Below the pieces are notes generated by a model that ran no database searches, was not told the DNA's origin, and worked only from the letters and a program-made list of their open reading frames with translations. DNA of 64,000 bases from positions 57,374 to 121,373 of the forward strand of contig JBAZYJ010000011.1 in the NCBI GenBank assembly GCA_041659385.1. Reading direction: 5' to 3'. This DNA comes from Sphingomonas sp. (GTDB taxonomy: Bacteria; Pseudomonadota; Alphaproteobacteria; Sphingomonadales; Sphingomonadaceae). This document shows positions 1 to 64,000 of this stretch, piece after piece (within the stretch, counting starts at the first letter, position 1; each line of letters opens with the position of its first letter). The translations under genes were made by a program, and so were the position numbers.

Positions 1-1452
1 GCCCGCCATCCCGGCAAAGCCGAACGCGGTGTTGAGGGCGTTGAGCACCGGCGGGATGACCAGCGACCCGAACACCACGCCGATTATCAGCGCGACCTGC
101 TGCTTCCACGGCGTCGCGCCGACGAGCTGCCCGGTCTTCAGGTCCTGAAGATTGTCGTTGGAGATGGTGGCGACGCCGAACACGATGCCCGTGGCGATCA
201 GCGCATAAGCGACGAGCGCGGCGGTGGTGTAGGGCGGATTGTCGCGGCCGAACAGGCCGACCAGCATCAGCGAGGAAGCGATGATCGCCAGAATGCCGAC
301 GCCCGAAACCGGGCTGTTCGACGCGCCGATCAGCCCGGCCATATACCCGCACACCGCCGCGATCACCAGGCCGATGACGACGATGAACAAGATGCCGCCC
401 GCGATCAGTGCAATGGCCGATCCGGCAAGCGGCCCACCGGCGATGGTCGTCCACAACAACCAGCCGATCGGCACGAACAGTGCCAGGCTGAGCGCGCCGA
501 CGATGGTGATGGGAATGTCGCGCTCCTCCAGCGCCAGCGCCGCGCCTTGCCGGGCCGCGTTCTGCGCCGCCAGCGAGCCGCGAATGCCCGCGATGACCGG
601 GCCGATGATCCGCAGCAACGACCAGATCGCCGCCACGCCGATGACGCCCGCGCCGAAAAAGCGGACTTCGTTGCGAAAGATCGTGCCTGCCCAGGTGGCG
701 ATATCGCCGGGAATGGGGTGCGCGGCAGTCAGGATCGGCAACAGGATCAGCCAGCCGATGGACAGCCCCAGCAACTGCGCCATGGCAACCGACAGGCCGA
801 CCAGATGCCCGGCACCCAGCAGCGCGAACGACAGGCCGCCCGAAATGCCGGTGGCGCCCGCGCCCGCGCGGAACCATATCGATGCTTCGGCAACCGCCAG
901 CTTGGTTTGCGCCAGCGTGGCGAAACCGGCCGAGGCCAGGCTGTTCCAGATCATCACCCACAGGCCCGACCGGCTTTCGTCGCCGCCTTCACGCGATTGT
1001 TCGCCGATGATCAGCACTTCGGCGGCGGCGCGCCCTTCGGGATAGGGCAGGTCCGATCCTGTCACCAGCGCACGGCGCAGCGGCACCGAGAACAGGACGC
1101 CCAGCATCCCGCCGGTCGCGGTGATCGCCGCCGTGGTGGCATAGGGAAAGCCCTGCCACCAGCCGATCATCACCAGGCCGGGCAGCACGAAAATGATCGC
1201 CGCCAGCGTGCCAGCCGCCGACGCGACCGTCTGGACGATGTTGTTTTCCAGGATCGTCGCGCCCTTGAAGAAGCGCAGGACGGTCATCGAAATGACGGCA
1301 GCGGGAATCGAGGTGGCGAAGGTCAGGCCGATCTTCAGCCCCAGATAGACATTGGCGGCGGTGAACAGCAGCGTGATGAAACCGCCAAGGAAAATGCCCC
1401 TGATGGTCAGTTCGGCAACGGGCGATGGGCGAGGGGCGGGTGTCGTGCTCAT
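1..1452 (-). CDS. OPT family oligopeptide transporter (3' end runs off the window)
   Basis: Not in the ORF track. Minus-strand ATG at 1452 reads MSTTPAPRPSPVAELTIRGIFLGGFITLLFTAANVYLGLKIGLTFATSIPAAVISM, the typical OPT N-terminus, and the frame stays hydrophobic. Confidence 0.9.
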   Translation of the reverse strand, partial: MSTTPAPRPSPVAELTIRGIFLGGFITLLFTAANVYLGLKIGLTFATSIPAAVISMTVLRFFKGATILENNIVQTVASAAGTLAAIIFVLPGLVMIGWWQGFPYATTAAITATGGMLGVLFSVPLRRALVTGSDLPYPEGRAAAEVLIIGEQSREGGDESRSGLWVMIWNSLASAGFATLAQTKLAVAEASIWFRAGAGATGISGGLSFALLGAGHLVGLSVAMAQLLGLSIGWLILLPILTAAHPIPGDIATWAGTIFRNEVRFFGAGVIGVAAIWSLLRIIGPVIAGIRGSLAAQNAARQGAALALEERDIPITIVGALSLALFVPIGWLLWTTIAGGPLAGSAIALIAGGILFIVVIGLVIAAVCGYMAGLIGASNSPVSGVGILAIIASSLMLVGLFGRDNPPYTTAALVAYALIATGIVFGVATISNDNLQDLKTGQLVGATPWKQQVALIIGVVFGSLVIPPVLNALNTAFGFAGMAG

Positions 1453-1601
1453 CGCGCCAGCATGGCATGACCGGGTGCGGGCCGCATAGCCCTTTCCTTC
1501 CGCCGCTTCCCTACCCTGTGCGCGTGTGGAATACCTGCGCGGCGCGGCACATCGTGGCCCATTGCGGATGGAACCTTGCTCTTTGCTGGCTATTCCATTC
1601 A

Positions 1602-1626
1602 GGAACAGTTTAACGCCGATATCGTT
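1602..1626 (+). promoter_or_regulatory. EcfG/sigmaT general-stress promoter
   Basis: Exact GGAAC-N16-CGTT, 31 nt upstream of the ATG at 1658. Confidence 0.7.
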
Positions 1627-1657
1627 ATGATGCTGTATCGTTTTGGAGGAGAAGACC

Positions 1658-2188
1658 ATGAATAGCCTTGCACGCCTGACCGCGCTTGCCGCGACAATCG
1701 GCGTCGCGCTCGCCGCGCCCGCGATCGCCCAGACCGCCGCCGACGATGCCCGCTTCGACCAGGCCCAGCGCCGCTTTCAGAACGAAATGCGGCTGTTTCA
1801 GGACGAATTCGCGCGTTATCAGCAGGCGCGCGTCAACACCCGGCGCTATGACGACCGGCGTAATGATGACCGGCGCTATGACAATCGTGTCCAGTCCGAT
1901 GATCGGTACGAAAATGGCTATGACCCCTCGCGCTATTACCGCGACAGCGGCCAGGAGCGCGTATTGTCGAGCGATGATCGCGTCTATCGCGGGTCGGATG
2001 GCCGTTATTATTGCAAGCGCAATGACGGCACGACCGGCCTGATTATCGGCGCGGTTGGCGGCGGTATCCTGGGCAATGTGATCGACGGCGGCCATTCGCG
2101 CGCGGTTGGTACGCTGATCGGTGGCGGCCTTGGCGCGTTGCTCGGCAAGTCGATCGACCAGAACAGTTCGCAGGTGAAGTGCCGCTGA
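1658..2188 (+). CDS. Secreted glycine-zipper 2TM domain protein
   Basis: SD GGAGGAG, signal peptide, Arg/Asp/Tyr-rich repeats, YYCKRNDGTTGLIIGAVGGGILG...GGGLGALLG zipper, C-terminal VKCR. Confidence 0.85.
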   Translation: MNSLARLTALAATIGVALAAPAIAQTAADDARFDQAQRRFQNEMRLFQDEFARYQQARVNTRRYDDRRNDDRRYDNRVQSDDRYENGYDPSRYYRDSGQERVLSSDDRVYRGSDGRYYCKRNDGTTGLIIGAVGGGILGNVIDGGHSRAVGTLIGGGLGALLGKSIDQNSSQVKCR

Positions 2189-2210
2189 GGCGGCCTGATC
2201 GCTGACGAGG

Positions 2211-2274
2211 AAGCCCGTCGGGTGTTGCGCGGCCTGCCACCTGGTTGGCGGCGGCGCCGTCCGGCGGGCTCTTT
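2211..2274 (+). terminator. Rho-independent terminator-like hairpin
   Basis: Arms AGCCCGTCGG / CCGGCGGGCT followed by CTTTG. Confidence 0.55.
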
Positions 2275-2452
2275 GATATGTGCCCGATTGGCAGGGGTGG
2301 GGCGACCGCTCGACGCGCGCGGAGTCGCGGTTCTGTACTTGTCGCGCAAGTGAAATAAAAATGTATTAAATCAGTTATTTAATTTACGTCTCCCTGTCGC
2401 ATTTGGCCCCTAGCGGCGCATTGATGATGCACCGCAACAAGGGGTTTTCCTG

Positions 2453-4984
2453 ATGACGATTCGCCGCGTTTCCACTCTGGCGCTTGCCGCTGGTCTGGCC
2501 TTTGGCTTGTCAGCCGCCGCCTCGGCGAAGAGCGAGACCGCGCCCGCCGACAAGGCGAATGCCGACACCGCAGCGGCAACGCCGACCGCCAGCGATGCAA
2601 CCCCCGCCGCCGATACCCCCGCCGCTGATACGCTGGCCACCGATGAAGGGGCCGAAGGGCAGATCGTCGTCACGGCGCAGCGCACGCGTGCGGTTTCCAC
2701 GTTGACGGGTGGTGAAATCCAGAAGCAGTTGCCGGGCATCAACCCGCTAAAGGCGCTCAACACACTGCCCGGCGTGACTTTCCTGACCGGCGATCCATGG
2801 GGCAATAATGAGCAGAATATCACGCTGTTCGTCCATGGTTTCAACCAGCAACAGCTTGGCTATACGCTGGACGGCGTGCCGCTGGGCGACCAGAATTACG
2901 GCAATTACAACGGCCTGTCGCCGCAGCGCGCGATCATCTCCGAAAATGTCGATCGCGTGACGCTGGCGTCGGGCGCGGGCGACCTGGGTACGGCATCGAC
3001 CAGCAACCTTGGCGGTACGATCGACGTGTTCTCCAGCGATCCCAAGTCGGAACTCGGCGCGCAGGTTCAGCAGACCTTCGGCAGCTATGACGCGTTCCGC
3101 ACCTTTGTCCGCATCGACACCGGCACGTTCGGCAACGGCAACTCGCTTTACGTGTCGGGTGCCCGCCAGGACGCGCGTGCGTGGGACTTCGATGGCAAGC
3201 AGGGTGGTTACCAGGCGAACGGCAAGTTCGTGCATGACGATTCGACCGGCCGCCTGGCAGTATATCTGGCCTATTCGGACAAGACCGAGCCGAACGAGGA
3301 CGCGACCGTCATCGCGCCCGGACGTCGCATCGCCAGCACCGGCCAGTTCGAAACCGTCGCCAACGTGCCGTACACGCGCCCGTTCCTCTATCCCAACGCG
3401 GCGGCGATTCCGGGATATTACCCGTCGGCGCAGAATAATTATGCGGGTTCGGCGGCGTACCTGGCGGCGGGCGACAATTACCGGAATTACTACAGCGACG
3501 CGCAACGCACCGATTTCATCGGCTATGCCAAATATGACTGGAACGTCTCCAGCCACATCGTCCTGTCGACCACGGCGTACGGCCATCACAATGATGGCGT
3601 CGGCGTCGTCGCGGGGCCGATCACCGTTGCCGGACTGCCGTCGCTGTTCTCGTTCTATTACCCCGGTGTCGCGGGCAGCAGCCCGACATCGGTGACCAAC
3701 CTGGCGCGGCTGTCAGGCATTTTCGGCAATTCGGGGCTGGCATCGCGCACGACCGAATATCGTATCGATCGCGGCGGCATCATCTCGAACCTGAAGCTCA
3801 ATATCGGCAGGCACGACATCGAGCTTGGCGGCTGGTGGGAACACCAGAGCAGTTCGGCCTATCGCCGCTGGTACGCGTTCGACATCAACAACCCGTCGTC
3901 GCCCTATACGCGCCCGCTTGATCTCGCGCAGCCGCTCATCACCCAATATGGCAGCGAAATCCGCGTCGACGAGTTTCAGACGCATCTGCAGGACGCATGG
4001 CGCATCCTGCCGACGCTGACGTTGCTGGCGGGTTTCAAGAGCGTGTTCCAGAACGCGCACCAGACCGTGCCGGTCCAGCCGATACCCGGATCGTTCACCG
4101 GATCGCGCGAATTGCCGGTGGGCCAGCTCGATACCAGCGATCCCTTCCTGCCACAGGTCGGCGCGATCTGGGATGCGACGTCGAACGAGCAATTGTTCTT
4201 CAACATCCAGAAGAATATCCGCCAGTTCCAGACGAGCGCGGCGGCTGGCCTGTCGCCCTTCGCGCTGGGCAGCCAGACGCTGTTCGATTTCTTCAAGGCG
4301 AATACCAAGCCCGAAAAAAGCTGGACCTATGAAGCTGGCCTGCGCACCCACCGCACGCTGAACTGGGGCCCGATCACCGCGTTCGAAGGGCAGATCAGCT
4401 ATTATCACGTTGATTTCAGCAACCGCCTGCTGGCGATCAGCCCGACGACGACGATCACCGCCATCGCCAGCGGCGCGACGATCCTGCAGAATGTCGGCAG
4501 CGTGACGACCAATGGCGTCGATATCGCCGGGACGATCCATTTCGGCCGCCATTTCTCGATCTACAACGCCTTGTCGTACAATGATTCGAGCTTCGACAAC
4601 GACTATCTGACCGGCGCGACGACCGTCCGTACCGCTGGTAAGCAGGTGCCCGGATCGCCCAACTGGCTCAACAAGACCGTGGTGTCGGCGAACTACCGGA
4701 TCTTCAACCTGCAACTGACCGGGCAATATCTCGGCCGGCGGTTCGGTACTTTCACCAACGATCTGTCGACGCCGGGCTATTATGAATTGTCCGGGCGGCT
4801 GGCCGCGTCGATCCCGCTGCCGCAGCACGCGCTGGCCCGCACGCTGGACCTGAGCGTCAACGTCACCAACATTGCCGGGGCGACGGGCGCATCGTCGCTC
4901 AGCATCGGTCAGGCGTCGGGCACGTTCAACGCGTTCCCGGTCGCGCCGCGCCAGGTGTTCGGGACGATCGGCGTTCGTTTCTGA
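2453..4984 (+). CDS. TonB-dependent outer-membrane receptor
   Basis: 843 aa, signal peptide, TonB box-like IVVTAQR, plug motif GYTLDGVPL, C-terminal ...TIGVRF with terminal Phe. Confidence 0.93.
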   Translation: MTIRRVSTLALAAGLAFGLSAAASAKSETAPADKANADTAAATPTASDATPAADTPAADTLATDEGAEGQIVVTAQRTRAVSTLTGGEIQKQLPGINPLKALNTLPGVTFLTGDPWGNNEQNITLFVHGFNQQQLGYTLDGVPLGDQNYGNYNGLSPQRAIISENVDRVTLASGAGDLGTASTSNLGGTIDVFSSDPKSELGAQVQQTFGSYDAFRTFVRIDTGTFGNGNSLYVSGARQDARAWDFDGKQGGYQANGKFVHDDSTGRLAVYLAYSDKTEPNEDATVIAPGRRIASTGQFETVANVPYTRPFLYPNAAAIPGYYPSAQNNYAGSAAYLAAGDNYRNYYSDAQRTDFIGYAKYDWNVSSHIVLSTTAYGHHNDGVGVVAGPITVAGLPSLFSFYYPGVAGSSPTSVTNLARLSGIFGNSGLASRTTEYRIDRGGIISNLKLNIGRHDIELGGWWEHQSSSAYRRWYAFDINNPSSPYTRPLDLAQPLITQYGSEIRVDEFQTHLQDAWRILPTLTLLAGFKSVFQNAHQTVPVQPIPGSFTGSRELPVGQLDTSDPFLPQVGAIWDATSNEQLFFNIQKNIRQFQTSAAAGLSPFALGSQTLFDFFKANTKPEKSWTYEAGLRTHRTLNWGPITAFEGQISYYHVDFSNRLLAISPTTTITAIASGATILQNVGSVTTNGVDIAGTIHFGRHFSIYNALSYNDSSFDNDYLTGATTVRTAGKQVPGSPNWLNKTVVSANYRIFNLQLTGQYLGRRFGTFTNDLSTPGYYELSGRLAASIPLPQHALARTLDLSVNVTNIAGATGASSLSIGQASGTFNAFPVAPRQVFGTIGVRF

Positions 4985-4996
4985 GGTAATCCCCCT

Positions 4997-5025
4997 CCCG
5001 CCGTGTCGGATCTTGGCGCGGCGGG
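4997..5025. terminator. Hairpin between convergent genes
   Basis: CCCGCCGTGTC-ggatctt-GGCGCGGCGGG. Confidence 0.5.
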
Positions 5026-5083
5026 GGCGGTTTCAGCGTTTCACGAAATGGCGGGTTCGGGGCGACACGCGGGCACGCAGGGA

Positions 5084-6742
5084 TCAGCGGCCCTTGAACA
5101 GGCCGCCCAGCACCCCGCGCACGATGCCGCCGATGATGCCGCCCGATGTCGACGATCCCCGGCGAGTCGATGTGCCGAACACCTGCTTGGCGACTTCGTT
5201 GGCGACCTGGCGCGTGATGGTCGATGTCGCGGTGCGCGCGGCGGTGGTGGCGATCTTGTTCCACGGACTGTTGGCGGCGGCGCGCGCTTCGGCGGCGGCC
5301 TGCTGCGCGGCGGCACGGTCGGCGGCGATCCTGGCGCGTTCGGCTTCCTTGGCGGCGCGGGCGTCATCCTTGGCCTGGGCGGCGGCCTGTTTGTCCGCCG
5401 CGTCCCTGGCGGCGGCTTCGGCGGCGGCGGCGGACGCTTCCTGCGACTTGGCGGCGAGCAGTTCCTCCGCCGATTCGCGATCGGCCAGCGTGTCGTATTT
5501 CGCGCCGATCGCATCGGTCTGGATGATGATCCTGCGCTCCTCCGGCGTCACCGGGCCGACGCGGGTGGCGGGTGGCTTGATAAGGGTGCGCTGGACCGGC
5601 GATGGCGCGCCATCGGGCTGGAGCAGCGAGACGAGCGCTTCACCCACTTTCAACTCGGTGATGACGGTTTCGACATCGATGCCCGGATTGGCGCGGAAGG
5701 TTGTCGCCGCCGCCTTCACGGCCTGCTGGTCGCGCGGGGTATAGGCGCGCAGGGCGTGCTGGACGCGATTGCCAAGCTGGCCGGCGACCGTATCGGGCAC
5801 GTCGATCGGGTTCTGGGTGATGAAATAGATGCCGACGCCTTTTGACCGGATCAGCCGGACGACCTGTTCGATCTTGTCGAGCAACGCCTTGGGCGCGCTG
5901 TCGAACAGCAGGTGCGCTTCGTCGAAGAAGAACACCATCACCGGTTTGTCGGGATCGCCGACTTCGGGCAGATGTTCGAACAATTCGCTCATCAGCCACA
6001 GCAGGAAGGTCGAATAGAGCTTGGGGCTGGCCATCAGCTTGTCGGCGGCCAGGATGTTGACGATGCCGCGCCCCTTTTCGTCGCACTGGATGAAATCACC
6101 CATCGCCAGCGCGGGTTCGCCAAAGAAATGGTCGCCGCCCTGGCTGCGCAGCTGGAGCAGCGCGCGCTGGATGGTGCCGACCGATTGTTTGGAAACATTG
6201 CCATAGGTCGTGGTCAGCTCATCGGCTTTCTCGGCGCAATAAGCGAGCATCGCCTGCAGGTCGTCGAGGTCGAGGAGCAGCAGCCCTTCCTTGTCGGCGA
6301 CGTGGAAGGCGATGGTCAGCACGCCTTCCTGTATTTCGTTGAGGTCCATCAGCCGCGCGAGCAGCAACGGCCCCATTTCCGAAATCGTGGTGCGGATGGG
6401 GTGGCCCTGTTCGCCGAACAAATCCCAGAACTGGACCGGCGTATCGGCATAGGCCCAGTCGGCATAGCCAATGTCACGCGCGCGCGCGGCGAAGATTTCA
6501 TGCGTCTTGGCGGTGGGTGACCCTGCCATGGCAAGGCCGGACAGATCGCCTTTCACATCCGCGACGAAGCAGGGCACGCCGACCGCGGAAAAGCCTTCGA
6601 TAATGCCCTGGATGGTAACGGTCTTGCCCGTGCCGGTCGCACCCGCGATCAGCCCGTGGCGATTGGCGCGCTTCAGCTCCAGCGCCTGGGGGTTGGCGCC
6701 CCCTGCATCGGCACCGATGAATATGCTGCTGCTGCCCGCCAT
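5084..6742 (-). CDS. DUF853 / HerA-like ATPase (YjgR family)
   Basis: Walker A GATGTGKT, Walker B FFFDEAH, RSKGVG and TQNPID motifs; likely start MAGSSSIFIG. Confidence 0.9.
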   Translation of the reverse strand: MAGSSSIFIGADAGGANPQALELKRANRHGLIAGATGTGKTVTIQGIIEGFSAVGVPCFVADVKGDLSGLAMAGSPTAKTHEIFAARARDIGYADWAYADTPVQFWDLFGEQGHPIRTTISEMGPLLLARLMDLNEIQEGVLTIAFHVADKEGLLLLDLDDLQAMLAYCAEKADELTTTYGNVSKQSVGTIQRALLQLRSQGGDHFFGEPALAMGDFIQCDEKGRGIVNILAADKLMASPKLYSTFLLWLMSELFEHLPEVGDPDKPVMVFFFDEAHLLFDSAPKALLDKIEQVVRLIRSKGVGIYFITQNPIDVPDTVAGQLGNRVQHALRAYTPRDQQAVKAAATTFRANPGIDVETVITELKVGEALVSLLQPDGAPSPVQRTLIKPPATRVGPVTPEERRIIIQTDAIGAKYDTLADRESAEELLAAKSQEASAAAAEAAARDAADKQAAAQAKDDARAAKEAERARIAADRAAAQQAAAEARAAANSPWNKIATTAARTATSTITRQVANEVAKQVFGTSTRRGSSTSGGIIGGIVRGVLGGLFKGR

Positions 6743-6811
6743 GAACGCCGTCCTTCCTGCGTTAACCCAGACAGGCTCTATCGCGCTTGGGCGGGGTGGG
6801 GAAGACGCGAA

Positions 6812-6846
6812 AACGCCGCCCGGGGCGTGCAAAACCGGGCGGCGTT
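6812..6846 (-). terminator. Terminator downstream of degP
   Basis: 12-bp perfect stem AACGCCGCCCGG/CCGGGCGGCGTT running into a T tract on the minus strand. Confidence 0.65.
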
Positions 6847-6887
6847 CGAACCCGGGCCTGGTCGGGGCCCGGTGAGGTGCAAAGGGT

Positions 6888-8435
6888 TTACTTCTTCAGC
6901 TTCACGCCGACAAAGCCACCGGCCGCGCGTCCACGAACGAAGTAGAGCACCACCACATCCTTGCCGCCGCGCTTGGTCTGCTCGACAACCTGCGCCAGCG
7001 CAGCCGCGGTCGGCGTGGGCGTTCCCTCAGCCGAAACGATGACGTCGCCACGCTTCAACTTCTGGCCCGCGTCGCTTGCGGGGTCGACATTGTTGATGAC
7101 CACGCCCTTGACTGACGAATCGACACCCAGCGTCTGGGCGATCTGCGGCGTCAGCGGCTGGACGGAAACGCCCAGCTTGTTGCCGGTCGCTTCGGTCATC
7201 GCGTTGTCGTCGCCATCGTCGGTCAGGCCGTTACTGTCGTCGCCGCCATTTTGTGCGGCCAGCACTTCCTCGGACGGGCGAGTGCCGACGGTGAGGTTGA
7301 CGGTCATGCGCTTGCCCTGGCGGATCAGGTCGATCGGCACGCGCGTGCCCGGCGCCACATTGGCAACCAGAAAGCTCAGCGACTGATCGGGATTGACCGG
7401 CTTGCCGCCGACCGCGACGATCACGTCACCCACCTTGATGCCAGCCTTGTCGGCGGCCTCTCCTGGCGTGACGGTCCGGATGATTTCGCCGCTGTTCTTG
7501 GGTAGGCCAAGGCCCGCGGCCAGATCGTCGTCGAGCGCTTGCAGGCCGACGCCCAGATAACCGCGCTTGACCGACTGGCCCTTCATCAGCGTTTCGATCA
7601 CCGGCTTGGCCGCTTCGGACGGGATGGCGAAGCCGATGCCGACGCTGCCCTGGCTGGGGGTGTAGATCTGCGAGTTGATGCCGATGACGTTGCCGTTCAG
7701 GTCGAACATCGGGCCGCCCGAATTGCCCTGGTTGATCGCCGCGTCGGTCTGGATGAAGCGGTCATAAGCGCCAAGGCCCGTCGCGCGGTGGAGCGCGGAA
7801 ACGATGCCTGCCGTCACCGTGGAGCCGATGCCGAACGGATTGCCGATCGCCACGATCCAGTCGCCGACGCGCGCCTTGGCCGAATCGCCCCAGCGGACGA
7901 AGGGCAGGTTGGTCGCGTTGATCTTCAGCAGCGCCAGGTCGGACGCCTGGTCGCGTCCGATCAGCTTTGCGTCATATTCCTTGCCGTCGGTCAGGATGAC
8001 GGTGATCGAATCGACATTGGCACCCTGCGCGCCGGGAGCGACGACGTGATTGTTGGTCACGACATAGCCATCGGCCGAAATGATGAAGCCCGAACCCAGC
8101 GACTGGGCATGCTGGGTGATCGGGCGGCCGTCGCTGCCGGTGCCGCCACCCTGGCCGCCACCGCCGAAGAACTGTTCAAACGGCGTGCCCGCGAACGGAT
8201 TGGGCGGCGTCTTCACCTTCAGGCTCTGCTTGGTCGAGATGTTGACAACCGCCGGCTGGAGCCGCGCGACGAGATCGGCAAAGCTGAGCGGCGCACCCGC
8301 GCGCGGCACGACGGTGGCCATCGCCGCCGGATCGTTTTGCGCGGTCTGGGCGCCCGCTGCCAGCGGATGAAGCGTCATGGTGGCGGCAGTTCCCGCAAGC
8401 AGGAGAGCACCGGTCAGAGCGTAGGCGTAGCGCAC
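6888..8435 (-). CDS. degP: Do/DegP (HtrA) periplasmic serine protease with two PDZ domains
   Basis: TNNHVV, D in DLALLK, GNSGGP catalytic motif, two PDZ domains, signal peptide. Confidence 0.93.
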   Translation of the reverse strand: MRYAYALTGALLLAGTAATMTLHPLAAGAQTAQNDPAAMATVVPRAGAPLSFADLVARLQPAVVNISTKQSLKVKTPPNPFAGTPFEQFFGGGGQGGGTGSDGRPITQHAQSLGSGFIISADGYVVTNNHVVAPGAQGANVDSITVILTDGKEYDAKLIGRDQASDLALLKINATNLPFVRWGDSAKARVGDWIVAIGNPFGIGSTVTAGIVSALHRATGLGAYDRFIQTDAAINQGNSGGPMFDLNGNVIGINSQIYTPSQGSVGIGFAIPSEAAKPVIETLMKGQSVKRGYLGVGLQALDDDLAAGLGLPKNSGEIIRTVTPGEAADKAGIKVGDVIVAVGGKPVNPDQSLSFLVANVAPGTRVPIDLIRQGKRMTVNLTVGTRPSEEVLAAQNGGDDSNGLTDDGDDNAMTEATGNKLGVSVQPLTPQIAQTLGVDSSVKGVVINNVDPASDAGQKLKRGDVIVSAEGTPTPTAAALAQVVEQTKRGGKDVVVLYFVRGRAAGGFVGVKLKK

Positions 8436-8524
8436 TTTGGACTGTTCCTCATCTTATCGAGCACAAGCGATGTGCCGTCTTTTTGCCGGGCAATGCTGAA
8501 CGACGTTTGAATATGAACGAATTG

Positions 8525-9397
8525 TCAGCGGGGGTGCCCCTGGAATTGTTTCAGATAATCGCTGTTGGGTGCCAGGATGATCGATGTCTGCCCCGCTGGC
8601 GTTTCGCCATCGGCGCCGAAGGTCTTCCGATAGGACTGCATCGCGCGATAGAAATCATAGAATTCGGGATCGCGGTTGAAGCTTTCGGCATAGATGCGCG
8701 ATGCGTCGGCATCGGCTTCGGCCTGGATGATCTGCGCTTCCTTCTGCCCTTGCGCGCGGATGGTCGCGGCCTGTTGCTGCCGCGCGGTGCGCATCCGGTT
8801 CAGCGCGCTGTCCAGCGGACTGCCTTCGGGCAGGTCGGCGTGGCGAATGCGCACATCGACGATCTGGACGCCATATTGCCGCGCCTTGGTCTGCAATCCG
8901 GTCTGGACATTGTGCATCACCTGGCCGCGTTCCGGGCTCAGCAACGCGGCGAAGGGCCGCTTGCCCAGTTCGTTGCGCAATGCCGAGGCAAGCAGCGCGC
9001 TTAGCTGATCGGCAACACGCTGTTCGGAAGACGACGAACTGCCGGTGGACAGCACCGCGCGCAACGGATCGATAATGCGGAAACGGGCATAGGCGTCGAC
9101 TTCCAGCCGGTCCTGGTCGATCGACAGCACCGGCTGGTGCTCCAGATCGACATCCAGGATGCGCTTGTCGACCCAGACGATCCTGTCGACGAAGGGAATG
9201 CGCCAGTGCAGGCCGGAATTGGTCGCGCCGAATGGCTGGTCGGGGCGCCAGACGTTGATGGTGCTGACCGGCTGTTCAAAGCGCAGCACCACCGCCTGTT
9301 TGGTTTCGGGCACGATGATGGCGGCGGATGCGGCGAAGATCAGCAGCAGCAGCGCTGCGACCCCCAGTACGACCGGGTTGCGGGTCAGGGTGTTCAC
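8525..9397 (-). CDS. hflC: FtsH protease modulator HflC
   Basis: SPFH domain, DPEFYDFYRAMQSY motif, stop/start overlap with hflK. Confidence 0.93.
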   Translation of the reverse strand: MNTLTRNPVVLGVAALLLLIFAASAAIIVPETKQAVVLRFEQPVSTINVWRPDQPFGATNSGLHWRIPFVDRIVWVDKRILDVDLEHQPVLSIDQDRLEVDAYARFRIIDPLRAVLSTGSSSSSEQRVADQLSALLASALRNELGKRPFAALLSPERGQVMHNVQTGLQTKARQYGVQIVDVRIRHADLPEGSPLDSALNRMRTARQQQAATIRAQGQKEAQIIQAEADADASRIYAESFNRDPEFYDFYRAMQSYRKTFGADGETPAGQTSIILAPNSDYLKQFQGHPR

Positions 9398-10488
9398 TGG
9401 CCACCTCCCTGCGGGGCGGCCGAGACGGCGGGCATGTCAATCGCCTTGGGTTTCAGGCCGGGGAGCGGCAGATAGGGGACGACCCCTGGCGCCTCGATGA
9501 TGGTCTTGTCGTTGCGCGACAGCACTTGCTCCATCGTCTCGTAATACATGCGGCGGCGCGTCACTTCGGGCGCGAGCTTGTATTGCGCATAGGCAAGGTC
9601 GAACTGTGCGGCTTCGCCCTGGGCATGGGCGATGATCTGCTGTGCATAGGTGCGCGCCTTGTTCAGGTTCGATTGCGCTTCCTGCTGCGCGGCGACCACT
9701 TTCTTGAAATCTTCGTTGACCGCGGCAGGCGGATCGGCCTGGCGGATCGAAACGCCCAGCACGCGCACACCGGCGTGATAGCGATCGAGCACGGACTGCA
9801 TCATGTCCTGCACGCGCTGTTCAACGGCATTGCGGCCGCCACCGATTGCGTTGTCCAGCGTCACCGTTGCGACCACCGCGCGCATCGAACTTTCGGCGGT
9901 GGCCCGCACCGTTTCCTGCGGTTCGGCGATCTGGTACACAAAATCCTGCGGATTATTGATGTTCCAGCGCACCGAATAGGTCAGGTCGATGATGTTCTGG
10001 TCGCCGGTCAGCATCAGGTTCTGGGTGCCGCCCGCCTTGGGGAAATCGTCAGTACGGTTCACCTGCACATCGATCTTGGCCACCGTTTCAATGGGGGCGG
10101 GCCAGGTCAGGCGGATGCCGGGTTCCAGCGTTCCCGAATAGCGACCGAAAAAGGCAACGACGCCCTGCTGCTGCGGCGCGATGGTGTGGATGCTGGTGAA
10201 GACCAGCCACAAGCCGATGATGAGGGCCGCGCCGATCATCACGATCGTCTGCGGCGCCCGGCCACCGGGCAGGCTGGGAAAGCCACCGCCACCGCCGCCG
10301 CTGCCACCACCGCTGCCGCCACCGCGCGCCCGACGCAGAAACTCGTCGAGTGCGCTGGGTTTGGGATTGCGATCGCGTCCGCCGCTGCCCGGCGGCGTGT
10401 TCCACGGGTTGCGCGGGCCGGGGCCGTCGCCCGGGCCATTGCCATCGCCGCCACTACCCCAGGGGTTTTTGGGCTTGTCGTCCATCAT
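9394..10488 (-). CDS. hflK: FtsH protease modulator HflK
   Basis: N-terminal NPWG and Gly-rich linker, LMLTGDQNI, APEVTRRRMYYETME. Confidence 0.93.
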   Translation of the reverse strand: MMDDKPKNPWGSGGDGNGPGDGPGPRNPWNTPPGSGGRDRNPKPSALDEFLRRARGGGSGGGSGGGGGGFPSLPGGRAPQTIVMIGAALIIGLWLVFTSIHTIAPQQQGVVAFFGRYSGTLEPGIRLTWPAPIETVAKIDVQVNRTDDFPKAGGTQNLMLTGDQNIIDLTYSVRWNINNPQDFVYQIAEPQETVRATAESSMRAVVATVTLDNAIGGGRNAVEQRVQDMMQSVLDRYHAGVRVLGVSIRQADPPAAVNEDFKKVVAAQQEAQSNLNKARTYAQQIIAHAQGEAAQFDLAYAQYKLAPEVTRRRMYYETMEQVLSRNDKTIIEAPGVVPYLPLPGLKPKAIDMPAVSAAPQGGGQ

Positions 10489-10598
10489 GGTGAGTGGGCG
10501 CTTCCGCCACGCCGAAACAATCTTCATGCTTTCCTTTATAGGGGCACGAGGCGGGAAAAACAGTGGCAACAGCGCCGTGTCGGCGTATCAGCGGCGCG

Positions 10599-11558
10599 AT
10601 GACTCAGGATGAACAGCTCAAGGCGGCGCTCGACCAGGTGGCGAACGGCCGCGCAACCGCCCGGACAGAGGGCACTCGCGCCAGCATAATCGTCGACGTG
10701 TCCGGCATGGACGAAGCGGGCCGCGCCGCAATCGAGCGCGATGTGGACGCAGCAGCACGCGGCATTGCCGGGATCGAGACGGTTCGCATCGCCCTGACCA
10801 GCCAGCGCACGACGCGTCGGCTGGTCGCGGTTGCCAGTGGCAAGGGCGGGGTGGGGAAATCCACCGTCTCAGCCAATCTGGCGATTGCGCTCAGCAAGGC
10901 CGGGCGCCGGGTCGGGTTGGTCGATGCCGATATCTATGGCCCGTCGCAGCCCAAGCTGTTCGGCGTGGAGGGCACGAGGCCAACCGCGAAGGACAAGCAG
11001 CTTTTCCCGGTGCCGACACCTTATGGCGTGCCGATTCTGTCGATGGGCCAGCTTGTCGCCGCCGACCAGGCGATTGCCTGGCGCGGCCCGATGGCGGCGG
11101 GCGCCTTGGGCCAGTTGGTCGATGCCGACTGGGGGACGACCGATACGCTGGTGATCGATCTGCCGCCGGGGACGGGCGACGTGCAGCTTACCATGATCCA
11201 GAAGCACAAGCCGACCGGCGCGGTGATCGTTTCCACGCCGCAGGACCTGGCCTTGATCGACGCGCGCCGCGCGATCGACCTGTTTGCCAAGGCGGGGGTG
11301 CCGATCATCGGCCTGGTCGAGAACATGGCGGGCTATGTCTGCCCGAGCTGCGGCGAGGTTTCCGATCCGTTCGGGCGCGGCGGCGCGGAAGCGGCGGCAA
11401 TGGAACTCGGCATCGATTTCCTGGGGCGCATCCCGCTCGACATCGCCATCCGCACCGCGTCCGACGCGGGGGTGCCGCCCGTCGTGAAGGGTGGCCCCGA
11501 AGCGATCGCCTTTGACGCGATCGGCACGCGCGTCGATGCCTGGTTGAAGGCACATTGA
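10599..11558 (+). CDS. mrp: Mrp/NBP35 (ApbC) Fe-S cluster carrier ATPase
   Basis: SGKGGVGKST, DADIYGPS, DLPPGTGD, ENM...CPSC motifs. Confidence 0.93.
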   Translation: MTQDEQLKAALDQVANGRATARTEGTRASIIVDVSGMDEAGRAAIERDVDAAARGIAGIETVRIALTSQRTTRRLVAVASGKGGVGKSTVSANLAIALSKAGRRVGLVDADIYGPSQPKLFGVEGTRPTAKDKQLFPVPTPYGVPILSMGQLVAADQAIAWRGPMAAGALGQLVDADWGTTDTLVIDLPPGTGDVQLTMIQKHKPTGAVIVSTPQDLALIDARRAIDLFAKAGVPIIGLVENMAGYVCPSCGEVSDPFGRGGAEAAAMELGIDFLGRIPLDIAIRTASDAGVPPVVKGGPEAIAFDAIGTRVDAWLKAH

Positions 11559-11660
11559 GCGCTTTGGGGAAATCGCCAGAACTGCTTGCCAAATAACGGC
11601 TTTACGACAGGCCGTGCCTGTGAGACCGTCGAGACAATCCCGCCAATAGGGGAGTTGCCG

Positions 11661-11951
11661 ATGCTCGCTGCACTTCTGATGGCTCAGTTGAACCAGGCGT
11701 CAACGGTCGACTCGATCCTGTCGGATTATCGCGCGCGCACCTCGGCGGTTGTCGTGGAAAAAACGCGCTGTTCGCAAGGCGACAATGCGGATGGCGCCGA
11801 AATCCTGGTCTGTGGCCGCAACGATCGTTCGGTACGCCTGCCTTTTCCCGACGAACGTGTGCCGCCCGAAGTGGCGCCCCACGGCAGCTTGCTGGTCGCG
11901 CCGATCTTCGTATTCAAGGTCATCCGCAAGATCGTCGATCCTGATCGTTGA
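11661..11951 (+). CDS. Small secreted hypothetical protein (C...EILVCG motif)
   Basis: SD-like GGGGAG, hydrophobic N-terminus, two Cys, fills the gap between mrp and hom. Confidence 0.65.
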   Translation: MLAALLMAQLNQASTVDSILSDYRARTSAVVVEKTRCSQGDNADGAEILVCGRNDRSVRLPFPDERVPPEVAPHGSLLVAPIFVFKVIRKIVDPDR

Positions 11952-11978
11952 TCAGCGCCGTGAGCGTTATCCCCGACG

Positions 11979-13274
11979 CTATCCCAGGATGTGCATCCAC
12001 AGCGGATCGCCGGTCAGGCTGGATGATCCGCTCAGCGCCTTGATCGCGGTGGCGACGGCGCGTTCGGGCCCTTCATGCGTGACGATGGCGACGATCACGC
12101 TGCCGTCGCTCAACGCGCCGCGTTGCATCAGGCTTTCGATCGATACGCCGGCGTCGCGCATGGCGGCGGCGATTTCGGCCAGCACGCCAACCCGGTCCGC
12201 CACGGTAAACCGCACATAAGCGCGACCGACGCGATCGCCGGTATCCGCCGGGGACAGCGCCTCCAGCGCGGCGGCGGGCATCGCATAGGGCGGGCCGAAT
12301 TCACCGCGCGCAATGTCGATCAGGTCGGCAACCACCGCCGATGCGGTCGGGCCATCGCCTGCGCCTGCGCCCTGGAACAGCAGGCGGCCGACGAAATTGC
12401 CCTCCGCGACGACGGCATTGGTCGCGCCCGTCACATGCGCCAGCGGATGCGCCATCGGCACCAGATGCGGATGGACGCGCTGCACCAGCCCGCCATTGCC
12501 CGATTCGGCCAGCCCGATCAGCCGGATGCGATAGCCAAGCGATGCGGCCTCCGCGATGTCGGCGGCGAGCACATGGCGAATGCCGCTGGCCGCGACATCG
12601 CCGAACGCGGGCTGGGTGCCGAAAGCCAGGCTGGCGAGGATCGACAATTTATGCGCCGCATCGATGCCGTCGATGTCGAAGCTGGGATCGGCCTCTGCAA
12701 AGCCCAGCGCCTGCGCTTCCGCCAGCACATCGGCAAAGTCGCGGCCTTCGGCTTCCATCTTGGACAGGATGAAATTGCAGGTGCCGTTCAGGATGCCATA
12801 AACCCGGCTGATCTCGTTCGCCGACGCGCCTTCGCGCAGCCCCTTGATGACGGGAATGCCACCGGCGACGGCGGCTTCGAATTTCAACGCGACACCCGCC
12901 GCTTCGGCAGCGCTGGCCAGTTCCAGGCCGTGATGCGCGATCATCGCCTTGTTGGCGGTCACCAGCGCCTTGCCAGCGTTCAGGGTCGCGCGCGCCAGTG
13001 TCAGCGCCGGGCCGTCCGACCCGCCGACCAGCTCCACCACCACATCGGCGCCGGAATGCTGGGCAAGCGCGGTGGTGTCGTCCACCCAATCGAATCGCGC
13101 GATATCGACGCCGCGATCCTTGCTCCGGTCGCGCGCGGAAACCGCGACGATCTCGATCGGGCGACCCGCACGGCGCGCGATCAACTCACGATTGGCATCC
13201 AGCAGGCGGATCACGCCGCCGCCAACGGTGCCAAGGCCAGCGAGCGCGATGCGGAGAGGTTTGGTTTCAGTCAT
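11979..13274 (-). CDS. hom: Homoserine dehydrogenase with C-terminal ACT domain
   Basis: GLGTVGGG NAD-binding motif, VTANK, FEAAVAGGIP, GILNGTCN, EADPSFDIDG. Confidence 0.96.
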   Translation of the reverse strand: MTETKPLRIALAGLGTVGGGVIRLLDANRELIARRAGRPIEIVAVSARDRSKDRGVDIARFDWVDDTTALAQHSGADVVVELVGGSDGPALTLARATLNAGKALVTANKAMIAHHGLELASAAEAAGVALKFEAAVAGGIPVIKGLREGASANEISRVYGILNGTCNFILSKMEAEGRDFADVLAEAQALGFAEADPSFDIDGIDAAHKLSILASLAFGTQPAFGDVAASGIRHVLAADIAEAASLGYRIRLIGLAESGNGGLVQRVHPHLVPMAHPLAHVTGATNAVVAEGNFVGRLLFQGAGAGDGPTASAVVADLIDIARGEFGPPYAMPAAALEALSPADTGDRVGRAYVRFTVADRVGVLAEIAAAMRDAGVSIESLMQRGALSDGSVIVAIVTHEGPERAVATAIKALSGSSSLTGDPLWMHILG

Positions 13275-13307
13275 GCGGCCAGGACGTGGCGCGCACCTTT
13301 CGTCGCG

Positions 13308-13637
13308 TCAAGCCTGCGAAGCCAGTTTGATGACGACGGTGCATGAGTTCTCGATGCAGTCGATCCCCGATGCGCGGAGGTGCAAAAAGCCCGCGCCACA
13401 CCAGGCTGCCATCGTCACGAAGAACAGGATAACCGCGTGCTGGAACTGCCGCCGCTGGAAAAGGAACCATTGAACACCGCCGCTTATGATGGCGATGGCG
13501 AACAGAAGCTGGATCGGCCAATCGAGAGCGAGGAAGCGGGGCCATTGGGTCACCGTTCCCAAAGCCGTCAGCGCAGCCAGCGCGGAACCGATCAATCCCA
13601 GGCCGAGAACGGCGTAGCGCCAGGCAAGCGCCAGCAA
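13308..13637 (-). CDS. Small membrane protein, about 3 TM
   Basis: Exactly fills the gap between the 2OG oxygenase and hom; three hydrophobic segments; TTG start only. Confidence 0.5.
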   Translation of the reverse strand: MLALAWRYAVLGLGLIGSALAALTALGTVTQWPRFLALDWPIQLLFAIAIISGGVQWFLFQRRQFQHAVILFFVTMAAWCGAGFLHLRASGIDCIENSCTVVIKLASQA

Positions 13638-13641
13638 GCGG

Positions 13642-14595
13642 TTACGCCTTCACCAGGCCAATCTCGACCAGCCGTTCGTGCAGATAATCATCCGCGGTGA
13701 TCGGGGTGGGATAGCGGTTGGGGTTTTCGGCGGTGATCGTCGATGGCAGCGTCTCGATCAGGAAATCGGGCGCGGGATGCAGGAAGAAGGGCATCGAATA
13801 GCGTGATACGCCGCGCCGTTCGGGGGCGGGATTGACAACGCGGTGCGTGGTCGATGGCAGGACGTGGTTGGTCAGCCGTTGCAGCATGTCGCCGACATTG
13901 ATGACCATCGCGCCTTCGGGCGGCTTGATCGGCAGCCAGCGACCATCCTTGTCGAGCAGTTCCAGCCCCGCTTCCTCCGCGCCAAGCAACAGGGTGATGA
14001 GGTTGATGTCTTCATGCGCACCCGCCCGCACCCCTTCGGCATCGGCGGGGATCGGTGGATAATGCAGCAGCCGCAGCACCGAATTGCCGTCCTTCACCGC
14101 CGGGACGAACCAGTCATCGGCAAGGCCCAGATGGCGCGCGATTGCAGACAGCAGCACGTCGCCCGCGCGATCAAAGGCGGCAAACAGCTCCAGAAAGGTC
14201 TGCTTGAACCCTTGCGGTCGGCTGGGCCAGATATTCGCGGCCATGCGGGCGCCATTGGGGTGGCCCGCGGGCAATTCGCGCCCGACATGCCAGAATTCCT
14301 TCAGGTCGACGACGCTCGCGCCCTTGGCGATTTCGGTCTTGAAGGGGGTGTAGCCGCGCGCACCGCCACCGCCTTGCGTGTGATAGCCGCGCTTTTCCTC
14401 CTCGGGCAGTTCGAACAACGCCTCGGTTTCGGCCCAGGCGCGGTCGATCAGGTCCAGGGGAATGCCGTGGTCGCAGATGACCGCAAAGCCGAAGCGTTCG
14501 AACGAGCCGCCCAGCGCGGCGGCAAAGCCTGCGGGATCGTCCCGGTCCTGGTTCAACGATAACGGCGGCACGGTGGCCATTGGAACATCAAGCAT
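13642..14595 (-). CDS. 2-oxoglutarate/Fe(II) dioxygenase (isopenicillin N synthase-like family)
   Basis: HED...H facial triad (AHEDIN, STTHRV) and RYS 2OG-binding motif. Confidence 0.9.
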   Translation of the reverse strand: MLDVPMATVPPLSLNQDRDDPAGFAAALGGSFERFGFAVICDHGIPLDLIDRAWAETEALFELPEEEKRGYHTQGGGGARGYTPFKTEIAKGASVVDLKEFWHVGRELPAGHPNGARMAANIWPSRPQGFKQTFLELFAAFDRAGDVLLSAIARHLGLADDWFVPAVKDGNSVLRLLHYPPIPADAEGVRAGAHEDINLITLLLGAEEAGLELLDKDGRWLPIKPPEGAMVINVGDMLQRLTNHVLPSTTHRVVNPAPERRGVSRYSMPFFLHPAPDFLIETLPSTITAENPNRYPTPITADDYLHERLVEIGLVKA

Positions 14596-14707
14596 AAAGC
14601 ATCCACGAGTCGGTGATCGGCCAGCATATACGCGGGACAATGGCCGGCAGCCAGCCCGTGGATGGAGCGGCGGAAGCGAGTTTGCCCCCGATCAAACCCA
14701 GGCCCGT

Positions 14708-15226
14708 TCAGCCGTTGATGGTAATTTCACCCGCGGCATGGCCATTGTCGGCGGGTTTCAGGTCAAGCCTGAAGGGTTTCTTCTCATCGGTGGTGCCGGT
14801 CAGCCCATTGCCCGATGGCGTTACCGAAAAACCGGCATGGTTGAGCTTGTCGGCAAACCAGTCGCGCACGGTCGCGGGATCGGCGGGGCTTTCAAAGCGG
14901 ACATGGACAATGCCGCTGTCCCTGTCGTCGGTGTCCTTGTTGTCCCGCGCTTCGACATTCAGGCCCGATATGGTGGAACCGGGGTAGAGATGGACACCGT
15001 TCATGTCGAAATTGTCGGCGGTCAGGTGCATTCTGGGCAGTTTCAGGCTGCCGCTGAATACCGGTGTCTTGAGCGAAGCCGTGCCCGTCGCGCCATCGAC
15101 ATGCGCTGTCGTATTGCCGTCATCGTCACCGGCATTGATCGAAATCGAAGTGCCCGGCTTGCCATCGTCGCAAGCCGCGAGCGGCAGGGCGAGCAAGGCA
15201 GCGGCAAGAACAAGGCGCATCGTCAA
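14708..15226 (-). CDS. Hypothetical lipoprotein
   Basis: Lipobox LAAC, SD GGGAGG. Confidence 0.8.
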   Translation of the reverse strand: MTMRLVLAAALLALPLAACDDGKPGTSISINAGDDDGNTTAHVDGATGTASLKTPVFSGSLKLPRMHLTADNFDMNGVHLYPGSTISGLNVEARDNKDTDDRDSGIVHVRFESPADPATVRDWFADKLNHAGFSVTPSGNGLTGTTDEKKPFRLDLKPADNGHAAGEITING

Positions 15227-15235
15227 CCTCCCTGG

Positions 15236-15255
15236 TGTATTGCACTAATAATACT
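15236..15255. promoter_or_regulatory. Palindromic operator resembling GntR YtrA-subfamily boxes
   Basis: TGTATTG-CACTAA-TAATACT versus consensus TGTAnTA-N6-TAnTACA. Confidence 0.45.
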
Positions 15256-15366
15256 CCATTGCTGACGCCGGTCAAGGCGACGACCGATCGACCGTGCCGT
15301 CAACCGATTGCGGCGGCGCAGCATTCTGTGGGTGACGCGGCGGTGACGATGGGGCATGGCAGCCCG

Positions 15367-16626
15367 ATGACTCAGGCGGAAACCGTTGTTGGCAATGAAC
15401 AGGCCGTCGGCACAGGAACGGCCGAAAACGTGGCGCCGATCGGCTTTGTCGAATTCGTGTCGCTGGCCGCCGCGTTGATGGCGTTGACCGCACTGGGCAT
15501 CGATTCGATGCTGCCCGCGCTTCCGGCGATTGGCGCCAGCCTGCATGTCGTGGCGGAGAATCAGCGGCAGTTCGTGCTGTCGTCCTTTCTGTTCGGGCTG
15601 GGGGCGGGACAATTGGTCCACGGGCCGCTCGCCGATCGCTATGGCCGTCGCCCGGTAATGGGCGTTGCGCTGTCGCTGTATGTCGTCGCCAATATCGTGA
15701 CGGCGGTTTCGGCGAGTTTTCCGCTGCTGCTGATCGCGCGTTTCACCGGGGGGGCTGCCGTTGCCGCGACGCGGGTGGTTACCGTGGCGCTGGTGCGCGA
15801 CTGTTTTGCCGGGCGAGCGATGGCGCGGGTGATGAGCCTGGCGTTCATGGTGTTCATGGCCGCGCCGATTTTTGCGCCGCTGATGGGCACGGTGGTGCTG
15901 CTGGTCGGCAACTGGCGGTTGATTTTCTGGATCGTCGCGGTGATTTCGCTGTCGGTGCTCGGCTGGTTCTGGCTGCGGATGCCCGAAACGCTGAAGGTGG
16001 AGGCGCGGACCCCCCTGTCGGTGCGCGGCCTGCTCCATGGCTGGCGGGTGACGGTGACGGACCGTTCGTCGCTGGGCTATACATTGGCGGCCTCGGCGCT
16101 GATGGGCGCGCTTTACGGTTTCCTGAACACCGTCCAGCAAGTGGTGTTCGACGTGTTCAAGGCGCCCAATCTGCTGGTGCCGGTATTTGCGATGATCGCG
16201 GTGATGCTGGCGATCGCCAACCTGACCAATTCGAAGATGGTGGTCCGTTTCGGCATGAGGCGCATTTCGCACAGCGCGCTGGTCGGGCTGATCGCCATTG
16301 CGGTCGTCCATCTGGTCATTGCGATGACCGGGCGGGAAACGATCGTCAGCTTCGTTGTCCTGCAGGCACTGACCATGGGCTGTTTCGCGCTCGCCAATTC
16401 CAATTTCTCGTCGATGGCGATGGAGAATATGGGCGCAATCGCGGGGACGGCCTCCAGCGTGCAGGGCTTTGTCAGCATCACTATCGGCACGCTCGTTGGC
16501 GCGATGATCGGCCAGGCGTTCGATGGCAGCACCGCGCCGCTGTTCGCGGGCTACATGATTTCGGGGCTGGTCGCGCTGGCGATTGTCGCGGTGACCGAGC
16601 GCGGACGGCTGTTCCACGCGCATTGA
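15367..16626 (+). CDS. Bcr/CflA (DHA1) MFS drug efflux transporter
   Basis: GIDSMLPALP, DRYGRRPV motif A, about 12 TM segments; start could be 15349. Confidence 0.9.
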   Translation: MTQAETVVGNEQAVGTGTAENVAPIGFVEFVSLAAALMALTALGIDSMLPALPAIGASLHVVAENQRQFVLSSFLFGLGAGQLVHGPLADRYGRRPVMGVALSLYVVANIVTAVSASFPLLLIARFTGGAAVAATRVVTVALVRDCFAGRAMARVMSLAFMVFMAAPIFAPLMGTVVLLVGNWRLIFWIVAVISLSVLGWFWLRMPETLKVEARTPLSVRGLLHGWRVTVTDRSSLGYTLAASALMGALYGFLNTVQQVVFDVFKAPNLLVPVFAMIAVMLAIANLTNSKMVVRFGMRRISHSALVGLIAIAVVHLVIAMTGRETIVSFVVLQALTMGCFALANSNFSSMAMENMGAIAGTASSVQGFVSITIGTLVGAMIGQAFDGSTAPLFAGYMISGLVALAIVAVTERGRLFHAH

Positions 16627-16724
16627 TCCTGGTTGACTGGCCACAGGCTTGACCCGAGGCTCGGTGTCGGGCGAAAATCGACGTGGAATGTGCGGAAGCG
16701 CCGCCGAAGGACAGGGGGATTGCG

Positions 16725-17321
16725 ATGACTCTCGATCCGCGCATCGATACCTATATCGCGGGTAGCGCCGAATTTGCGCGCCCGATCCTCGCCGAAATCC
16801 GCCGCCGGGTTCATGCCGCTTGCCCGGAGGTTGAAGAGACGATCAAATGGTCGCGCCCCTGCTTCGTCCATCGCGGGCAGATCCTTGCCAACATGTCGGC
16901 GTTCAAGGCGCATGTCAGTTTCGGCTTCTGGCAGCGAGAGGCGTTGCGGACGGGAAGGGAAGGCGAGGCGATGGGCCAGTTCGGCCGCATCACCGGCCTG
17001 TCCGACCTGCCGGATGAGGCGAGCTTTACCCGGTTGGTTGGCGATGCGCGCGCGCTGATCGACGATGGCGCGGGCAAGAGGACCAGGCCGGCCAAACCCG
17101 CGCGGCCAGCGCCCGAAGTGCCCATGGCGCTGGCGGAGGCATTGGCCGACGATTCGGTGGCGGCGGCCACCTTCAACGCATTCCCGCCAGGCTGCCGCCG
17201 CGACTATTGCGACTGGATTGCCGAGGCCAAACGCGACGAGACGCGCCAACGCCGCGTGGCAGACGCGATCGAATGGCTGCGCGAAGGCAAGCGCCGCAAC
17301 TGGAAATACGAAAACTGCTGA
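16725..17321 (+). CDS. DUF1801 + YdeI/OmpD-associated domain protein
   Basis: DPRIDTYI, EETIKWSRP, WIAEAKRDETRQRR motifs. Confidence 0.85.
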   Translation: MTLDPRIDTYIAGSAEFARPILAEIRRRVHAACPEVEETIKWSRPCFVHRGQILANMSAFKAHVSFGFWQREALRTGREGEAMGQFGRITGLSDLPDEASFTRLVGDARALIDDGAGKRTRPAKPARPAPEVPMALAEALADDSVAAATFNAFPPGCRRDYCDWIAEAKRDETRQRRVADAIEWLREGKRRNWKYENC

Positions 17322-17404
17322 TTGGTGGATGATCGGCGCATCATCGGTGGATGGCCGGTTGAATGGGCAGCGGCGCTGGCGAACCTCCCGGCGGAACCGG
17401 ACGA

Positions 17405-17623
17405 TCAGTTGCCGGTGGCACTCGCCAGATTGGCCAGCAGCGCCAGGTCTTCGTCATGGACGGTGGCGCCCGTCGCGTCGTCGGTTGACGATCCGTCATG
17501 GCCCCTGGCCGCGACGGGGGCGGAATGCGGCGCGCTGTCGGCGACGTCATAGGCCGTCCACAAAATGCCGCCTGCCCAGAGAAGGGCGGCCCAGCGACTG
17601 CGGAAGAGCTTGACGAACGGCAT
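17405..17623 (-). CDS. Small membrane-anchored hypothetical protein (72 aa)
   Basis: MPFVKLFRSRWAALLWAGGILWTAY...; single TM. The longer ORF to 18070 is not credible upstream of this ATG. Confidence 0.65.
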   Translation of the reverse strand: MPFVKLFRSRWAALLWAGGILWTAYDVADSAPHSAPVAARGHDGSSTDDATGATVHDEDLALLANLASATGN

Positions 17624-18048
17624 GGGCCTCGTTGTGCGCTGCCGTTGGTTAAGCCGTGCCCTAGAGACGTCGTTAACGGCTTGGGGGAGGGTGGTGCCGC
17701 GACTCGCAAGACGGGCGGGGTGGCGGTTCGACCTGGAGGGCGTCGCATCGGAACGCGGATGCCGAAATCCGCTGACTGGCTCGGTGGCTGGCTGCCTGCT
17801 TGCCTGCCTGACCGCCTGACTGCTTAGCCGGATGGCGGCTGGACGGCTGTCCGGCATGGCGTGGCGACTCACGCCAGCCACCATCCGCGAGCCGGCGACG
17901 GTCCATGCGCCAGCCACCGGCCAATGGTTTCCGGCATGAGCGCGATGGCAGGCCCCATGGCCGACCAGCGAACCGGGGTGGCCGATACCAGACCGGATAG
18001 CGGCAGGCGCCCGCTCAATTCGCCACCGGAACAATCCCCCAAACTCAT

Positions 18049-18160
18049 CATCACCGCGACAAATCATCACGGCGATAAATCGTCACCGTGACAAGCCATC
18101 ACCGCAGCAAGCCGTCACCGTGGCAAGGCATCGCCGCGGCAAATCTTCACGGCGACAAAA
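18049..18160. repeat. Seven tandem degenerate 16-bp units
   Basis: CATCACCGCGACAAAT, CATCACGGCGATAAAT, CGTCACCGTGACAAGC, CATCACCGCAGCAAGC, CGTCACCGTGGCAAGG, CATCGCCGCGGCAAAT, CTTCACGGCGACAAAA. Confidence 0.9.
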
Positions 18161-18181
18161 CCGGGCGCGAGGGCGGCAAGC

Positions 18182-18379
18182 CTAGGTGCGGCGCGGACGG
18201 GGGTGTTCCTTGCCAACTTCCTGCTCGACCGAGGTGGTTTCTGCTTCGCACGCATGGCACCACGCGCTGTCTTTGAGTTCAGCGATCACCCAGCGTTGAG
18301 TCCGCAAATCCCATTCGACTCGCGCATCCCGCGAAATACTTGGCCGCGCGCACCGGCGGCAAAGATATGTAACCCGCAA
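18182..18379 (-). CDS. Small CxxC...CxxC (zinc ribbon-like) protein, 65 aa
   Basis: CRRC and CHAC pairs; TTG start with GGGGGA upstream and an AT-rich promoter-like region. Confidence 0.6.
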   Translation of the reverse strand: MRVTYLCRRCARPSISRDARVEWDLRTQRWVIAELKDSAWCHACEAETTSVEQEVGKEHPRPRRT

Positions 18380-18600
18380 TTCGATCCCCCGATCTTATTT
18401 TATATTAGGGGCTTAGCACAATTCTGCATGATTTGTGTAGCAACACGTCCAAAATGGAGAAGACTGGGTTTTCAGGGCCGAAAAATTTGGGGCGCGGACT
18501 GTCCTGAGCAAGGTGAACAGGCGCCGCCCCGCTTTGGGTTGCGACGGCCACCAATCCCCGATGTGTCGACTGGCGCGATTGCTCGTCCGCCAGAAACAAT

Positions 18601-18624
18601 GCAGGGCGCCGAGAAGCGCCCTGC
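18601..18624 (-). terminator. Terminator hairpin after nrdB
   Basis: GCAGGGCGC-cgagaa-GCGCCCTGC, 9-bp stem. Confidence 0.55.
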
Positions 18625-18630
18625 GTCAAC

Positions 18631-19689
18631 TCACTCCGCCGCGATGCCGGCTTGCGAGAACATGTCCCCGCCGGTTTCGCCGCCATCTTCGTTGGCGATC
18701 TTGCCGACCTTTGCCTTCTGGCGCTTGTCGAAGCTGTCCCACACTTCGTTCCAATTGCCGCGCGTCGCGCCCTTTGAATATTCGGTCGCACGCTGTTCGA
18801 AGAAGTTGGCGTGTTCCACCCCGTTGAGTAGCGGGGCAAGCCAGGGCAGCGGGTGTTCGTCGATCATGTAGATCGGCTTCAGGCCAAGCTGGCCCAGCCG
18901 CCAGTCGGCGATGTAGCGGATGTATTTCTTGATTTCCTTGGGCGTCATGCCCGTCACCGGGCCTTGTTCGAACGCCAGGTCGATGAACGCGTCTTCCAGC
19001 CGGACGGTCGTCTGGCACACGTCCATGATGTCGTCCTTGACCGATTTGGTCAGGCAGTCGCGTTCCTTGCAGAATTCGTGGAACAGGCGGATGATGCCTT
19101 CGCAGTGCAGGCTTTCGTCGCGCACCGACCATGACACGATCTGGCCCATGCCCTTCATCTTGTTGAAGCGCGGGAAGTTCATCAGCATCGCAAACGACGC
19201 GAATAATTGCAGCCCTTCGGTAAAGCCGCCGAACATCGCCAGCGTCTTGGCGATATCCTCATCGGTGTCGACGCCGAAGGTCTGCAGATAATCGTGCTTG
19301 TCCTTCATCTCGGCATATTCGAGGAACATGCCATATTCGCTTTCGGGCATGCCGATCGTATCGAGCAGGTGGCTGTACGCCGCGATGTGGATCGTCTCCA
19401 TGTTGCTGAACGCCGCCAGCATCATCTTGATCTCGGTCGGCTTGAACACGCGGCCGTATTTTTCGTGATAGCAGTCCTGCACCTCGACATCGGCCTGGGT
19501 GAAGAAGCGGAAGATCTGGGTCAGCAGATTGCGTTCGTGCGCGGACAGCTTCTGCGCCCAGTCCCGGCAATCCTCGCCCAGCGGCACTTCCTCGGGCATC
19601 CAGTGCACCTGCTGCTGGCGCTTCCAGAATTCATAGGCCCAGGGATATTCGAAGGGCTTGTAGGTCTTGCGGGCGGAGAGGAGGGACAT
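18631..19689 (-). CDS. nrdB: Ribonucleotide reductase class Ia beta subunit
   Basis: Di-iron ligands (ADVEV, METIH, FTEG, DESLH), radical Tyr in IHIAAYS, NFFEQRATEY. Confidence 0.95.
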   Translation of the reverse strand: MSLLSARKTYKPFEYPWAYEFWKRQQQVHWMPEEVPLGEDCRDWAQKLSAHERNLLTQIFRFFTQADVEVQDCYHEKYGRVFKPTEIKMMLAAFSNMETIHIAAYSHLLDTIGMPESEYGMFLEYAEMKDKHDYLQTFGVDTDEDIAKTLAMFGGFTEGLQLFASFAMLMNFPRFNKMKGMGQIVSWSVRDESLHCEGIIRLFHEFCKERDCLTKSVKDDIMDVCQTTVRLEDAFIDLAFEQGPVTGMTPKEIKKYIRYIADWRLGQLGLKPIYMIDEHPLPWLAPLLNGVEHANFFEQRATEYSKGATRGNWNEVWDSFDKRQKAKVGKIANEDGGETGGDMFSQAGIAAE

Positions 19690-19749
19690 GGGATTACTCC
19701 GGGACAACGAATATATGGATGAAATGGGTAGCAAGCGAGGGGGCTGATA

Positions 19750-19962
19750 TCATGCCGACAATCCTCCACTTTCAAGCATCCAGGCAAAGCTGCCCAGGAT
19801 GATCGCGCCAGCGGTCAGCATCGTGCCGACGATGCGGCGGAAATAGACGGCGCCTTCGGTTTGCGACGGGCGGGTGAGGACATAGACCGCCGCCATCGCC
19901 AGTATCGCCGCGACGATGGCCATGATGACGGGCGGCGTGAGCAAGGCGAGCAGCTCGTTCAT
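19750..19962 (-). CDS. Small 2-TM hypothetical protein
   Basis: ATGA overlap with the upstream gene; two hydrophobic helices. Confidence 0.7.
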   Translation of the reverse strand: MNELLALLTPPVIMAIVAAILAMAAVYVLTRPSQTEGAVYFRRIVGTMLTAGAIILGSFAWMLESGGLSA

Positions 19963-20261
19963 CCGCGCACCACCACCCTGCGCTCGACGTAGATCTTGCG
20001 CGTGCGGTGCGAGCCGACGCCCAGGAACATGATCCCGACGAAATAGCCGAAATCATACCAGCCGCCATTGTTGGGCACCGCATAGACCGCGACATCGGGC
20101 ACGAAGATCGAGATCACCCAGGCGACCGGGAAGATGAAGCCGTGCCACACGCCCAGCCAGAAACCCGGCGCTTCGGGCGCGACCGCCACCGTCGACTGAT
20201 GCGCAGCGCACGCGGCAAGCGCGAGGGCGGGGAGGAGGGCGATGAGGCGGCGGGTTCTCAT
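19959..20261 (-). CDS. Small lipoprotein/membrane protein
   Basis: SD GAGGGGG, lipobox LAAC, GFWLGVWHGFIFP and YDFGYFVG motifs. Confidence 0.8.
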   Translation of the reverse strand: MRTRRLIALLPALALAACAAHQSTVAVAPEAPGFWLGVWHGFIFPVAWVISIFVPDVAVYAVPNNGGWYDFGYFVGIMFLGVGSHRTRKIYVERRVVVRG

Positions 20262-20289
20262 ACCCCCTCTCCCGTTGGGAGAAGGGCTG

Positions 20290-22248
20290 TCACTGGCAGG
20301 CCAGGCACTCGTCATAATCCTTCTCCGCCAGCTCGATCTGCTTGAGGTCGGGCGTGTTGTCGGCTTCCACGCCACCGGCGAAACCGGCGCGCTGGATCGA
20401 CTTGGAGCGCAGGTAATAAAGCGACTTCACGCCCAGCTCCCACGCGCGGAAGTGGAGCATCAGCAGGTCCCACTTCTCGACATCGGCGGGGATGAACAGG
20501 TTGAGCGACTGCGACTGGTCGATATACGGCGTGCGATCGGCGGCGAGTTCGATCAGCCAGCGCTGGTCGATTTCGAAGCTGGTCTTGTAGCAATCCTTTT
20601 CTTCCTGGCTGAGGAAGTCGAGATGCTGGACCGATCCGCCGCGTTCCAGAATCGAATTCCATACCGCGTCGGAATTCTTCGCCTTCTCGATCAACAGCTT
20701 TTCGAGATAGGGATTCCGGATCGAGAAACTGCCCGACAGCGTCTTGTGGGTATAGATGTTCGCCGGAATCGGTTCGATGCACGCGCTGGTGCCGCCGCAG
20801 ATGATACTGATCGACGCGGTCGGCGCGATCGCCATCTTGCACGAAAAACGTTCCATCACGCCCTGGTCGGCGGCGTCAGGGCAGGGGCCACGCTCCACCG
20901 CAAGCTGCATCGACGCTTCATCGACCTGCGCCTTGATGTGCTTGAAGATCTTGAGGTTCCACTGCTTGGCCATCGCGCCTTCGAACGGCAGGCCGCGCGC
21001 CTGGAGGAAGCTGTGATAGCCCATGACGCCCAGCCCCACCGAGCGTTCACGCGCCGCGGAATAGGCGGCACGCGCCATGCCCGGTTCCGCCCGCTCGATA
21101 TAATCCTGCAGCACGTTGTCGAGGAAGCGCATCACGTCCTCGATAAAGCCTTTCTCATCCTTCCACTCGTCCCAGGTTTCCAGGTTGAGCGACGACAGGC
21201 AGCACACCGCGGTGCGATCCTTGCCCAGATGATCCTTGCCGGTGGGCAGGGTGATTTCCGAACACAGGTTGGAGGTCGAAACCTTCAACCCGACATCGCG
21301 GTGATGCTTGGGCATCGCGCTGTTCACATGATCGCTGAACACGATGTAGGGCTCACCCGTGGCCAGCCGGGTCTCGACCAGTTTCTGGAACAGCGCGCGC
21401 GCATCGACGGTGCCGCGTACCGAACCGTCCTTGGGGCTTTTCAACGTCCATTCGGCGCCGTCGCGCACCGCTTCCATGAACGCATCGGGGATGAGCACGC
21501 CGTGGTGCAGGTTGAGCGCCTTGCGATTGAAATCGCCCGAAGGTTTGCGGATTTCGAGGAACTCCTCGATCTCCGGGTGGCTGACATCGAGATAGCACGC
21601 CGCCGAGCCGCGCCGCAGCGACCCCTGAGAGATGGCCAGCGTCAGGCTGTCCATCACGCGCACGAACGGAATGATGCCGCTGGTCTTGCCGTTCAGGCCA
21701 ACCGGCTCGCCGATGCCGCGCACCGCGCCCCAATAAGTGCCGATGCCGCCGCCGCGCGCCGCCAGCCAGACATTCTCGTTCCAGGTGTCGACAATGCCTT
21801 CCAGGCTGTCGGGCACCGAGTTGAGGTAGCACGAAATCGGCAGGCCACGTCCGGTGCCGCCGTTCGACAGCACTGGCGTCGCGGGCATGAACCACAGTTT
21901 CGAGATATAATCGTACAGCCGCTGCGCATGTGCGGCGTCATCGGCATAAGCCGACGCGACGCGCGCGAACAGATCCTGAAAGGTTTCGCCCGGCAGCAGA
22001 TAACGGTCGGTCAGCGTTTCCTTGCCGAATTCGGTCAGCCGCGCGTCGCGCGCACGATCGACCTCGATCGCATGGGTCTGGCCTGGCGTTGCCGTGGTTC
22101 CGGCGGCGGCCTTGCCTTCCTTGTTGGCGCCTTCCTCATTGGCGGTTTTCACCGCCGCGGCGACGCGTGCGGTTGTCGTCTCGATTGCCGCTTCGACAGT
22201 CGTCAGATCGTTCATGCTCGCTTCCTGGCCATCTCTGAAATCCATCGC
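20290..22248 (-). CDS. nrdA: Ribonucleotide reductase class Ia alpha subunit (no ATP cone)
   Basis: PISCYL, SNLCSEI, AVCCL, APTASIS, SLYYLRS, C-terminal CLACQ; start uncertain (22254/22248/22215). Confidence 0.95.
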   Translation of the reverse strand, partial: AMDFRDGQEASMNDLTTVEAAIETTTARVAAAVKTANEEGANKEGKAAAGTTATPGQTHAIEVDRARDARLTEFGKETLTDRYLLPGETFQDLFARVASAYADDAAHAQRLYDYISKLWFMPATPVLSNGGTGRGLPISCYLNSVPDSLEGIVDTWNENVWLAARGGGIGTYWGAVRGIGEPVGLNGKTSGIIPFVRVMDSLTLAISQGSLRRGSAACYLDVSHPEIEEFLEIRKPSGDFNRKALNLHHGVLIPDAFMEAVRDGAEWTLKSPKDGSVRGTVDARALFQKLVETRLATGEPYIVFSDHVNSAMPKHHRDVGLKVSTSNLCSEITLPTGKDHLGKDRTAVCCLSSLNLETWDEWKDEKGFIEDVMRFLDNVLQDYIERAEPGMARAAYSAARERSVGLGVMGYHSFLQARGLPFEGAMAKQWNLKIFKHIKAQVDEASMQLAVERGPCPDAADQGVMERFSCKMAIAPTASISIICGGTSACIEPIPANIYTHKTLSGSFSIRNPYLEKLLIEKAKNSDAVWNSILERGGSVQHLDFLSQEEKDCYKTSFEIDQRWLIELAADRTPYIDQSQSLNLFIPADVEKWDLLMLHFRAWELGVKSLYYLRSKSIQRAGFAGGVEADNTPDLKQIELAEKDYDECLACQ

Positions 22249-22438
22249 CATCAAACCCCTGCCAGACTAAATCTCGGGGAACGCCGCATCGCTGCCTGCG
22301 CGTTCCCGCTCCGTTCGAATCGGGGCGAACCCCAATCCTATCACATCAGGGGCGCCGAGCAGGAGAACATAATGCGTCCATCCGCCGGTTTCAGGGCGCA
22401 GGAAGGACTGCGCCGTGAACTAGGTCACGGTTGTTGTC

Positions 22439-22486
22439 CTACTAGCACTTGGGTTCGCCCCCGAACTCAACCACAACAGATTGTGC
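22439..22486 (-). promoter_or_regulatory. Tandem NrdR boxes
   Basis: Minus-strand GCACAATCTGTTGTGG (22471-22486) and the weaker ACCCAAGTGCTAGTAG (22439-22454), 32 bp apart, upstream of nrdA. Confidence 0.6.
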
Positions 22487-22625
22487 TCAATCGCGCCAGC
22501 ACGCAAGACGGTAAATGACATTTTAAGGACTCGACTCGTCGCTGATTTGAGTCGGCTCATGGCACGGTGATGAGGGCCCAGCGCACGCGACGCGTGGATT
22601 GAAGCGGCTTTCCCGAAAGGCAAGG

Positions 22626-22640
22626 GAACGAACGCGGAAC
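22626..22640. promoter_or_regulatory. Alphaproteobacterial LexA box-like direct repeat
   Basis: Exact GAAC-N7-GAAC (GTTC-N7-GTTC on the minus strand). Confidence 0.45.
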
Positions 22641-22664
22641 CGTAATTTTTTGCTGTGTACGAAC

Positions 22665-22673
22665 TTATCCACA
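22665..22673. promoter_or_regulatory. DnaA box
   Basis: Perfect TTATCCACA upstream of nrdA. Confidence 0.65.
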
Positions 22674-22823
22674 GGCTGGGCACGCAACTGCTGGTGGTCG
22701 GCGCTGGTGGTCGGCGTCCATTACTGTCCCCGACCCGTCAATCCGGCGGGGTGATTCTTGAAAATCGACTCAAAGCGGCGATGCGATCCCCATCAGTTCG
22801 GCGGGGAGGCGCGCTGGCAGCGA

Positions 22824-25481
22824 TCAACCGGCCTTGCGTGCCTTTTGTTCGGCGGCGACCGGTTGATTGAGCGCGTCGAGGTTGAACGATTCCATGAATT
22901 CGATGCCCGCCTTGCCATCGCGGGCCCAGCGGACGCGCGCGCGCAACAACTCGCCGTCGATCAGTTCGATCATGACCGGCTGATCGGTCGGATCGGTGGG
23001 GAATTCGATGCCGTCCACCATCGCGCCCGACGACGAGATATTACGGATGCGCACTTCGCCGCGCACACCGCCGATTTCCATGATCGCGGAGCGGATCGTC
23101 GTCGTCCGCGCCGAACGGCTGACGAGGAAACCCGACGGTGTCGCTTGTCCGCCGCCTTGATGCAGCAAGCGCACGACATCCGCGGTGGCCATGGGCGGAC
23201 CATAGATATAGCCCTGGATCTGGGTGCAGCCCAATTCGCGGATCAGCGTGATTTCGTCCTGGATCTCAACGCCTTCGGCGGTCGTTTCCATGCCCAGCGT
23301 GTCGGCGAGCGTGACGATGGCGCGGATGATCGGCGCGTTGCGGTTGCCCGCGATCGCGGCGCCGCGCACGAACGACTGGTCGATCTTGATCTTGTCGAAC
23401 GGCGCGCTCTTCAAATAGCCGAGCGAGGAATAGCCGGTGCCGAAATCATCCAGCGCCAGGCGAATCCCAATGCCCTTCAACGCCTTGAACATCTGATCGG
23501 TCTGGGTGCTTCCTTCCAGGAACACGCCTTCGGTGATTTCCAGTTCCAGGCGGCTGGCGGCGATGCCGGCCTTGGCAAGCGCGCTGGTGACGAGCGTCGG
23601 CAAGGCGGGATTGGCGAACTGGATCGGTGAGACGTTGACGCCAACCCGGACATCCTGTGGCCAGGTCGCCGCATCCAGACAGGCGGTCCGCAATGCCCAC
23701 TCGCCGATCGATTCGATCAGGCCGCAATCCTCTGCGATCGGGATGAATTCGGTGGGGCTGATCAGGCCGCGAACGGGGTGCTCCCAGCGGAGCAGCGCTT
23801 CATAGCCGACAATGCGCTCGCTTATCGTGGAGACCACCGGTTGATAGACCAGGTGGAATTCCCGCTTGATGAGTGCATCGCGCAGATCGTCTTCAAGCTG
23901 TTTGCGGTTCTGCGCGCCGTGAAGCAGTTCGGCGCGATAGAAACGGTGGACCCCGCGCCCTTCCGCCTTTGCCGCATACAGCGCGAGATCGGCATTGCGG
24001 ATCAGCGTTTCGGAATTGTCGCCGTCATTGGGGGCAATGGCGATACCGATCGAACAGCCGATGGTGATCGAGGCGCCATCGATCGAATAGGGTTGCGACA
24101 GCGAACCGATAATATCCCGCGCCAGATCGGACAGCCGGTCGATATTGCTTTCGCCCGGCACAAGAACCTGGAATTCGTCGCCGCCCAACCGACCGACCAG
24201 GCCAACATCGCCGACGCTGCGCAACAAGCGCTGGCCGACCTTTTTGAGCAGCGTGTCGCCGGTCTGGTGGCCCAGCGTATCGTTGACCACCTTGAACCGG
24301 TCGAGATCGAGCAGCAGCAGCGCGGTTGGCCGGCGCATCGGCCCCGGCTGGTTGAGCGTCTGGTCGAGCGACAAGCGCATCCGCTGGCGATTGGACAGGC
24401 CGGTGAGCGAATCGAACAATGCCAGCCGGGTGATTTCCGCGTCGGCTCGGCGCTTTTCGGTCAGGTCGCTGCCGCTGCCGACAAAGCCCTGAAACCGGCC
24501 CAGCGTGTCGGTTACCGGGCGGCCGGACATCGACCACCAGCGGTCGCTCAGCCGATCAGCGGCGGCGCGCACCGAATAATCGCTGAATGCGGTGCGTGAC
24601 GACAGGTGAAACGCTAATGTACGCTCGGTGCCGGGTTCGGCGCCATCCATGCGGAACACACTGGTCAGCGGCTCGCCAATAGGGCTGGTGCTGCCAACGG
24701 CCAGCGCATCGGCCACCTTGGTCGACAGATAGCTGATCCTGCCGTCCTTGTCGGACTGCCAGAACCAGCCGGTGCCGTGGCTTTCGAATTCGCGGACAAG
24801 CTGCGCGGCCAACCGGCCGTCATCGCTGACGCGTGCGGTGCCAAGCGCGATTTCATGGTCGAGCAGCGCCAGCCGCCGGGTCGATATGATAAGGCAGACA
24901 AGGCACCCCAATGCGATGACCGTGGCCGATCCCAGGCCGGTGTAGATCGACACCGTGGCTGCGATGAAGGCGGCATAGGCAAGCAGACCCGCGCGGATCG
25001 GGTGCAGGGTCAGGCCAGTCACGCCCAAAGCGCCGAGCGTGGCGACGAAAACCGCGATCTGGGCGCTGCCGCCGGGCAGGCTGGTCGCGCCCCACAGCAT
25101 CGACCCCAGGCCTGCCGCCTGAATCGCGCCGAGCAGCACGACCAGACGATAATGGTGATGCGGCATCCATGTGCGCATCGGCGCCATCATCAGGCAGAAC
25201 GTCAGCGTCAAGGCACTGAAAAGTGACGTGCTGGCGGCGACGGCTGCCTGGATGGCCAGCGCGGATTGCCCGGACAGCAAGGGAGCGCCGATCGCGGTTG
25301 CCGCCGCGACGATCTGGACGAACAGCATCGCGGGCAACGCCGCGGCCACAGCGCGCAATTGGCTCTGGCGATCGACCACATCCTTGTAATTCGTCGAGTC
25401 GCCAAGGCCAAGCGCTTCCCAAAAGCGTGGCTGGGGCTGTTCGTTGACTGGTGTTGAGAAATGGGGCGAGCGACGCGGCAT
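22824..25481 (-). CDS. Membrane-anchored PAS-GGDEF-EAL protein with C-terminal PilZ domain
   Basis: About 5-6 TM, PAS (WFWQSDKDG), RLGGDEF, YEALLRW, DDFGTGYSS, PilZ-like RSAR...NISSSG. Confidence 0.9.
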   Translation of the reverse strand: MPRRSPHFSTPVNEQPQPRFWEALGLGDSTNYKDVVDRQSQLRAVAAALPAMLFVQIVAAATAIGAPLLSGQSALAIQAAVAASTSLFSALTLTFCLMMAPMRTWMPHHHYRLVVLLGAIQAAGLGSMLWGATSLPGGSAQIAVFVATLGALGVTGLTLHPIRAGLLAYAAFIAATVSIYTGLGSATVIALGCLVCLIISTRRLALLDHEIALGTARVSDDGRLAAQLVREFESHGTGWFWQSDKDGRISYLSTKVADALAVGSTSPIGEPLTSVFRMDGAEPGTERTLAFHLSSRTAFSDYSVRAAADRLSDRWWSMSGRPVTDTLGRFQGFVGSGSDLTEKRRADAEITRLALFDSLTGLSNRQRMRLSLDQTLNQPGPMRRPTALLLLDLDRFKVVNDTLGHQTGDTLLKKVGQRLLRSVGDVGLVGRLGGDEFQVLVPGESNIDRLSDLARDIIGSLSQPYSIDGASITIGCSIGIAIAPNDGDNSETLIRNADLALYAAKAEGRGVHRFYRAELLHGAQNRKQLEDDLRDALIKREFHLVYQPVVSTISERIVGYEALLRWEHPVRGLISPTEFIPIAEDCGLIESIGEWALRTACLDAATWPQDVRVGVNVSPIQFANPALPTLVTSALAKAGIAASRLELEITEGVFLEGSTQTDQMFKALKGIGIRLALDDFGTGYSSLGYLKSAPFDKIKIDQSFVRGAAIAGNRNAPIIRAIVTLADTLGMETTAEGVEIQDEITLIRELGCTQIQGYIYGPPMATADVVRLLHQGGGQATPSGFLVSRSARTTTIRSAIMEIGGVRGEVRIRNISSSGAMVDGIEFPTDPTDQPVMIELIDGELLRARVRWARDGKAGIEFMESFNLDALNQPVAAEQKARKAG

Positions 25482-25575
25482 CGCGGAGGTTTACGACCGG
25501 CGCCTTTCGGATTTCCTGTGCACTTGTAGTAAATGCAGAATTTACGCTGATTGGAACAACGCCCGGCTGGCTGGC

Positions 25576-25627
25576 GGATTGCGCGGCGGCGCATGAACGC
25601 TGGATTGCGCGGCGGCGCATGAACGCT
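25576..25627. repeat. Exact 26-bp tandem duplication
   Basis: GGATTGCGCGGCGGCGCATGAACGCT x2. Confidence 0.95.
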
Positions 25628-25666
25628 AAGGGAGAATTCACCCTTTCCCAAGACGGACGGACCTTC

Positions 25667-27190
25667 ATGACCATCATCATCCGCGAAGCCGATCTGATCG
25701 ACAGCGTTGCCGACGCGCTGCAGTTCATCAGCTATTTTCACCCGATGGATTATATCCGCGCGCTGGGTGCGGCGTATGAGGCTGAGCAATCGCCCGCCGC
25801 CAAGGACGCGATCGCGCAGATCCTGACCAACAGCCGCATGTGCGCAGAAGGGCACCGGCCGATCTGCCAGGATACCGGCATCGTCAATGTCTTCATCAAA
25901 TGGGGCATGGACTGCCGCCTTGATGACACCGCCCGGCCGTTGCAGGACGTGGTTGATGAAGGCGTGCGCCGCGCCTATCTGAACCCGGAAAACAAGCTGC
26001 GCGCCTCGGTCCTTGCCGATCCTGCTTTCACGCGCCGCAATACCAGGGACAACACGCCCTGCGTCCTGCATGTCGAGATGGTGCCGGGTGCCAAGGTGTC
26101 GGTCGATGTCGCGGCCAAGGGGGGCGGCAGCGAGAACAAGTCGAAGTTCAAGATGATGAACCCCAGCGATTCGATCGTCGACTGGGTGCTGGAAATGCTG
26201 CCGCAAATGGGTGCCGGCTGGTGCCCGCCGGGGATGCTCGGCATCGGCATCGGCGGCACGGCGGAACATTGCGTGCTGCTGGCCAAGCAAGCGCTGATGG
26301 AACCTATCGACATGGCGCAACTGAAGCTGCGCGGCCCGAAAAACGATATCGAGGCGCTGCGCATCGAGATTTTCGACAAGGTCAATGCGCTGGGCATCGG
26401 CGCGCAGGGGCTGGGCGGGCTGTCGACCATCCTCGACGTGAAGATCATGGACGCGCCTTGCCACGCCGCGGGCAAACCGGTGGCGATGATCCCCAATTGC
26501 GCCGCCACCCGCCACGCGCACTTCACGCTCGACGGGTCAGGCCCCGCCTATCTCGAAGCGCCGAAACTCGACGAATGGCCCAAGGTCGATTGGCAGCCCG
26601 ATGCGGCAGCGATCCGCGTCGATCTCGACACGCTGACGCCTGAGGTGGTGCAGAGCTGGAAACAGGGCGACCGCCTGCTGCTCAACGGCAAGATGCTCAC
26701 TGGCCGCGACGCCGCGCACAAGCGGATCAAGGACATGCTCGACGCGGGCGAGCCGCTGCCGGTCGAGTTCCGCGGCCGCGTCATCTATTATGTCGGCCCG
26801 GTCGATCCGGTGGGCGAGGAAGTCGTCGGCCCGGCAGGCCCCACCACCGCAACGCGGATGGACAAGTTCACGCGGATGATGCTGGAACAAGGCCTGCTGG
26901 CGATGGTCGGCAAGGCTGAACGCGGGCCAATGGCGGTGGAGGCGATCCGCGACCACAAGAGCGCCTATCTGATGGCAGTCGGCGGTGCGGCTTATCTGGT
27001 CGCGCGCGCGATCAAGGGATCGAAAGTGGTGGGCTTCGCCGATCTGGGCATGGAAGCGATCTACGAATTCGAAGTGCAGGATTTCCCGGTGACGGTCGCG
27101 GTCGACAGCGAAGGCAACAATGTCCACCAGCTCGCGCCCTTGGTGTGGAAGGAAAAGATCGCGCGTGAAGGGTTGTTGCAGGGCGCGTGA
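25667..27190 (+). CDS. fumA: Class I (Fe-S) fumarate hydratase
   Basis: RPICQDTG, AAKGGGSEN, GWCPPG, GPTTATRMD motifs; start could be 25619. Confidence 0.93.
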   Translation: MTIIIREADLIDSVADALQFISYFHPMDYIRALGAAYEAEQSPAAKDAIAQILTNSRMCAEGHRPICQDTGIVNVFIKWGMDCRLDDTARPLQDVVDEGVRRAYLNPENKLRASVLADPAFTRRNTRDNTPCVLHVEMVPGAKVSVDVAAKGGGSENKSKFKMMNPSDSIVDWVLEMLPQMGAGWCPPGMLGIGIGGTAEHCVLLAKQALMEPIDMAQLKLRGPKNDIEALRIEIFDKVNALGIGAQGLGGLSTILDVKIMDAPCHAAGKPVAMIPNCAATRHAHFTLDGSGPAYLEAPKLDEWPKVDWQPDAAAIRVDLDTLTPEVVQSWKQGDRLLLNGKMLTGRDAAHKRIKDMLDAGEPLPVEFRGRVIYYVGPVDPVGEEVVGPAGPTTATRMDKFTRMMLEQGLLAMVGKAERGPMAVEAIRDHKSAYLMAVGGAAYLVARAIKGSKVVGFADLGMEAIYEFEVQDFPVTVAVDSEGNNVHQLAPLVWKEKIAREGLLQGA

Positions 27191-27263
27191 GAATGGTTTT
27201 CGGCGGCCATTCGACTGAACATTGCCGTCATGCGCGGCGTGGCGGGAATCGAGGTTGCCGCCG

Positions 27264-28439
27264 ATGATCCGGCGCGTGTCGGGCTGGGCGGCGGCAATCC
27301 TGCTATGGCTGGTCATCATCGTCAGCCTGGCGATTGCGGTCGCCCCGCAATTTCTCGACGCGGTGTATTATCGCGGGGCGGTGTCGGGCCATTTTGACGG
27401 GCAGCGGTTCTTCAATCCCGATGGCGATCCGTTGGTGACGCCGCGCACCGACGGGCGGGCACGGGCGCGGTTCATCACGCGTTTTCTCACCGCGCGCAGC
27501 GTCGGCCCGGCCTGGCCAGACCATGTTGCCGTTCGCCCGATCGATCCGCCGCGCCGCGTTGCGGGTACGCGCATGGTGGTGACCTGGGTCGGCCATTCAA
27601 CCGTGCTGGTCCAGACGCAGGGGGTGAATATCCTGACCGACCCGACCTGGGCCGCGCATAGTGGCCCATTGGGCATCGGGCCGAAGCGCGTCGCTGATCC
27701 CGGCATTGCGTTCGATCGCTTGCCCCGCATCGACGTCGTGCTGGTCAGCCACGACCATTATGACCATCTTGACCTCGATACCCTGAAACGCCTGTGGGCA
27801 CGCGACCGGCCGATGGTGGTCACCAGCCTGGGCAATGACCGGGTGATCGGCGAAGCGGGCGTGCCTGCCGTGGCGCGCGACTGGGGCGGGCGAGTGACGG
27901 TTCGGCCGGGCATCGACGTCGTCGTCACGCGCGCGCATCATTGGGGCAGCCGCTGGTTCAGCGATCGCAACCGGGCGCTGTGGTCGGGCTTTGTCGTGAC
28001 GCTGCCCGGCGGCAACCTGTTCTTTGCGGGCGATACGGGCGCGGGTGATCTGCGCTGGGCCGATGCCGCGGCGGCTTATGGGCCGATCCGGCTGGCGCTG
28101 ATCCCCATCGGCGCCTTTCGCTTTGAACCCGGACAGATGGAAGCAGGCGCGCATATCGGCCCGGTCGACGCGGTTGAAGTGTTTCGCCGCCTGCGCGCCG
28201 CGCGCGGCATCGGCGTGCATTGGGGAACCTATCGGCTGAGCTACGAACAATATCGGACGCCGCCCCGGCTGCTGGCCGCCGCGATGCGTTGCACGCGGGA
28301 AAGCGGGGTTTTCGATACCGTTGCAATGGGGCAGCCGCAGCAGGTCGCGCCCTATGCGCCGCCCGTGGCCGTGCCGGTTATGCCCCGTCGGGCGTTGCTC
28401 GATTGCCTGGCGGCGTCGGGGGCAAGCGCGTTTCGCTGA
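27264..28439 (+). CDS. MBL-fold metallo-hydrolase (NAPE-PLD/RomA-like)
   Basis: SHDHYDHLD, HWGSR, FAGDTG, PIGAF, HWGTY. Confidence 0.9.
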   Translation: MIRRVSGWAAAILLWLVIIVSLAIAVAPQFLDAVYYRGAVSGHFDGQRFFNPDGDPLVTPRTDGRARARFITRFLTARSVGPAWPDHVAVRPIDPPRRVAGTRMVVTWVGHSTVLVQTQGVNILTDPTWAAHSGPLGIGPKRVADPGIAFDRLPRIDVVLVSHDHYDHLDLDTLKRLWARDRPMVVTSLGNDRVIGEAGVPAVARDWGGRVTVRPGIDVVVTRAHHWGSRWFSDRNRALWSGFVVTLPGGNLFFAGDTGAGDLRWADAAAAYGPIRLALIPIGAFRFEPGQMEAGAHIGPVDAVEVFRRLRAARGIGVHWGTYRLSYEQYRTPPRLLAAAMRCTRESGVFDTVAMGQPQQVAPYAPPVAVPVMPRRALLDCLAASGASAFR

Positions 28440-29778
28440 GTGATGCCGCCGATTGCGGCGGGGGTTTCTCAAAGGCCTTTGACAGGCCGTGATAGAGTTT
28501 CTCGCGGCATACCCATTGGCTCACCTGATTGGCGATCAGCGCGGAAGCGAACATCGGCAGCAGCAGTCCCCGGCTCGCCGTCGTCTCGGTCAGGATGAAC
28601 ACCGCGGTCAGCGGCGCGCGGACGACACCGGTGAAATAGGCGACCATGCCCAGCAGCACGACCGCCGAACCGGGGGAGCCGGGGAAGAACCAGCGCAACA
28701 CATTGCCCACCCCGGCCCCTGTCGACAGGCTTGGCGAGAAAATCCCGCCGGGAAGGCCCGCCACGGCACTGGCCAGCGTCGCGCCGAACTTGGCGATGCC
28801 GTACCATAAGGGCGCGTGAGCGCCGGTGATGACCGCGCGGGCGGCGTCATAGCCGGTGCCCCAGGTCAGCCCGGTCAGGCATCCGATGGTCGCCACGACC
28901 AGCCCGCACGCCGCGGCAAAGGCGACGGGGCGTTGCCGGGCGCGGATCAATGGTGCCCAGCTTGGCGCGGCGGCGGCAAGCACCAGCCGGGAAAACAGGC
29001 CCCCCGCGGCACCGCCGACGACACCGGCAACGGGTGCGACGATCAACACCGTACCCACGCCCATCGACGCGCCAATCGGGCCGAAATACACATAATCGCC
29101 CGCCAGCCCTTCGGCGACGGCACCCGATATCAGGATCGCGGTCATCACCAGCAACGCCATGCGCTGTTCATAAGCGGCGGCAAGTTCCTCGATGGCGAAC
29201 GCGATACCGGCCAGTGGCGTGTTGAACGCCGCCGCCACGCCCGCCGCGCCCCCGGCGATAATCATCGAACTGCGCATCGGCACGCCCAGCAGGCGATGCC
29301 ACCAGCCCATCATCGCGGCGGAAAGCTGGACGGTCGGCCCTTCGCGCCCGGTCGATGCGCCGACCAGCAGGCTGGCGAGCGTCAATGCAGCCTTGCCGGT
29401 GACGATCAGCGGCGTCAGCAGCCGGTCGAGCGCGCCTTCAGGATCGGCGCGCGCCGCGATCACCTGGGGGATGCCCGATCCGCGCGCGGCGGGGAAATAA
29501 CGATTGGTGAGCGTCGCAATCCCGGCAAATGCCAGCGGCGTCAGCACCAGCGGCGCATAAGGCCAGGCGTCGACCAGCAGGTTGAAGATCCCGGTCGCCC
29601 TGTCCGCAGCCGCGGCGAAGGCGATTGCGATCAGCCCGACCGAAATGGCGCCGCCAACCGTGGCCGCACGACGACGGAACATGCTCGAACGCGGGCCGAA
29701 CAGGCGGATCAGGGCACGCGCCCGCCGCAAGGTTCGATTGCGATCGGCACGCGGCGCGATGTTGGTCGGCTCCATCAA
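28378..29778 (-). CDS. ClC family H+/Cl- exchanger
   Basis: Canonical GSGIP, GREGP and GIFSP filter motifs. Confidence 0.92.
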   Translation of the reverse strand: MMEPTNIAPRADRNRTLRRARALIRLFGPRSSMFRRRAATVGGAISVGLIAIAFAAAADRATGIFNLLVDAWPYAPLVLTPLAFAGIATLTNRYFPAARGSGIPQVIAARADPEGALDRLLTPLIVTGKAALTLASLLVGASTGREGPTVQLSAAMMGWWHRLLGVPMRSSMIIAGGAAGVAAAFNTPLAGIAFAIEELAAAYEQRMALLVMTAILISGAVAEGLAGDYVYFGPIGASMGVGTVLIVAPVAGVVGGAAGGLFSRLVLAAAAPSWAPLIRARQRPVAFAAACGLVVATIGCLTGLTWGTGYDAARAVITGAHAPLWYGIAKFGATLASAVAGLPGGIFSPSLSTGAGVGNVLRWFFPGSPGSAVVLLGMVAYFTGVVRAPLTAVFILTETTASRGLLLPMFASALIANQVSQWVCREKLYHGLSKAFEKPPPQSAASLSETRLPPTPPGNRATPDGA

Positions 29779-29892
29779 CCCTGCTTCATAGCCATCGAAG
29801 CCGCGACGTCGAGCCTGTTACGGGATTTTTTCCAGGCTTGGGTGCGATCGCCACTGCTGGTAGCAACAGGCGCGGCCATGAAGGGAGTTGCC

Positions 29893-30351
29893 ATGAAAGG
29901 GGGACGGCTGGTCCTGCATCGCTATCACACCTCGGTCGATCGGGTCGGCGGCGCGATTGCGGTCGGCGGCGGCCTGTGCGGGGTTTTGGCGGCGGTGTTG
30001 CTGGGGCTGGGCGGGACAACCAGCCCGGTGGCGCTGACACTGGCGCTGGTTCTGGGAGCGCTTGTTTCGGCGCTGGCGATCACTGCCTTGGGCGGGCCGG
30101 TGTGGCTGTTGCTGCACATCAACGGCAGGCGTGGCCCCGGCCATGCGCTGGTTCTCGCCGGGGCAATCGGTTTCCTGCTGTTCTTCGTCGCGCAGACGCA
30201 CGGGTTCGGCCTGGGCGCGATGCCGCTTGGCGACAAGGTGACGACGATGCTGCGCTGGGCAAGCGCGGTGGCGACCAGCCTGGTTCTCTCACTGATCGCC
30301 GGGCTGATCGGCCTGGCGATGTGGCGCGTCGCCTATTTCCGGATACGCTGA
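29893..30351 (+). CDS. 4-TM hypothetical membrane protein
   Basis: SD GGGAG; MKGGRLVLHRYHTS...; four hydrophobic segments. Confidence 0.75.
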   Translation: MKGGRLVLHRYHTSVDRVGGAIAVGGGLCGVLAAVLLGLGGTTSPVALTLALVLGALVSALAITALGGPVWLLLHINGRRGPGHALVLAGAIGFLLFFVAQTHGFGLGAMPLGDKVTTMLRWASAVATSLVLSLIAGLIGLAMWRVAYFRIR

Positions 30352-30371
30352 CCAGCGCACCAGGCGCAGGA

Positions 30372-30968
30372 TTATTTGGCGCCCGGCGCACAGTCACCCG
30401 CGCGGTGCGCGGTGATTTCCATCTTCATCGACATTTCGCCTGCCGGGCCATTGGCACCGGCTGGCCCGCCACCCGATGCCTGATTGACCAGGTGATAGTC
30501 GGTGCGGCTGTAACTGCCGGTCATCGTCATCTTGCGGACGGTTTTGCCCATCTTGCACGTCATCGCGGCATCGATCTTGCCACCGGCCATGGTGAAATGG
30601 TCATAAGTGCAGTCATCCTGCCTGCCCCCGCCAAAGGTCTTGCGCGCATCGGCGGCATCTTCGGGCGTCAGGCAGTTTGAAAATTCCCGGCCACTGGCCA
30701 TTTGCGCTTTCATCCGCTCACGCACCGCAGGCGGCAGGTTGTCCATGCCCGGCATCGCCATGTCGAGCAGCCTGATCGTGCCTTTCCACTCGCCCGGCTG
30801 GAAAGTCGCAGCCGCGGTGTTCGCGGCGCTCACCTGATCGGCAACCTCGCCCACCGTCGCATTATGCAACGACACGGTGCCGGTGGCCGCCGCCGATTCC
30901 TTGGTCGAACTGCCGCTGCACCCCGCGAGCAAAGCCGCGCATGCCGCCATGGTCCAAAGCTGCCGCAT
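30372..30968 (-). CDS. DUF3617-like lipoprotein
   Basis: SD GGGGAGG, lipobox LAGC, PGEW and CLTPEDA...CTY...C...C pattern. Confidence 0.8.
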   Translation of the reverse strand: MRQLWTMAACAALLAGCSGSSTKESAAATGTVSLHNATVGEVADQVSAANTAAATFQPGEWKGTIRLLDMAMPGMDNLPPAVRERMKAQMASGREFSNCLTPEDAADARKTFGGGRQDDCTYDHFTMAGGKIDAAMTCKMGKTVRKMTMTGSYSRTDYHLVNQASGGGPAGANGPAGEMSMKMEITAHRAGDCAPGAK

Positions 30969-31062
30969 CGATTCCTCCCCCCGCTTCTGCCGGTCGGCGC
31001 ATCATCGCCTTTTCAGGGCGGATGGCAATTGCGAAGTGCAGAGCAACAATGGGCGGCGCATT

Positions 31063-31098
31063 GACGAGCGGCGCATTGACGAGCGGCGTTGCCGTCCT
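31063..31098. repeat. 15-bp tandem repeat (about 2.5 copies)
   Basis: GCGGCGCATTGACGA x2 followed by GCGGCG. Confidence 0.85.
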
Positions 31099-31120
31099 CG
31101 CCTCCGTCCCCCATATGTTC
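31089..31120 (+). promoter_or_regulatory. Putative uvrB promoter with overlapping degenerate LexA box
   Basis: TTGCCG-N17-CATATG; GTCC-N7-GTTC at 31106-31120. Confidence 0.45.
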
Positions 31121-31124
31121 CCTT

Positions 31125-33323
31125 ATGGCCATCCAGATTCGCACCACCCTTGACGAGCCGGACACCGGGCAGGCGTTTACGCCGCACCGGCCAGAGCGGC
31201 CACCCAAGGTTGAAGGGGGCAAGCCGCTCAGGATCGTCTCCGAATATGAACCCTCGGGCGATCAGCCGGGCGCGATCCGGGAATTGACCGAGGCGGCGCT
31301 GGCTGGCGAGCGCGATCAGGTACTGCTGGGCGTCACCGGCTCGGGCAAGACCTTCACCATGGCCAAGGTGATCGAGACGCTGCAGCGCCCGGCATTGGTA
31401 CTGGCGCCCAACAAGATCCTGGCGGCGCAGCTTTACGGCGAGTTCAAGAACTTCTTTCCCGACAATGCGGTCGAATATTTCGTCAGCTATTACGATTATT
31501 ACCAGCCCGAAGCCTATGTCGCGCGAACCGACACGTACATCGAGAAGGAAAGCAGCGTAAACGAAGCGATCGACCGGATGCGGCATTCGGCGACGCGATC
31601 ACTGCTGGAGCGGGACGATGTCATCATCGTCGCGTCGGTGTCGTGCCTGTACGGCATCGGTTCGGTCGAGACTTATTCGGCGATGATCTTTGACCTGAAG
31701 AAGAAGCAGGTGGTCGATCAGCGCGAGATCGTCCGCAAGCTCGTCGCGCTCCAGTACAAGCGCAACGACGCGGCGTTCCAGCGCGGCAATTTCCGCGTGA
31801 AGGGCGACAATCTGGAGATTTTCCCCTCGCATTATGAGGACACCGCCTGGCGCGTGTCGTTCTTCGGCGACGAGATCGAGGAAATCGTCGAGTTCGATCC
31901 GCTGACCGGCAAGAAGGTCGCCAGCCTCGATTATGTCCGCGTCTATGCCAACAGCCACTATGTGACGCCGGGGCCGACCCTGAAACAGGCGATGGAAGCG
32001 ATCAAGTTCGAACTGGCTGAACGGCTGAAGGAATTGAACAGCGAAGGCAAGCTGCTGGAGGCGCAGCGGCTGGAACAGCGCACCAATTTCGATCTGGAGA
32101 TGATCGCGGCGACCGGATCATGCGCGGGCATCGAAAACTACTCGCGCTTTTTGACCGGGCGCCTGCCGGGCGAGCCGCCGCCGACCCTGTTCGAATATCT
32201 GCCCGACAATGCGCTGCTGTTCGTCGATGAAAGCCACCAGACGATCGGCCAGATCAACGGCATGTCGCGCGGCGACCACAAGCGCAAGATCACGCTGGCG
32301 GAGTACGGCTTTCGCCTGCCCAGCGCGATCGACAACCGGCCGCTGCGCTTCAACGAATGGGACGCGATGCGGCCGCAGACGACTTATGTCTCGGCAACGC
32401 CCGGCAGTTGGGAAATGGAACAGACCGGCGGCGTCTTTGCCGAACAGGTGATCCGCCCCACCGGCCTCATTGATCCCCCGGTCGAAATCCGCCCGGTCGA
32501 GGAACAGGTGCAGGACCTGATCGTCGAATGCCGCAAGACGACCGCGATGGGATATCGCACGCTGGTCACCACGCTGACCAAGCGGATGGCCGAGGACCTG
32601 ACCGAATATATGCACGAGGCGGGGATCAAGTGCCGCTACATGCATTCGGATACCGAGACGCTGGAGCGCATCGAGCTGATCCGTGATCTGCGGATGGGCG
32701 TTTATGACGTGCTGATCGGCATCAACCTGCTGCGCGAAGGGCTGGACATCCCCGAATGCGGGCTGGTGGCGATATTGGATGCCGACAAGGAAGGGTTCCT
32801 GCGCTCCGAAACCTCGCTGATCCAGACCATCGGGCGCGCCGCGCGCAATGTGGAGGGGCGAGTGATCCTCTATGCCGACCGGATGACCGGCAGCATGGAG
32901 CGCGCGCTCAACGAAACCAGCCGCCGCCGCGAAAAGCAGGAAGCGTATAACGCCGAACACGGCATCACGCCCACCACGATCAAGCGCAACATCGGCGACA
33001 TCATCGCCCATGTCGCGTCGAAGGACCAGGTGACGGTGCCGATCGATGATGACGGTGGCCCCCAGCACATGGTCGGCCACAATCTGCGCGCGTATATCGA
33101 GGAACTGGAAAAGAAGATGCGCGCCGCCGCCGCTGATCTGGAATTCGAGGAAGCCGGGCGCCTGCGCGACGAAATCCGTGCGCTGGAAGCCGAGGAGCTT
33201 GGCCTGCCCGCCGATCAGCGCAAGGCGCCGGTGATGGGCCGCAGCAACGAAGGCAAGCCGGGCACGCGCAAGACGCGCTTCGGCAAGGTGCAGAAGAAAT
33301 TCGGCGGCAGCAGTCGACGTTAA
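31125..33323 (+). CDS. uvrB: Excinuclease ABC subunit B
   Basis: [42 protein letters not shown]-terminal UVR domain. Confidence 0.97.
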
Positions 33324-33335
33324 GGGCGATTGGTT

Positions 33336-33369
33336 GTTTCGGGGGTGCGTGACTGCGCTCCCCCGAAAC
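33336..33369. terminator. Hairpin between convergent genes after uvrB
   Basis: GTTTCGGGGG / CCCCCGAAAC arms. Confidence 0.6.
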
Positions 33370-33409
33370 GGCATCGCTCCTGTCGGCCGGTATGAACCGC
33401 TTCAGGCAA

Positions 33410-33886
33410 TCACAAGCATTTGTCGTTGAGCGCGCTGATGAGCTTTTCGGCATCGGCGGCTTGCTTGGCCGCGTCCTTGCCTTCAAATTCCATCTGCACC
33501 GAATGGCCGCCGCCCGACACGATCAGGTTGGTGTTCACGGCCATCGCCTGCATTTTCTTCAGGTCAATCGACAGCTTGGCACCGCCTTCCAGCGTGACGT
33601 TGGTGGTGCAGGCGTCGGTGGTCGCGCCTTCCAGTTTTCTGGGCGAACTTTTGGGATCGGCCGTCATTGGCTTGGCAGTGACGAGCAATTGGTCGAGCGG
33701 CGTCCTGGCCGTGTCGGCCTTGGCGGGAGCAGGCGTTTCGGCGGGTGTCGGCGTTGCTGCTGGCGCTGCGGCCTGTTCGGGCGTCGCGGCCTGTTCCGGC
33801 GCTGGCGTGCTCTGCGCGTTGGCGGCGGCAAGAGCCAGTGGCGCGCCGATGATCAGGAACGCAACCGTGGCGAGCTTCTGAGTCAT
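33410..33886 (-). CDS. Secreted hypothetical protein with Ala/Pro-rich linker
   Basis: SD GGAGGGG, signal peptide, PEQAA repeats, two Cys. Confidence 0.75.
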   Translation of the reverse strand: MTQKLATVAFLIIGAPLALAAANAQSTPAPEQAATPEQAAAPAATPTPAETPAPAKADTARTPLDQLLVTAKPMTADPKSSPRKLEGATTDACTTNVTLEGGAKLSIDLKKMQAMAVNTNLIVSGGGHSVQMEFEGKDAAKQAADAEKLISALNDKCL

Positions 33887-33971
33887 TCGTTTTCCCCTCC
33901 TATATTATCCTCGCATCATATCGCGTTGTGCGGCCGACCGAAATGACTTCAATCAATGATTGTTACCCTGA

Positions 33972-34026
33972 TCGGGCGTGGCTCGGGCGTGGCTCGGGCG
34001 TGGCTCGGGCGTGGCTCGGGCATGGG
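33972..34026. repeat. 11-bp tandem repeat x5
   Basis: TCGGGCGTGGC x4 plus TCGGGCATGGG. Confidence 0.92.
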
Positions 34027-34111
34027 CTGGACCAGGCCGCGGCTCGCCCGGCGCACGGTTCACCGGCAAGGCGGTTGAGGCTGGCCCCGTCATCGCCCAT
34101 AAGGACTGGCA

Positions 34112-34651
34112 ATGCGTCGATCGATTGTCCCCTTGTTGTTGCTGGCGCCGGTTGCGTCATGTGTGTCCAGCCCGCCGGTATCCGCCCCGGTCGTCGTGCC
34201 GCGAACCGCACCTGTCCCCGCACCAGCACCGCCGCCAACCCCGCCGGTGCTGGTGGGCGACTGGCCCGACTGGCCATTGACGCCGGGCACCTGGACGTAC
34301 CGTCAGGACAGCCGCGGCAGCGTCGCGCTGTTCGGCGTTGCGGGCGCGGATGCGGAGGTGACGCTGCGCTGCGATCGTAAGGCGGACATGGTCTATCTGT
34401 CGCGGCGTGGTGCCATCGCGGGCAATTCGTCGATGGTCGTCCGCACCACGGCGCTTGTCCGCACGCTGGCGGCGCGACCAACCGGCGGCGCCCCTTCGTT
34501 CATGGCCGTTGCCCTGGCGCCCGGCGACGCGGTGCTTGATGCGATGGGGTATAGCCGTGGGCGTTTTGTCATCGAACAAGCCGGCCTGCCTGTGCTGGTG
34601 GTGCCTGCCTGGGCGGAAATCCTGCGCGTCACCGAAGATTGCCGGTCGTAA
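34112..34651 (+). CDS. Hypothetical lipoprotein
   Basis: SD AAGGA, lipobox VASC, Pro-rich linker, GTWTY and EDCR motifs. Confidence 0.8.
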   Translation: MRRSIVPLLLLAPVASCVSSPPVSAPVVVPRTAPVPAPAPPPTPPVLVGDWPDWPLTPGTWTYRQDSRGSVALFGVAGADAEVTLRCDRKADMVYLSRRGAIAGNSSMVVRTTALVRTLAARPTGGAPSFMAVALAPGDAVLDAMGYSRGRFVIEQAGLPVLVVPAWAEILRVTEDCRS

Positions 34652-34850
34652 CGCGCACGCTACCGGACGTTGCGTGCGCGTGGCATGTCGATCACAAGAT
34701 GTAGGGGGTGCGGCCGTTCGAAGCGCAGACCTGCAGAATCGCGCAAATCAAAATAAATTACAAGTCTTGTAGTTGTGGCCGGGGTGATTCACACATGATG
34801 CGTGCCCAGGCAGGGTACGCCGCGTTCAACTAGCGAAAGGAGGTGATCCG

Positions 34851-34907
34851 ATGTCTCATGGTTCAGCAATGGGGTCGGTTCAGTTCGTTCGGGAGGCGCG
34901 TCGCTAA
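34851..34907 (+). CDS. 18-aa small protein MSHGSAMGSVQFVREARR
   Basis: ATG directly after GAAAGGAGGTGATCCG; TAA at 34905-34907. Confidence 0.65.
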   Translation: MSHGSAMGSVQFVREARR

Positions 34908-35019
34908 TTCCGCAGGGCCCTGGCGGGGAGATTTCCCTCCCAATCAACGTCCAGGGTTCACAGGAATGGCGGCCTGCATGGTCTCCCGGGCTGGAGCTTC
35001 CGGCCGCTGACCATGTTAG

Positions 35020-35061
35020 GAGGTTGCCGGGGCGGTGGGACACCCCCCGGCAGCCTCTTTT
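35020..35061 (+). terminator. Rho-independent terminator
   Basis: GAGGTTGCCGGGG / CCCCGGCAGCCTC stem followed by TTTT. Confidence 0.8.
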
Positions 35062-35151
35062 CATTTGTGCCGCGTTTTCATTTTTGTCGCGCGCGCAAGC
35101 GGCGTATCGCCTGGCGACGATGGCGATTTTATCCTTTTTCCGGCGACGCTG

Positions 35152-36906
35152 ATGGCAAGAACATTCTCCTTGCGTGCCGTGCCGACCGCGTTCGTCGCGC
35201 GGTTGCGCCGCAGGTTCCGGGCGAGCGAGGCATGGTTCATCCTGCTGGCGATTGTCGTGGGCGGGGTCGCCGGGCTGGCGACGGTTGCGCTGGGCGCGGT
35301 TGCGCGCACGCTCCAGCACTGGATGTTTCGCCTGCCGCATGACGCCAGCCTGAGCGGGCTGGCGACACTGGCACCGTGGCAATTGATGATGCTGCCGCTG
35401 GGCGGGCTGATCCTTGCCGGCTTCAGCTGGGCAACGCGCGCGCGCGTTCGCGCGCTGGTCGATGCGGTGGAAGCCAATGCGCTGCACGGCGGCCGCATGT
35501 CGATGGCGGATAGCGCGGTGATCGCGGGGCAGACCGCGATTTCCAATGGCTTTGGCGCATCGGTGGGGCTGGAGGCAGGCTATGCCCAGCTTGGTTCGGC
35601 CTTCGCCTCGCAGATTGGCGGGATGCTGAGGCTCAGGCGAGCCGACCTGCGCACCTTGGTCGGCGCGGGCGCGGGTGCGGGAATTGCGGCGGCCTTTGGC
35701 GCGCCACTTGCGGGGTGCTTTTATGCGTTTGAGATTGTCATCGGCGCGTACACCCCGTCCGCCATCGCGCCGATTGCGGCGGCGGCGTTGACGGCGGCAA
35801 GCGTCGCGCATCTGCTGGGCCAGACACCCTATGTCATCAGCACCACCGACTATCTGACCGTGCCGGGCGAACATTACCTGCTTTACGCGCTGCTGGGTGC
35901 GGTGTGCGGGGTGCTGGGCATCGTGCTGATGCGGCTGGTCGCGCTGGCGGAGACCGCCAGCCGTGCCATGCGGCTGCCCGCGGGCGCGCGGCCGGTGGTG
36001 GGGGGCCTGTTGCTGGTGCCCATCGCCGCGCTGTCACCCCAGGTGCTCTCCTCAGGACATGGCGCACTGCACATGGATTTGGCGGCGGGCTATTCGCTCA
36101 GCTTCATCGCGGCGATGCTGCTGGCCAAATGCGCGGCGTCGGTGGTGTCGCTTGGCTTTGGCTTCCGCGGCGGCCTGTTTTTCGCGTCGTTGTTCATCGG
36201 CACGCTGGTCGGGCACATCTTTGCCGGGGTGGTGGGGTTGAGCGCGGGGTATATGATCGTCGCCTCCAACCAGGCAGCGGTGGTGGGCATGGCGGCGCTG
36301 GCGGTGGCGATCATCGGCGGGCCGATGACCATGGCGATGCTGGTGCTGGAAGCGACGCGCGATTTCTTCCTGACCGGCGCCGTCATCACCGCATCGCTGG
36401 TTGCCAGCACCATCGTGCGGGAAGGGTTCGGCTATTCCTTCTCGACCTGGCGGCTGCACCTGCGGGGAGAGACGATCAAAAGCGCGCGCGATATCGGCTG
36501 GGCACGTTCGTTAACCGCGGGCCGGATGATGCGGCCAACGCAGCCGCTGCCCGACAGCACGCCGATCGTCGAATTTCGCCGCCAATTCCCGCTGGGCGCG
36601 GCCAGCCGGGTCGTGCTGGTCGATCCCGATGGCCATTATGCGGGCATCGTAGCACCCGCTGATGCCTGGGCGGAAAACCGGGATGCCGCCGGGTCAATCG
36701 GCAGCATCGCCACGCACCACGCCCCGCCGCTGGCCATGGGGGAGGGCATCGATGCGATCATGGCGCGGTTCGATATCGATCAGGTCGACGAACTTGCCGT
36801 GATCGATGCGAAGGGCGCGGTGCTGGGCGTGGTGTCGGAAAAGTTCGCCCGTCGCCGCTATGCCGAGGAAATGGAAAAGGCGCAGCGCGGCCTGTTCGCC
36901 GATTGA
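35152..36906 (+). CDS. ClC family chloride channel protein with C-terminal CBS domains
   Basis: ASVGLEAG, GIAAAFGAPLAG, GFRGGLFF, CBS pair. Confidence 0.88.
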   Translation: MARTFSLRAVPTAFVARLRRRFRASEAWFILLAIVVGGVAGLATVALGAVARTLQHWMFRLPHDASLSGLATLAPWQLMMLPLGGLILAGFSWATRARVRALVDAVEANALHGGRMSMADSAVIAGQTAISNGFGASVGLEAGYAQLGSAFASQIGGMLRLRRADLRTLVGAGAGAGIAAAFGAPLAGCFYAFEIVIGAYTPSAIAPIAAAALTAASVAHLLGQTPYVISTTDYLTVPGEHYLLYALLGAVCGVLGIVLMRLVALAETASRAMRLPAGARPVVGGLLLVPIAALSPQVLSSGHGALHMDLAAGYSLSFIAAMLLAKCAASVVSLGFGFRGGLFFASLFIGTLVGHIFAGVVGLSAGYMIVASNQAAVVGMAALAVAIIGGPMTMAMLVLEATRDFFLTGAVITASLVASTIVREGFGYSFSTWRLHLRGETIKSARDIGWARSLTAGRMMRPTQPLPDSTPIVEFRRQFPLGAASRVVLVDPDGHYAGIVAPADAWAENRDAAGSIGSIATHHAPPLAMGEGIDAIMARFDIDQVDELAVIDAKGAVLGVVSEKFARRRYAEEMEKAQRGLFAD

Positions 36907-37040
36907 GAGGGCATCGGGCCTGGTTTTCGCGGTGTTTTCGGTAAATTGAGACCCAAGTCGCCGATTGAGGCACGCCGCAGACTTTTCGTTTGCCGCGCGC
37001 ACGTTAAGCTGCCCCGGTCATCGGGCAAGTTGGGGGTTTT

Positions 37041-38627
37041 ATGCGTCAGTTCTTCACCGCACTTCTGCTGTCGGCCGCGCTTGTCGCCCCGATGTCGGCA
37101 ACCGCCGCGCCGAAGGTGGAGGAAGCATCGATCAGCGACCTTCAGGCGATGATGGCCAGGGGGCAGGCGACGAGCGTATCGATCACCCAGGCATATCTGG
37201 CGCGCATCGCGGCGATGGATCGCAAGGGGCCGTCGCTGCACGCCGTCATCGCCACCAATCCAGATGCATTGGCGCAGGCGCGCGCGGCCGACGCCCGGCG
37301 CAAGGCGGGAAAATCGCTTGGCCCGCTCGACGGGGTGCCCGTGCTCATCAAGGACAATATCGAAACGCTTGATCCGCTGCCGACCACCGCAGGCAGCCTG
37401 GCCTTGAAGGACAATGTGTCGGGCCGTGATGCGCCGGTGGTCGCCGGGCTGCGGGCGGCGGGCGCGGTGATCCTGGGCAAGACCAATTTGAGCGAATGGG
37501 CCAATATCCGCTCGAACAGTTCGATCAGCGGGTGGAGCGCGGTCGGCGGGCAAGTCCACAACCCCTATGCGCTTGATCGCACCGCCTGCGGATCGTCGAG
37601 CGGATCGGGCGCCGCCGTCGCCGCCAGTTTCGCCGCTGCAGCGCTGGGCACCGAAACCGACGGGTCGGTGGTCTGCCCATCCTCGATCAACGGGCTGGTG
37701 GGGTTGAAACCCACCCTGGGAATGGTCAGCCGCACTCACGTCGTGCCGATCAGCCACAGCCAGGATACCCCCGGGCCGATGACGAGGAACGTGCGCGACG
37801 CCGCGATCCTGTTTTCCTCGATGATCGCCACCGATCCGGTCGACCCTGCGACCAGGGCGGCGGACGAACACAAGCAGGATTATGCCGCCGGGCTGGCCGC
37901 TGCGTCGTTGAAGGGAGTGCGTATCGCCGTGGTGCGCCCGCAGATGGGGCCGGATCTTGCGGCGCGCTTCGATGCCGCGCTCAATGTGCTGAAGGCGCAA
38001 GGCGCGGTGCTGGTCGACGTCGAACGGCCCAAGCTCGATGGACTGGGCGAGGCCGAGTTCCAGGTGCTGATGACCGAGCTGAAGGCGGATATGAACAGCT
38101 ATCTCGCGTCGACGCCGGCGACGGTGAAATCGCGCACCCTGGCGGACCTGATTGCCTTCAACGAAACGAACAAGGCGACAGAAATGCCGTTCTTCGGCCA
38201 GGAATCCTTCCTGGTCGCTGAAAAGACCAAGGGGCTGGACGATCCGGAATATCTGGGCGCGCGGGCGAAATCGCTGCGACTGGCGGGTGCGGAAGGGATC
38301 GACGCGATGCTCGCCAAGGCCAATGCGACGATCCTGGTCGAGCCGAGCTATGGCCCCGGCTGGTTGATCGACCCGATTTATGGCGACCAGTATCAAGGGC
38401 CATCGTCGAGCGAATTGCCCGCTGTTTCGGGCTATCCCAACCTGACCGTGCCGATGGGGCTGGCCAAGGGGCTGCCGGTCGGCCTGTCGTTCATCGGCAA
38501 GCCTTATACCGAACAGGCGCTGCTCGGCGCGGGCTATGTCTATGAACAGGCAAGCCATGCGCGCACCGCCCCGCGCTATCTGCCGCAGGCCGATGTCGGG
38601 CCGGGCCTGGAGGGTGCGGCGAGATAG
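37041..38627 (+). CDS. Secreted amidase-signature family amidase
   Basis: Signal peptide, IKDNI, GSSSGSG, GTETDGSV. Confidence 0.92.
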   Translation: MRQFFTALLLSAALVAPMSATAAPKVEEASISDLQAMMARGQATSVSITQAYLARIAAMDRKGPSLHAVIATNPDALAQARAADARRKAGKSLGPLDGVPVLIKDNIETLDPLPTTAGSLALKDNVSGRDAPVVAGLRAAGAVILGKTNLSEWANIRSNSSISGWSAVGGQVHNPYALDRTACGSSSGSGAAVAASFAAAALGTETDGSVVCPSSINGLVGLKPTLGMVSRTHVVPISHSQDTPGPMTRNVRDAAILFSSMIATDPVDPATRAADEHKQDYAAGLAAASLKGVRIAVVRPQMGPDLAARFDAALNVLKAQGAVLVDVERPKLDGLGEAEFQVLMTELKADMNSYLASTPATVKSRTLADLIAFNETNKATEMPFFGQESFLVAEKTKGLDDPEYLGARAKSLRLAGAEGIDAMLAKANATILVEPSYGPGWLIDPIYGDQYQGPSSSELPAVSGYPNLTVPMGLAKGLPVGLSFIGKPYTEQALLGAGYVYEQASHARTAPRYLPQADVGPGLEGAAR

Positions 38628-38833
38628 GTAAGCTTCCTCAAAACAAGATCAACAGATAAGGGATTGAACCGCTGTCTCGATGCGGGGAACGAGGAAATGA
38701 TCGGCATTTTAAAAGGAAAATTTAGTTAATTCATTGTAATTATTTAATTAATTTGACATTCCTTGTTCCCCTCCCTTATCCTTCGGATCGTCATCCAGCC
38801 GACACGGATGACCTCGCTAAGGAGGAATGTCAT

Positions 38834-39064
38834 ATGACAATTGCTACGGTGTTGTTGTTGCTTGCAGCTCCGGCCAGCGGTGGATCCGTTGGTCTGAGCA
38901 CATCGCCGGGGCCGGCTGAAACCAGTTTGCAGTATTGCCTGCCGCGGGTTGATGATCCGATTGACAATCCTTTTGAAGAAATCTGTGATGTGGTTAATCC
39001 GCCGCCGCCGCAGCCGACGCTGCCGCCTTTTCCGCCCCCACCCCCGCCTCCATATGCTGACTGA
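38834..39064 (+). CDS. Small secreted Pro-rich protein with a Cys pair (76 aa)
   Basis: Strong SD AAGGAGG, signal peptide-like N-terminus, AT-rich upstream region. Confidence 0.6.
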   Translation: MTIATVLLLLAAPASGGSVGLSTSPGPAETSLQYCLPRVDDPIDNPFEEICDVVNPPPPQPTLPPFPPPPPPPYAD

Positions 39065-39190
39065 ATTTATCGTTCCGTTGTAAGGTCGGCGGGTAATCGG
39101 AAGTGATAGCTTTCGATTACCCGTCCATTCCAAATCATGCTGCCATAGGTGGTTCGACGGGGTATGGGGATTTGGGAATCGAGTGGCTGC

Positions 39191-39676
39191 CTAATCTGAC
39201 ATCGGGTCCAGGTCATGGGCTTCGCGGCGTTCGAGCAGTTCCACCCGGATATGCGTCGCGCGCAGCGACAGGCGAACCTCCACCATGAAGGCGACAAGCC
39301 CGGCGACCAGCAGCATCATCGCGGCGATGAAGATCAGCGCCACGACGGTGCCGATGTGCAGATGGGAAAGTTCGGCGACAAACAGCAGCGCAACCACGCA
39401 GCAGATCGCCACCGCGCTGGTCACGCACAGGAACAGCGATGTGTTGATGACCGACATGCGCCGATCGAGCAGGCGCAATTCCCAGACATGCCGTTCCTGT
39501 TCGGGGCCGGTGGTGCGCGGGTGCAGCGCTTCCAGCGCGCGGGCGCGATCGATGACGCGCGCCAGCCTGCTGGCGATGACGTTGAGCACCCCGGCAATGC
39601 CCGCGAGCATGAAGACCGGGCTGAGCGATAACTGAATCGTCTGGGCGATGGTGGTGACGGCTGGGGAGGCATCCAT
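39191..39676 (-). CDS. DUF2721-like membrane protein
   Basis: IQLSLSPVFMLAGIA...RLARVIDRAR pattern, 3 TM. Confidence 0.8.
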   Translation of the reverse strand: MDASPAVTTIAQTIQLSLSPVFMLAGIAGVLNVIASRLARVIDRARALEALHPRTTGPEQERHVWELRLLDRRMSVINTSLFLCVTSAVAICCVVALLFVAELSHLHIGTVVALIFIAAMMLLVAGLVAFMVEVRLSLRATHIRVELLERREAHDLDPMSD

Positions 39677-39837
39677 GCCGCCAGACTGGCGCGCGAACGC
39701 GGTTCGGGCAAGCGTATTGCATGGTGCCGCGTGCGACATGCCGCGCAAAGGGGACGATCAGACGCGCAGGTAGCGGAAATACCGGGCCAAAGGATCAAAC
39801 ATGCCCCGGCGACCTTATGCCAGGCGCATGCTCCGTT

Positions 39838-40956
39838 TCATTCGCCGCCCTGCGTTGCGGAAGATGTACGGTCGTCGGGTTGAATCGCGGGAGCATGCGG
39901 CTCCGCGTCGCCGATGATCTCCCATGCCGCCATGAACAGCGCGGCGATGACCGGTCCGATCACGAACCCGTTGAACCCCATCAATTCGAACCCGCCGAGC
40001 GTGGCGACAAGCACGACATAATCGGGCATCCGGGCATCGTGCCCGACCAGGATCGGGCGCACGATATTGTCGACGCTGCTGATGACGAAGAAGCCGCACG
40101 CCCCCAGCACGGCCCCCTGCCAGACGGCGCCCGTGGCCAGCAGGTAGATGGTCACCGGAACCCAGATCAACCCGGTGCCGATCGCGGGGAACAGCGAAAA
40201 CACGCCCATTGCGACGCCCCAGAGCAATGCGCCGGGAATTCCCAATGCCCAGAAGACCAGGCCACCGGTCGCTCCCTGGAGGACCGCGACAATCAGGCTG
40301 CCCTTGATCGTCGCGCGAACGACGGTGACGAACTTGGCGACCAGCACCGCGCGCTGGTCACCCCTCAGCGGAATGGCGCGCTCGATCCGCGCCGCCAGTT
40401 CGTGCCCGTCGCGCAGCAGGAAAAAGGTGAGATAGAGCATCACGCCGAGCGCGAGGAAGAAGCCGAACGCGCCCTGGCCGATGCCGAGCACTCGCACGGC
40501 CACCGCCTGAAAGCTGTTCGCAAAACCCTGGCCGAGCCTGGCGCGCAGGCCGCCCACATCGTCCAGGCCGATGTCGGCGAGCCAGCTTCTGGCCCAGCCC
40601 GGCAGGTGCGCCTGCATCTGGACGAACAGGTGGCCAAGATCGATCTCGCCGCTTTGTATGCGGGCGTAAAAGGCGGTGGCCTCGCGCAGCAGCGCCGCGC
40701 CGAGCAGGATTGCCGGCACCACCACCACAATGACGATAATCAGCAAGGTCGCCAGCGCCGCCCTGCCCGGACGCCGCGGCATCGCGGCAAGCAACCGCGC
40801 ATTGAGCGGCTCGAACAGCACGGCCGCGATTACCGCCCAGAGGATCGCGCCCGAAAACGGCGCCACAAGCCAGAAGAAGGCGAGCGTGGCGACGGCGACC
40901 AGCGCCAGAAGGAAAACGCGCGCCAGCGTCATGCCCGGAGGTGTATGCTCGCTCAC
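39838..40956 (-). CDS. AI-2E (UPF0118) family transporter
   Basis: PFSGAILWA, LTFFLLRDG, VDNIVRP, GFVIGP; GTG start overlaps the ATPase stop (GTGA). Confidence 0.88.
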   Translation of the reverse strand: MSEHTPPGMTLARVFLLALVAVATLAFFWLVAPFSGAILWAVIAAVLFEPLNARLLAAMPRRPGRAALATLLIIVIVVVVPAILLGAALLREATAFYARIQSGEIDLGHLFVQMQAHLPGWARSWLADIGLDDVGGLRARLGQGFANSFQAVAVRVLGIGQGAFGFFLALGVMLYLTFFLLRDGHELAARIERAIPLRGDQRAVLVAKFVTVVRATIKGSLIVAVLQGATGGLVFWALGIPGALLWGVAMGVFSLFPAIGTGLIWVPVTIYLLATGAVWQGAVLGACGFFVISSVDNIVRPILVGHDARMPDYVVLVATLGGFELMGFNGFVIGPVIAALFMAAWEIIGDAEPHAPAIQPDDRTSSATQGGE

Positions 40957-43520
40957 GACGCCATGACCGGGCCGCGTCCCTGGACCGGCGATTCGGACGC
41001 GCTCAATCGCCGGACCAGGGGCTTGCAGCCTTCGAGCAACACCAGAAGCACGACGCCCAGGCCGATCGCCAGCGCCATGTCGCTCCAGGCGATCGATCCG
41101 AACTTCAGCAGGGCCTGCGCCTGCGGCAGGAACAGGATGAGCGTGGTGACGCAGGCGATGGCGGCCGCGACATAGCGCAGCGCGGCATTGTGCCGGACGA
41201 ACGCCTGTCCGAGCGAGGCGCTGAATGACCGGTTGACCAGGATCAGCGCAACGATCCCGGCGATCAGCGCGAAGAAGGTCAGCGCGCGGAGTTCGCCTTC
41301 CGGCATCCCCGACCAGCTTTCGACGAGGAAGACCGCCGCCAGCATCGCAAAGGCAAGCCCACCCTGGAACACGCTCCAGGCGATCATCGGCAGCGAGAAC
41401 AGGGCTTCCGACGGATCGCGTGGGCAACGGTGCATGATGTCATCCTCCTCGCGTTCGGCTTCGAACACCAGCGCGCAGACCGGGTCGATCACCATTTCCA
41501 GCAATGCGATATGGACGGGGCCGAACAGGATCGGCAACCCGAAGAACAAGGGCAGCAGCGCGAGCCCGGCGATCGGTACGTGTACCGCGAAGATGAAGGC
41601 CATCGCCTTGCGGATATTGTCATAAATTCGCCGCCCGAGCCGCACCGATTGCACGATCGACCCGAAATCATCCTCGAGCAGGATGATGGCGGAAGCTTCA
41701 CGCGCGACATCGGTGCCGCGCTTCCCCATGGCCACGCCGATATGCGCGGCCTTGAGCGAGGGCGCGTCGTTGACGCCGTCGCCGGTCATCGCAACGATCT
41801 CACCATCGGCCTTGAACGCCTGGACGATGCGCAGCTTCTGCTCGGGCATGATGCGGGCAAAGACGGTGGCGGTCTTCAGGCGCTCGGCAAGCCGGGCATC
41901 GTCGAGCGCAGCCAGGTCGGCGCCGGTGAGCACGTCGCCATCGGCGATCCCGGCCTGGGTCGCGATCGATCGTGCGGTGGCGGCATAGTCGCCGGTGATC
42001 ATCACCACGCGAATGCCGGCGCTGCGGCATTCCGCCACCGCGCCCGGTACGCTGGCGCGCAGCGGATCGGCCAGCCCGACCAGCCCGGTCAGCGCATACT
42101 CATACTCATGCTGCGTCTCGGCCCAGTTCCGATCGCGCGGAGTCGCGGTGGCGACGCCGAGGACGCGAATGCCGCGCACCGCCATGGCCTCGACCGCGGC
42201 GGTCATCGCGGCATGTTCGGGCGCAGGCAGGCGGCACAGGCTGGCGATCGCTTCCGGCGCGCCCTTGGCGGAAAGGGTCAGCGCGTCGCCGTCGTCCCAG
42301 ATGTTCGACATTGCCAGCAGGTCGGGACGCAACGCATAGGCATGCGCCAGCGCACCGGTCGGCAGGTCGGTGCCCACCATCGCGCCATGCGCGCCGCGGA
42401 GCGCGACTTCCATGGGATCGGTGGGCTGGGCCGCGCTCGCAAGCACGGCTGTCTCGATCAGGCCGTGATACGCCTCGGGAACGGTCGCGCCCATTCCGAG
42501 GCTATGGGTGTCGCCCGATGGCAACCAGAGTTCGGCGACCGACATGCGGTTCTCGGTCAACGTGCCGGTCTTGTCGGTGCACAGCACCGTCGCCGAACCG
42601 AGCGTCTCGATCGCCGCGGCGCGGCGGGTAAGCACGCCGACCTTGCCGATCCGCCACGCGCCCATTGCAAGGAACACCGTCAGGACGACGGGGAATTCCT
42701 CGGGCAGCAGCGACATGCCGATAGCGATGCCTGCCAGCACCGCCTCGATCCAGCCGCCGCGCAAAAGGCCGAACAACAGAACGACCAGCAGTGCGATGGC
42801 GCCGCCGCCGATCGCGCACCAGGTGACGATGCGCGTCGTTTCCCGGCGCAGCCGGGGCGCCTCGGTATCGAGCGTTGCGAGCGACTGGCCAATCCGTCCG
42901 ATCTCGCTGCGCGGTCCGGTCGCCAGCACGCGGGCGACGCCGGTGCCGCGCGTGACCAGGGAACCCGAATAAACGAAAGGTTGGCCCTCGCCGCCGGGGC
43001 GTCGCGCGTCGCCCGCCACATCCTGGGTCGCCACCGCCTTTCCGACCGGCAGCGATTCCCCCGTCAGCAGCGATTCGTCGGTCTGGAGATCGTCCGCCTC
43101 GACCAGAATGGCGTCGGCGGCGATGCGGTCGCCCTGTTCGAGCACGAGCAGGTCGTCGCGCACCACCTCGCGCCCGGCGATGCGGACACCTATCCCGTCC
43201 CGAATGACGAGCGCGCGCGGCGCCGACAGGTCGCGCAGCGCCTCGAGCACATGCTCGGTGCGGCTTTCCTGGATCACCGTGACCGCTACCGAGAAAGTGG
43301 CGAAGGCCAGCAGGATCAGCGCCTCGGTCGTGTCCCCCAGCAACAGATAGGCGATGCCCCCGGCGAGCAGCAGCGCCAGCATCGGCTCACGCAGGACCTC
43401 GATCACGATGCGCAGGACGGAGCGTTGCCCGGTCCGCGGCAGCTCGTTGGGGCCGTCGGCTTCCAGTCGTGCCCGCGCCGCATCCGCGGTCAGGCTGTCC
43501 GATCGAATGCCCTCAATCAT
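40953..43520 (-). CDS. Cation-translocating P-type ATPase (type II-like)
   Basis: LTGES, PEEFP, DKTGT, ITGD, GDGVND all intact. Confidence 0.93.
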   Translation of the reverse strand: MIEGIRSDSLTADAARARLEADGPNELPRTGQRSVLRIVIEVLREPMLALLLAGGIAYLLLGDTTEALILLAFATFSVAVTVIQESRTEHVLEALRDLSAPRALVIRDGIGVRIAGREVVRDDLLVLEQGDRIAADAILVEADDLQTDESLLTGESLPVGKAVATQDVAGDARRPGGEGQPFVYSGSLVTRGTGVARVLATGPRSEIGRIGQSLATLDTEAPRLRRETTRIVTWCAIGGGAIALLVVLLFGLLRGGWIEAVLAGIAIGMSLLPEEFPVVLTVFLAMGAWRIGKVGVLTRRAAAIETLGSATVLCTDKTGTLTENRMSVAELWLPSGDTHSLGMGATVPEAYHGLIETAVLASAAQPTDPMEVALRGAHGAMVGTDLPTGALAHAYALRPDLLAMSNIWDDGDALTLSAKGAPEAIASLCRLPAPEHAAMTAAVEAMAVRGIRVLGVATATPRDRNWAETQHEYEYALTGLVGLADPLRASVPGAVAECRSAGIRVVMITGDYAATARSIATQAGIADGDVLTGADLAALDDARLAERLKTATVFARIMPEQKLRIVQAFKADGEIVAMTGDGVNDAPSLKAAHIGVAMGKRGTDVAREASAIILLEDDFGSIVQSVRLGRRIYDNIRKAMAFIFAVHVPIAGLALLPLFFGLPILFGPVHIALLEMVIDPVCALVFEAEREEDDIMHRCPRDPSEALFSLPMIAWSVFQGGLAFAMLAAVFLVESWSGMPEGELRALTFFALIAGIVALILVNRSFSASLGQAFVRHNAALRYVAAAIACVTTLILFLPQAQALLKFGSIAWSDMALAIGLGVVLLVLLEGCKPLVRRLSASESPVQGRGPVMAS

Positions 43521-43869
43521 CGTCACGCCCGCTCCCTTCGCCGCCTTCGCCCGAGCCGCTGCGATGGCAGCGTGCGCAATTGACGATGTTACGGATGCTT
43601 TCTTCCGCATGCCCGGCGCGAATCCGGCCGGGTTGATGTTCGTGGCAACTGTAGCAGGAATAGCGCGAAAGAATGCCGTCGGCATGACAGGTGGCGCTGT
43701 TGGTGCCATGCGGGCCGGCCTGCGTGAAAAAACGGACATGGGGCGCGGTCGGCGCGGCGCGGCGCTTGGGCCGCGACAGGTCATCCGCGAAGCTTGTCCG
43801 TGCGGTCGTTACCAGTTGCGGCCCGTTATGGTCGGCGCTCCCGGCGCAACCCGGGGTCTGTATCATCAA
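43513..43869 (-). pseudogene. Degraded C-terminal fragment of a multiheme cytochrome c
   Basis: Intact CYSCH and CARCH; degenerate SATCH and CAGSADH; no signal peptide; in-frame stop just upstream. Confidence 0.7.
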
Positions 43870-43898
43870 CCGAATTCCGCTTTCGGCGGCGACGTGGG

Positions 43899-44579
43899 CT
43901 ATCGTCGGCTAAATTTCATATACCAGACCTCATGCCCCTGCCGCCGCGCCTTGGCTTCATAGCGGGTTTGCGGCCAGTCGTCGGGGCGGGTCAGGAAGTC
44001 GGCGGCGGTCTTTGCCAGCCAGTCGAAGTCGCGGCGCTGGTTCATCACCATCATCGACCAGCGGCAATAGGTCGGGTCGTCGGTGCCCAGCCGGAATTCA
44101 CCGCCGGGTTTCAGCTTGGCGGCGATCAGGTCGAGCGGGCCGTTGTTGACCATCCGCCGCTTGGCATGACGCGCCTTGGGCCATGGATCGGGGTGGAGAA
44201 GATAAACGCGCTCCAGGGTGGCATCAGGCAGGCGCTCCATCACCTGCAACGCATCGCCCATATGGACGCGAACGTTGGTCAGGCCGCCGTCGCGTACATG
44301 GTTCAGCGCGCTGACCACGCCGTTCAAAAACGGCTCGCAGCCGATAAAGCCGGTGCCGGGCCGCGCGGTCGCCTGACCGCTGAGATGCTCGCCACCGCCA
44401 AAGCCGATTTCAAATTCCAGTGGCCGATCATCGCCGAACAGCGTGGTGGCATCAAGCGCGCCGGTTGCGGGCACGTCCACACGCGGCAGCATGTCCTCGA
44501 TCAACGCGGCTTGCCCGACGCGCAGCTTGTGCCCCGCGCGGCGGCCGTAAAGGCGACGGATGGTGGTGGGATCGTTCAT
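43899..44579 (-). CDS. trmB: tRNA (guanine-N7)-methyltransferase
   Basis: EIGFGGGEH, GCEPF, PDPWPKARH, LGTDD, TRYE. Confidence 0.95.
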   Translation of the reverse strand: MNDPTTIRRLYGRRAGHKLRVGQAALIEDMLPRVDVPATGALDATTLFGDDRPLEFEIGFGGGEHLSGQATARPGTGFIGCEPFLNGVVSALNHVRDGGLTNVRVHMGDALQVMERLPDATLERVYLLHPDPWPKARHAKRRMVNNGPLDLIAAKLKPGGEFRLGTDDPTYCRWSMMVMNQRRDFDWLAKTAADFLTRPDDWPQTRYEAKARRQGHEVWYMKFSRR

Positions 44580-44739
44580 GGCGGGCGCTCATGCGCAAAT
44601 GGTCGCGGATAGGCAAGGGCAAGCTGGAAATTCGGCGTTCGCGCTTTGGTGCGCTCAACGACGACGAGCCATATTCCGCTGCCGCGCGCGAAGCGCAAAA
44701 TCCATTTTCCTTTTGCCAATATCCCTGTATCGATTCGCC

Positions 44740-46083
44740 ATGCGATTACCTTCAGGCAGGTTAGCCAGCGCCGTTTTCTGCGTGATTACGTCGCTGGTTA
44801 TTTACGCGATCTATTTGTGTCTTTCATGGGCAAGTCTCGGCGTAAATCAGCAGCGGCTGGAATTTCACGCGCGCCAGGCGTTTGCAGGCGGTGAATTGCT
44901 GAACATGGACAAGGCGCATTACAATATTCTGTTCGGCGCGCATCAGTTCAACGACTGCCTGATTATCGATCAGGCATTGTCGAGATTTGGAACGCCACTT
45001 CAGCGCACGGTCACGCCTTCCAACGGCTTTCCCGACAGGCACCTCGAAACATGCCCCCAGCTCCGCCAGTCATTGAACGGCGCGGGAGTATCCGGTCCAG
45101 GCGGTTTTTATCATAACTATGTCCACGGGCACACCGTGCTGGCGAGGGTGTTGCTTTCGATAGCCCCCTTGCGGGTGGTGCGGGAGGGCAATCGACTTGC
45201 GATTACCATCCTGTTGCTGGCCGGTTGCTACCTTTGCTGCCGCAACATGCTGATGCGCGGTGCCTCGGCGGAAAATCTGTTCTGGCTGGTATTCTTCATA
45301 GCTTTTGCGCGCTGGTTCGGCCTTGAATTGCTGGCGCCTTCGCTGGGCCACGCGCCGGCGGATTTCGTATTTTTCGCTTATGGCCTGGCCCTTGCGGCGA
45401 TGAGTTTCCGTCGGTGTGCGAACCTGCGCGCTTATATGCTGGTCGCCACGATTTTCGGCGCCTTGACGGCCATATTCGAATTCCTGACCGGCGGCATCCC
45501 GTTGGGATTGGCGCTGACCATTGGCGGGGTGGCGGTGGCGACGCCCGATGACGATCGAGTTGCGGAAAGCACCGCCGGTGCAGCGATCGCGTTCCTGCTG
45601 GCGGTCGCAACCGTGGCCGCCGCCAAAATCGTCAGCGTTCTCGTTGTCTTCGGTTCCGGTGCGCTTGGTCCCTCGACGGGGGATTTGCTGCATCGCATGT
45701 CGGGGTCGGTCCAGGGGCCCGAAGCGCCGCCGATTACGTTCGCGGCGATCATGGAACGGATGATTGACGGCTGGGAAACAATGACGCCGGGGCTTTGGCT
45801 TTTGTCCTTTGGGGCGATTTGTTTCGGCATCGTGCTTGGCGCATTTGCGCTCGGCAAGATGTGGCATGGCGAGAAACGTCTTCGGACGTTGCTGATTGCG
45901 GGGTCGAATTGCGTCCTGATCCTGTGGGTCGTGGTGTTCTGGCAGCATTTCTATGTGCACGCATGGTTCATGATGCGCATTTTCGCCTGGACGATCGCAA
46001 GCGGGGCCGGGCTGTTCGCAATGGCCTTGCACGACGCTGGTTCTCGACGAAGCTTGCCGAACATGCAGGGCGCCGCCGCGTAA
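44740..46083 (+). CDS. Polytopic membrane protein of unknown function (possible GT-C-like)
   Basis: N-terminal TM, about 110-aa periplasmic loop with FNDC and YHNYVHGH, then about 9 TM. Confidence 0.7.
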   Translation: MRLPSGRLASAVFCVITSLVIYAIYLCLSWASLGVNQQRLEFHARQAFAGGELLNMDKAHYNILFGAHQFNDCLIIDQALSRFGTPLQRTVTPSNGFPDRHLETCPQLRQSLNGAGVSGPGGFYHNYVHGHTVLARVLLSIAPLRVVREGNRLAITILLLAGCYLCCRNMLMRGASAENLFWLVFFIAFARWFGLELLAPSLGHAPADFVFFAYGLALAAMSFRRCANLRAYMLVATIFGALTAIFEFLTGGIPLGLALTIGGVAVATPDDDRVAESTAGAAIAFLLAVATVAAAKIVSVLVVFGSGALGPSTGDLLHRMSGSVQGPEAPPITFAAIMERMIDGWETMTPGLWLLSFGAICFGIVLGAFALGKMWHGEKRLRTLLIAGSNCVLILWVVVFWQHFYVHAWFMMRIFAWTIASGAGLFAMALHDAGSRRSLPNMQGAAA

Positions 46084-46148
46084 ATTGCGAATTGCGGCGC
46101 CTGGTCGCCCGACCGCCTGCCCCCCGACCAACGCCGCTCCATGAAGAA

Positions 46149-46178
46149 GGCCCCCGGCGACTTGAGTCGCCAGGGGCC
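46149..46178. terminator. Hairpin between convergent genes after metK
   Basis: GGCCCCCGGCGAC-ttga-GTCGCCAGGGGCC. Confidence 0.65.
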
Positions 46179-46214
46179 ATTTCGACAAATCTCGGTTTGC
46201 CGGAAACCCGTGCC

Positions 46215-47423
46215 TTATGCCAGCGCCGCCTTCAGGTCATCGACCAGATCGGTGCGTTCCCAAGGGAACAAGTCGCCTTCCGCCTTGCGGCCGAAATGGC
46301 CGTAAGCCGCGGTCTTGCGATAGATCGGCTTGTTGAGGCTGAGGTGAGTGCGGATGCCGCGCGGGGTCAACCCGCCCAGCTTGTCGATCTGGCCGATCGC
46401 CGCTTCGATCTCGTCGTCGCCCACCGTGCCGGTGCCGTGCGTATCGACATACAGCGACAGCGGCTTCGACACGCCGATCGCATAGGCAAGCTGGATGGTG
46501 CAGCGGGTGGCAAAACCGGCCGCGACGATGTTCTTGGCGAGATAGCGCGAGATATACGCCGCCGAGCGATCGACCTTGGTCGGGTCCTTGCCGCTGAACG
46601 CGCCGCCGCCATGCGGTGCCGCGCCACCATAAGTGTCGACGATGATCTTGCGGCCCGTCAGGCCGGCATCGCCATCCGGGCCGCCGATTTCAAAGCTGCC
46701 GGTCGGGTTGATGTGATAGACGGTTTCGTCCGACAGCAGTTCGGCGGGAATGATGTCGGCGACGACCTTTTTCACATAGGCGTGAAGTTCGGCTTCCTTG
46801 GCGCCTTCGTCATAGCCCTTGCCATGCTGCGTCGACACGACGATCGCGGTGCAGGCGACCGGGCGGCTGCCTTCATAGCGCAGCGTCACCTGGCTCTTGG
46901 CGTCCGGCTCCAGGAACGGCGCTGCGCCCGAATGGCGGTCAGCGGCCATGCGCTCCAGAATCTTGTGGCTGTAATACAGTGTCGCGGGCATCAGGTCGGG
47001 CGTGTCGTCGGTTGCGTAACCGAACATGATGCCCTGATCGCCTGCGCCTTCGTCCTTGTTGCCGCTGGCATCCACGCCCTGCGCGATGTGCGCCGACTGG
47101 CCGTGCAGGTTGTTGTGGAAAGCGAAGGTTTCCCAGTGGAAGCCGGCCTGTTCATAGCCGATTTCCTTCACGGTGTTGCGCACGGTCGCTTCGATTTCTT
47201 CCAGCGCGCCGGGTGCCCATTCGCCGTTTTCGTAAACGCCCTTGCAGCGGATCTCTCCGGCCAGGACGACAAGCTGCGTCGTGGTCAGCGTTTCGCAGGC
47301 GATGCGTGCTTCGGGATCCTTGGACAGGAACAGATCGACGATCGAATCGGAAATCTGGTCGGCAACTTTATCAGGATGGCCTTCGGAAACCGACTCGGAC
47401 GTGAACAGATAAGAAGAGCGCAT
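46215..47423 (-). CDS. metK: S-adenosylmethionine synthetase
   Basis: [32 protein letters not shown]. Confidence 0.97.
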
Positions 47424-47464
47424 GTAAGTCCCTCTAACTGGGCATAATAACGACAAAAGCCCTC

Positions 47465-47484
47465 ATATAAAGCTTTCGTTATAT
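47465..47484. promoter_or_regulatory. SahR-like operator upstream of metK
   Basis: Palindrome ATATAAAG-CTTT-CGTTATAT. Confidence 0.6.
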
Positions 47485-47489
47485 CTGCC

Positions 47490-49037
47490 CTATCGCGCTC
47501 TGCGCCGAATGGCAACCGCTACGCCGCCCAGCAGCAGCGTGACGATCAGCGCCATCCAGTTGCCCATGCGGGCGAAGATCGTCGGTGCATGGGCGCGCGG
47601 AATGATGGTTTCGATGGCGCCGGGTTGCCCCCAGGGCACGCTGGCGAGCACCCAGCCATTGGCATCGATGATCGCGGAAATCCCGGTCGGCGTTGCGCGG
47701 ATGATCGGCAACCCTTCCTCAATCGCCCGCAACCTTGCCTGTGCCAGATGCTGTTCGGGGCCGAACTTTGCGTACCAGCTATCGTTGGAGGGGTTGAAGA
47801 TGAAGGCGGGGCGATGCGCGGGATCGATGATCTGGCCCGAGAAGATGACTTCGTAGCAGATCAACATCCCCACCGGTCCGAAACCGGGCAGATTGATCGT
47901 GCGCGGGCCGGGGCCGGGCAGAAAGTCGTAATCGCCGGGCACCAGCCGGGCGAGGCCGATTTTCGACAGGATCGGTCGCAGCGGCAGATATTCGCCAAAA
48001 GGCACCAGATGTGCCTTGTCATACCGGCCGAGAATCTGCCCCGTCGCATCGATGGCGAAGACCGAATTGGTGATGCTGGCGATGCTCTGGTCGGGGTTGA
48101 ACTGCACCGCGTTGCCGCCGGTCAGCACGATGTCGTTCGCCCCGATCATACCGGCAATCCGCGCGCGAATGGCGCCGGGATCGCCCTGCCAATAATATTG
48201 CTGCGGATAGCCGTCCTCGATCAGGTAGCGCAGCGCGCCTTCGGGCCAGACGATCAGCCGCGGCGCCGCACGGGGCGTACCGACCAGCCGGGTAAGCGCG
48301 CGCAAATTCTGTTCGGCATAATCATCGCGCGGCCGCTGTTCCTGGTCCAGGTCGGGCTGGACGACGCGAACGCGGGGGGCCAGGGCGCGTGCCGCTTCAG
48401 GCGTATCATGGCGACCACCAGCGAGCGTAAGGAGCAGGACCAGCGCGATAATCGGCCCCCCCGCCCACCAGCGCCGATGCACCAGCAGCAACAGGCTGCC
48501 TGCCGCCACCACGGTCATGCCTGACAGCGCATAAGTGCCGATCCAGCGCGCGGATTGCGCGACGCCCAGCGCGGGCAGCCAGATGGATGAAAGCGGGGGC
48601 CATGGATAACCCGTCAGCATCGTCGCGCGCAGCCATTCGGTTGCGATCCAGGCCGCCCCTGCGACGAGCACAAAGGCGAGGTCAGGCGTGGTGCCGTTGC
48701 GTCCGGCGCGCCAGGTGATCGCAGCGGCGAGCATCGGGTAAAGCGCCAGGTACAGGCAGGACAGCCCGACGGCAGGTACCCCGAGCCATTGCGGCATCGC
48801 GTCTTGATAAGTGAAGGCCTGCGCAATCCACAAATTGGCCAGTGTCAGGTGCGCCCAGCCGAACAGCCAGCCCCGCCACAACGCCGCGCGCAAACTGGGT
48901 GCGGCGTGGATCAGCGCCAGCCAGGCGGCCACGGCGACAAGCGTGAGTGGCCAGAAATAAAACGGGGCAAAGCCTGTCGCCGCGATGGCGCCAAGCAACA
49001 GCGAGGCAAGGGCAGGGCGGCGCAGCAAAATCGGCAT
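47490..49037 (-). CDS. lnt: Apolipoprotein N-acyltransferase
   Basis: [19 protein letters not shown] catalytic triad. Confidence 0.95.
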
Positions 49038-49113
49038 CGCGCACAGCTATGCCGGGGCGGAGCGCTTCACTCAAGGCGTGACGACGTTGAAGCGGTTCGA
49101 TAGTGTCCCGCAC

Positions 49114-49536
49114 ATGAACCTGCGCCCGTTCCATCTCGCCTTTCCTGTCCATGACATCGCCGCGGCACGCGCCTTTTACGGTGGCATGCTTGGCTGTCCC
49201 GAAGGGCGCAGTGCAGACCATTGGATCGATTTCGATCTGTTCGGCCACCAGATCGTCGCTCATTACGATGCGGGTGCCAGGGCAGCCGAACCGATCACCA
49301 ATCCGGTCGACGGGCATGACGTGCCGGTGCCGCATTTCGGTGTCGTGCTGACGATGGACGGCTGGCAGGCGCTGGCGCAGCGGGTTCGGGCGGCGGGCGT
49401 GGCCTTTGGTATCGAGCCGCATATCCGCTTCAAGGGGCAACCCGGCGAACAAGCGACGATGTTCTTCAAGGACCCCAGCGGCAACGCGCTGGAGTTCAAG
49501 GCCTTTGCCGACGACGCGATGCTGTTTGCAACCTGA
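49114..49536 (+). CDS. VOC/glyoxalase family protein
   Basis: [23 protein letters not shown]. Confidence 0.9.
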
Positions 49537-49626
49537 AACCGCGGGTTGGGAGAGCCGGGCCACGCCGGGGCAACGTTGGGGCCGGGCGGGGGCCACGAGG
49601 GGCCGCGCCAGAACCGGCAAGCCGTC

Positions 49627-49929
49627 TCAGGCGGGCGTGCCTTCATCCACCGCATATTGTGTCAGGCGGCGGTCGGTAATGCCCAGCGCTGGCCAGGCGG
49701 CTCGCCAGTCCGCGACGTGCGGCATGGTAAAATGCGTGGCGAGCGCGTCGCCATCCGCCCAGCGTTCGATGACATGGATCAGCCCCGGATCGAGCACGTC
49801 CTGGGCATAGCTGTACGCAAGACAACCCGGTTCGGCACGACTGGCGTTGACCATGGCGGCCATCGCCGGGCGCGCAGCGTCCAGATTGTCCGCGGGCAAG
49901 CGGATCGTGCCAGCGATCAGGATCGGCAT
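49627..49929 (-). CDS. Antibiotic biosynthesis monooxygenase (putative quinol monooxygenase)
   Basis: SRAEPGCLAY, IERW, HFTMPH. Confidence 0.88.
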   Translation of the reverse strand: MPILIAGTIRLPADNLDAARPAMAAMVNASRAEPGCLAYSYAQDVLDPGLIHVIERWADGDALATHFTMPHVADWRAAWPALGITDRRLTQYAVDEGTPA

Positions 49930-49930
49930 T

Positions 49931-49964
49931 ATTTTACCGCGCTCACGATTTTACCGCGCTCACG
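49931..49964. repeat. Exact 17-bp tandem duplication
   Basis: ATTTTACCGCGCTCACG x2. Confidence 0.95.
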
Positions 49965-51274
49965 CGCCACACCGCGTTGCCGACATCGTCTGCGACCAGC
50001 AAGGCGCCCGTTGCGTCGGTAATGACGCCGACCGGCCGTCCCTGCGCCTGCCCCCTGGCATTGACGAAACCGCTCAGCACGTCGACCGGCTTCGCGCCCT
50101 TGGCGGGGAAGCCATTGGCGCCAAACGGCACATAGACGACCTTGTAACCTGACAGCGGCTGGCGGTTCCACGACCCGTGTTCGCCGATGAACGCGCCGTT
50201 GGCGAAGGCCGCGCCAAGCTTTGCATCGGCGGCGAAGGCAAGGCCGAGCGCGGCGACATGGGGCCCAAGCGCGTAATCGGGGCGCTTGGAATATTCCTGC
50301 CGGTCGGGTCGTTCGGGCTGGACGCGCTTGTCGACATAGCCGCCCCAGTAAAAATAGGGCCAGCCGAAATAATCACCCAGCACCACCGAGGTGAGGTAAT
50401 CGGGCGCGAGGTCCGATCCGATCATGTCGCGTTCGTTGACCACGGTCCACAATCGCCCGCTTTTGGGTTCATAGGCCATGCCCTGCGGATTGCGCAGGCC
50501 CGCGGCAAAGACGCGCGCGGTCTTGGCCTGGGGGTCGATTTCCAGAATGTCGGCGCGATTGGTTTCCTGATCGAGGCCATCTTCGGCGATGTTGGTCGCC
50601 GAACCGACCGAGACGAACAACGTCCGGCCATCGGGGGCGGGCAACAACCCGCGCGCCCAGTGATTGCCACCGCCGGGATAGCGGACCACGGTTTCGGGCT
50701 TGGCGGTGATCCTGGTCTGGCCAGGGGTGAACGGAACCCGCACCAGCGCATCGGTATCGGCGATGTAAAGCGTGTCGCCGACCAGCGCCATGCCCAACGG
50801 CGAATTGAGGCCGGTAATCAGCGGTGTCTTCACATCGGCCACGCCGTCGCCATTGGTGTCGCGCAACAAGGTGATGCGGTTGGGGGACGGCACATCGGCA
50901 CCGGCTTCGGCGAACAGGTGGTTCATCACCATGCCCGTGATGCCGCCAACGTCGCGGGGAGGCGAATTGGTTTCGGCGACCAGCACGTCGCCATTGGGCA
51001 GGCGGTAAAGCCAGCGCGGATGCTGCAATCCGGTGGCGAAGGCACCAACCTTCAGCCCCGCCCCAGGTGTCGGCATCGCGCCTTGCGGCCAGCCCACCGC
51101 CTTGGCCACGCCGATCGTCGGATAGACTTGCGGGCGCGGCGCGGTGATCTGCGGCTGTTCACCGACCACGGCGGCGAAGGGCAGTTGGGCGACATCGGGC
51201 TGGCTGATCCACCACCACAGGCCAAAGACCGCGAGCAGGACACAACCGACGAAGGGAAGGAGATATTTGCGCAT
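49943..51274 (-). CDS. Sorbosone dehydrogenase / PQQ-dependent sugar dehydrogenase family
   Basis: HPRWLY, GLRNPQG, VNERD, GEHGSWNR, GRPVG. Confidence 0.9.
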   Translation of the reverse strand: MRKYLLPFVGCVLLAVFGLWWWISQPDVAQLPFAAVVGEQPQITAPRPQVYPTIGVAKAVGWPQGAMPTPGAGLKVGAFATGLQHPRWLYRLPNGDVLVAETNSPPRDVGGITGMVMNHLFAEAGADVPSPNRITLLRDTNGDGVADVKTPLITGLNSPLGMALVGDTLYIADTDALVRVPFTPGQTRITAKPETVVRYPGGGNHWARGLLPAPDGRTLFVSVGSATNIAEDGLDQETNRADILEIDPQAKTARVFAAGLRNPQGMAYEPKSGRLWTVVNERDMIGSDLAPDYLTSVVLGDYFGWPYFYWGGYVDKRVQPERPDRQEYSKRPDYALGPHVAALGLAFAADAKLGAAFANGAFIGEHGSWNRQPLSGYKVVYVPFGANGFPAKGAKPVDVLSGFVNARGQAQGRPVGVITDATGALLVADDVGNAVWRVSAVKS

Positions 51275-51378
51275 CGCCGCGAATTACCCGCTCGTTGCCG
51301 CTTGTACCACGCAAAAATGGAAATGGCCGTCGGCAAAGGGAAATGCCGGCGACCGCTCCGGATCAGGGCCGGCGGGGG

Positions 51379-52890
51379 CTATTTGGCGAGCGCGGGGGTC
51401 CGCTCGTCTTCCGGCGCACTGATCGAAGGGTTGGGATGCGTGTGCTTCGCCTTTGTCCAGGCGGCGCGAACACCAGCCCCGTAATCGGGGTGAACCCGGG
51501 TGAACAGGGCAAGCTGGCGCTCGACGATATAATCGGGCGTGTCGCCAAATGCGGCGGCGATGTTGTCGAACAATCGCTGCTTCTGCCCCGCATCGAACAG
51601 GTTGAACAAGGCGCGCGGCTGGCTGAAGTCGTCATTGCCTTCGCGGTGGTTATACCGGTCGGCATCGCCCGAAATCTTCAGTGGCGGTTCCTTCGCGCTT
51701 TCATCCTGCACCGGTCCGCCAAAGCTGTTGGGCTCATAATAGGCGTTGGGATTGGGATTATTGGCGAAGAAGCGCATCGCCCCGTCCTTGTGGTAATGGT
51801 GGACGGGCACCTTGGGCGCGTTGACCGGCAATGCCTCGTAATGCGTGCCGATGCGGTGGCGATGGGCGTCGGCATAGCTGAACACCCGCGCCTGCAGCAT
51901 CTTGTCGGGCGAAAAGCCGATGCCGGGAACGATGTTCGACGGGCTGAACGCGGCCTGTTCGATTTCGGCGAAATAATTGTCGGCGTTGCGGTTCAATTCG
52001 AACTCGCCAATGTCGATCGGCGGATAATCGGCATGTGGCCAAATCTTGGTCAGGTCGAACGGGTTGTACGACGTCTTTTCGGCATCGAGTTCGGGCATGA
52101 TCTGCACCTGCACTTTCCAGCGCGGAAAATTGCCGGTCTCGATCGCCTCGAACAGGTCTTCCTGCGTCGATTCGCGAGTCCGGGCGACGACGGCACCGGC
52201 TTCTTCATTGGTCCAGTGCTTGTGGCCCTGAAGCGTCTTGAAGTGGAACTTCACCCAGAAACGCTCACCCGCATCGTTCCACAGGCTGTAGGTATGGCTG
52301 CCATAGCCGTTGATGTGGCGCACGTCGGTGGGCAGTCCGCGATCGGACATCAGCGTCGTCACCTGATGCAGTGATTCGGGCGAAAGCGACCAGAAATCCC
52401 ACATCGCGGTCGGGCTGCGCAGGTTGGTGCGGGGATGGCGCTTTTGCGTGTGGATGAAATCGGGGAATTTGTAGGGATCACGGATGAAGAACACCGGCGT
52501 GTTGTTGCCCACCAGATCCCAATTGCCGTCCTGGGTGTAGAATTTCAGCGCAAAGCCGCGCACGTCGCGTTCGGCATCGGCAGCGCCCATTTCGCCCGCC
52601 ACGGTGGAGAAGCGCGCGATCATCGGCGTTTCGGTGCCCGGCTGGAGCACCTTCGCCCTGGTGTATCTGCTGATGTCGCCAGTGATCCGCAGCACGCCGT
52701 GCGCCCCCCAGCCCTTGGCATGGACGGTGCGTTCGGGCACGCGTTCACGGTTCTGGTGTGCCAGCTTTTCCAGCAGTTGATAATCCTGCATCAGCACCGG
52801 GCCACGCGGCCCGGCGGTGATCGAATTCTGATTGTCAGGAACCGGTGCGCCGGCACTGGTCGTCAGGGTCGGGCGTGTATCGTCGGCCAT
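51379..52890 (-). CDS. katA: Monofunctional heme catalase
   Basis: [31 protein letters not shown]. Confidence 0.95.
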
Positions 52891-52941
52891 CGTTAACCTC
52901 CACTGGCTGGGCTTGCGCTGCTGAATGCCACCGATTGAACG

Positions 52942-52978
52942 ATCGATAAAACAGATTGATCCGCATTCACTGATCGAT
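52942..52978. promoter_or_regulatory. OxyR-type binding site
   Basis: ATCG-N7-AGAT-N7-CATT-N7-CGAT upstream of catalase. Confidence 0.55.
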
Positions 52979-53091
52979 TTTGCAATTTTCGATGGGATAT
53001 GAATCGTCAATCCCGATCGGGGTTTGGCGCCCCCCTTATTCGGGTAGGTCGGTCCGGGCAAAGGCCTCGGCGGGGGCGCTCATCGTCGCCG

Positions 53092-53119
53092 CCGATTCCT
53101 CAGCCCCGATTCCTCAGCC
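53092..53119. repeat. 14-bp tandem duplication at the corC stop
   Basis: CCGATTCCTCAGCC x2. Confidence 0.9.
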
Positions 53120-54031
53120 CGCGTCCAAGCGATGTCGTGGCGGGTGGAGCCGGACGCGCAGCACGCGTTTGGTATCCGCGTCGACAGCCTCGATCCGCCA
53201 GCCGCTTGGGTGATCGACGATATTGCCAGGGGCGGGCACATGGCCGACGAGCATTGCCGTCAACCCGCCGATGGTATCGATATCGTCTTCGGTCTCGGCG
53301 AGCTTCGGGTCGATGGCTTCGCCGACTTCCTTCAGCTCGGCGCGGCCATCGGCTTCCCACAAGCCGCCGTCGAGAGGCACGATCATCGCTTGTGGCGCGT
53401 CGTCATGCTCATCCTCGATATGGCCGACGATTTCCTCGATCAGATCCTCGATCGTCACCAGCCCTTCGGTGCCCGAATATTCGTCGAGGACGATCGCCAG
53501 GTGAACGCGTTTCTGGCGCATGTCGGCCAGCAGGTCGAGCGTCCCGCGCGACATCGGCACGAACAGCGGATCGCGGATCAGCGTGCCGATATCGTCGGGG
53601 TGCGGCGCGCCCGTCGCCAGGATGTTGAAGACATCCTTGATATGGACCATGCCGATGATCTCATCGAGGGTGCCCCGATAGACCGGCAGGCGGCTGTGCC
53701 CGGCATCGGCGAATAATTTGACCAGATCGTCAAAACTGGTCTTTTCCTCAACCGCGATCACGTCGGCGCGCGGCACCCCGACATCGCCCGCATCGCGTTC
53801 GCCGAAGTGCAGCAGGTTGCGCACCATCTGGCGTTCGAGCGGGGAAAGGTCACCCTTGGCATCGGGCGCGGGATCGTCCTCATGCGCGTCGATTGCGTCT
53901 TCAAGCTGGGCGCGGAGCGTATCATCGGCCTCACCGCCGAAGATCAGGGATTTCAAGCCGCGCCATATGCCGCCATCATGGGCGGTATCGGCAACGGCGG
54001 GAGTAGATCGGCTACTGGGGCCCTCGGCCAT
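53114..54031 (-). CDS. corC: CorC/HlyC CBS-domain protein
   Basis: GHSRLPVY, VLDEYSGTEGLVTIEDLIEEIVG, CorC_HlyC tail. Confidence 0.9.
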   Translation of the reverse strand: MAEGPSSRSTPAVADTAHDGGIWRGLKSLIFGGEADDTLRAQLEDAIDAHEDDPAPDAKGDLSPLERQMVRNLLHFGERDAGDVGVPRADVIAVEEKTSFDDLVKLFADAGHSRLPVYRGTLDEIIGMVHIKDVFNILATGAPHPDDIGTLIRDPLFVPMSRGTLDLLADMRQKRVHLAIVLDEYSGTEGLVTIEDLIEEIVGHIEDEHDDAPQAMIVPLDGGLWEADGRAELKEVGEAIDPKLAETEDDIDTIGGLTAMLVGHVPAPGNIVDHPSGWRIEAVDADTKRVLRVRLHPPRHRLDAG

Positions 54032-54040
54032 GGTCGAACG

Positions 54041-54550
54041 TCAATCCTCGCGTATCAGATAAGGGTCATGCAGGCCCAGCGATGCCAGCACATCGCGTTC
54101 GATGGCCTCCATCACTTCGGCTTCCCGGTCGTCAATGTGGTCATATCCTAACAGATGCAAGCAGCCGTGCACGATCAAATGCGTGGCGTGCGCGGCAACC
54201 GGAATGCCCTTTTCCGCCGCTTCCCGTTCGCAGACCCCGCGCGCCAGCACGATATCGCCGACCAGCAGTTCGCCATCGTCGGTGTTGGCCACCACTTCCA
54301 GCATGTCGGGTTCGATCATCGGGAAGGACAGGACGTTGGTCGGCTTGTCCTTCTGGCGGTAATCGCGGTTGAGGGTGTGGACTTCGTCGTCGTCGGTCAA
54401 GCGAACCGAGAATTCCGCGCTGAACGCCGCGTTTGCCCAGCCCGAACATGGCGTCACTGCCAGGGCCGCGGCACAGGCGCGCGTGGCCAGCGCGTCCCAG
54501 TCGGTGCCATCGTCCCACATCGGTTCGGCCGCAACCGCGACATCAAGCAT
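54041..54550 (-). CDS. ybeY: rRNA maturation endoribonuclease YbeY
   Basis: PTNVLSFP and HGCLHLLGYDH. Confidence 0.95.
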   Translation of the reverse strand: MLDVAVAAEPMWDDGTDWDALATRACAAALAVTPCSGWANAAFSAEFSVRLTDDDEVHTLNRDYRQKDKPTNVLSFPMIEPDMLEVVANTDDGELLVGDIVLARGVCEREAAEKGIPVAAHATHLIVHGCLHLLGYDHIDDREAEVMEAIERDVLASLGLHDPYLIRED

Positions 54551-54552
54551 CC

Positions 54553-55551
54553 TCAAGCATCCTTGCCCTCATATGCTTCGACGATGCGGCCGACGATCGG
54601 ATGGCGCACCACGTCGCCCGCGCCGAAGCGACAGACCGACAGGCCGTCGATTCCCTCCAGCCGCCTGACCGCGTCGTTCAGGCCCGATGCATTCATGCCG
54701 CCGGGCAAATCGGTCTGGTTGGGGTCTCCGCACACCACCATGCGGCTGTTCTCGCCAAAGCGGGTAAGGAACATCTTCATCTGTGCCGGCGTGGTGTTCT
54801 GCGCCTCGTCGAGGATGATGAACGCATCCGCCAGCGTGCGGCCGCGCATGAAGGCGATGGGCGCGATTTCGATCTCGCCGCTCGCCACGCGCCGCTCGAC
54901 CTGTTCGGCGGGGAGGCAATCGTTGAGCGCATCGTAAAGCGGGCGGAGATAGGGATCGACCTTCTCCTTCATGTCACCGGGCAGGAAGCCCAGCTTTTCC
55001 CCTGCCTCCACCGCCGGGCGCGACAGGATCAGCCGCTGGATCGACCCGGTGATGAGTTGCGCCACCGCCTGGGCAACCGCGATATAGGTCTTGCCGGTGC
55101 CTGCCGGCCCAAGCGCGAAGATGATGTCGTGGTTCAGCAGTTCGCGCATGTAATGTGCCTGGGCGATGGTGCGCGGCGCGATCGTCTTCTTGCGCGTGCG
55201 GATCATGATGGTGGGCGGCTCGCCCAGATCAGCGCGGATGATACCGTCCAGGGTCGGTTCGGCGGACATCGTGATCACCGCCTCGATCAGCCCGGTGTCG
55301 ATCACCTCGCCTCGCACGATCCGGTTGTAGAGCGCATTGAGCACGCCGCGCGCCGCCGCGACCGATTCGGCGGCTCCTTCCAGCCCGACCTTGTTGCCGC
55401 GCGCGGTGATATAAACCCCCAGACGGTTTTCGAGCAGCAACAGGTTCTGGTCAAACTCGCCGAAAAGCTGCGGCATCAATTGTGGTCGGTCAAAGGTCAG
55501 TTCGGCGCGACTGCGGTCGCCGGAACGCGCGGGGACTGGCTTGCGGCTCAT
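54553..55551 (-). CDS. phoH: PhoH-like ATPase
   Basis: GPAGTGKT, RPAVEAGE, MRGRTL, DEAQN. Confidence 0.93.
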   Translation of the reverse strand: MSRKPVPARSGDRSRAELTFDRPQLMPQLFGEFDQNLLLLENRLGVYITARGNKVGLEGAAESVAAARGVLNALYNRIVRGEVIDTGLIEAVITMSAEPTLDGIIRADLGEPPTIMIRTRKKTIAPRTIAQAHYMRELLNHDIIFALGPAGTGKTYIAVAQAVAQLITGSIQRLILSRPAVEAGEKLGFLPGDMKEKVDPYLRPLYDALNDCLPAEQVERRVASGEIEIAPIAFMRGRTLADAFIILDEAQNTTPAQMKMFLTRFGENSRMVVCGDPNQTDLPGGMNASGLNDAVRRLEGIDGLSVCRFGAGDVVRHPIVGRIVEAYEGKDA

Positions 55552-55906
55552 GCGGTCCTTTCAGGGCGTTCGGCCGCATTGGAGCGACCGACGTTGAGAA
55601 AACTGGTTGAGGAAGTTGAGGGTTGCCAGCGGCTTTTCGCAACCCTCAACGCAACCCGTGGGCGCCGTGCGCCGATGGCTGCGGGAGAGGAGCGGGTGTG
55701 CTGCATCCGCTGGCGAGTTTGGCAGATGGCGGTGGGTTAGGACAGCGGAAAAGTGGGTCGCGCGCCCGATATCGGCAAGCACGGCGAAAAAGTCGCCAGC
55801 ATCGGAAGTCAGAAGCCGCCGCCGGCCGCAAATGGCAGATCGGCGCCGTGCGGGCTCCATCAAGTCCGCACGGCGCCGATCGGGATCGGCCAAAGGCCCC
55901 GCGCGA

Positions 55907-56212
55907 TCAGGTGTGGAAAAGATGAGCGCCGTGGGTGATGGCACCGCCTGCACGGATGGCCGCCGCGACAACCGTGGTTTCCGCCAGTTGCGCATCGGTC
56001 GCGCCTGCCTTGCGCGCGGCCTGCATGTGGATTTCGATGCAATATGGGCATTGCGTGGTGAGCGCGACGCCAATGGCGATCAATTGCTTGTTGAGTTCGG
56101 AAATGGCGCCATCCTGGAACGCCGCTTTGTCAAAGGCCCAGAATGCCTTCATTCCTTCCGAAGCGCCTTCATCGAGCTTCTGCAGGTTCTTGAGCTTGGC
56201 CATGTCATGCAT
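55907..56212 (-). CDS. Carboxymuconolactone decarboxylase / AhpD-like protein
   Basis: SD AGGAG; CPYCIEIH motif. Confidence 0.88.
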   Translation of the reverse strand: MHDMAKLKNLQKLDEGASEGMKAFWAFDKAAFQDGAISELNKQLIAIGVALTTQCPYCIEIHMQAARKAGATDAQLAETTVVAAAIRAGGAITHGAHLFHT

Positions 56213-56383
56213 CGGGCATCTCCTGAGTCATATCGATTACCGCGCCAGTTTCCTTGGTGAACCGGTGCAAAGGCAAAATGTTACCTGGAGCCGCAGTTTG
56301 CAAGGCAGGTTCTGGACGCGCGGGGCGCCGGATTGGCGCGGCAAACAAGCCGCCGTGCGCGATTGTCAATCAACCTGCGTCTA

Positions 56384-57718
56384 TCAATCAACCCGCGCCG
56401 CGTTCACCGAATTCGCGCCAGCGGCGGTTATTTCCACCCGCACCATATCGCCAATCGCGTCATCGCCTTCGACCACCACCGATTGCAGCCAGGGCGACTT
56501 GCCGATCTTTTGCCCGGCAAACTTGCCGTCGCGTTCCAGCAGCACGTCGCATGTCCGCCCAACGGTCGCGGCGTTGAACGCGGCCTGATCGCGGTTGAGC
56601 GCGGCTTGCAGGCGTTGCAGCCGTTCGTCCATCACCGCCAGCGGCACCTGATCGTCCATCGTCGCGGCCGGGGTGCCCGGCCTTGGCGAATATTTGAAGC
56701 TATATGCCTGCGCATAACCCACCGCATCGACCAGGCTGAGCGTGTCGGCGAATTCGGCATCGGTCTCACCGGGAAAGCCGACGATGAAGTCGCCCGACAG
56801 CGCGATGTCGGGGCGCGCCGCGCGGATGCGGTCGAGCAGGCGCAGATAACGGTCGCGCGTGTGGCTGCGGTTCATCGCCTTCAGCACGCGGTCATTGCCT
56901 GCCTGCACCGGCAGATGCAGAAACGGCATCAGCTTTTCGACCTCGGCATGGGCGACGATCAGGTCGTCGGCCATGTCGTTGGGGTGGCTGGTGGTATAGC
57001 GCAGCCGCGCCAGCCCATCGATGTCGGCAAGCGCGCGGATCAGGTCGCCCAGCCCGCCACTGCGGCCCTTCGCATCTTCGCCCGTCCAGGCATTGACGTT
57101 CTGGCCAAGCAGGGTGATTTCGCGCGCACCCGCGTCCACCAGCGCCTTCGCCTCATCGACGATGGCGCTCCATGCACGGCTGACTTCGGCGCCGCGCGTA
57201 TAGGGCACGACGCAATAGGTGCAGAATTTGTCGCACCCTTCCTGCACCGTCAGGAATGCCGATGGCGGCACGCGGCGGCGGGCGGGCAAGTGGCCGAACT
57301 TCATGTCGACCGGCATGTCGGTATCGAGCGCCGATTGCCCCTGCGCCGCGCGCGACACCAGCCCGGGCAGGTTGTGATAGGCTTGCGGGCCGACCACCAC
57401 GTCCACTTTGGCGCGGCGGATAATCTCTTCGCCTTCCGCCTGCGCGACGCAGCCGGCAATCGCGATCATCGGGTCGTCGCCATGTTTGCGCAGGCGGCCA
57501 ATGTCCGAATAGACTTTCTCCGTCGCCTTTTCGCGGATGTGGCAAGTGTTGAGGATGACGAGATCGGCGGCATAAGGATCATCGACTGCCGCCATGCCCT
57601 GCGCGGTCATCAATTCGGCCATGCGATCGCCGTCATAGACGTTCATCTGGCAGCCAAAGGATTTGACCGCGAAGGTCCGGGGCAATGGCTTGGTGGGCAG
57701 GGGTTTGGGCGCGTTCAT
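56384..57718 (-). CDS. miaB: tRNA ms2i6A37 methylthiotransferase
   Basis: GCQMN, NTCHIRE, radical [15 protein letters not shown] domain. Confidence 0.96.
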
Positions 57719-57796
57719 TGGCGGCGCCTATAGCGGGGTGTGGCGGCCAGGTAAAATCGGCGATGGCGGTTCACACCAAAGCGCGATGAACGCCAC

Positions 57797-58186
57797 TCAT
57801 CGCGGGCTGGTATCAGGCACGCGGACGAATTCATGGTCGCCGTCCCGCCCCGGAAGGACAAGGGCGGCGCGGCCATTGGCGATGCGATAGCGCAGCACCA
57901 TCGGCGCGCCGTCGGTGTCGATATCCAGCCCCTGGCCCGCGGCGACGCCCAGATATTTGTCGGGGATGAGCACCACGCCCTGCTTGTCGCGCTCAAGCGT
58001 GAAGCTGATCGCGCGCTGCGGGGTTTCGATCGTACCGTTGGCGATGGTCAGCGGGGCGCAACAGGCGCTGCGATAGGTGCCATCGACATCGGGCAGGGGC
58101 GGGTCTGCGGGCCGCAGCCACGCAAATGCGGCCAATGCCATGGCAACGGCGCCTGCGATCGGCAACATGGTGTAAATTCGCTTCAT
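57797..58186 (-). CDS. Membrane-anchored hypothetical protein
   Basis: N-terminal TM/signal, vicinal CC motif (YRSACCAP). Confidence 0.7.
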   Translation of the reverse strand: MKRIYTMLPIAGAVAMALAAFAWLRPADPPLPDVDGTYRSACCAPLTIANGTIETPQRAISFTLERDKQGVVLIPDKYLGVAAGQGLDIDTDGAPMVLRYRIANGRAALVLPGRDGDHEFVRVPDTSPR

Positions 58187-58220
58187 CGGGATGAGCGGAA
58201 ACGGCTTTCCACCGCCCGAG

Positions 58221-58268
58221 TCAACCGATCACTGCGTCAACCGATCAACCGATCAACCGATCAACCGA
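58221..58268. repeat. 8-bp tandem repeat
   Basis: TCAACCGA x4 at 58237-58268 plus one copy at 58221. Confidence 0.9.
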
Positions 58269-58311
58269 GCGACCGGCAGGTCGGTCAACGACGCGCCGCC
58301 ATCTGATCGAC

Positions 58312-59163
58312 TCATTCGATCGGCGTCGCCTCGACCACGGGTTCAAACGCGATCCCCGGCGGCACCGTCGCCAGTGCATCATGGCCGGGGAAGGGGCGCA
58401 GCGGCTTGCCACGGATTTGCTCCAGCGCGTCCTGGATGCGGCGGCGCGCTTCGGCGTTGATCGCTTTTCGACCCGGAAAATCGCGGGGGTTGAACGGATC
58501 GAGGAAATGCACGGTAATGGGGAAATTGCCCTTGCGGGACAGGACGCGGAAGGCGTTGTCCTGGCCTTCCTCATCACCCACCCAGGCGATTTCCTGCGCA
58601 ACTGCGCCATAGTCCAGCACCACCGGCTGCACCATGATGCCCGGCGGCGGCGGGTCGAGCACCGCCAGCAGGCTGGGCTTGAACGGCAACAGCGACTGGC
58701 CGTCGGTCGTCGTGCCTTCGGGGAAGATCGTCACCGCCCAGGTTTCGGCCAGCGCGTCGCGCAACTGATTGATCTGTTCGGCAACGCCCATCCGGTCCCC
58801 CCGGCTGACGAAGACGGTGCGGTTCTGCTTGCACAGCCAGCCGATGACGGGTGCGCGCGACAATTCCTCCTTGGCGATGAAGGCGGTGCCGTTGGCGCTG
58901 GCGATGACCGGAATATCAAGCCAGCTTAAGTGATTGGCGACAAAAAAGACATCGCGCTTCAGTGGCACGCCCATCGTGCGCCGCCGCACGCCGCAGATGC
59001 GCGTGACGATGACCATGAACCAGCGCGGCCATGGTGAAGGCAGATGCAGGATGCGCCACAGAAAATGGGGGAGGACGCAAATGCCGACGGCAGCGAGCAG
59101 CAGCGCGACGCGAGTGGCGAAGCGGACCCAGCCCGCCGCGTCAGCTTTTGCGGTCAAGCGCAA
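58312..59163 (-). CDS. Lysophospholipid acyltransferase (PlsC/OlsA-like)
   Basis: NHLSWLD (HxxxxD), FPEGTT; TTG start overlapping the fur 3' end. Confidence 0.9.
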   Translation of the reverse strand: MRLTAKADAAGWVRFATRVALLLAAVGICVLPHFLWRILHLPSPWPRWFMVIVTRICGVRRRTMGVPLKRDVFFVANHLSWLDIPVIASANGTAFIAKEELSRAPVIGWLCKQNRTVFVSRGDRMGVAEQINQLRDALAETWAVTIFPEGTTTDGQSLLPFKPSLLAVLDPPPPGIMVQPVVLDYGAVAQEIAWVGDEEGQDNAFRVLSRKGNFPITVHFLDPFNPRDFPGRKAINAEARRRIQDALEQIRGKPLRPFPGHDALATVPPGIAFEPVVEATPIE

Positions 59164-59563
59164 CGCCGTAAAGCTCCATGCGGTGATCGACGAGGCGGAA
59201 ACCCAGCCGTTCGGCAATCAGCTTCTGCAATTGTTCCAGTTCAGGATCGACAAATTCGATCACACGCCCGGTTTCGACATCGATCAGGTGATCGTGATGC
59301 GCTTCGGGTGCGGGTTCGTAGCGGGAACGGCCATCGCCAAAATCGTGCCGGTCAAGGATACCGGCTTCCTCGAACAGCCGGACGGTGCGGTACACCGTGG
59401 CGATCGATATGCCCGGGTCAATCGCGGAGGCGCGTTCATAGACCCGTTCGACATCGGGGTGGTCGTCGGCATCGGACAGGACACGGGCGATGATCCGCCG
59501 CTGGTCGGTAATGCGTAATCCGCGCTCGTGGCAGAGCGCTTCCAGATCGATCTTGCGGGCCAT
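59141..59563 (-). CDS. fur: Fur-family transcriptional regulator (Fur/Mur)
   Basis: HPDVE, SIATVYRT, HHDHLID. Confidence 0.9.
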   Translation of the reverse strand: MARKIDLEALCHERGLRITDQRRIIARVLSDADDHPDVERVYERASAIDPGISIATVYRTVRLFEEAGILDRHDFGDGRSRYEPAPEAHHDHLIDVETGRVIEFVDPELEQLQKLIAERLGFRLVDHRMELYGVALDRKS

Positions 59564-59663
59564 CGTGGGACCATAGCTACTTCGGTGCCGATGGGAAAGC
59601 CGCCGGATAGGCCAGCGGAGGCGCCAGTATTGGTAGCGGCGCGGGGTGCCGGAATTAACGGCC

Positions 59664-59708
59664 CCGCCGTCCCGCCCGTGCAATGGATTTGCGCGGGCGG
59701 GACGGCGG
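59664..59708 (-). terminator. Long hairpin after mucR
   Basis: About 20-bp stem CCGCCGTCCCGCCCGTGCAA / TTGCGCGGGCGGGACGGCGG. Confidence 0.65.
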
Positions 59709-59715
59709 ACGTGGT

Positions 59716-60132
59716 TTACCGTGCGCGGCGGCGCTTGGTGCCCAGGCCGATCTTCTTCGCCAGGCTGCGGCGCTGTTCGGCGTAATTGGGGGCGACCATC
59801 GGATAGTCAGCGGGAAGGTTCCACTTCGCGCGATACTGTTCCGGCGTCATCTTGTAATGCGTCATCAGATGACGCTTCAGCATTTTCAGCTTCTTGCCGT
59901 CTTCCAGGCAGACAATATAGTCTGGCTTTATTGAAGCGCGAATGGAAACGGCTGGTTCCTGCTTCACTTCAGGTTCCGGAATTGGCGTGCCGAGGTTGCT
60001 GAGTGCGCCATGCACATTGCTGATGAGCAATGGCAGATCAGAAACTGCGACGCTGTTATTGCTCACATGTGCCGAGACAATATCCGCGGTCAGTGTGATC
60101 AGCGTTTCCTGCAGTTCAGTTTGATTATCCAT
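59716..60132 (-). CDS. mucR: MucR/Ros family regulator
   Basis: TADIVSAHVSNN, CLEDGKKLKMLKRHL, YPMVAPNY. Confidence 0.94.
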   Translation of the reverse strand: MDNQTELQETLITLTADIVSAHVSNNSVAVSDLPLLISNVHGALSNLGTPIPEPEVKQEPAVSIRASIKPDYIVCLEDGKKLKMLKRHLMTHYKMTPEQYRAKWNLPADYPMVAPNYAEQRRSLAKKIGLGTKRRRAR

Positions 60133-60225
60133 GGGGTTCCTCTGCATGACAAGCAATGCGCAAGTACGATGCGCCGCGGTCGTATCGTCCCATTGATGCG
60201 TCAGTGCAAGCAATATGATCCGGCG

Positions 60226-60714
60226 TCAGCCCATTATAGGACGTAATGGGCACGAAAATGTCAGTGCGTCAAACAACTGACCATGCGGACTGCGATAGTA
60301 ACCACGTCGTTCACCGACCTTGGCAAAGCCAGCGCCCGAATAAAGTTTGATGGCATCATTGCCCGCGCGAACCTCAAGATGAATTAGTGCGGCACCTTGT
60401 TCCTGTGCTGCGCTGATTACCGCGCCGATCAATGCTCGCCCAACACCTCGTCTGCGAAATGCTGGCGATGTTGCCAGTAATAACAGCTCAACTTCGTCGG
60501 CAATACAGCGAGATAGCGAAAATCCGGCGGCTTGGCCGTCGATGCTGGCGATCGTCAGCCATACGCCCGGCATCGCCATGATTCCCAGGCATTGGCCGCG
60601 CGTCCACGCCTCGCCATAGCGGGGGTCGAACGCGGCCTGCATGATGGTATCGACAACCGGCAAATCGGCTGTCGTCCCCCGGCGCAGGTCGACCAGGTTG
60701 AGCGTCGTGCTCAT
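60226..60714 (-). CDS. rimI: RimI-like GNAT acetyltransferase
   Basis: RRRGVG, LEVRAGN, RRGYY; ATGA overlap with tsaB. Confidence 0.85.
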   Translation of the reverse strand: MSTTLNLVDLRRGTTADLPVVDTIMQAAFDPRYGEAWTRGQCLGIMAMPGVWLTIASIDGQAAGFSLSRCIADEVELLLLATSPAFRRRGVGRALIGAVISAAQEQGAALIHLEVRAGNDAIKLYSGAGFAKVGERRGYYRSPHGQLFDALTFSCPLRPIMG

Positions 60715-61424
60715 TGCGCGGGGCCGCCCACTAACCCCCGTTCGGCGAGCGTCTTGGCATCGGGCGCCCGACCATAGATCGGCGTCGCCGCCAATGTGGT
60801 GAATGCATCCGGCAGCAACACCGCGTTGGCGGCATCGGGCAGCGCGGTCGCGGACAAGGTTTCGGCCAGAAGAATGCGGCCATCGGGCAGGGTGATCGAC
60901 GGGGTGATCGCTGTTGCAGCATCAAGCCCGTCCAGCCGCCGCACGCCGTTGCCGACCGCAGGCGCGCCATCAATCGCGGCCAGCGCATCGCGCGGCAGCA
61001 TGGAACGGACGGGCGTGATCGCCGCGAAAGGGGTCGAGGCAAAGAGCTGCATGAACACTTCACCATGTCCACCTTCGAGGATGACGGCAAGAGTCTCCAG
61101 CGCCGGTTGCGCGGCAAAAGTAGCCACAGCGACCAAAGTGGGACTGGTATAGCCCGCGATGCTGGCGTTCCAGCCAAGCGCCAGCCCGCGTGCCGCCGCC
61201 AGCCCGACGCGAACGCCGGTGAAGCTGCCCGGTCCGCAATCGACCAGAATATGCGCCGCGCGCCCGCCATCGGGCAGCGCGGCGATCATCGGCAGCAGGT
61301 GTTCGGCATGGCCGCGACCGACCACCTGATGATCGGCGGCAATCACGACCGTGCCCTCGATCAAGGCGACCGAGCAGGCGGCGGTGGCGGTATCGATGAC
61401 AAGCGTTCTCACGCGCGGGTTCAT
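60711..61424 (-). CDS. tsaB: t6A37 biosynthesis protein TsaB
   Basis: IDTAT, GHAE, GPGSFTGVRVG, PIYGRAPDA. Confidence 0.93.
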   Translation of the reverse strand: MNPRVRTLVIDTATAACSVALIEGTVVIAADHQVVGRGHAEHLLPMIAALPDGGRAAHILVDCGPGSFTGVRVGLAAARGLALGWNASIAGYTSPTLVAVATFAAQPALETLAVILEGGHGEVFMQLFASTPFAAITPVRSMLPRDALAAIDGAPAVGNGVRRLDGLDAATAITPSITLPDGRILLAETLSATALPDAANAVLLPDAFTTLAATPIYGRAPDAKTLAERGLVGGPAQ

Positions 61425-61448
61425 AAGCGCGCGTTTTGCCGAACGCTA

Positions 61449-62042
61449 CTATTCGACGCGGTTGAAGCGAGCGAATTCGGGACGGGGCAACCGAGCGAAG
61501 ATGCTGGCCGGGTCGCCATGGCCAAGCGTCGAGATGAAATTGGATTTGATGTTGGGCGTGTCGCCGAAGAACGCCGTATCGACGGCTGCATTGTCAAAGC
61601 CGGACATCGGCCCGGTGTCGAAGCCCAGTGCCCGCGCCGCGATGATGAAATAGGCGCCCTGCAACGTCGAGTTGCGCAGGGCGGACAAGCGCCGCAATTC
61701 GACATTGCCCTCAAACCAGGCCCTGGCATCGACATGCGGGAACAGCTCGGGCAAGTGTTCGTGGAAATTCTCGTCCATGCCGATGACGACGCTGACCGGC
61801 GCTGAACGAATCTTGGGGGCGTTGGTCGCGCTGGTGCAGGCGGCAAGCTTTTCCTTCGCCGCTTCGCTGGTGCACCAGACCATGCGGGCGGGAAGCTGGT
61901 TGGCCGATGTCGGGCCCCATTTCATCAAGTCCCAGATGGCGCGCAGATCGGCTTCGCTGACGGGTGCGTCGGTATAGCCATTATAGCTGCGCGCGGTGCG
62001 GAAAATGGTGTCGAGTGCCGCGTCGGACAGCTTGTCGCCCAT
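61449..62042 (-). CDS. RutE-like nitroreductase (malonic semialdehyde reductase family)
   Basis: ARSYNGY, GPTSAN, LGFDTGPMSGFD, RLPRPEF. Confidence 0.88.
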   Translation of the reverse strand: MGDKLSDAALDTIFRTARSYNGYTDAPVSEADLRAIWDLMKWGPTSANQLPARMVWCTSEAAKEKLAACTSATNAPKIRSAPVSVVIGMDENFHEHLPELFPHVDARAWFEGNVELRRLSALRNSTLQGAYFIIAARALGFDTGPMSGFDNAAVDTAFFGDTPNIKSNFISTLGHGDPASIFARLPRPEFARFNRVE

Positions 62043-62125
62043 GATGACGGATGCCTTTTTCGATTGTGGGTGTCGATTGTCGGGAAAATGGTGAGCTGCA
62101 GCGCGAAACGACGGCGCGCAGCGGA

Positions 62126-62704
62126 TCAGATCGCGCGCACCTCGGTCACTTCGGGCACATAATATTTCAAAAGCTGCTCGATGCCGTTTTTCAGCGTCGC
62201 GCTCGAGGACGGGCAACCGGCGCAGGCGCCCTGCATCGTCAGATAGACCTTGCCCTGGTCGAACCCGCGATAGACGATGTCGCCGCCATCGCCATGAACG
62301 GCGGGGCGAATGCGGGTTTCGATCAGATCCTTGATCTGGTCGACGATGTCGGCGTCTTCCGGGTTGGCGGCGAACAGGGGTGTGTCATCGCCGGGCACCG
62401 AAATGCCATCGGCGGAACCGGGCGCGAACAGCGGCATGTTGGCGCTGAAATGATCGAGCAGGATGGCGATCACGTCGCTTTTCAGGAACGTCCAGTCGGC
62501 GCCCGGCCCTGCCGTTACCGACACGAAGTCGCGGCCGAAAAGGACGCCGGTCACGTCGCCGATCGAAAACAGGGCGTTGGCCAGCGGCGACGCCTCCGCC
62601 GATTCCGGGGTGGCGAAATCGCGCGTGCCGACATCCATGACGGTGCGGCCCGGCAGGAATTTCAGCGTGGCGGGGTTGGGCGTGGTTTCGGTTTCGATCA
62701 ACAT
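62126..62704 (-). CDS. nfuA: NifU/NfuA family Fe-S carrier
   Basis: TPNPATLKF, DGGDI, GACAGCPSS. Confidence 0.92.
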   Translation of the reverse strand: MLIETETTPNPATLKFLPGRTVMDVGTRDFATPESAEASPLANALFSIGDVTGVLFGRDFVSVTAGPGADWTFLKSDVIAILLDHFSANMPLFAPGSADGISVPGDDTPLFAANPEDADIVDQIKDLIETRIRPAVHGDGGDIVYRGFDQGKVYLTMQGACAGCPSSSATLKNGIEQLLKYYVPEVTEVRAI

Positions 62705-62820
62705 ACCTGGCCATGTGGGCGCGATTGTCGGGCTAATCAAGGTCGGCGCGCGACCATGTAGCGGCAGAGCCGCCAAAGCGCGCGCTGGCGGAACGGATGC
62801 AACCCCGCTACGCTGCGGCA

Positions 62821-64000
62821 ATGTCTGCTCTGTCTCGTGCGCTTCGCCTTTCCTCCCTTCTGGCACTTGTCGCGGCAACGCCTTTGCTTGCCGAGCGGGA
62901 TGCGATCTCCAATCAGGCGGCGACCGGCCCGCACAAGACTGCCGCGAACAAAAAGGCGCCCGCACCGGCGGCGGCAGCGACCTTGCCCGTCACCCGCACC
63001 AAGAGCAGCGACGATATTGTCGCGCGCGAACGGGCGGGGGAGGGCGGCGTCGATGCGGCGGCGCCGCGCGCGGTGGGCTGGCTGTACAAGGGCAGCGACA
63101 TCACGCCGGACCCCGATTGGCGGTTCGGCACCCTGCCCAACGGCCTGCGCTATGCGGTGCGCAAGAACGGCGTGCCGCCGGGCCAGGTTTCGGTGCGGGT
63201 GCGGATCGACGCGGGGTCGCTGTACGAACAGGAAAGCGAACGCGGCTTTGCCCATCTGATCGAGCATCTGTCCTTCCGCGGTTCCGCCTATGTGCCCGAT
63301 GGCGAGGCAAAGCGCGTTTGGCAGCGCATGGGCACCACGTTCGGCAACGACACCAATGCCCAGACGACGCCGACCCAGACCGTGTACAAGCTCGATTTGC
63401 CAAGCGCCTCTGAAAGCGGCGTGGACGAAAGCCTGAAGATCCTGTCGGGCATGATGGAAAAACCCAATATCACCTCGGCGGCGCTCAATGCCGAACGCCC
63501 GGTGGTGCTGGCCGAACAGCGTGAACAGCCCGGTGCGCAGGTGCGCCTGGGCGATGCGGTGCGGCAGACATTCTTCGCGGGGCAGCCGCTTGCCGACCGA
63601 TCGCCGATCGGCAACATCAAGACACTGGAAGCAGCCACCGCCGAGGGGGTGAAGGGATTCCATGACCGCTGGTATCGGCCCGAACGCGCGGTGGTGATCG
63701 TGTCGGGCGATTTCGATCCCGGCATTGCCGAACGCCTGATCGCCAAGAATTTCTCGGGCTGGACGCGCACCGATGCCGCCGCCGCCGACCCCGATTTCGG
63801 CAAACCCGACCCCAGCCAGCCGATGACGCAGGTATCGGTCGAATCCAGCCTGCCGCCGGTCGTGACCTATTCGGTGCTGCGGCCCTGGGTTTTTCATGAC
63901 GACACCATCGTGTTCAACCAGAAACGGCTGGTCGACCTGGTTGCGCTGCGCGTCATCAACCGGCGGCTGGAACAGCGTGCGCGCACTGGCGGCACCTTCC
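62821..64000 (+). CDS. M16 family zinc peptidase, secreted (runs off the window)
   Basis: Not in the ORF track. Signal peptide, GTLPNGLRY, inverted zinc motif HLIEH. Confidence 0.9.
   Translation, partial: MSALSRALRLSSLLALVAATPLLAERDAISNQAATGPHKTAANKKAPAPAAAATLPVTRTKSSDDIVARERAGEGGVDAAAPRAVGWLYKGSDITPDPDWRFGTLPNGLRYAVRKNGVPPGQVSVRVRIDAGSLYEQESERGFAHLIEHLSFRGSAYVPDGEAKRVWQRMGTTFGNDTNAQTTPTQTVYKLDLPSASESGVDESLKILSGMMEKPNITSAALNAERPVVLAEQREQPGAQVRLGDAVRQTFFAGQPLADRSPIGNIKTLEAATAEGVKGFHDRWYRPERAVVIVSGDFDPGIAERLIAKNFSGWTRTDAAAADPDFGKPDPSQPMTQVSVESSLPPVVTYSVLRPWVFHDDTIVFNQKRLVDLVALRVINRRLEQRARTGGTF

Follow-up and report, generated by a model that had tools for sequence, protein, structure and literature searches.

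A small RNA gene of the Sphingomonadaceae, probably of the CC2171/rre mini-mRNA kind, with a reading frame predicted to form one strand of a conserved hairpin

Organisation of the locus

The small RNA locus studied here occupies approximately positions 34800-35061 on the + strand of the window (the whole 64-kb stretch of Sphingomonas sp. DNA that was analysed) and, read directly from the sequence, is around 260 nt long. Between uvrB (31089-33323) and the RNA there are two small frames, 33392-33946 and 34112-34651, for neither of which was a Pfam family found. The second encodes 179 aa with a lipoprotein-like N-terminus and a Pro-rich linker, and is syntenic with the RNA across the genus; in some relatives a weak second match to it (approximately 27-30% identity) lies between the main match and the RNA. 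The downstream gene (35152-36906) encodes a ClC channel (Voltage_CLC), and the terminator of the RNA lies 90 nt before its start. There are no tRNA or tmRNA genes in the 64-kb window, hence the element is not a two-piece tmRNA.

For comparison we aligned 24 sequences from the genus (alignment A1) and 54 from other genera of the family (alignment A2), and ran RNAalifold on both. At its 5' end the RNA carries a hairpin, GCGTGCCC/GGGTACGC (34800-34820), in which five of the six pairs are changed on both sides within the genus and 91% of cells are paired. There follow a single-stranded TTCAACTAGC leader (34825-34834), whose CAAC motif is nearly invariant in A1, and an extended Shine-Dalgarno (SD) sequence (34835-34850) with 15 Watson-Crick pairs and one G-U pair to the 16S 3' tail, which is invariant in the 24 genus and 54 family sequences. 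Its 15-mer, GAAAGGAGGTGATCC, spans 34835-34849, and an ATG at 34851 opens an 18-codon frame, MSHGSAMGSVQFVREARR, that runs with its TAA stop (34905-34907) from 34851 to 34907.

The codons of the frame, from the third to the last, are predicted to make up the 5' strand of a long imperfect helix (34857-34905; 38 pairs in the genus alignment). A variable apical domain of covarying nested stems (34908-34967), with a GGGAG/CTCCC hairpin (34926-34941) and AAUCAACG (34942-34949), separates it from the 3' strand of the same helix (34968-35015), in which CCGCTGACCATG is invariant in the 54 family sequences and which ends in the invariant GCUGACCAUG (35006-35015). The RNA closes with an intrinsic terminator (35019-35061) made up of a 17-bp stem (35019-35058) and the U-tract UUUUCAUUU; both-sided changes are seen at 8 of 17 pairs in the genus and 10 of 13 in the family. 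The 5' hairpin, the 15-mer, the ATG with its 18-residue frame and the strong terminator had all been pointed out in a preliminary description made from the sequence, and each is there as described, with covariation now added for the hairpin and the terminator.

The extended Shine-Dalgarno sequence

The 15-mer occurs once in the 3.3-Mb assembly, against a chance expectation of approximately 0.006, and its reversed control occurs nowhere in that assembly. The predicted duplex with the 16S 3' tail has an energy of -30.1 kcal/mol, compared with -9.2 kcal/mol for AGGAGG alone. Neither the tail nor the conserved 1492-region motif of the genome's own 16S 3' end is present in the assembly, and the complementarity and its energy therefore rest on the published alphaproteobacterial tail; the sphingomonad 16S 3' end expected by our model would read ...GGAUCACCUCCUUUC(U). 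The ATG at 34851 lies outside the duplex, starting one base after the 15-mer, with position 34850 forming the G-U wobble. In the predicted ensemble the SD is around 50% unpaired as against 26% for codon 3 to the end of the frame. A fragment of 16S rRNA was also considered and ruled out, as it had been from the outset, because the 15-mer has the antisense orientation with respect to the tail, beyond which the similarity does not extend.

Conservation and distribution

Searching the Sphingomonadales for the extended SD together with the frame, a comparison suggested in the preliminary description, showed the combination to be conserved. By BLASTN the locus is found in 23 of 24 genomes of the same genus at 74-88% identity. 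Using the core motif GGAGGTGATC-NNN-TGTCTCAT for wider counts, we found it in 137 of the 174 genomes sampled from the window's GTDB family, with a single copy in nearly all cases; the nine remaining families of the order, represented by 126 genomes, had none. Around 20 of 398 other alphaproteobacterial genomes, evenly sampled across the class, also carry the motif, almost all of them with GATCCAGTG, which is the CC2171 form with the same layout. An exact 30-mer of the window's form is present in at least 120 named Sphingomonadales species, the genera among the matches listed including Sphingomonas, Sphingobium, Novosphingobium, Sphingomicrobium, Allosphingosinicella, Erythrobacter, Porphyrobacter, Altererythrobacter, Qipengyuania and Citromicrobium. 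Most of the Sphingomonadaceae and Erythrobacteraceae sampled have one copy per genome.

Outside the sphingomonads, a start of the form SD-ATG-TCT-CAT-GG heads frames of 58-59 residues for secreted or lipoprotein-like products, MSHGA...C... (L099/G378 and L121/G677). Membership of the RNA family thus cannot be read from the motif alone.

Relationship to CC2171, rreB and rreR

An Rfam scan of the 64-kb window at gathering thresholds returned no family. The best Rfam match at the locus is RF01867 (CC2171), at 28.7 bits (E = 3e-4; the gathering score is 75), and it includes a near-perfect match to the 5' consensus of that family, CAAC..GAAAGGAGGUGAUCC.(G/A)UGUCUCAU. The layout is shared as well, namely a CAAC leader, an extended SD, a start codon, UCU CAU and a helix that joins the first codons (codons 3-5) to the segment before a GAAGGG-type terminator, all in a stand-alone gene with a tiny frame; CAACAA upstream of the SD is seen in CC2171-type copies across the class. 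A second weak match to RF01867 in the genome (contig 24, 24.7 bits) was rejected; it lacks an extended SD and ends in a terminator-like hairpin.

Two forms can be distinguished. Type A, the form in the window, begins AUG UCU CAU GGU UCA GC..., encodes MSHGS... (18 residues in the window) and has GCUGACCAUG before the terminator, whereas type B, CC2171 proper, begins (G/A)UG UCU CAU UGU C..., encodes (V/M)SHCH... with 20-26 residues and has GACAAUG in the equivalent position. The start codon of the window RNA lies outside a duplex of 15 pairs and one G-U pair, in contrast to the GUG start and 17 pairs of CC2171, and in the window's genus an added apical domain of around 60 nt brings the RNA to approximately 260 nt.

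Against RF01867 the type A copies of relatives score 29-35 bits and sphingomonad type B copies 66-88 bits, four of the latter having been scored (G018, G226, G300 and G103), one of which lies above the gathering score. Type A is therefore a diverged relative of RF01867 and not a member by the Rfam criterion. A few sphingomonads, for example G018 and G226, carry both types in the same genome, and hence the two are paralogous there. Type B loci were seen in some Sphingomonadaceae (L026 in G018, L084 in G226, L060 in G300, L062 in G103, and also L058 and L059). The full 17-nt version with GATCCAG is found in three sphingomonad genomes, and the two such loci that were read are type B and not variants of the type A locus.

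The Rfam family CC2171 corresponds to the 'rre' that Hahn et al. describe from Caulobacterales (RNA Biol 2016/17, PMC5711450). CC2171 itself came from a screen for Caulobacter crescentus sRNAs and was validated by Northern blot in Methylorubrum extorquens (bioRxiv 10.1101/2022.01.24.477521). Genes of the rre kind are reported from Caulobacterales, Rhizobiales, Rhodobacterales (rreR, 18 codons) and Rhodospirillales, with no mention of Sphingomonadales and no peptide similarity between the types (PMC5711450). Among them, rreB of the Bradyrhizobiaceae is 165 nt long with 14 codons and a 17-nt complement of the 16S tail; it co-sediments with 30S subunits, is weakly translated because of its extended SD, and has a stability that depends on the start codon (PMC5711450).

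Like rreB, the window RNA has the features of a small stand-alone mRNA with a promoter and a terminator of its own, an SD extended over the free 16S 3' tail, a frame of fewer than 20 codons and conservation at the family level. It differs in its length (around 260 nt), its 18 codons and its ATG, the complement in rreB taking in the G of a GTG start. In rre genes the last paired base is that G, whereas here the ATG begins one base after the 15-mer; an ATG start is the exception among rre genes, found in Azospirillum (PMC5711450). The complementarity amounts to 15 Watson-Crick pairs and one wobble with the published alphaproteobacterial tail, as compared with the at least 16 nt used as a search criterion by Hahn et al. 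Furthermore, part of the rreB SD is predicted to lie in a hairpin, whereas in the window RNA it is the frame that is predicted to be sequestered, with the SD approximately half accessible. The 30S co-sedimentation, weak translation and start-codon-dependent stability belong to the biochemistry of rreB, and tight 30S binding and poor translation of the window RNA would follow by analogy. With rreR of the Rhodobacter/Roseobacter clade (PMC5711450) it shares an 18-codon frame directly behind an extended SD and clade-wide presence; unlike it, rreR has a GTG start inside the duplex and a different peptide, and it belongs to a different order.

The initial proposal of a small mRNA or sRNA of the rreB/rreR kind is thus supported, as a stand-alone gene, given the 5' motif and layout in common with CC2171 together with the RNA's own terminator and promoter-like block. 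The sphingomonad form is missed by the Rfam model, and no description of a sphingomonad example was found in the literature searched, in agreement with the earlier remark that no characterised one was known.

Secondary structure and covariation

The predicted fold of positions 34790-35065, of which the terminator is the last stem, has an energy of -146.4 kcal/mol compared with -112.6 +/- 4.8 kcal/mol for shuffled sequences (z = -7.0). RNAalifold gave the same plan for A1 and A2. The long helix leaves out the SD, the AUG and codon 2; it starts at codon 3, and the remainder of the frame up to its last codon makes up the 5' strand of an imperfect hairpin, whose 3' strand finishes with the invariant GCUGACCAUG immediately before the terminator. 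The paired segments are 34857-34867 of the frame with 35006-35015 of the 3' strand, 34871-34878 with 35000-35005, 34882-34897 with 34981-34998 and 34900-34905 with 34968-34973, with paired fractions, helix by helix, of 100%, 100%, 98.4% and 88.9% in the genus alignment. What had been described as an elaborate 3' domain is consequently better read, as judged by RNAalifold and pair counts, as one half of a hairpin, its 3' strand, with the frame itself supplying the other half.

The covariation analysis proposed in the preliminary description was carried out using RNAalifold and pair counts, and gave values far above slid controls and shuffles in both alignments. In A2 (family) 93.0% of cells are paired, compared with 32-47% in the slid controls, covariation is 0.369 against at most 0.119, and 22 pairs are changed on both sides. 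The corresponding values for A1 (genus) are 94.9% against 39-52%, 0.281 against at most 0.111, and 26 pairs. Not one of 500 shuffles matched the observed covariation in either A2 or A1. Within the genus, covariation supports the 5' hairpin and the terminator as well as, in the apical domain, the nested stems and the GGGAG/CTCCC hairpin. In the long helix, pair 159:261 of the genus alignment is GC in 12 sequences and UA in 9.

Among type A copies both closing helices do not vary, apart from changes that are wobble-compatible (C to U opposite G) or that fall at a bulged base, together with a double change in one copy (GGUUGG with CCAGCC). Because of this invariance, support for the closing helices comes from the wobble-compatible changes and from the comparison with type B. 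Between the types the change is compensatory: CAUGGU.C/GACCAUG in type A corresponds to CAUUGUC/GACAAUG in type B and to CAUUGCC/GGCAAUG in one type B copy, a G-C pair in A becoming U-A in B.

In the window sequence GCUGACCAUG (35006-35015) is predicted to pair with CAUGGUUCAGC of the frame (34857-34867) with a probability of 0.95, and this frame segment is its only partner that is conserved across the family. The preliminary description had instead paired GACCATG with a second, nearby copy of CATGGTC, which is missing in most genera. Given the predicted frame pairing and this absence, the local CATGGTC/GACCATG stem probably competes with the frame pairing and loses, and is probably not the native pairing. 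Of the other stems that had been proposed, GGGAG/CTCCC and the nested apical stems stand, as they covary in the genus.

Most other genera have a much simpler RNA of around 185 nt. The apical addition of around 60 nt, with a GGGGGG-UAUCC-UCCCCC hairpin and AAUCAACG, is found across the window's genus, whereas other genera show insertions there or lack it, and a few have long apical domains of their own.

Selection on the reading frame

We then compared the reading frames of type A in 89 distinct copies. In 74 of them the frame meets its first stop at codon 19 and in 12 at codon 20, with all three stop codons in use (TAA 58, TGA 22 and TAG 9), whereas in the other two frames the first stop is scattered from codon 5 to beyond codon 78. 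From this contrast we conclude that the length of the frame is under selection. Codons 1-6 are invariant at all three positions, codons 3-6 lying inside the closing helix. Averaged over the columns of codons 7-18, entropy is 1.09 at the first position, 1.12 at the second and 0.82 at the third, so that there is no wobble excess. The check for coding selection that had been suggested therefore has a divided outcome, in that the frame length is fixed (86 of 89 copies) and third-position excess is absent from codons 7-18.

A purely non-coding RNA acting in trans would account for some of these observations. The 15-mer or the invariant 3' strand would then be a seed for pairing with other RNAs, or with 16S rRNA only, and the frame would never be translated. 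The entropy values of codons 7-18 are in keeping with this, as is the coincidence of nucleotide-level conservation with the paired segments, and residues are altered where paired bases have changed together, as at UAU/AUU (Tyr/Ile), which is matched by changes in the 3' strand. However, an AUG or GUG stands at the ideal spacing from GGAGG in every copy, the stop position is fixed as described, and rreB is translated, if weakly (PMC5711450). Moreover, genomic complements of the invariant 3' strand occur at chance level only: a search for trans targets gave 5 exact and approximately 65 one-mismatch sites, compared with 24 in the reversed control, and no pattern among them. We therefore regard a wholly untranslated RNA as unlikely.

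The opposite proposal, that this is an ordinary small-protein gene whose product is the 18-residue MSHGS... peptide and whose long SD serves strong translation, draws on the conserved length of the frame, on the invariant N-terminus MSHGS(A/V), on Ser9, Val10 and a basic C-terminus that are mostly kept, and on the use of all four Val codons at codon 10. The invariant N-terminal codons are, however, the nucleotides of the closing helix and show no synonymous variation, and codons 11-18 differ widely between genera in ways that preserve RNA pairing rather than residue type. In rreB the extended SD lowers translation rather than raising it (PMC5711450), and a helix from +7 would be expected to hinder initiation. 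An ordinary small-protein gene thus appears quite unlikely. A type I toxin was also considered and ruled out, the peptide being hydrophilic and basic and not hydrophobic. Read most simply, the alignments suggest that the frame is used by ribosomes, and that conservation would concern the RNA and how far it is translated rather than most of the peptide.

Promoter-like elements and expression

Upstream of the RNA lies the perfect 13-nt palindrome TACAAGTCTTGTA (34759-34771, + strand; columns 10-22 of A1). Its CTTG is invariant and its ACAAG nearly so among the 24 genus members, and (T/A)CAAGnCTTG(T/A) is found upstream of the RNA in other genera. Approximately 17 nt after the CTTG the A1 consensus has GATTCACAT, type B copies having TCATATTG at the equivalent place; in the window this conserved block, GATTCACAC (34786-34796, + strand), contains CA(C/T)AT(T) and a GANTC site. 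We propose the palindrome and the block as putative -35 and -10 elements, on the basis of their conservation and spacing. A scan for consensus promoters and terminators found nothing at the locus, the blocks being recognised only by comparison with relatives; the simple terminator scan was probably empty because the loop is longer than the 3-8 nt that it allowed.

A GATTC sequence (GANTC, CcrM-type) lies inside the -10-like element. Across relatives its middle base is T, C or A, GA.TC being kept in many of them though not all. A genome-wide regulon search found the palindrome, ACAAGNCTTGT, at this site only. Judging from these motifs, the promoter-like block could hold an operator, could make transcription methylation-sensitive, or both.

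In an aquifer metatranscriptome, 71% of the words sampled from 34795-35062 were present and none from the flanks. Contigs from two such RNA runs cover only approximately 34802-35089 at low depth, with zero depth on both flanking genes, and in a third RNA run a 400-nt contig with a depth of 30 covers a 91%-identical relative. The RNA contigs reach from 18 to approximately 110 nt upstream of the inferred start and around 28 nt past the U-tract and terminator. Because low-depth contigs overrun the start and terminator in this way, there may be some DNA carry-over in the RNA libraries, and the ends of the transcript are only inferred. The transcript proposed in the preliminary description is thus matched by RNA-library contigs confined to the locus.

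These data also bear on whether the element might act in cis within the transcript of a neighbouring gene, as a leader or attenuator of ClC or as a fragment released by processing from the 3' UTR of the lipoprotein-like gene upstream. The closeness of the ClC start to the terminator, the genus-wide synteny of the 179-aa frame and the RNA contigs that extend 50-110 nt upstream of the inferred start would all fit such an arrangement. The ClC gene, however, lies downstream of the element in none of the relatives examined, the promoter-like block (CTTG approximately 17 nt before CA(C/T)AT) is conserved directly upstream despite different neighbours, and flank depth in the metatranscriptomes is zero. 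A cis-acting role is for these reasons very unlikely. As to a leader of the fluoride-riboswitch type in particular, this was rejected, there being no Rfam match and no ClC gene downstream in relatives. The evidence argues instead for a stand-alone transcript, as in rre genes, with a covarying terminator, a promoter-like block, a downstream gene that is not syntenic and locus-confined RNA contigs.

A model for the sphingomonad RNA

We consider it likely that the locus is an independent small RNA gene, a sphingomonad-specific form of the 'rre'/CC2171 kind of alphaproteobacterial mini-mRNA, with its frame held in a hairpin and, by analogy, with docking of the ribosome. In the proposed layout a short 5' hairpin and a CAAC leader would precede a 15-nt complement (plus one G-U) of the whole single-stranded 16S 3' tail, the AUG would come one base later, and the first two codons alone would be free, with the helix extending from codon 3 to the stop. 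By analogy with rreB, a free 30S subunit would dock very tightly through the extended SD:anti-SD duplex. Initiation and elongation would be kept low, we propose, because this duplex stops just short of the start codon and a GC-rich helix sets in at +7. Occasional translation would unzip the whole hairpin up to its apex, the site of the stop codon. The main targets of selection would then be the RNA and the frame length, and not the sequence of the C-terminal two thirds of the peptide.

A more speculative version, which we hold to be doubtful, is a translation-gated switch that reports free 30S. Here the giant SD would hold the 30S subunit, and translation would expose the invariant 3' strand CCGCUGACCAUG for a second activity, which might be pairing with another RNA, cleavage or protection of the 16S tail; it would be the length of the frame, and not the peptide, that is maintained. 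If this were true, the members of the whole rre/CC2171 class would be riboregulators that sense ribosomes and not genes for small proteins.

Mini-mRNAs of the rre/CC2171 class have a wide distribution and are evidently subject to strong selection, and no earlier comparison has shown the class as clearly as the many diverged sphingomonad copies do. They identify an invariant core of extended SD, start codon and a helix beginning at codon 3, with the whole frame as one strand of a covarying hairpin and with its length conserved while most of the peptide is not. Whether the peptide matters, or the RNA and the act of translation, is now directly testable in Sphingomonas, Novosphingobium or Zymomonas-like hosts.

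Two further elements of the RNA may be mentioned. A second AGGAGG is present in the 5' arm of the terminator (35018-35023), and an anti-SD-like CCCUCCC in the genus-specific hairpin at 34926-34941; either could offer an alternative pairing with the SD or the ribosome. In several relatives (L031, L070 and L083) the type A terminator hairpin is tandemly repeated two to three times.
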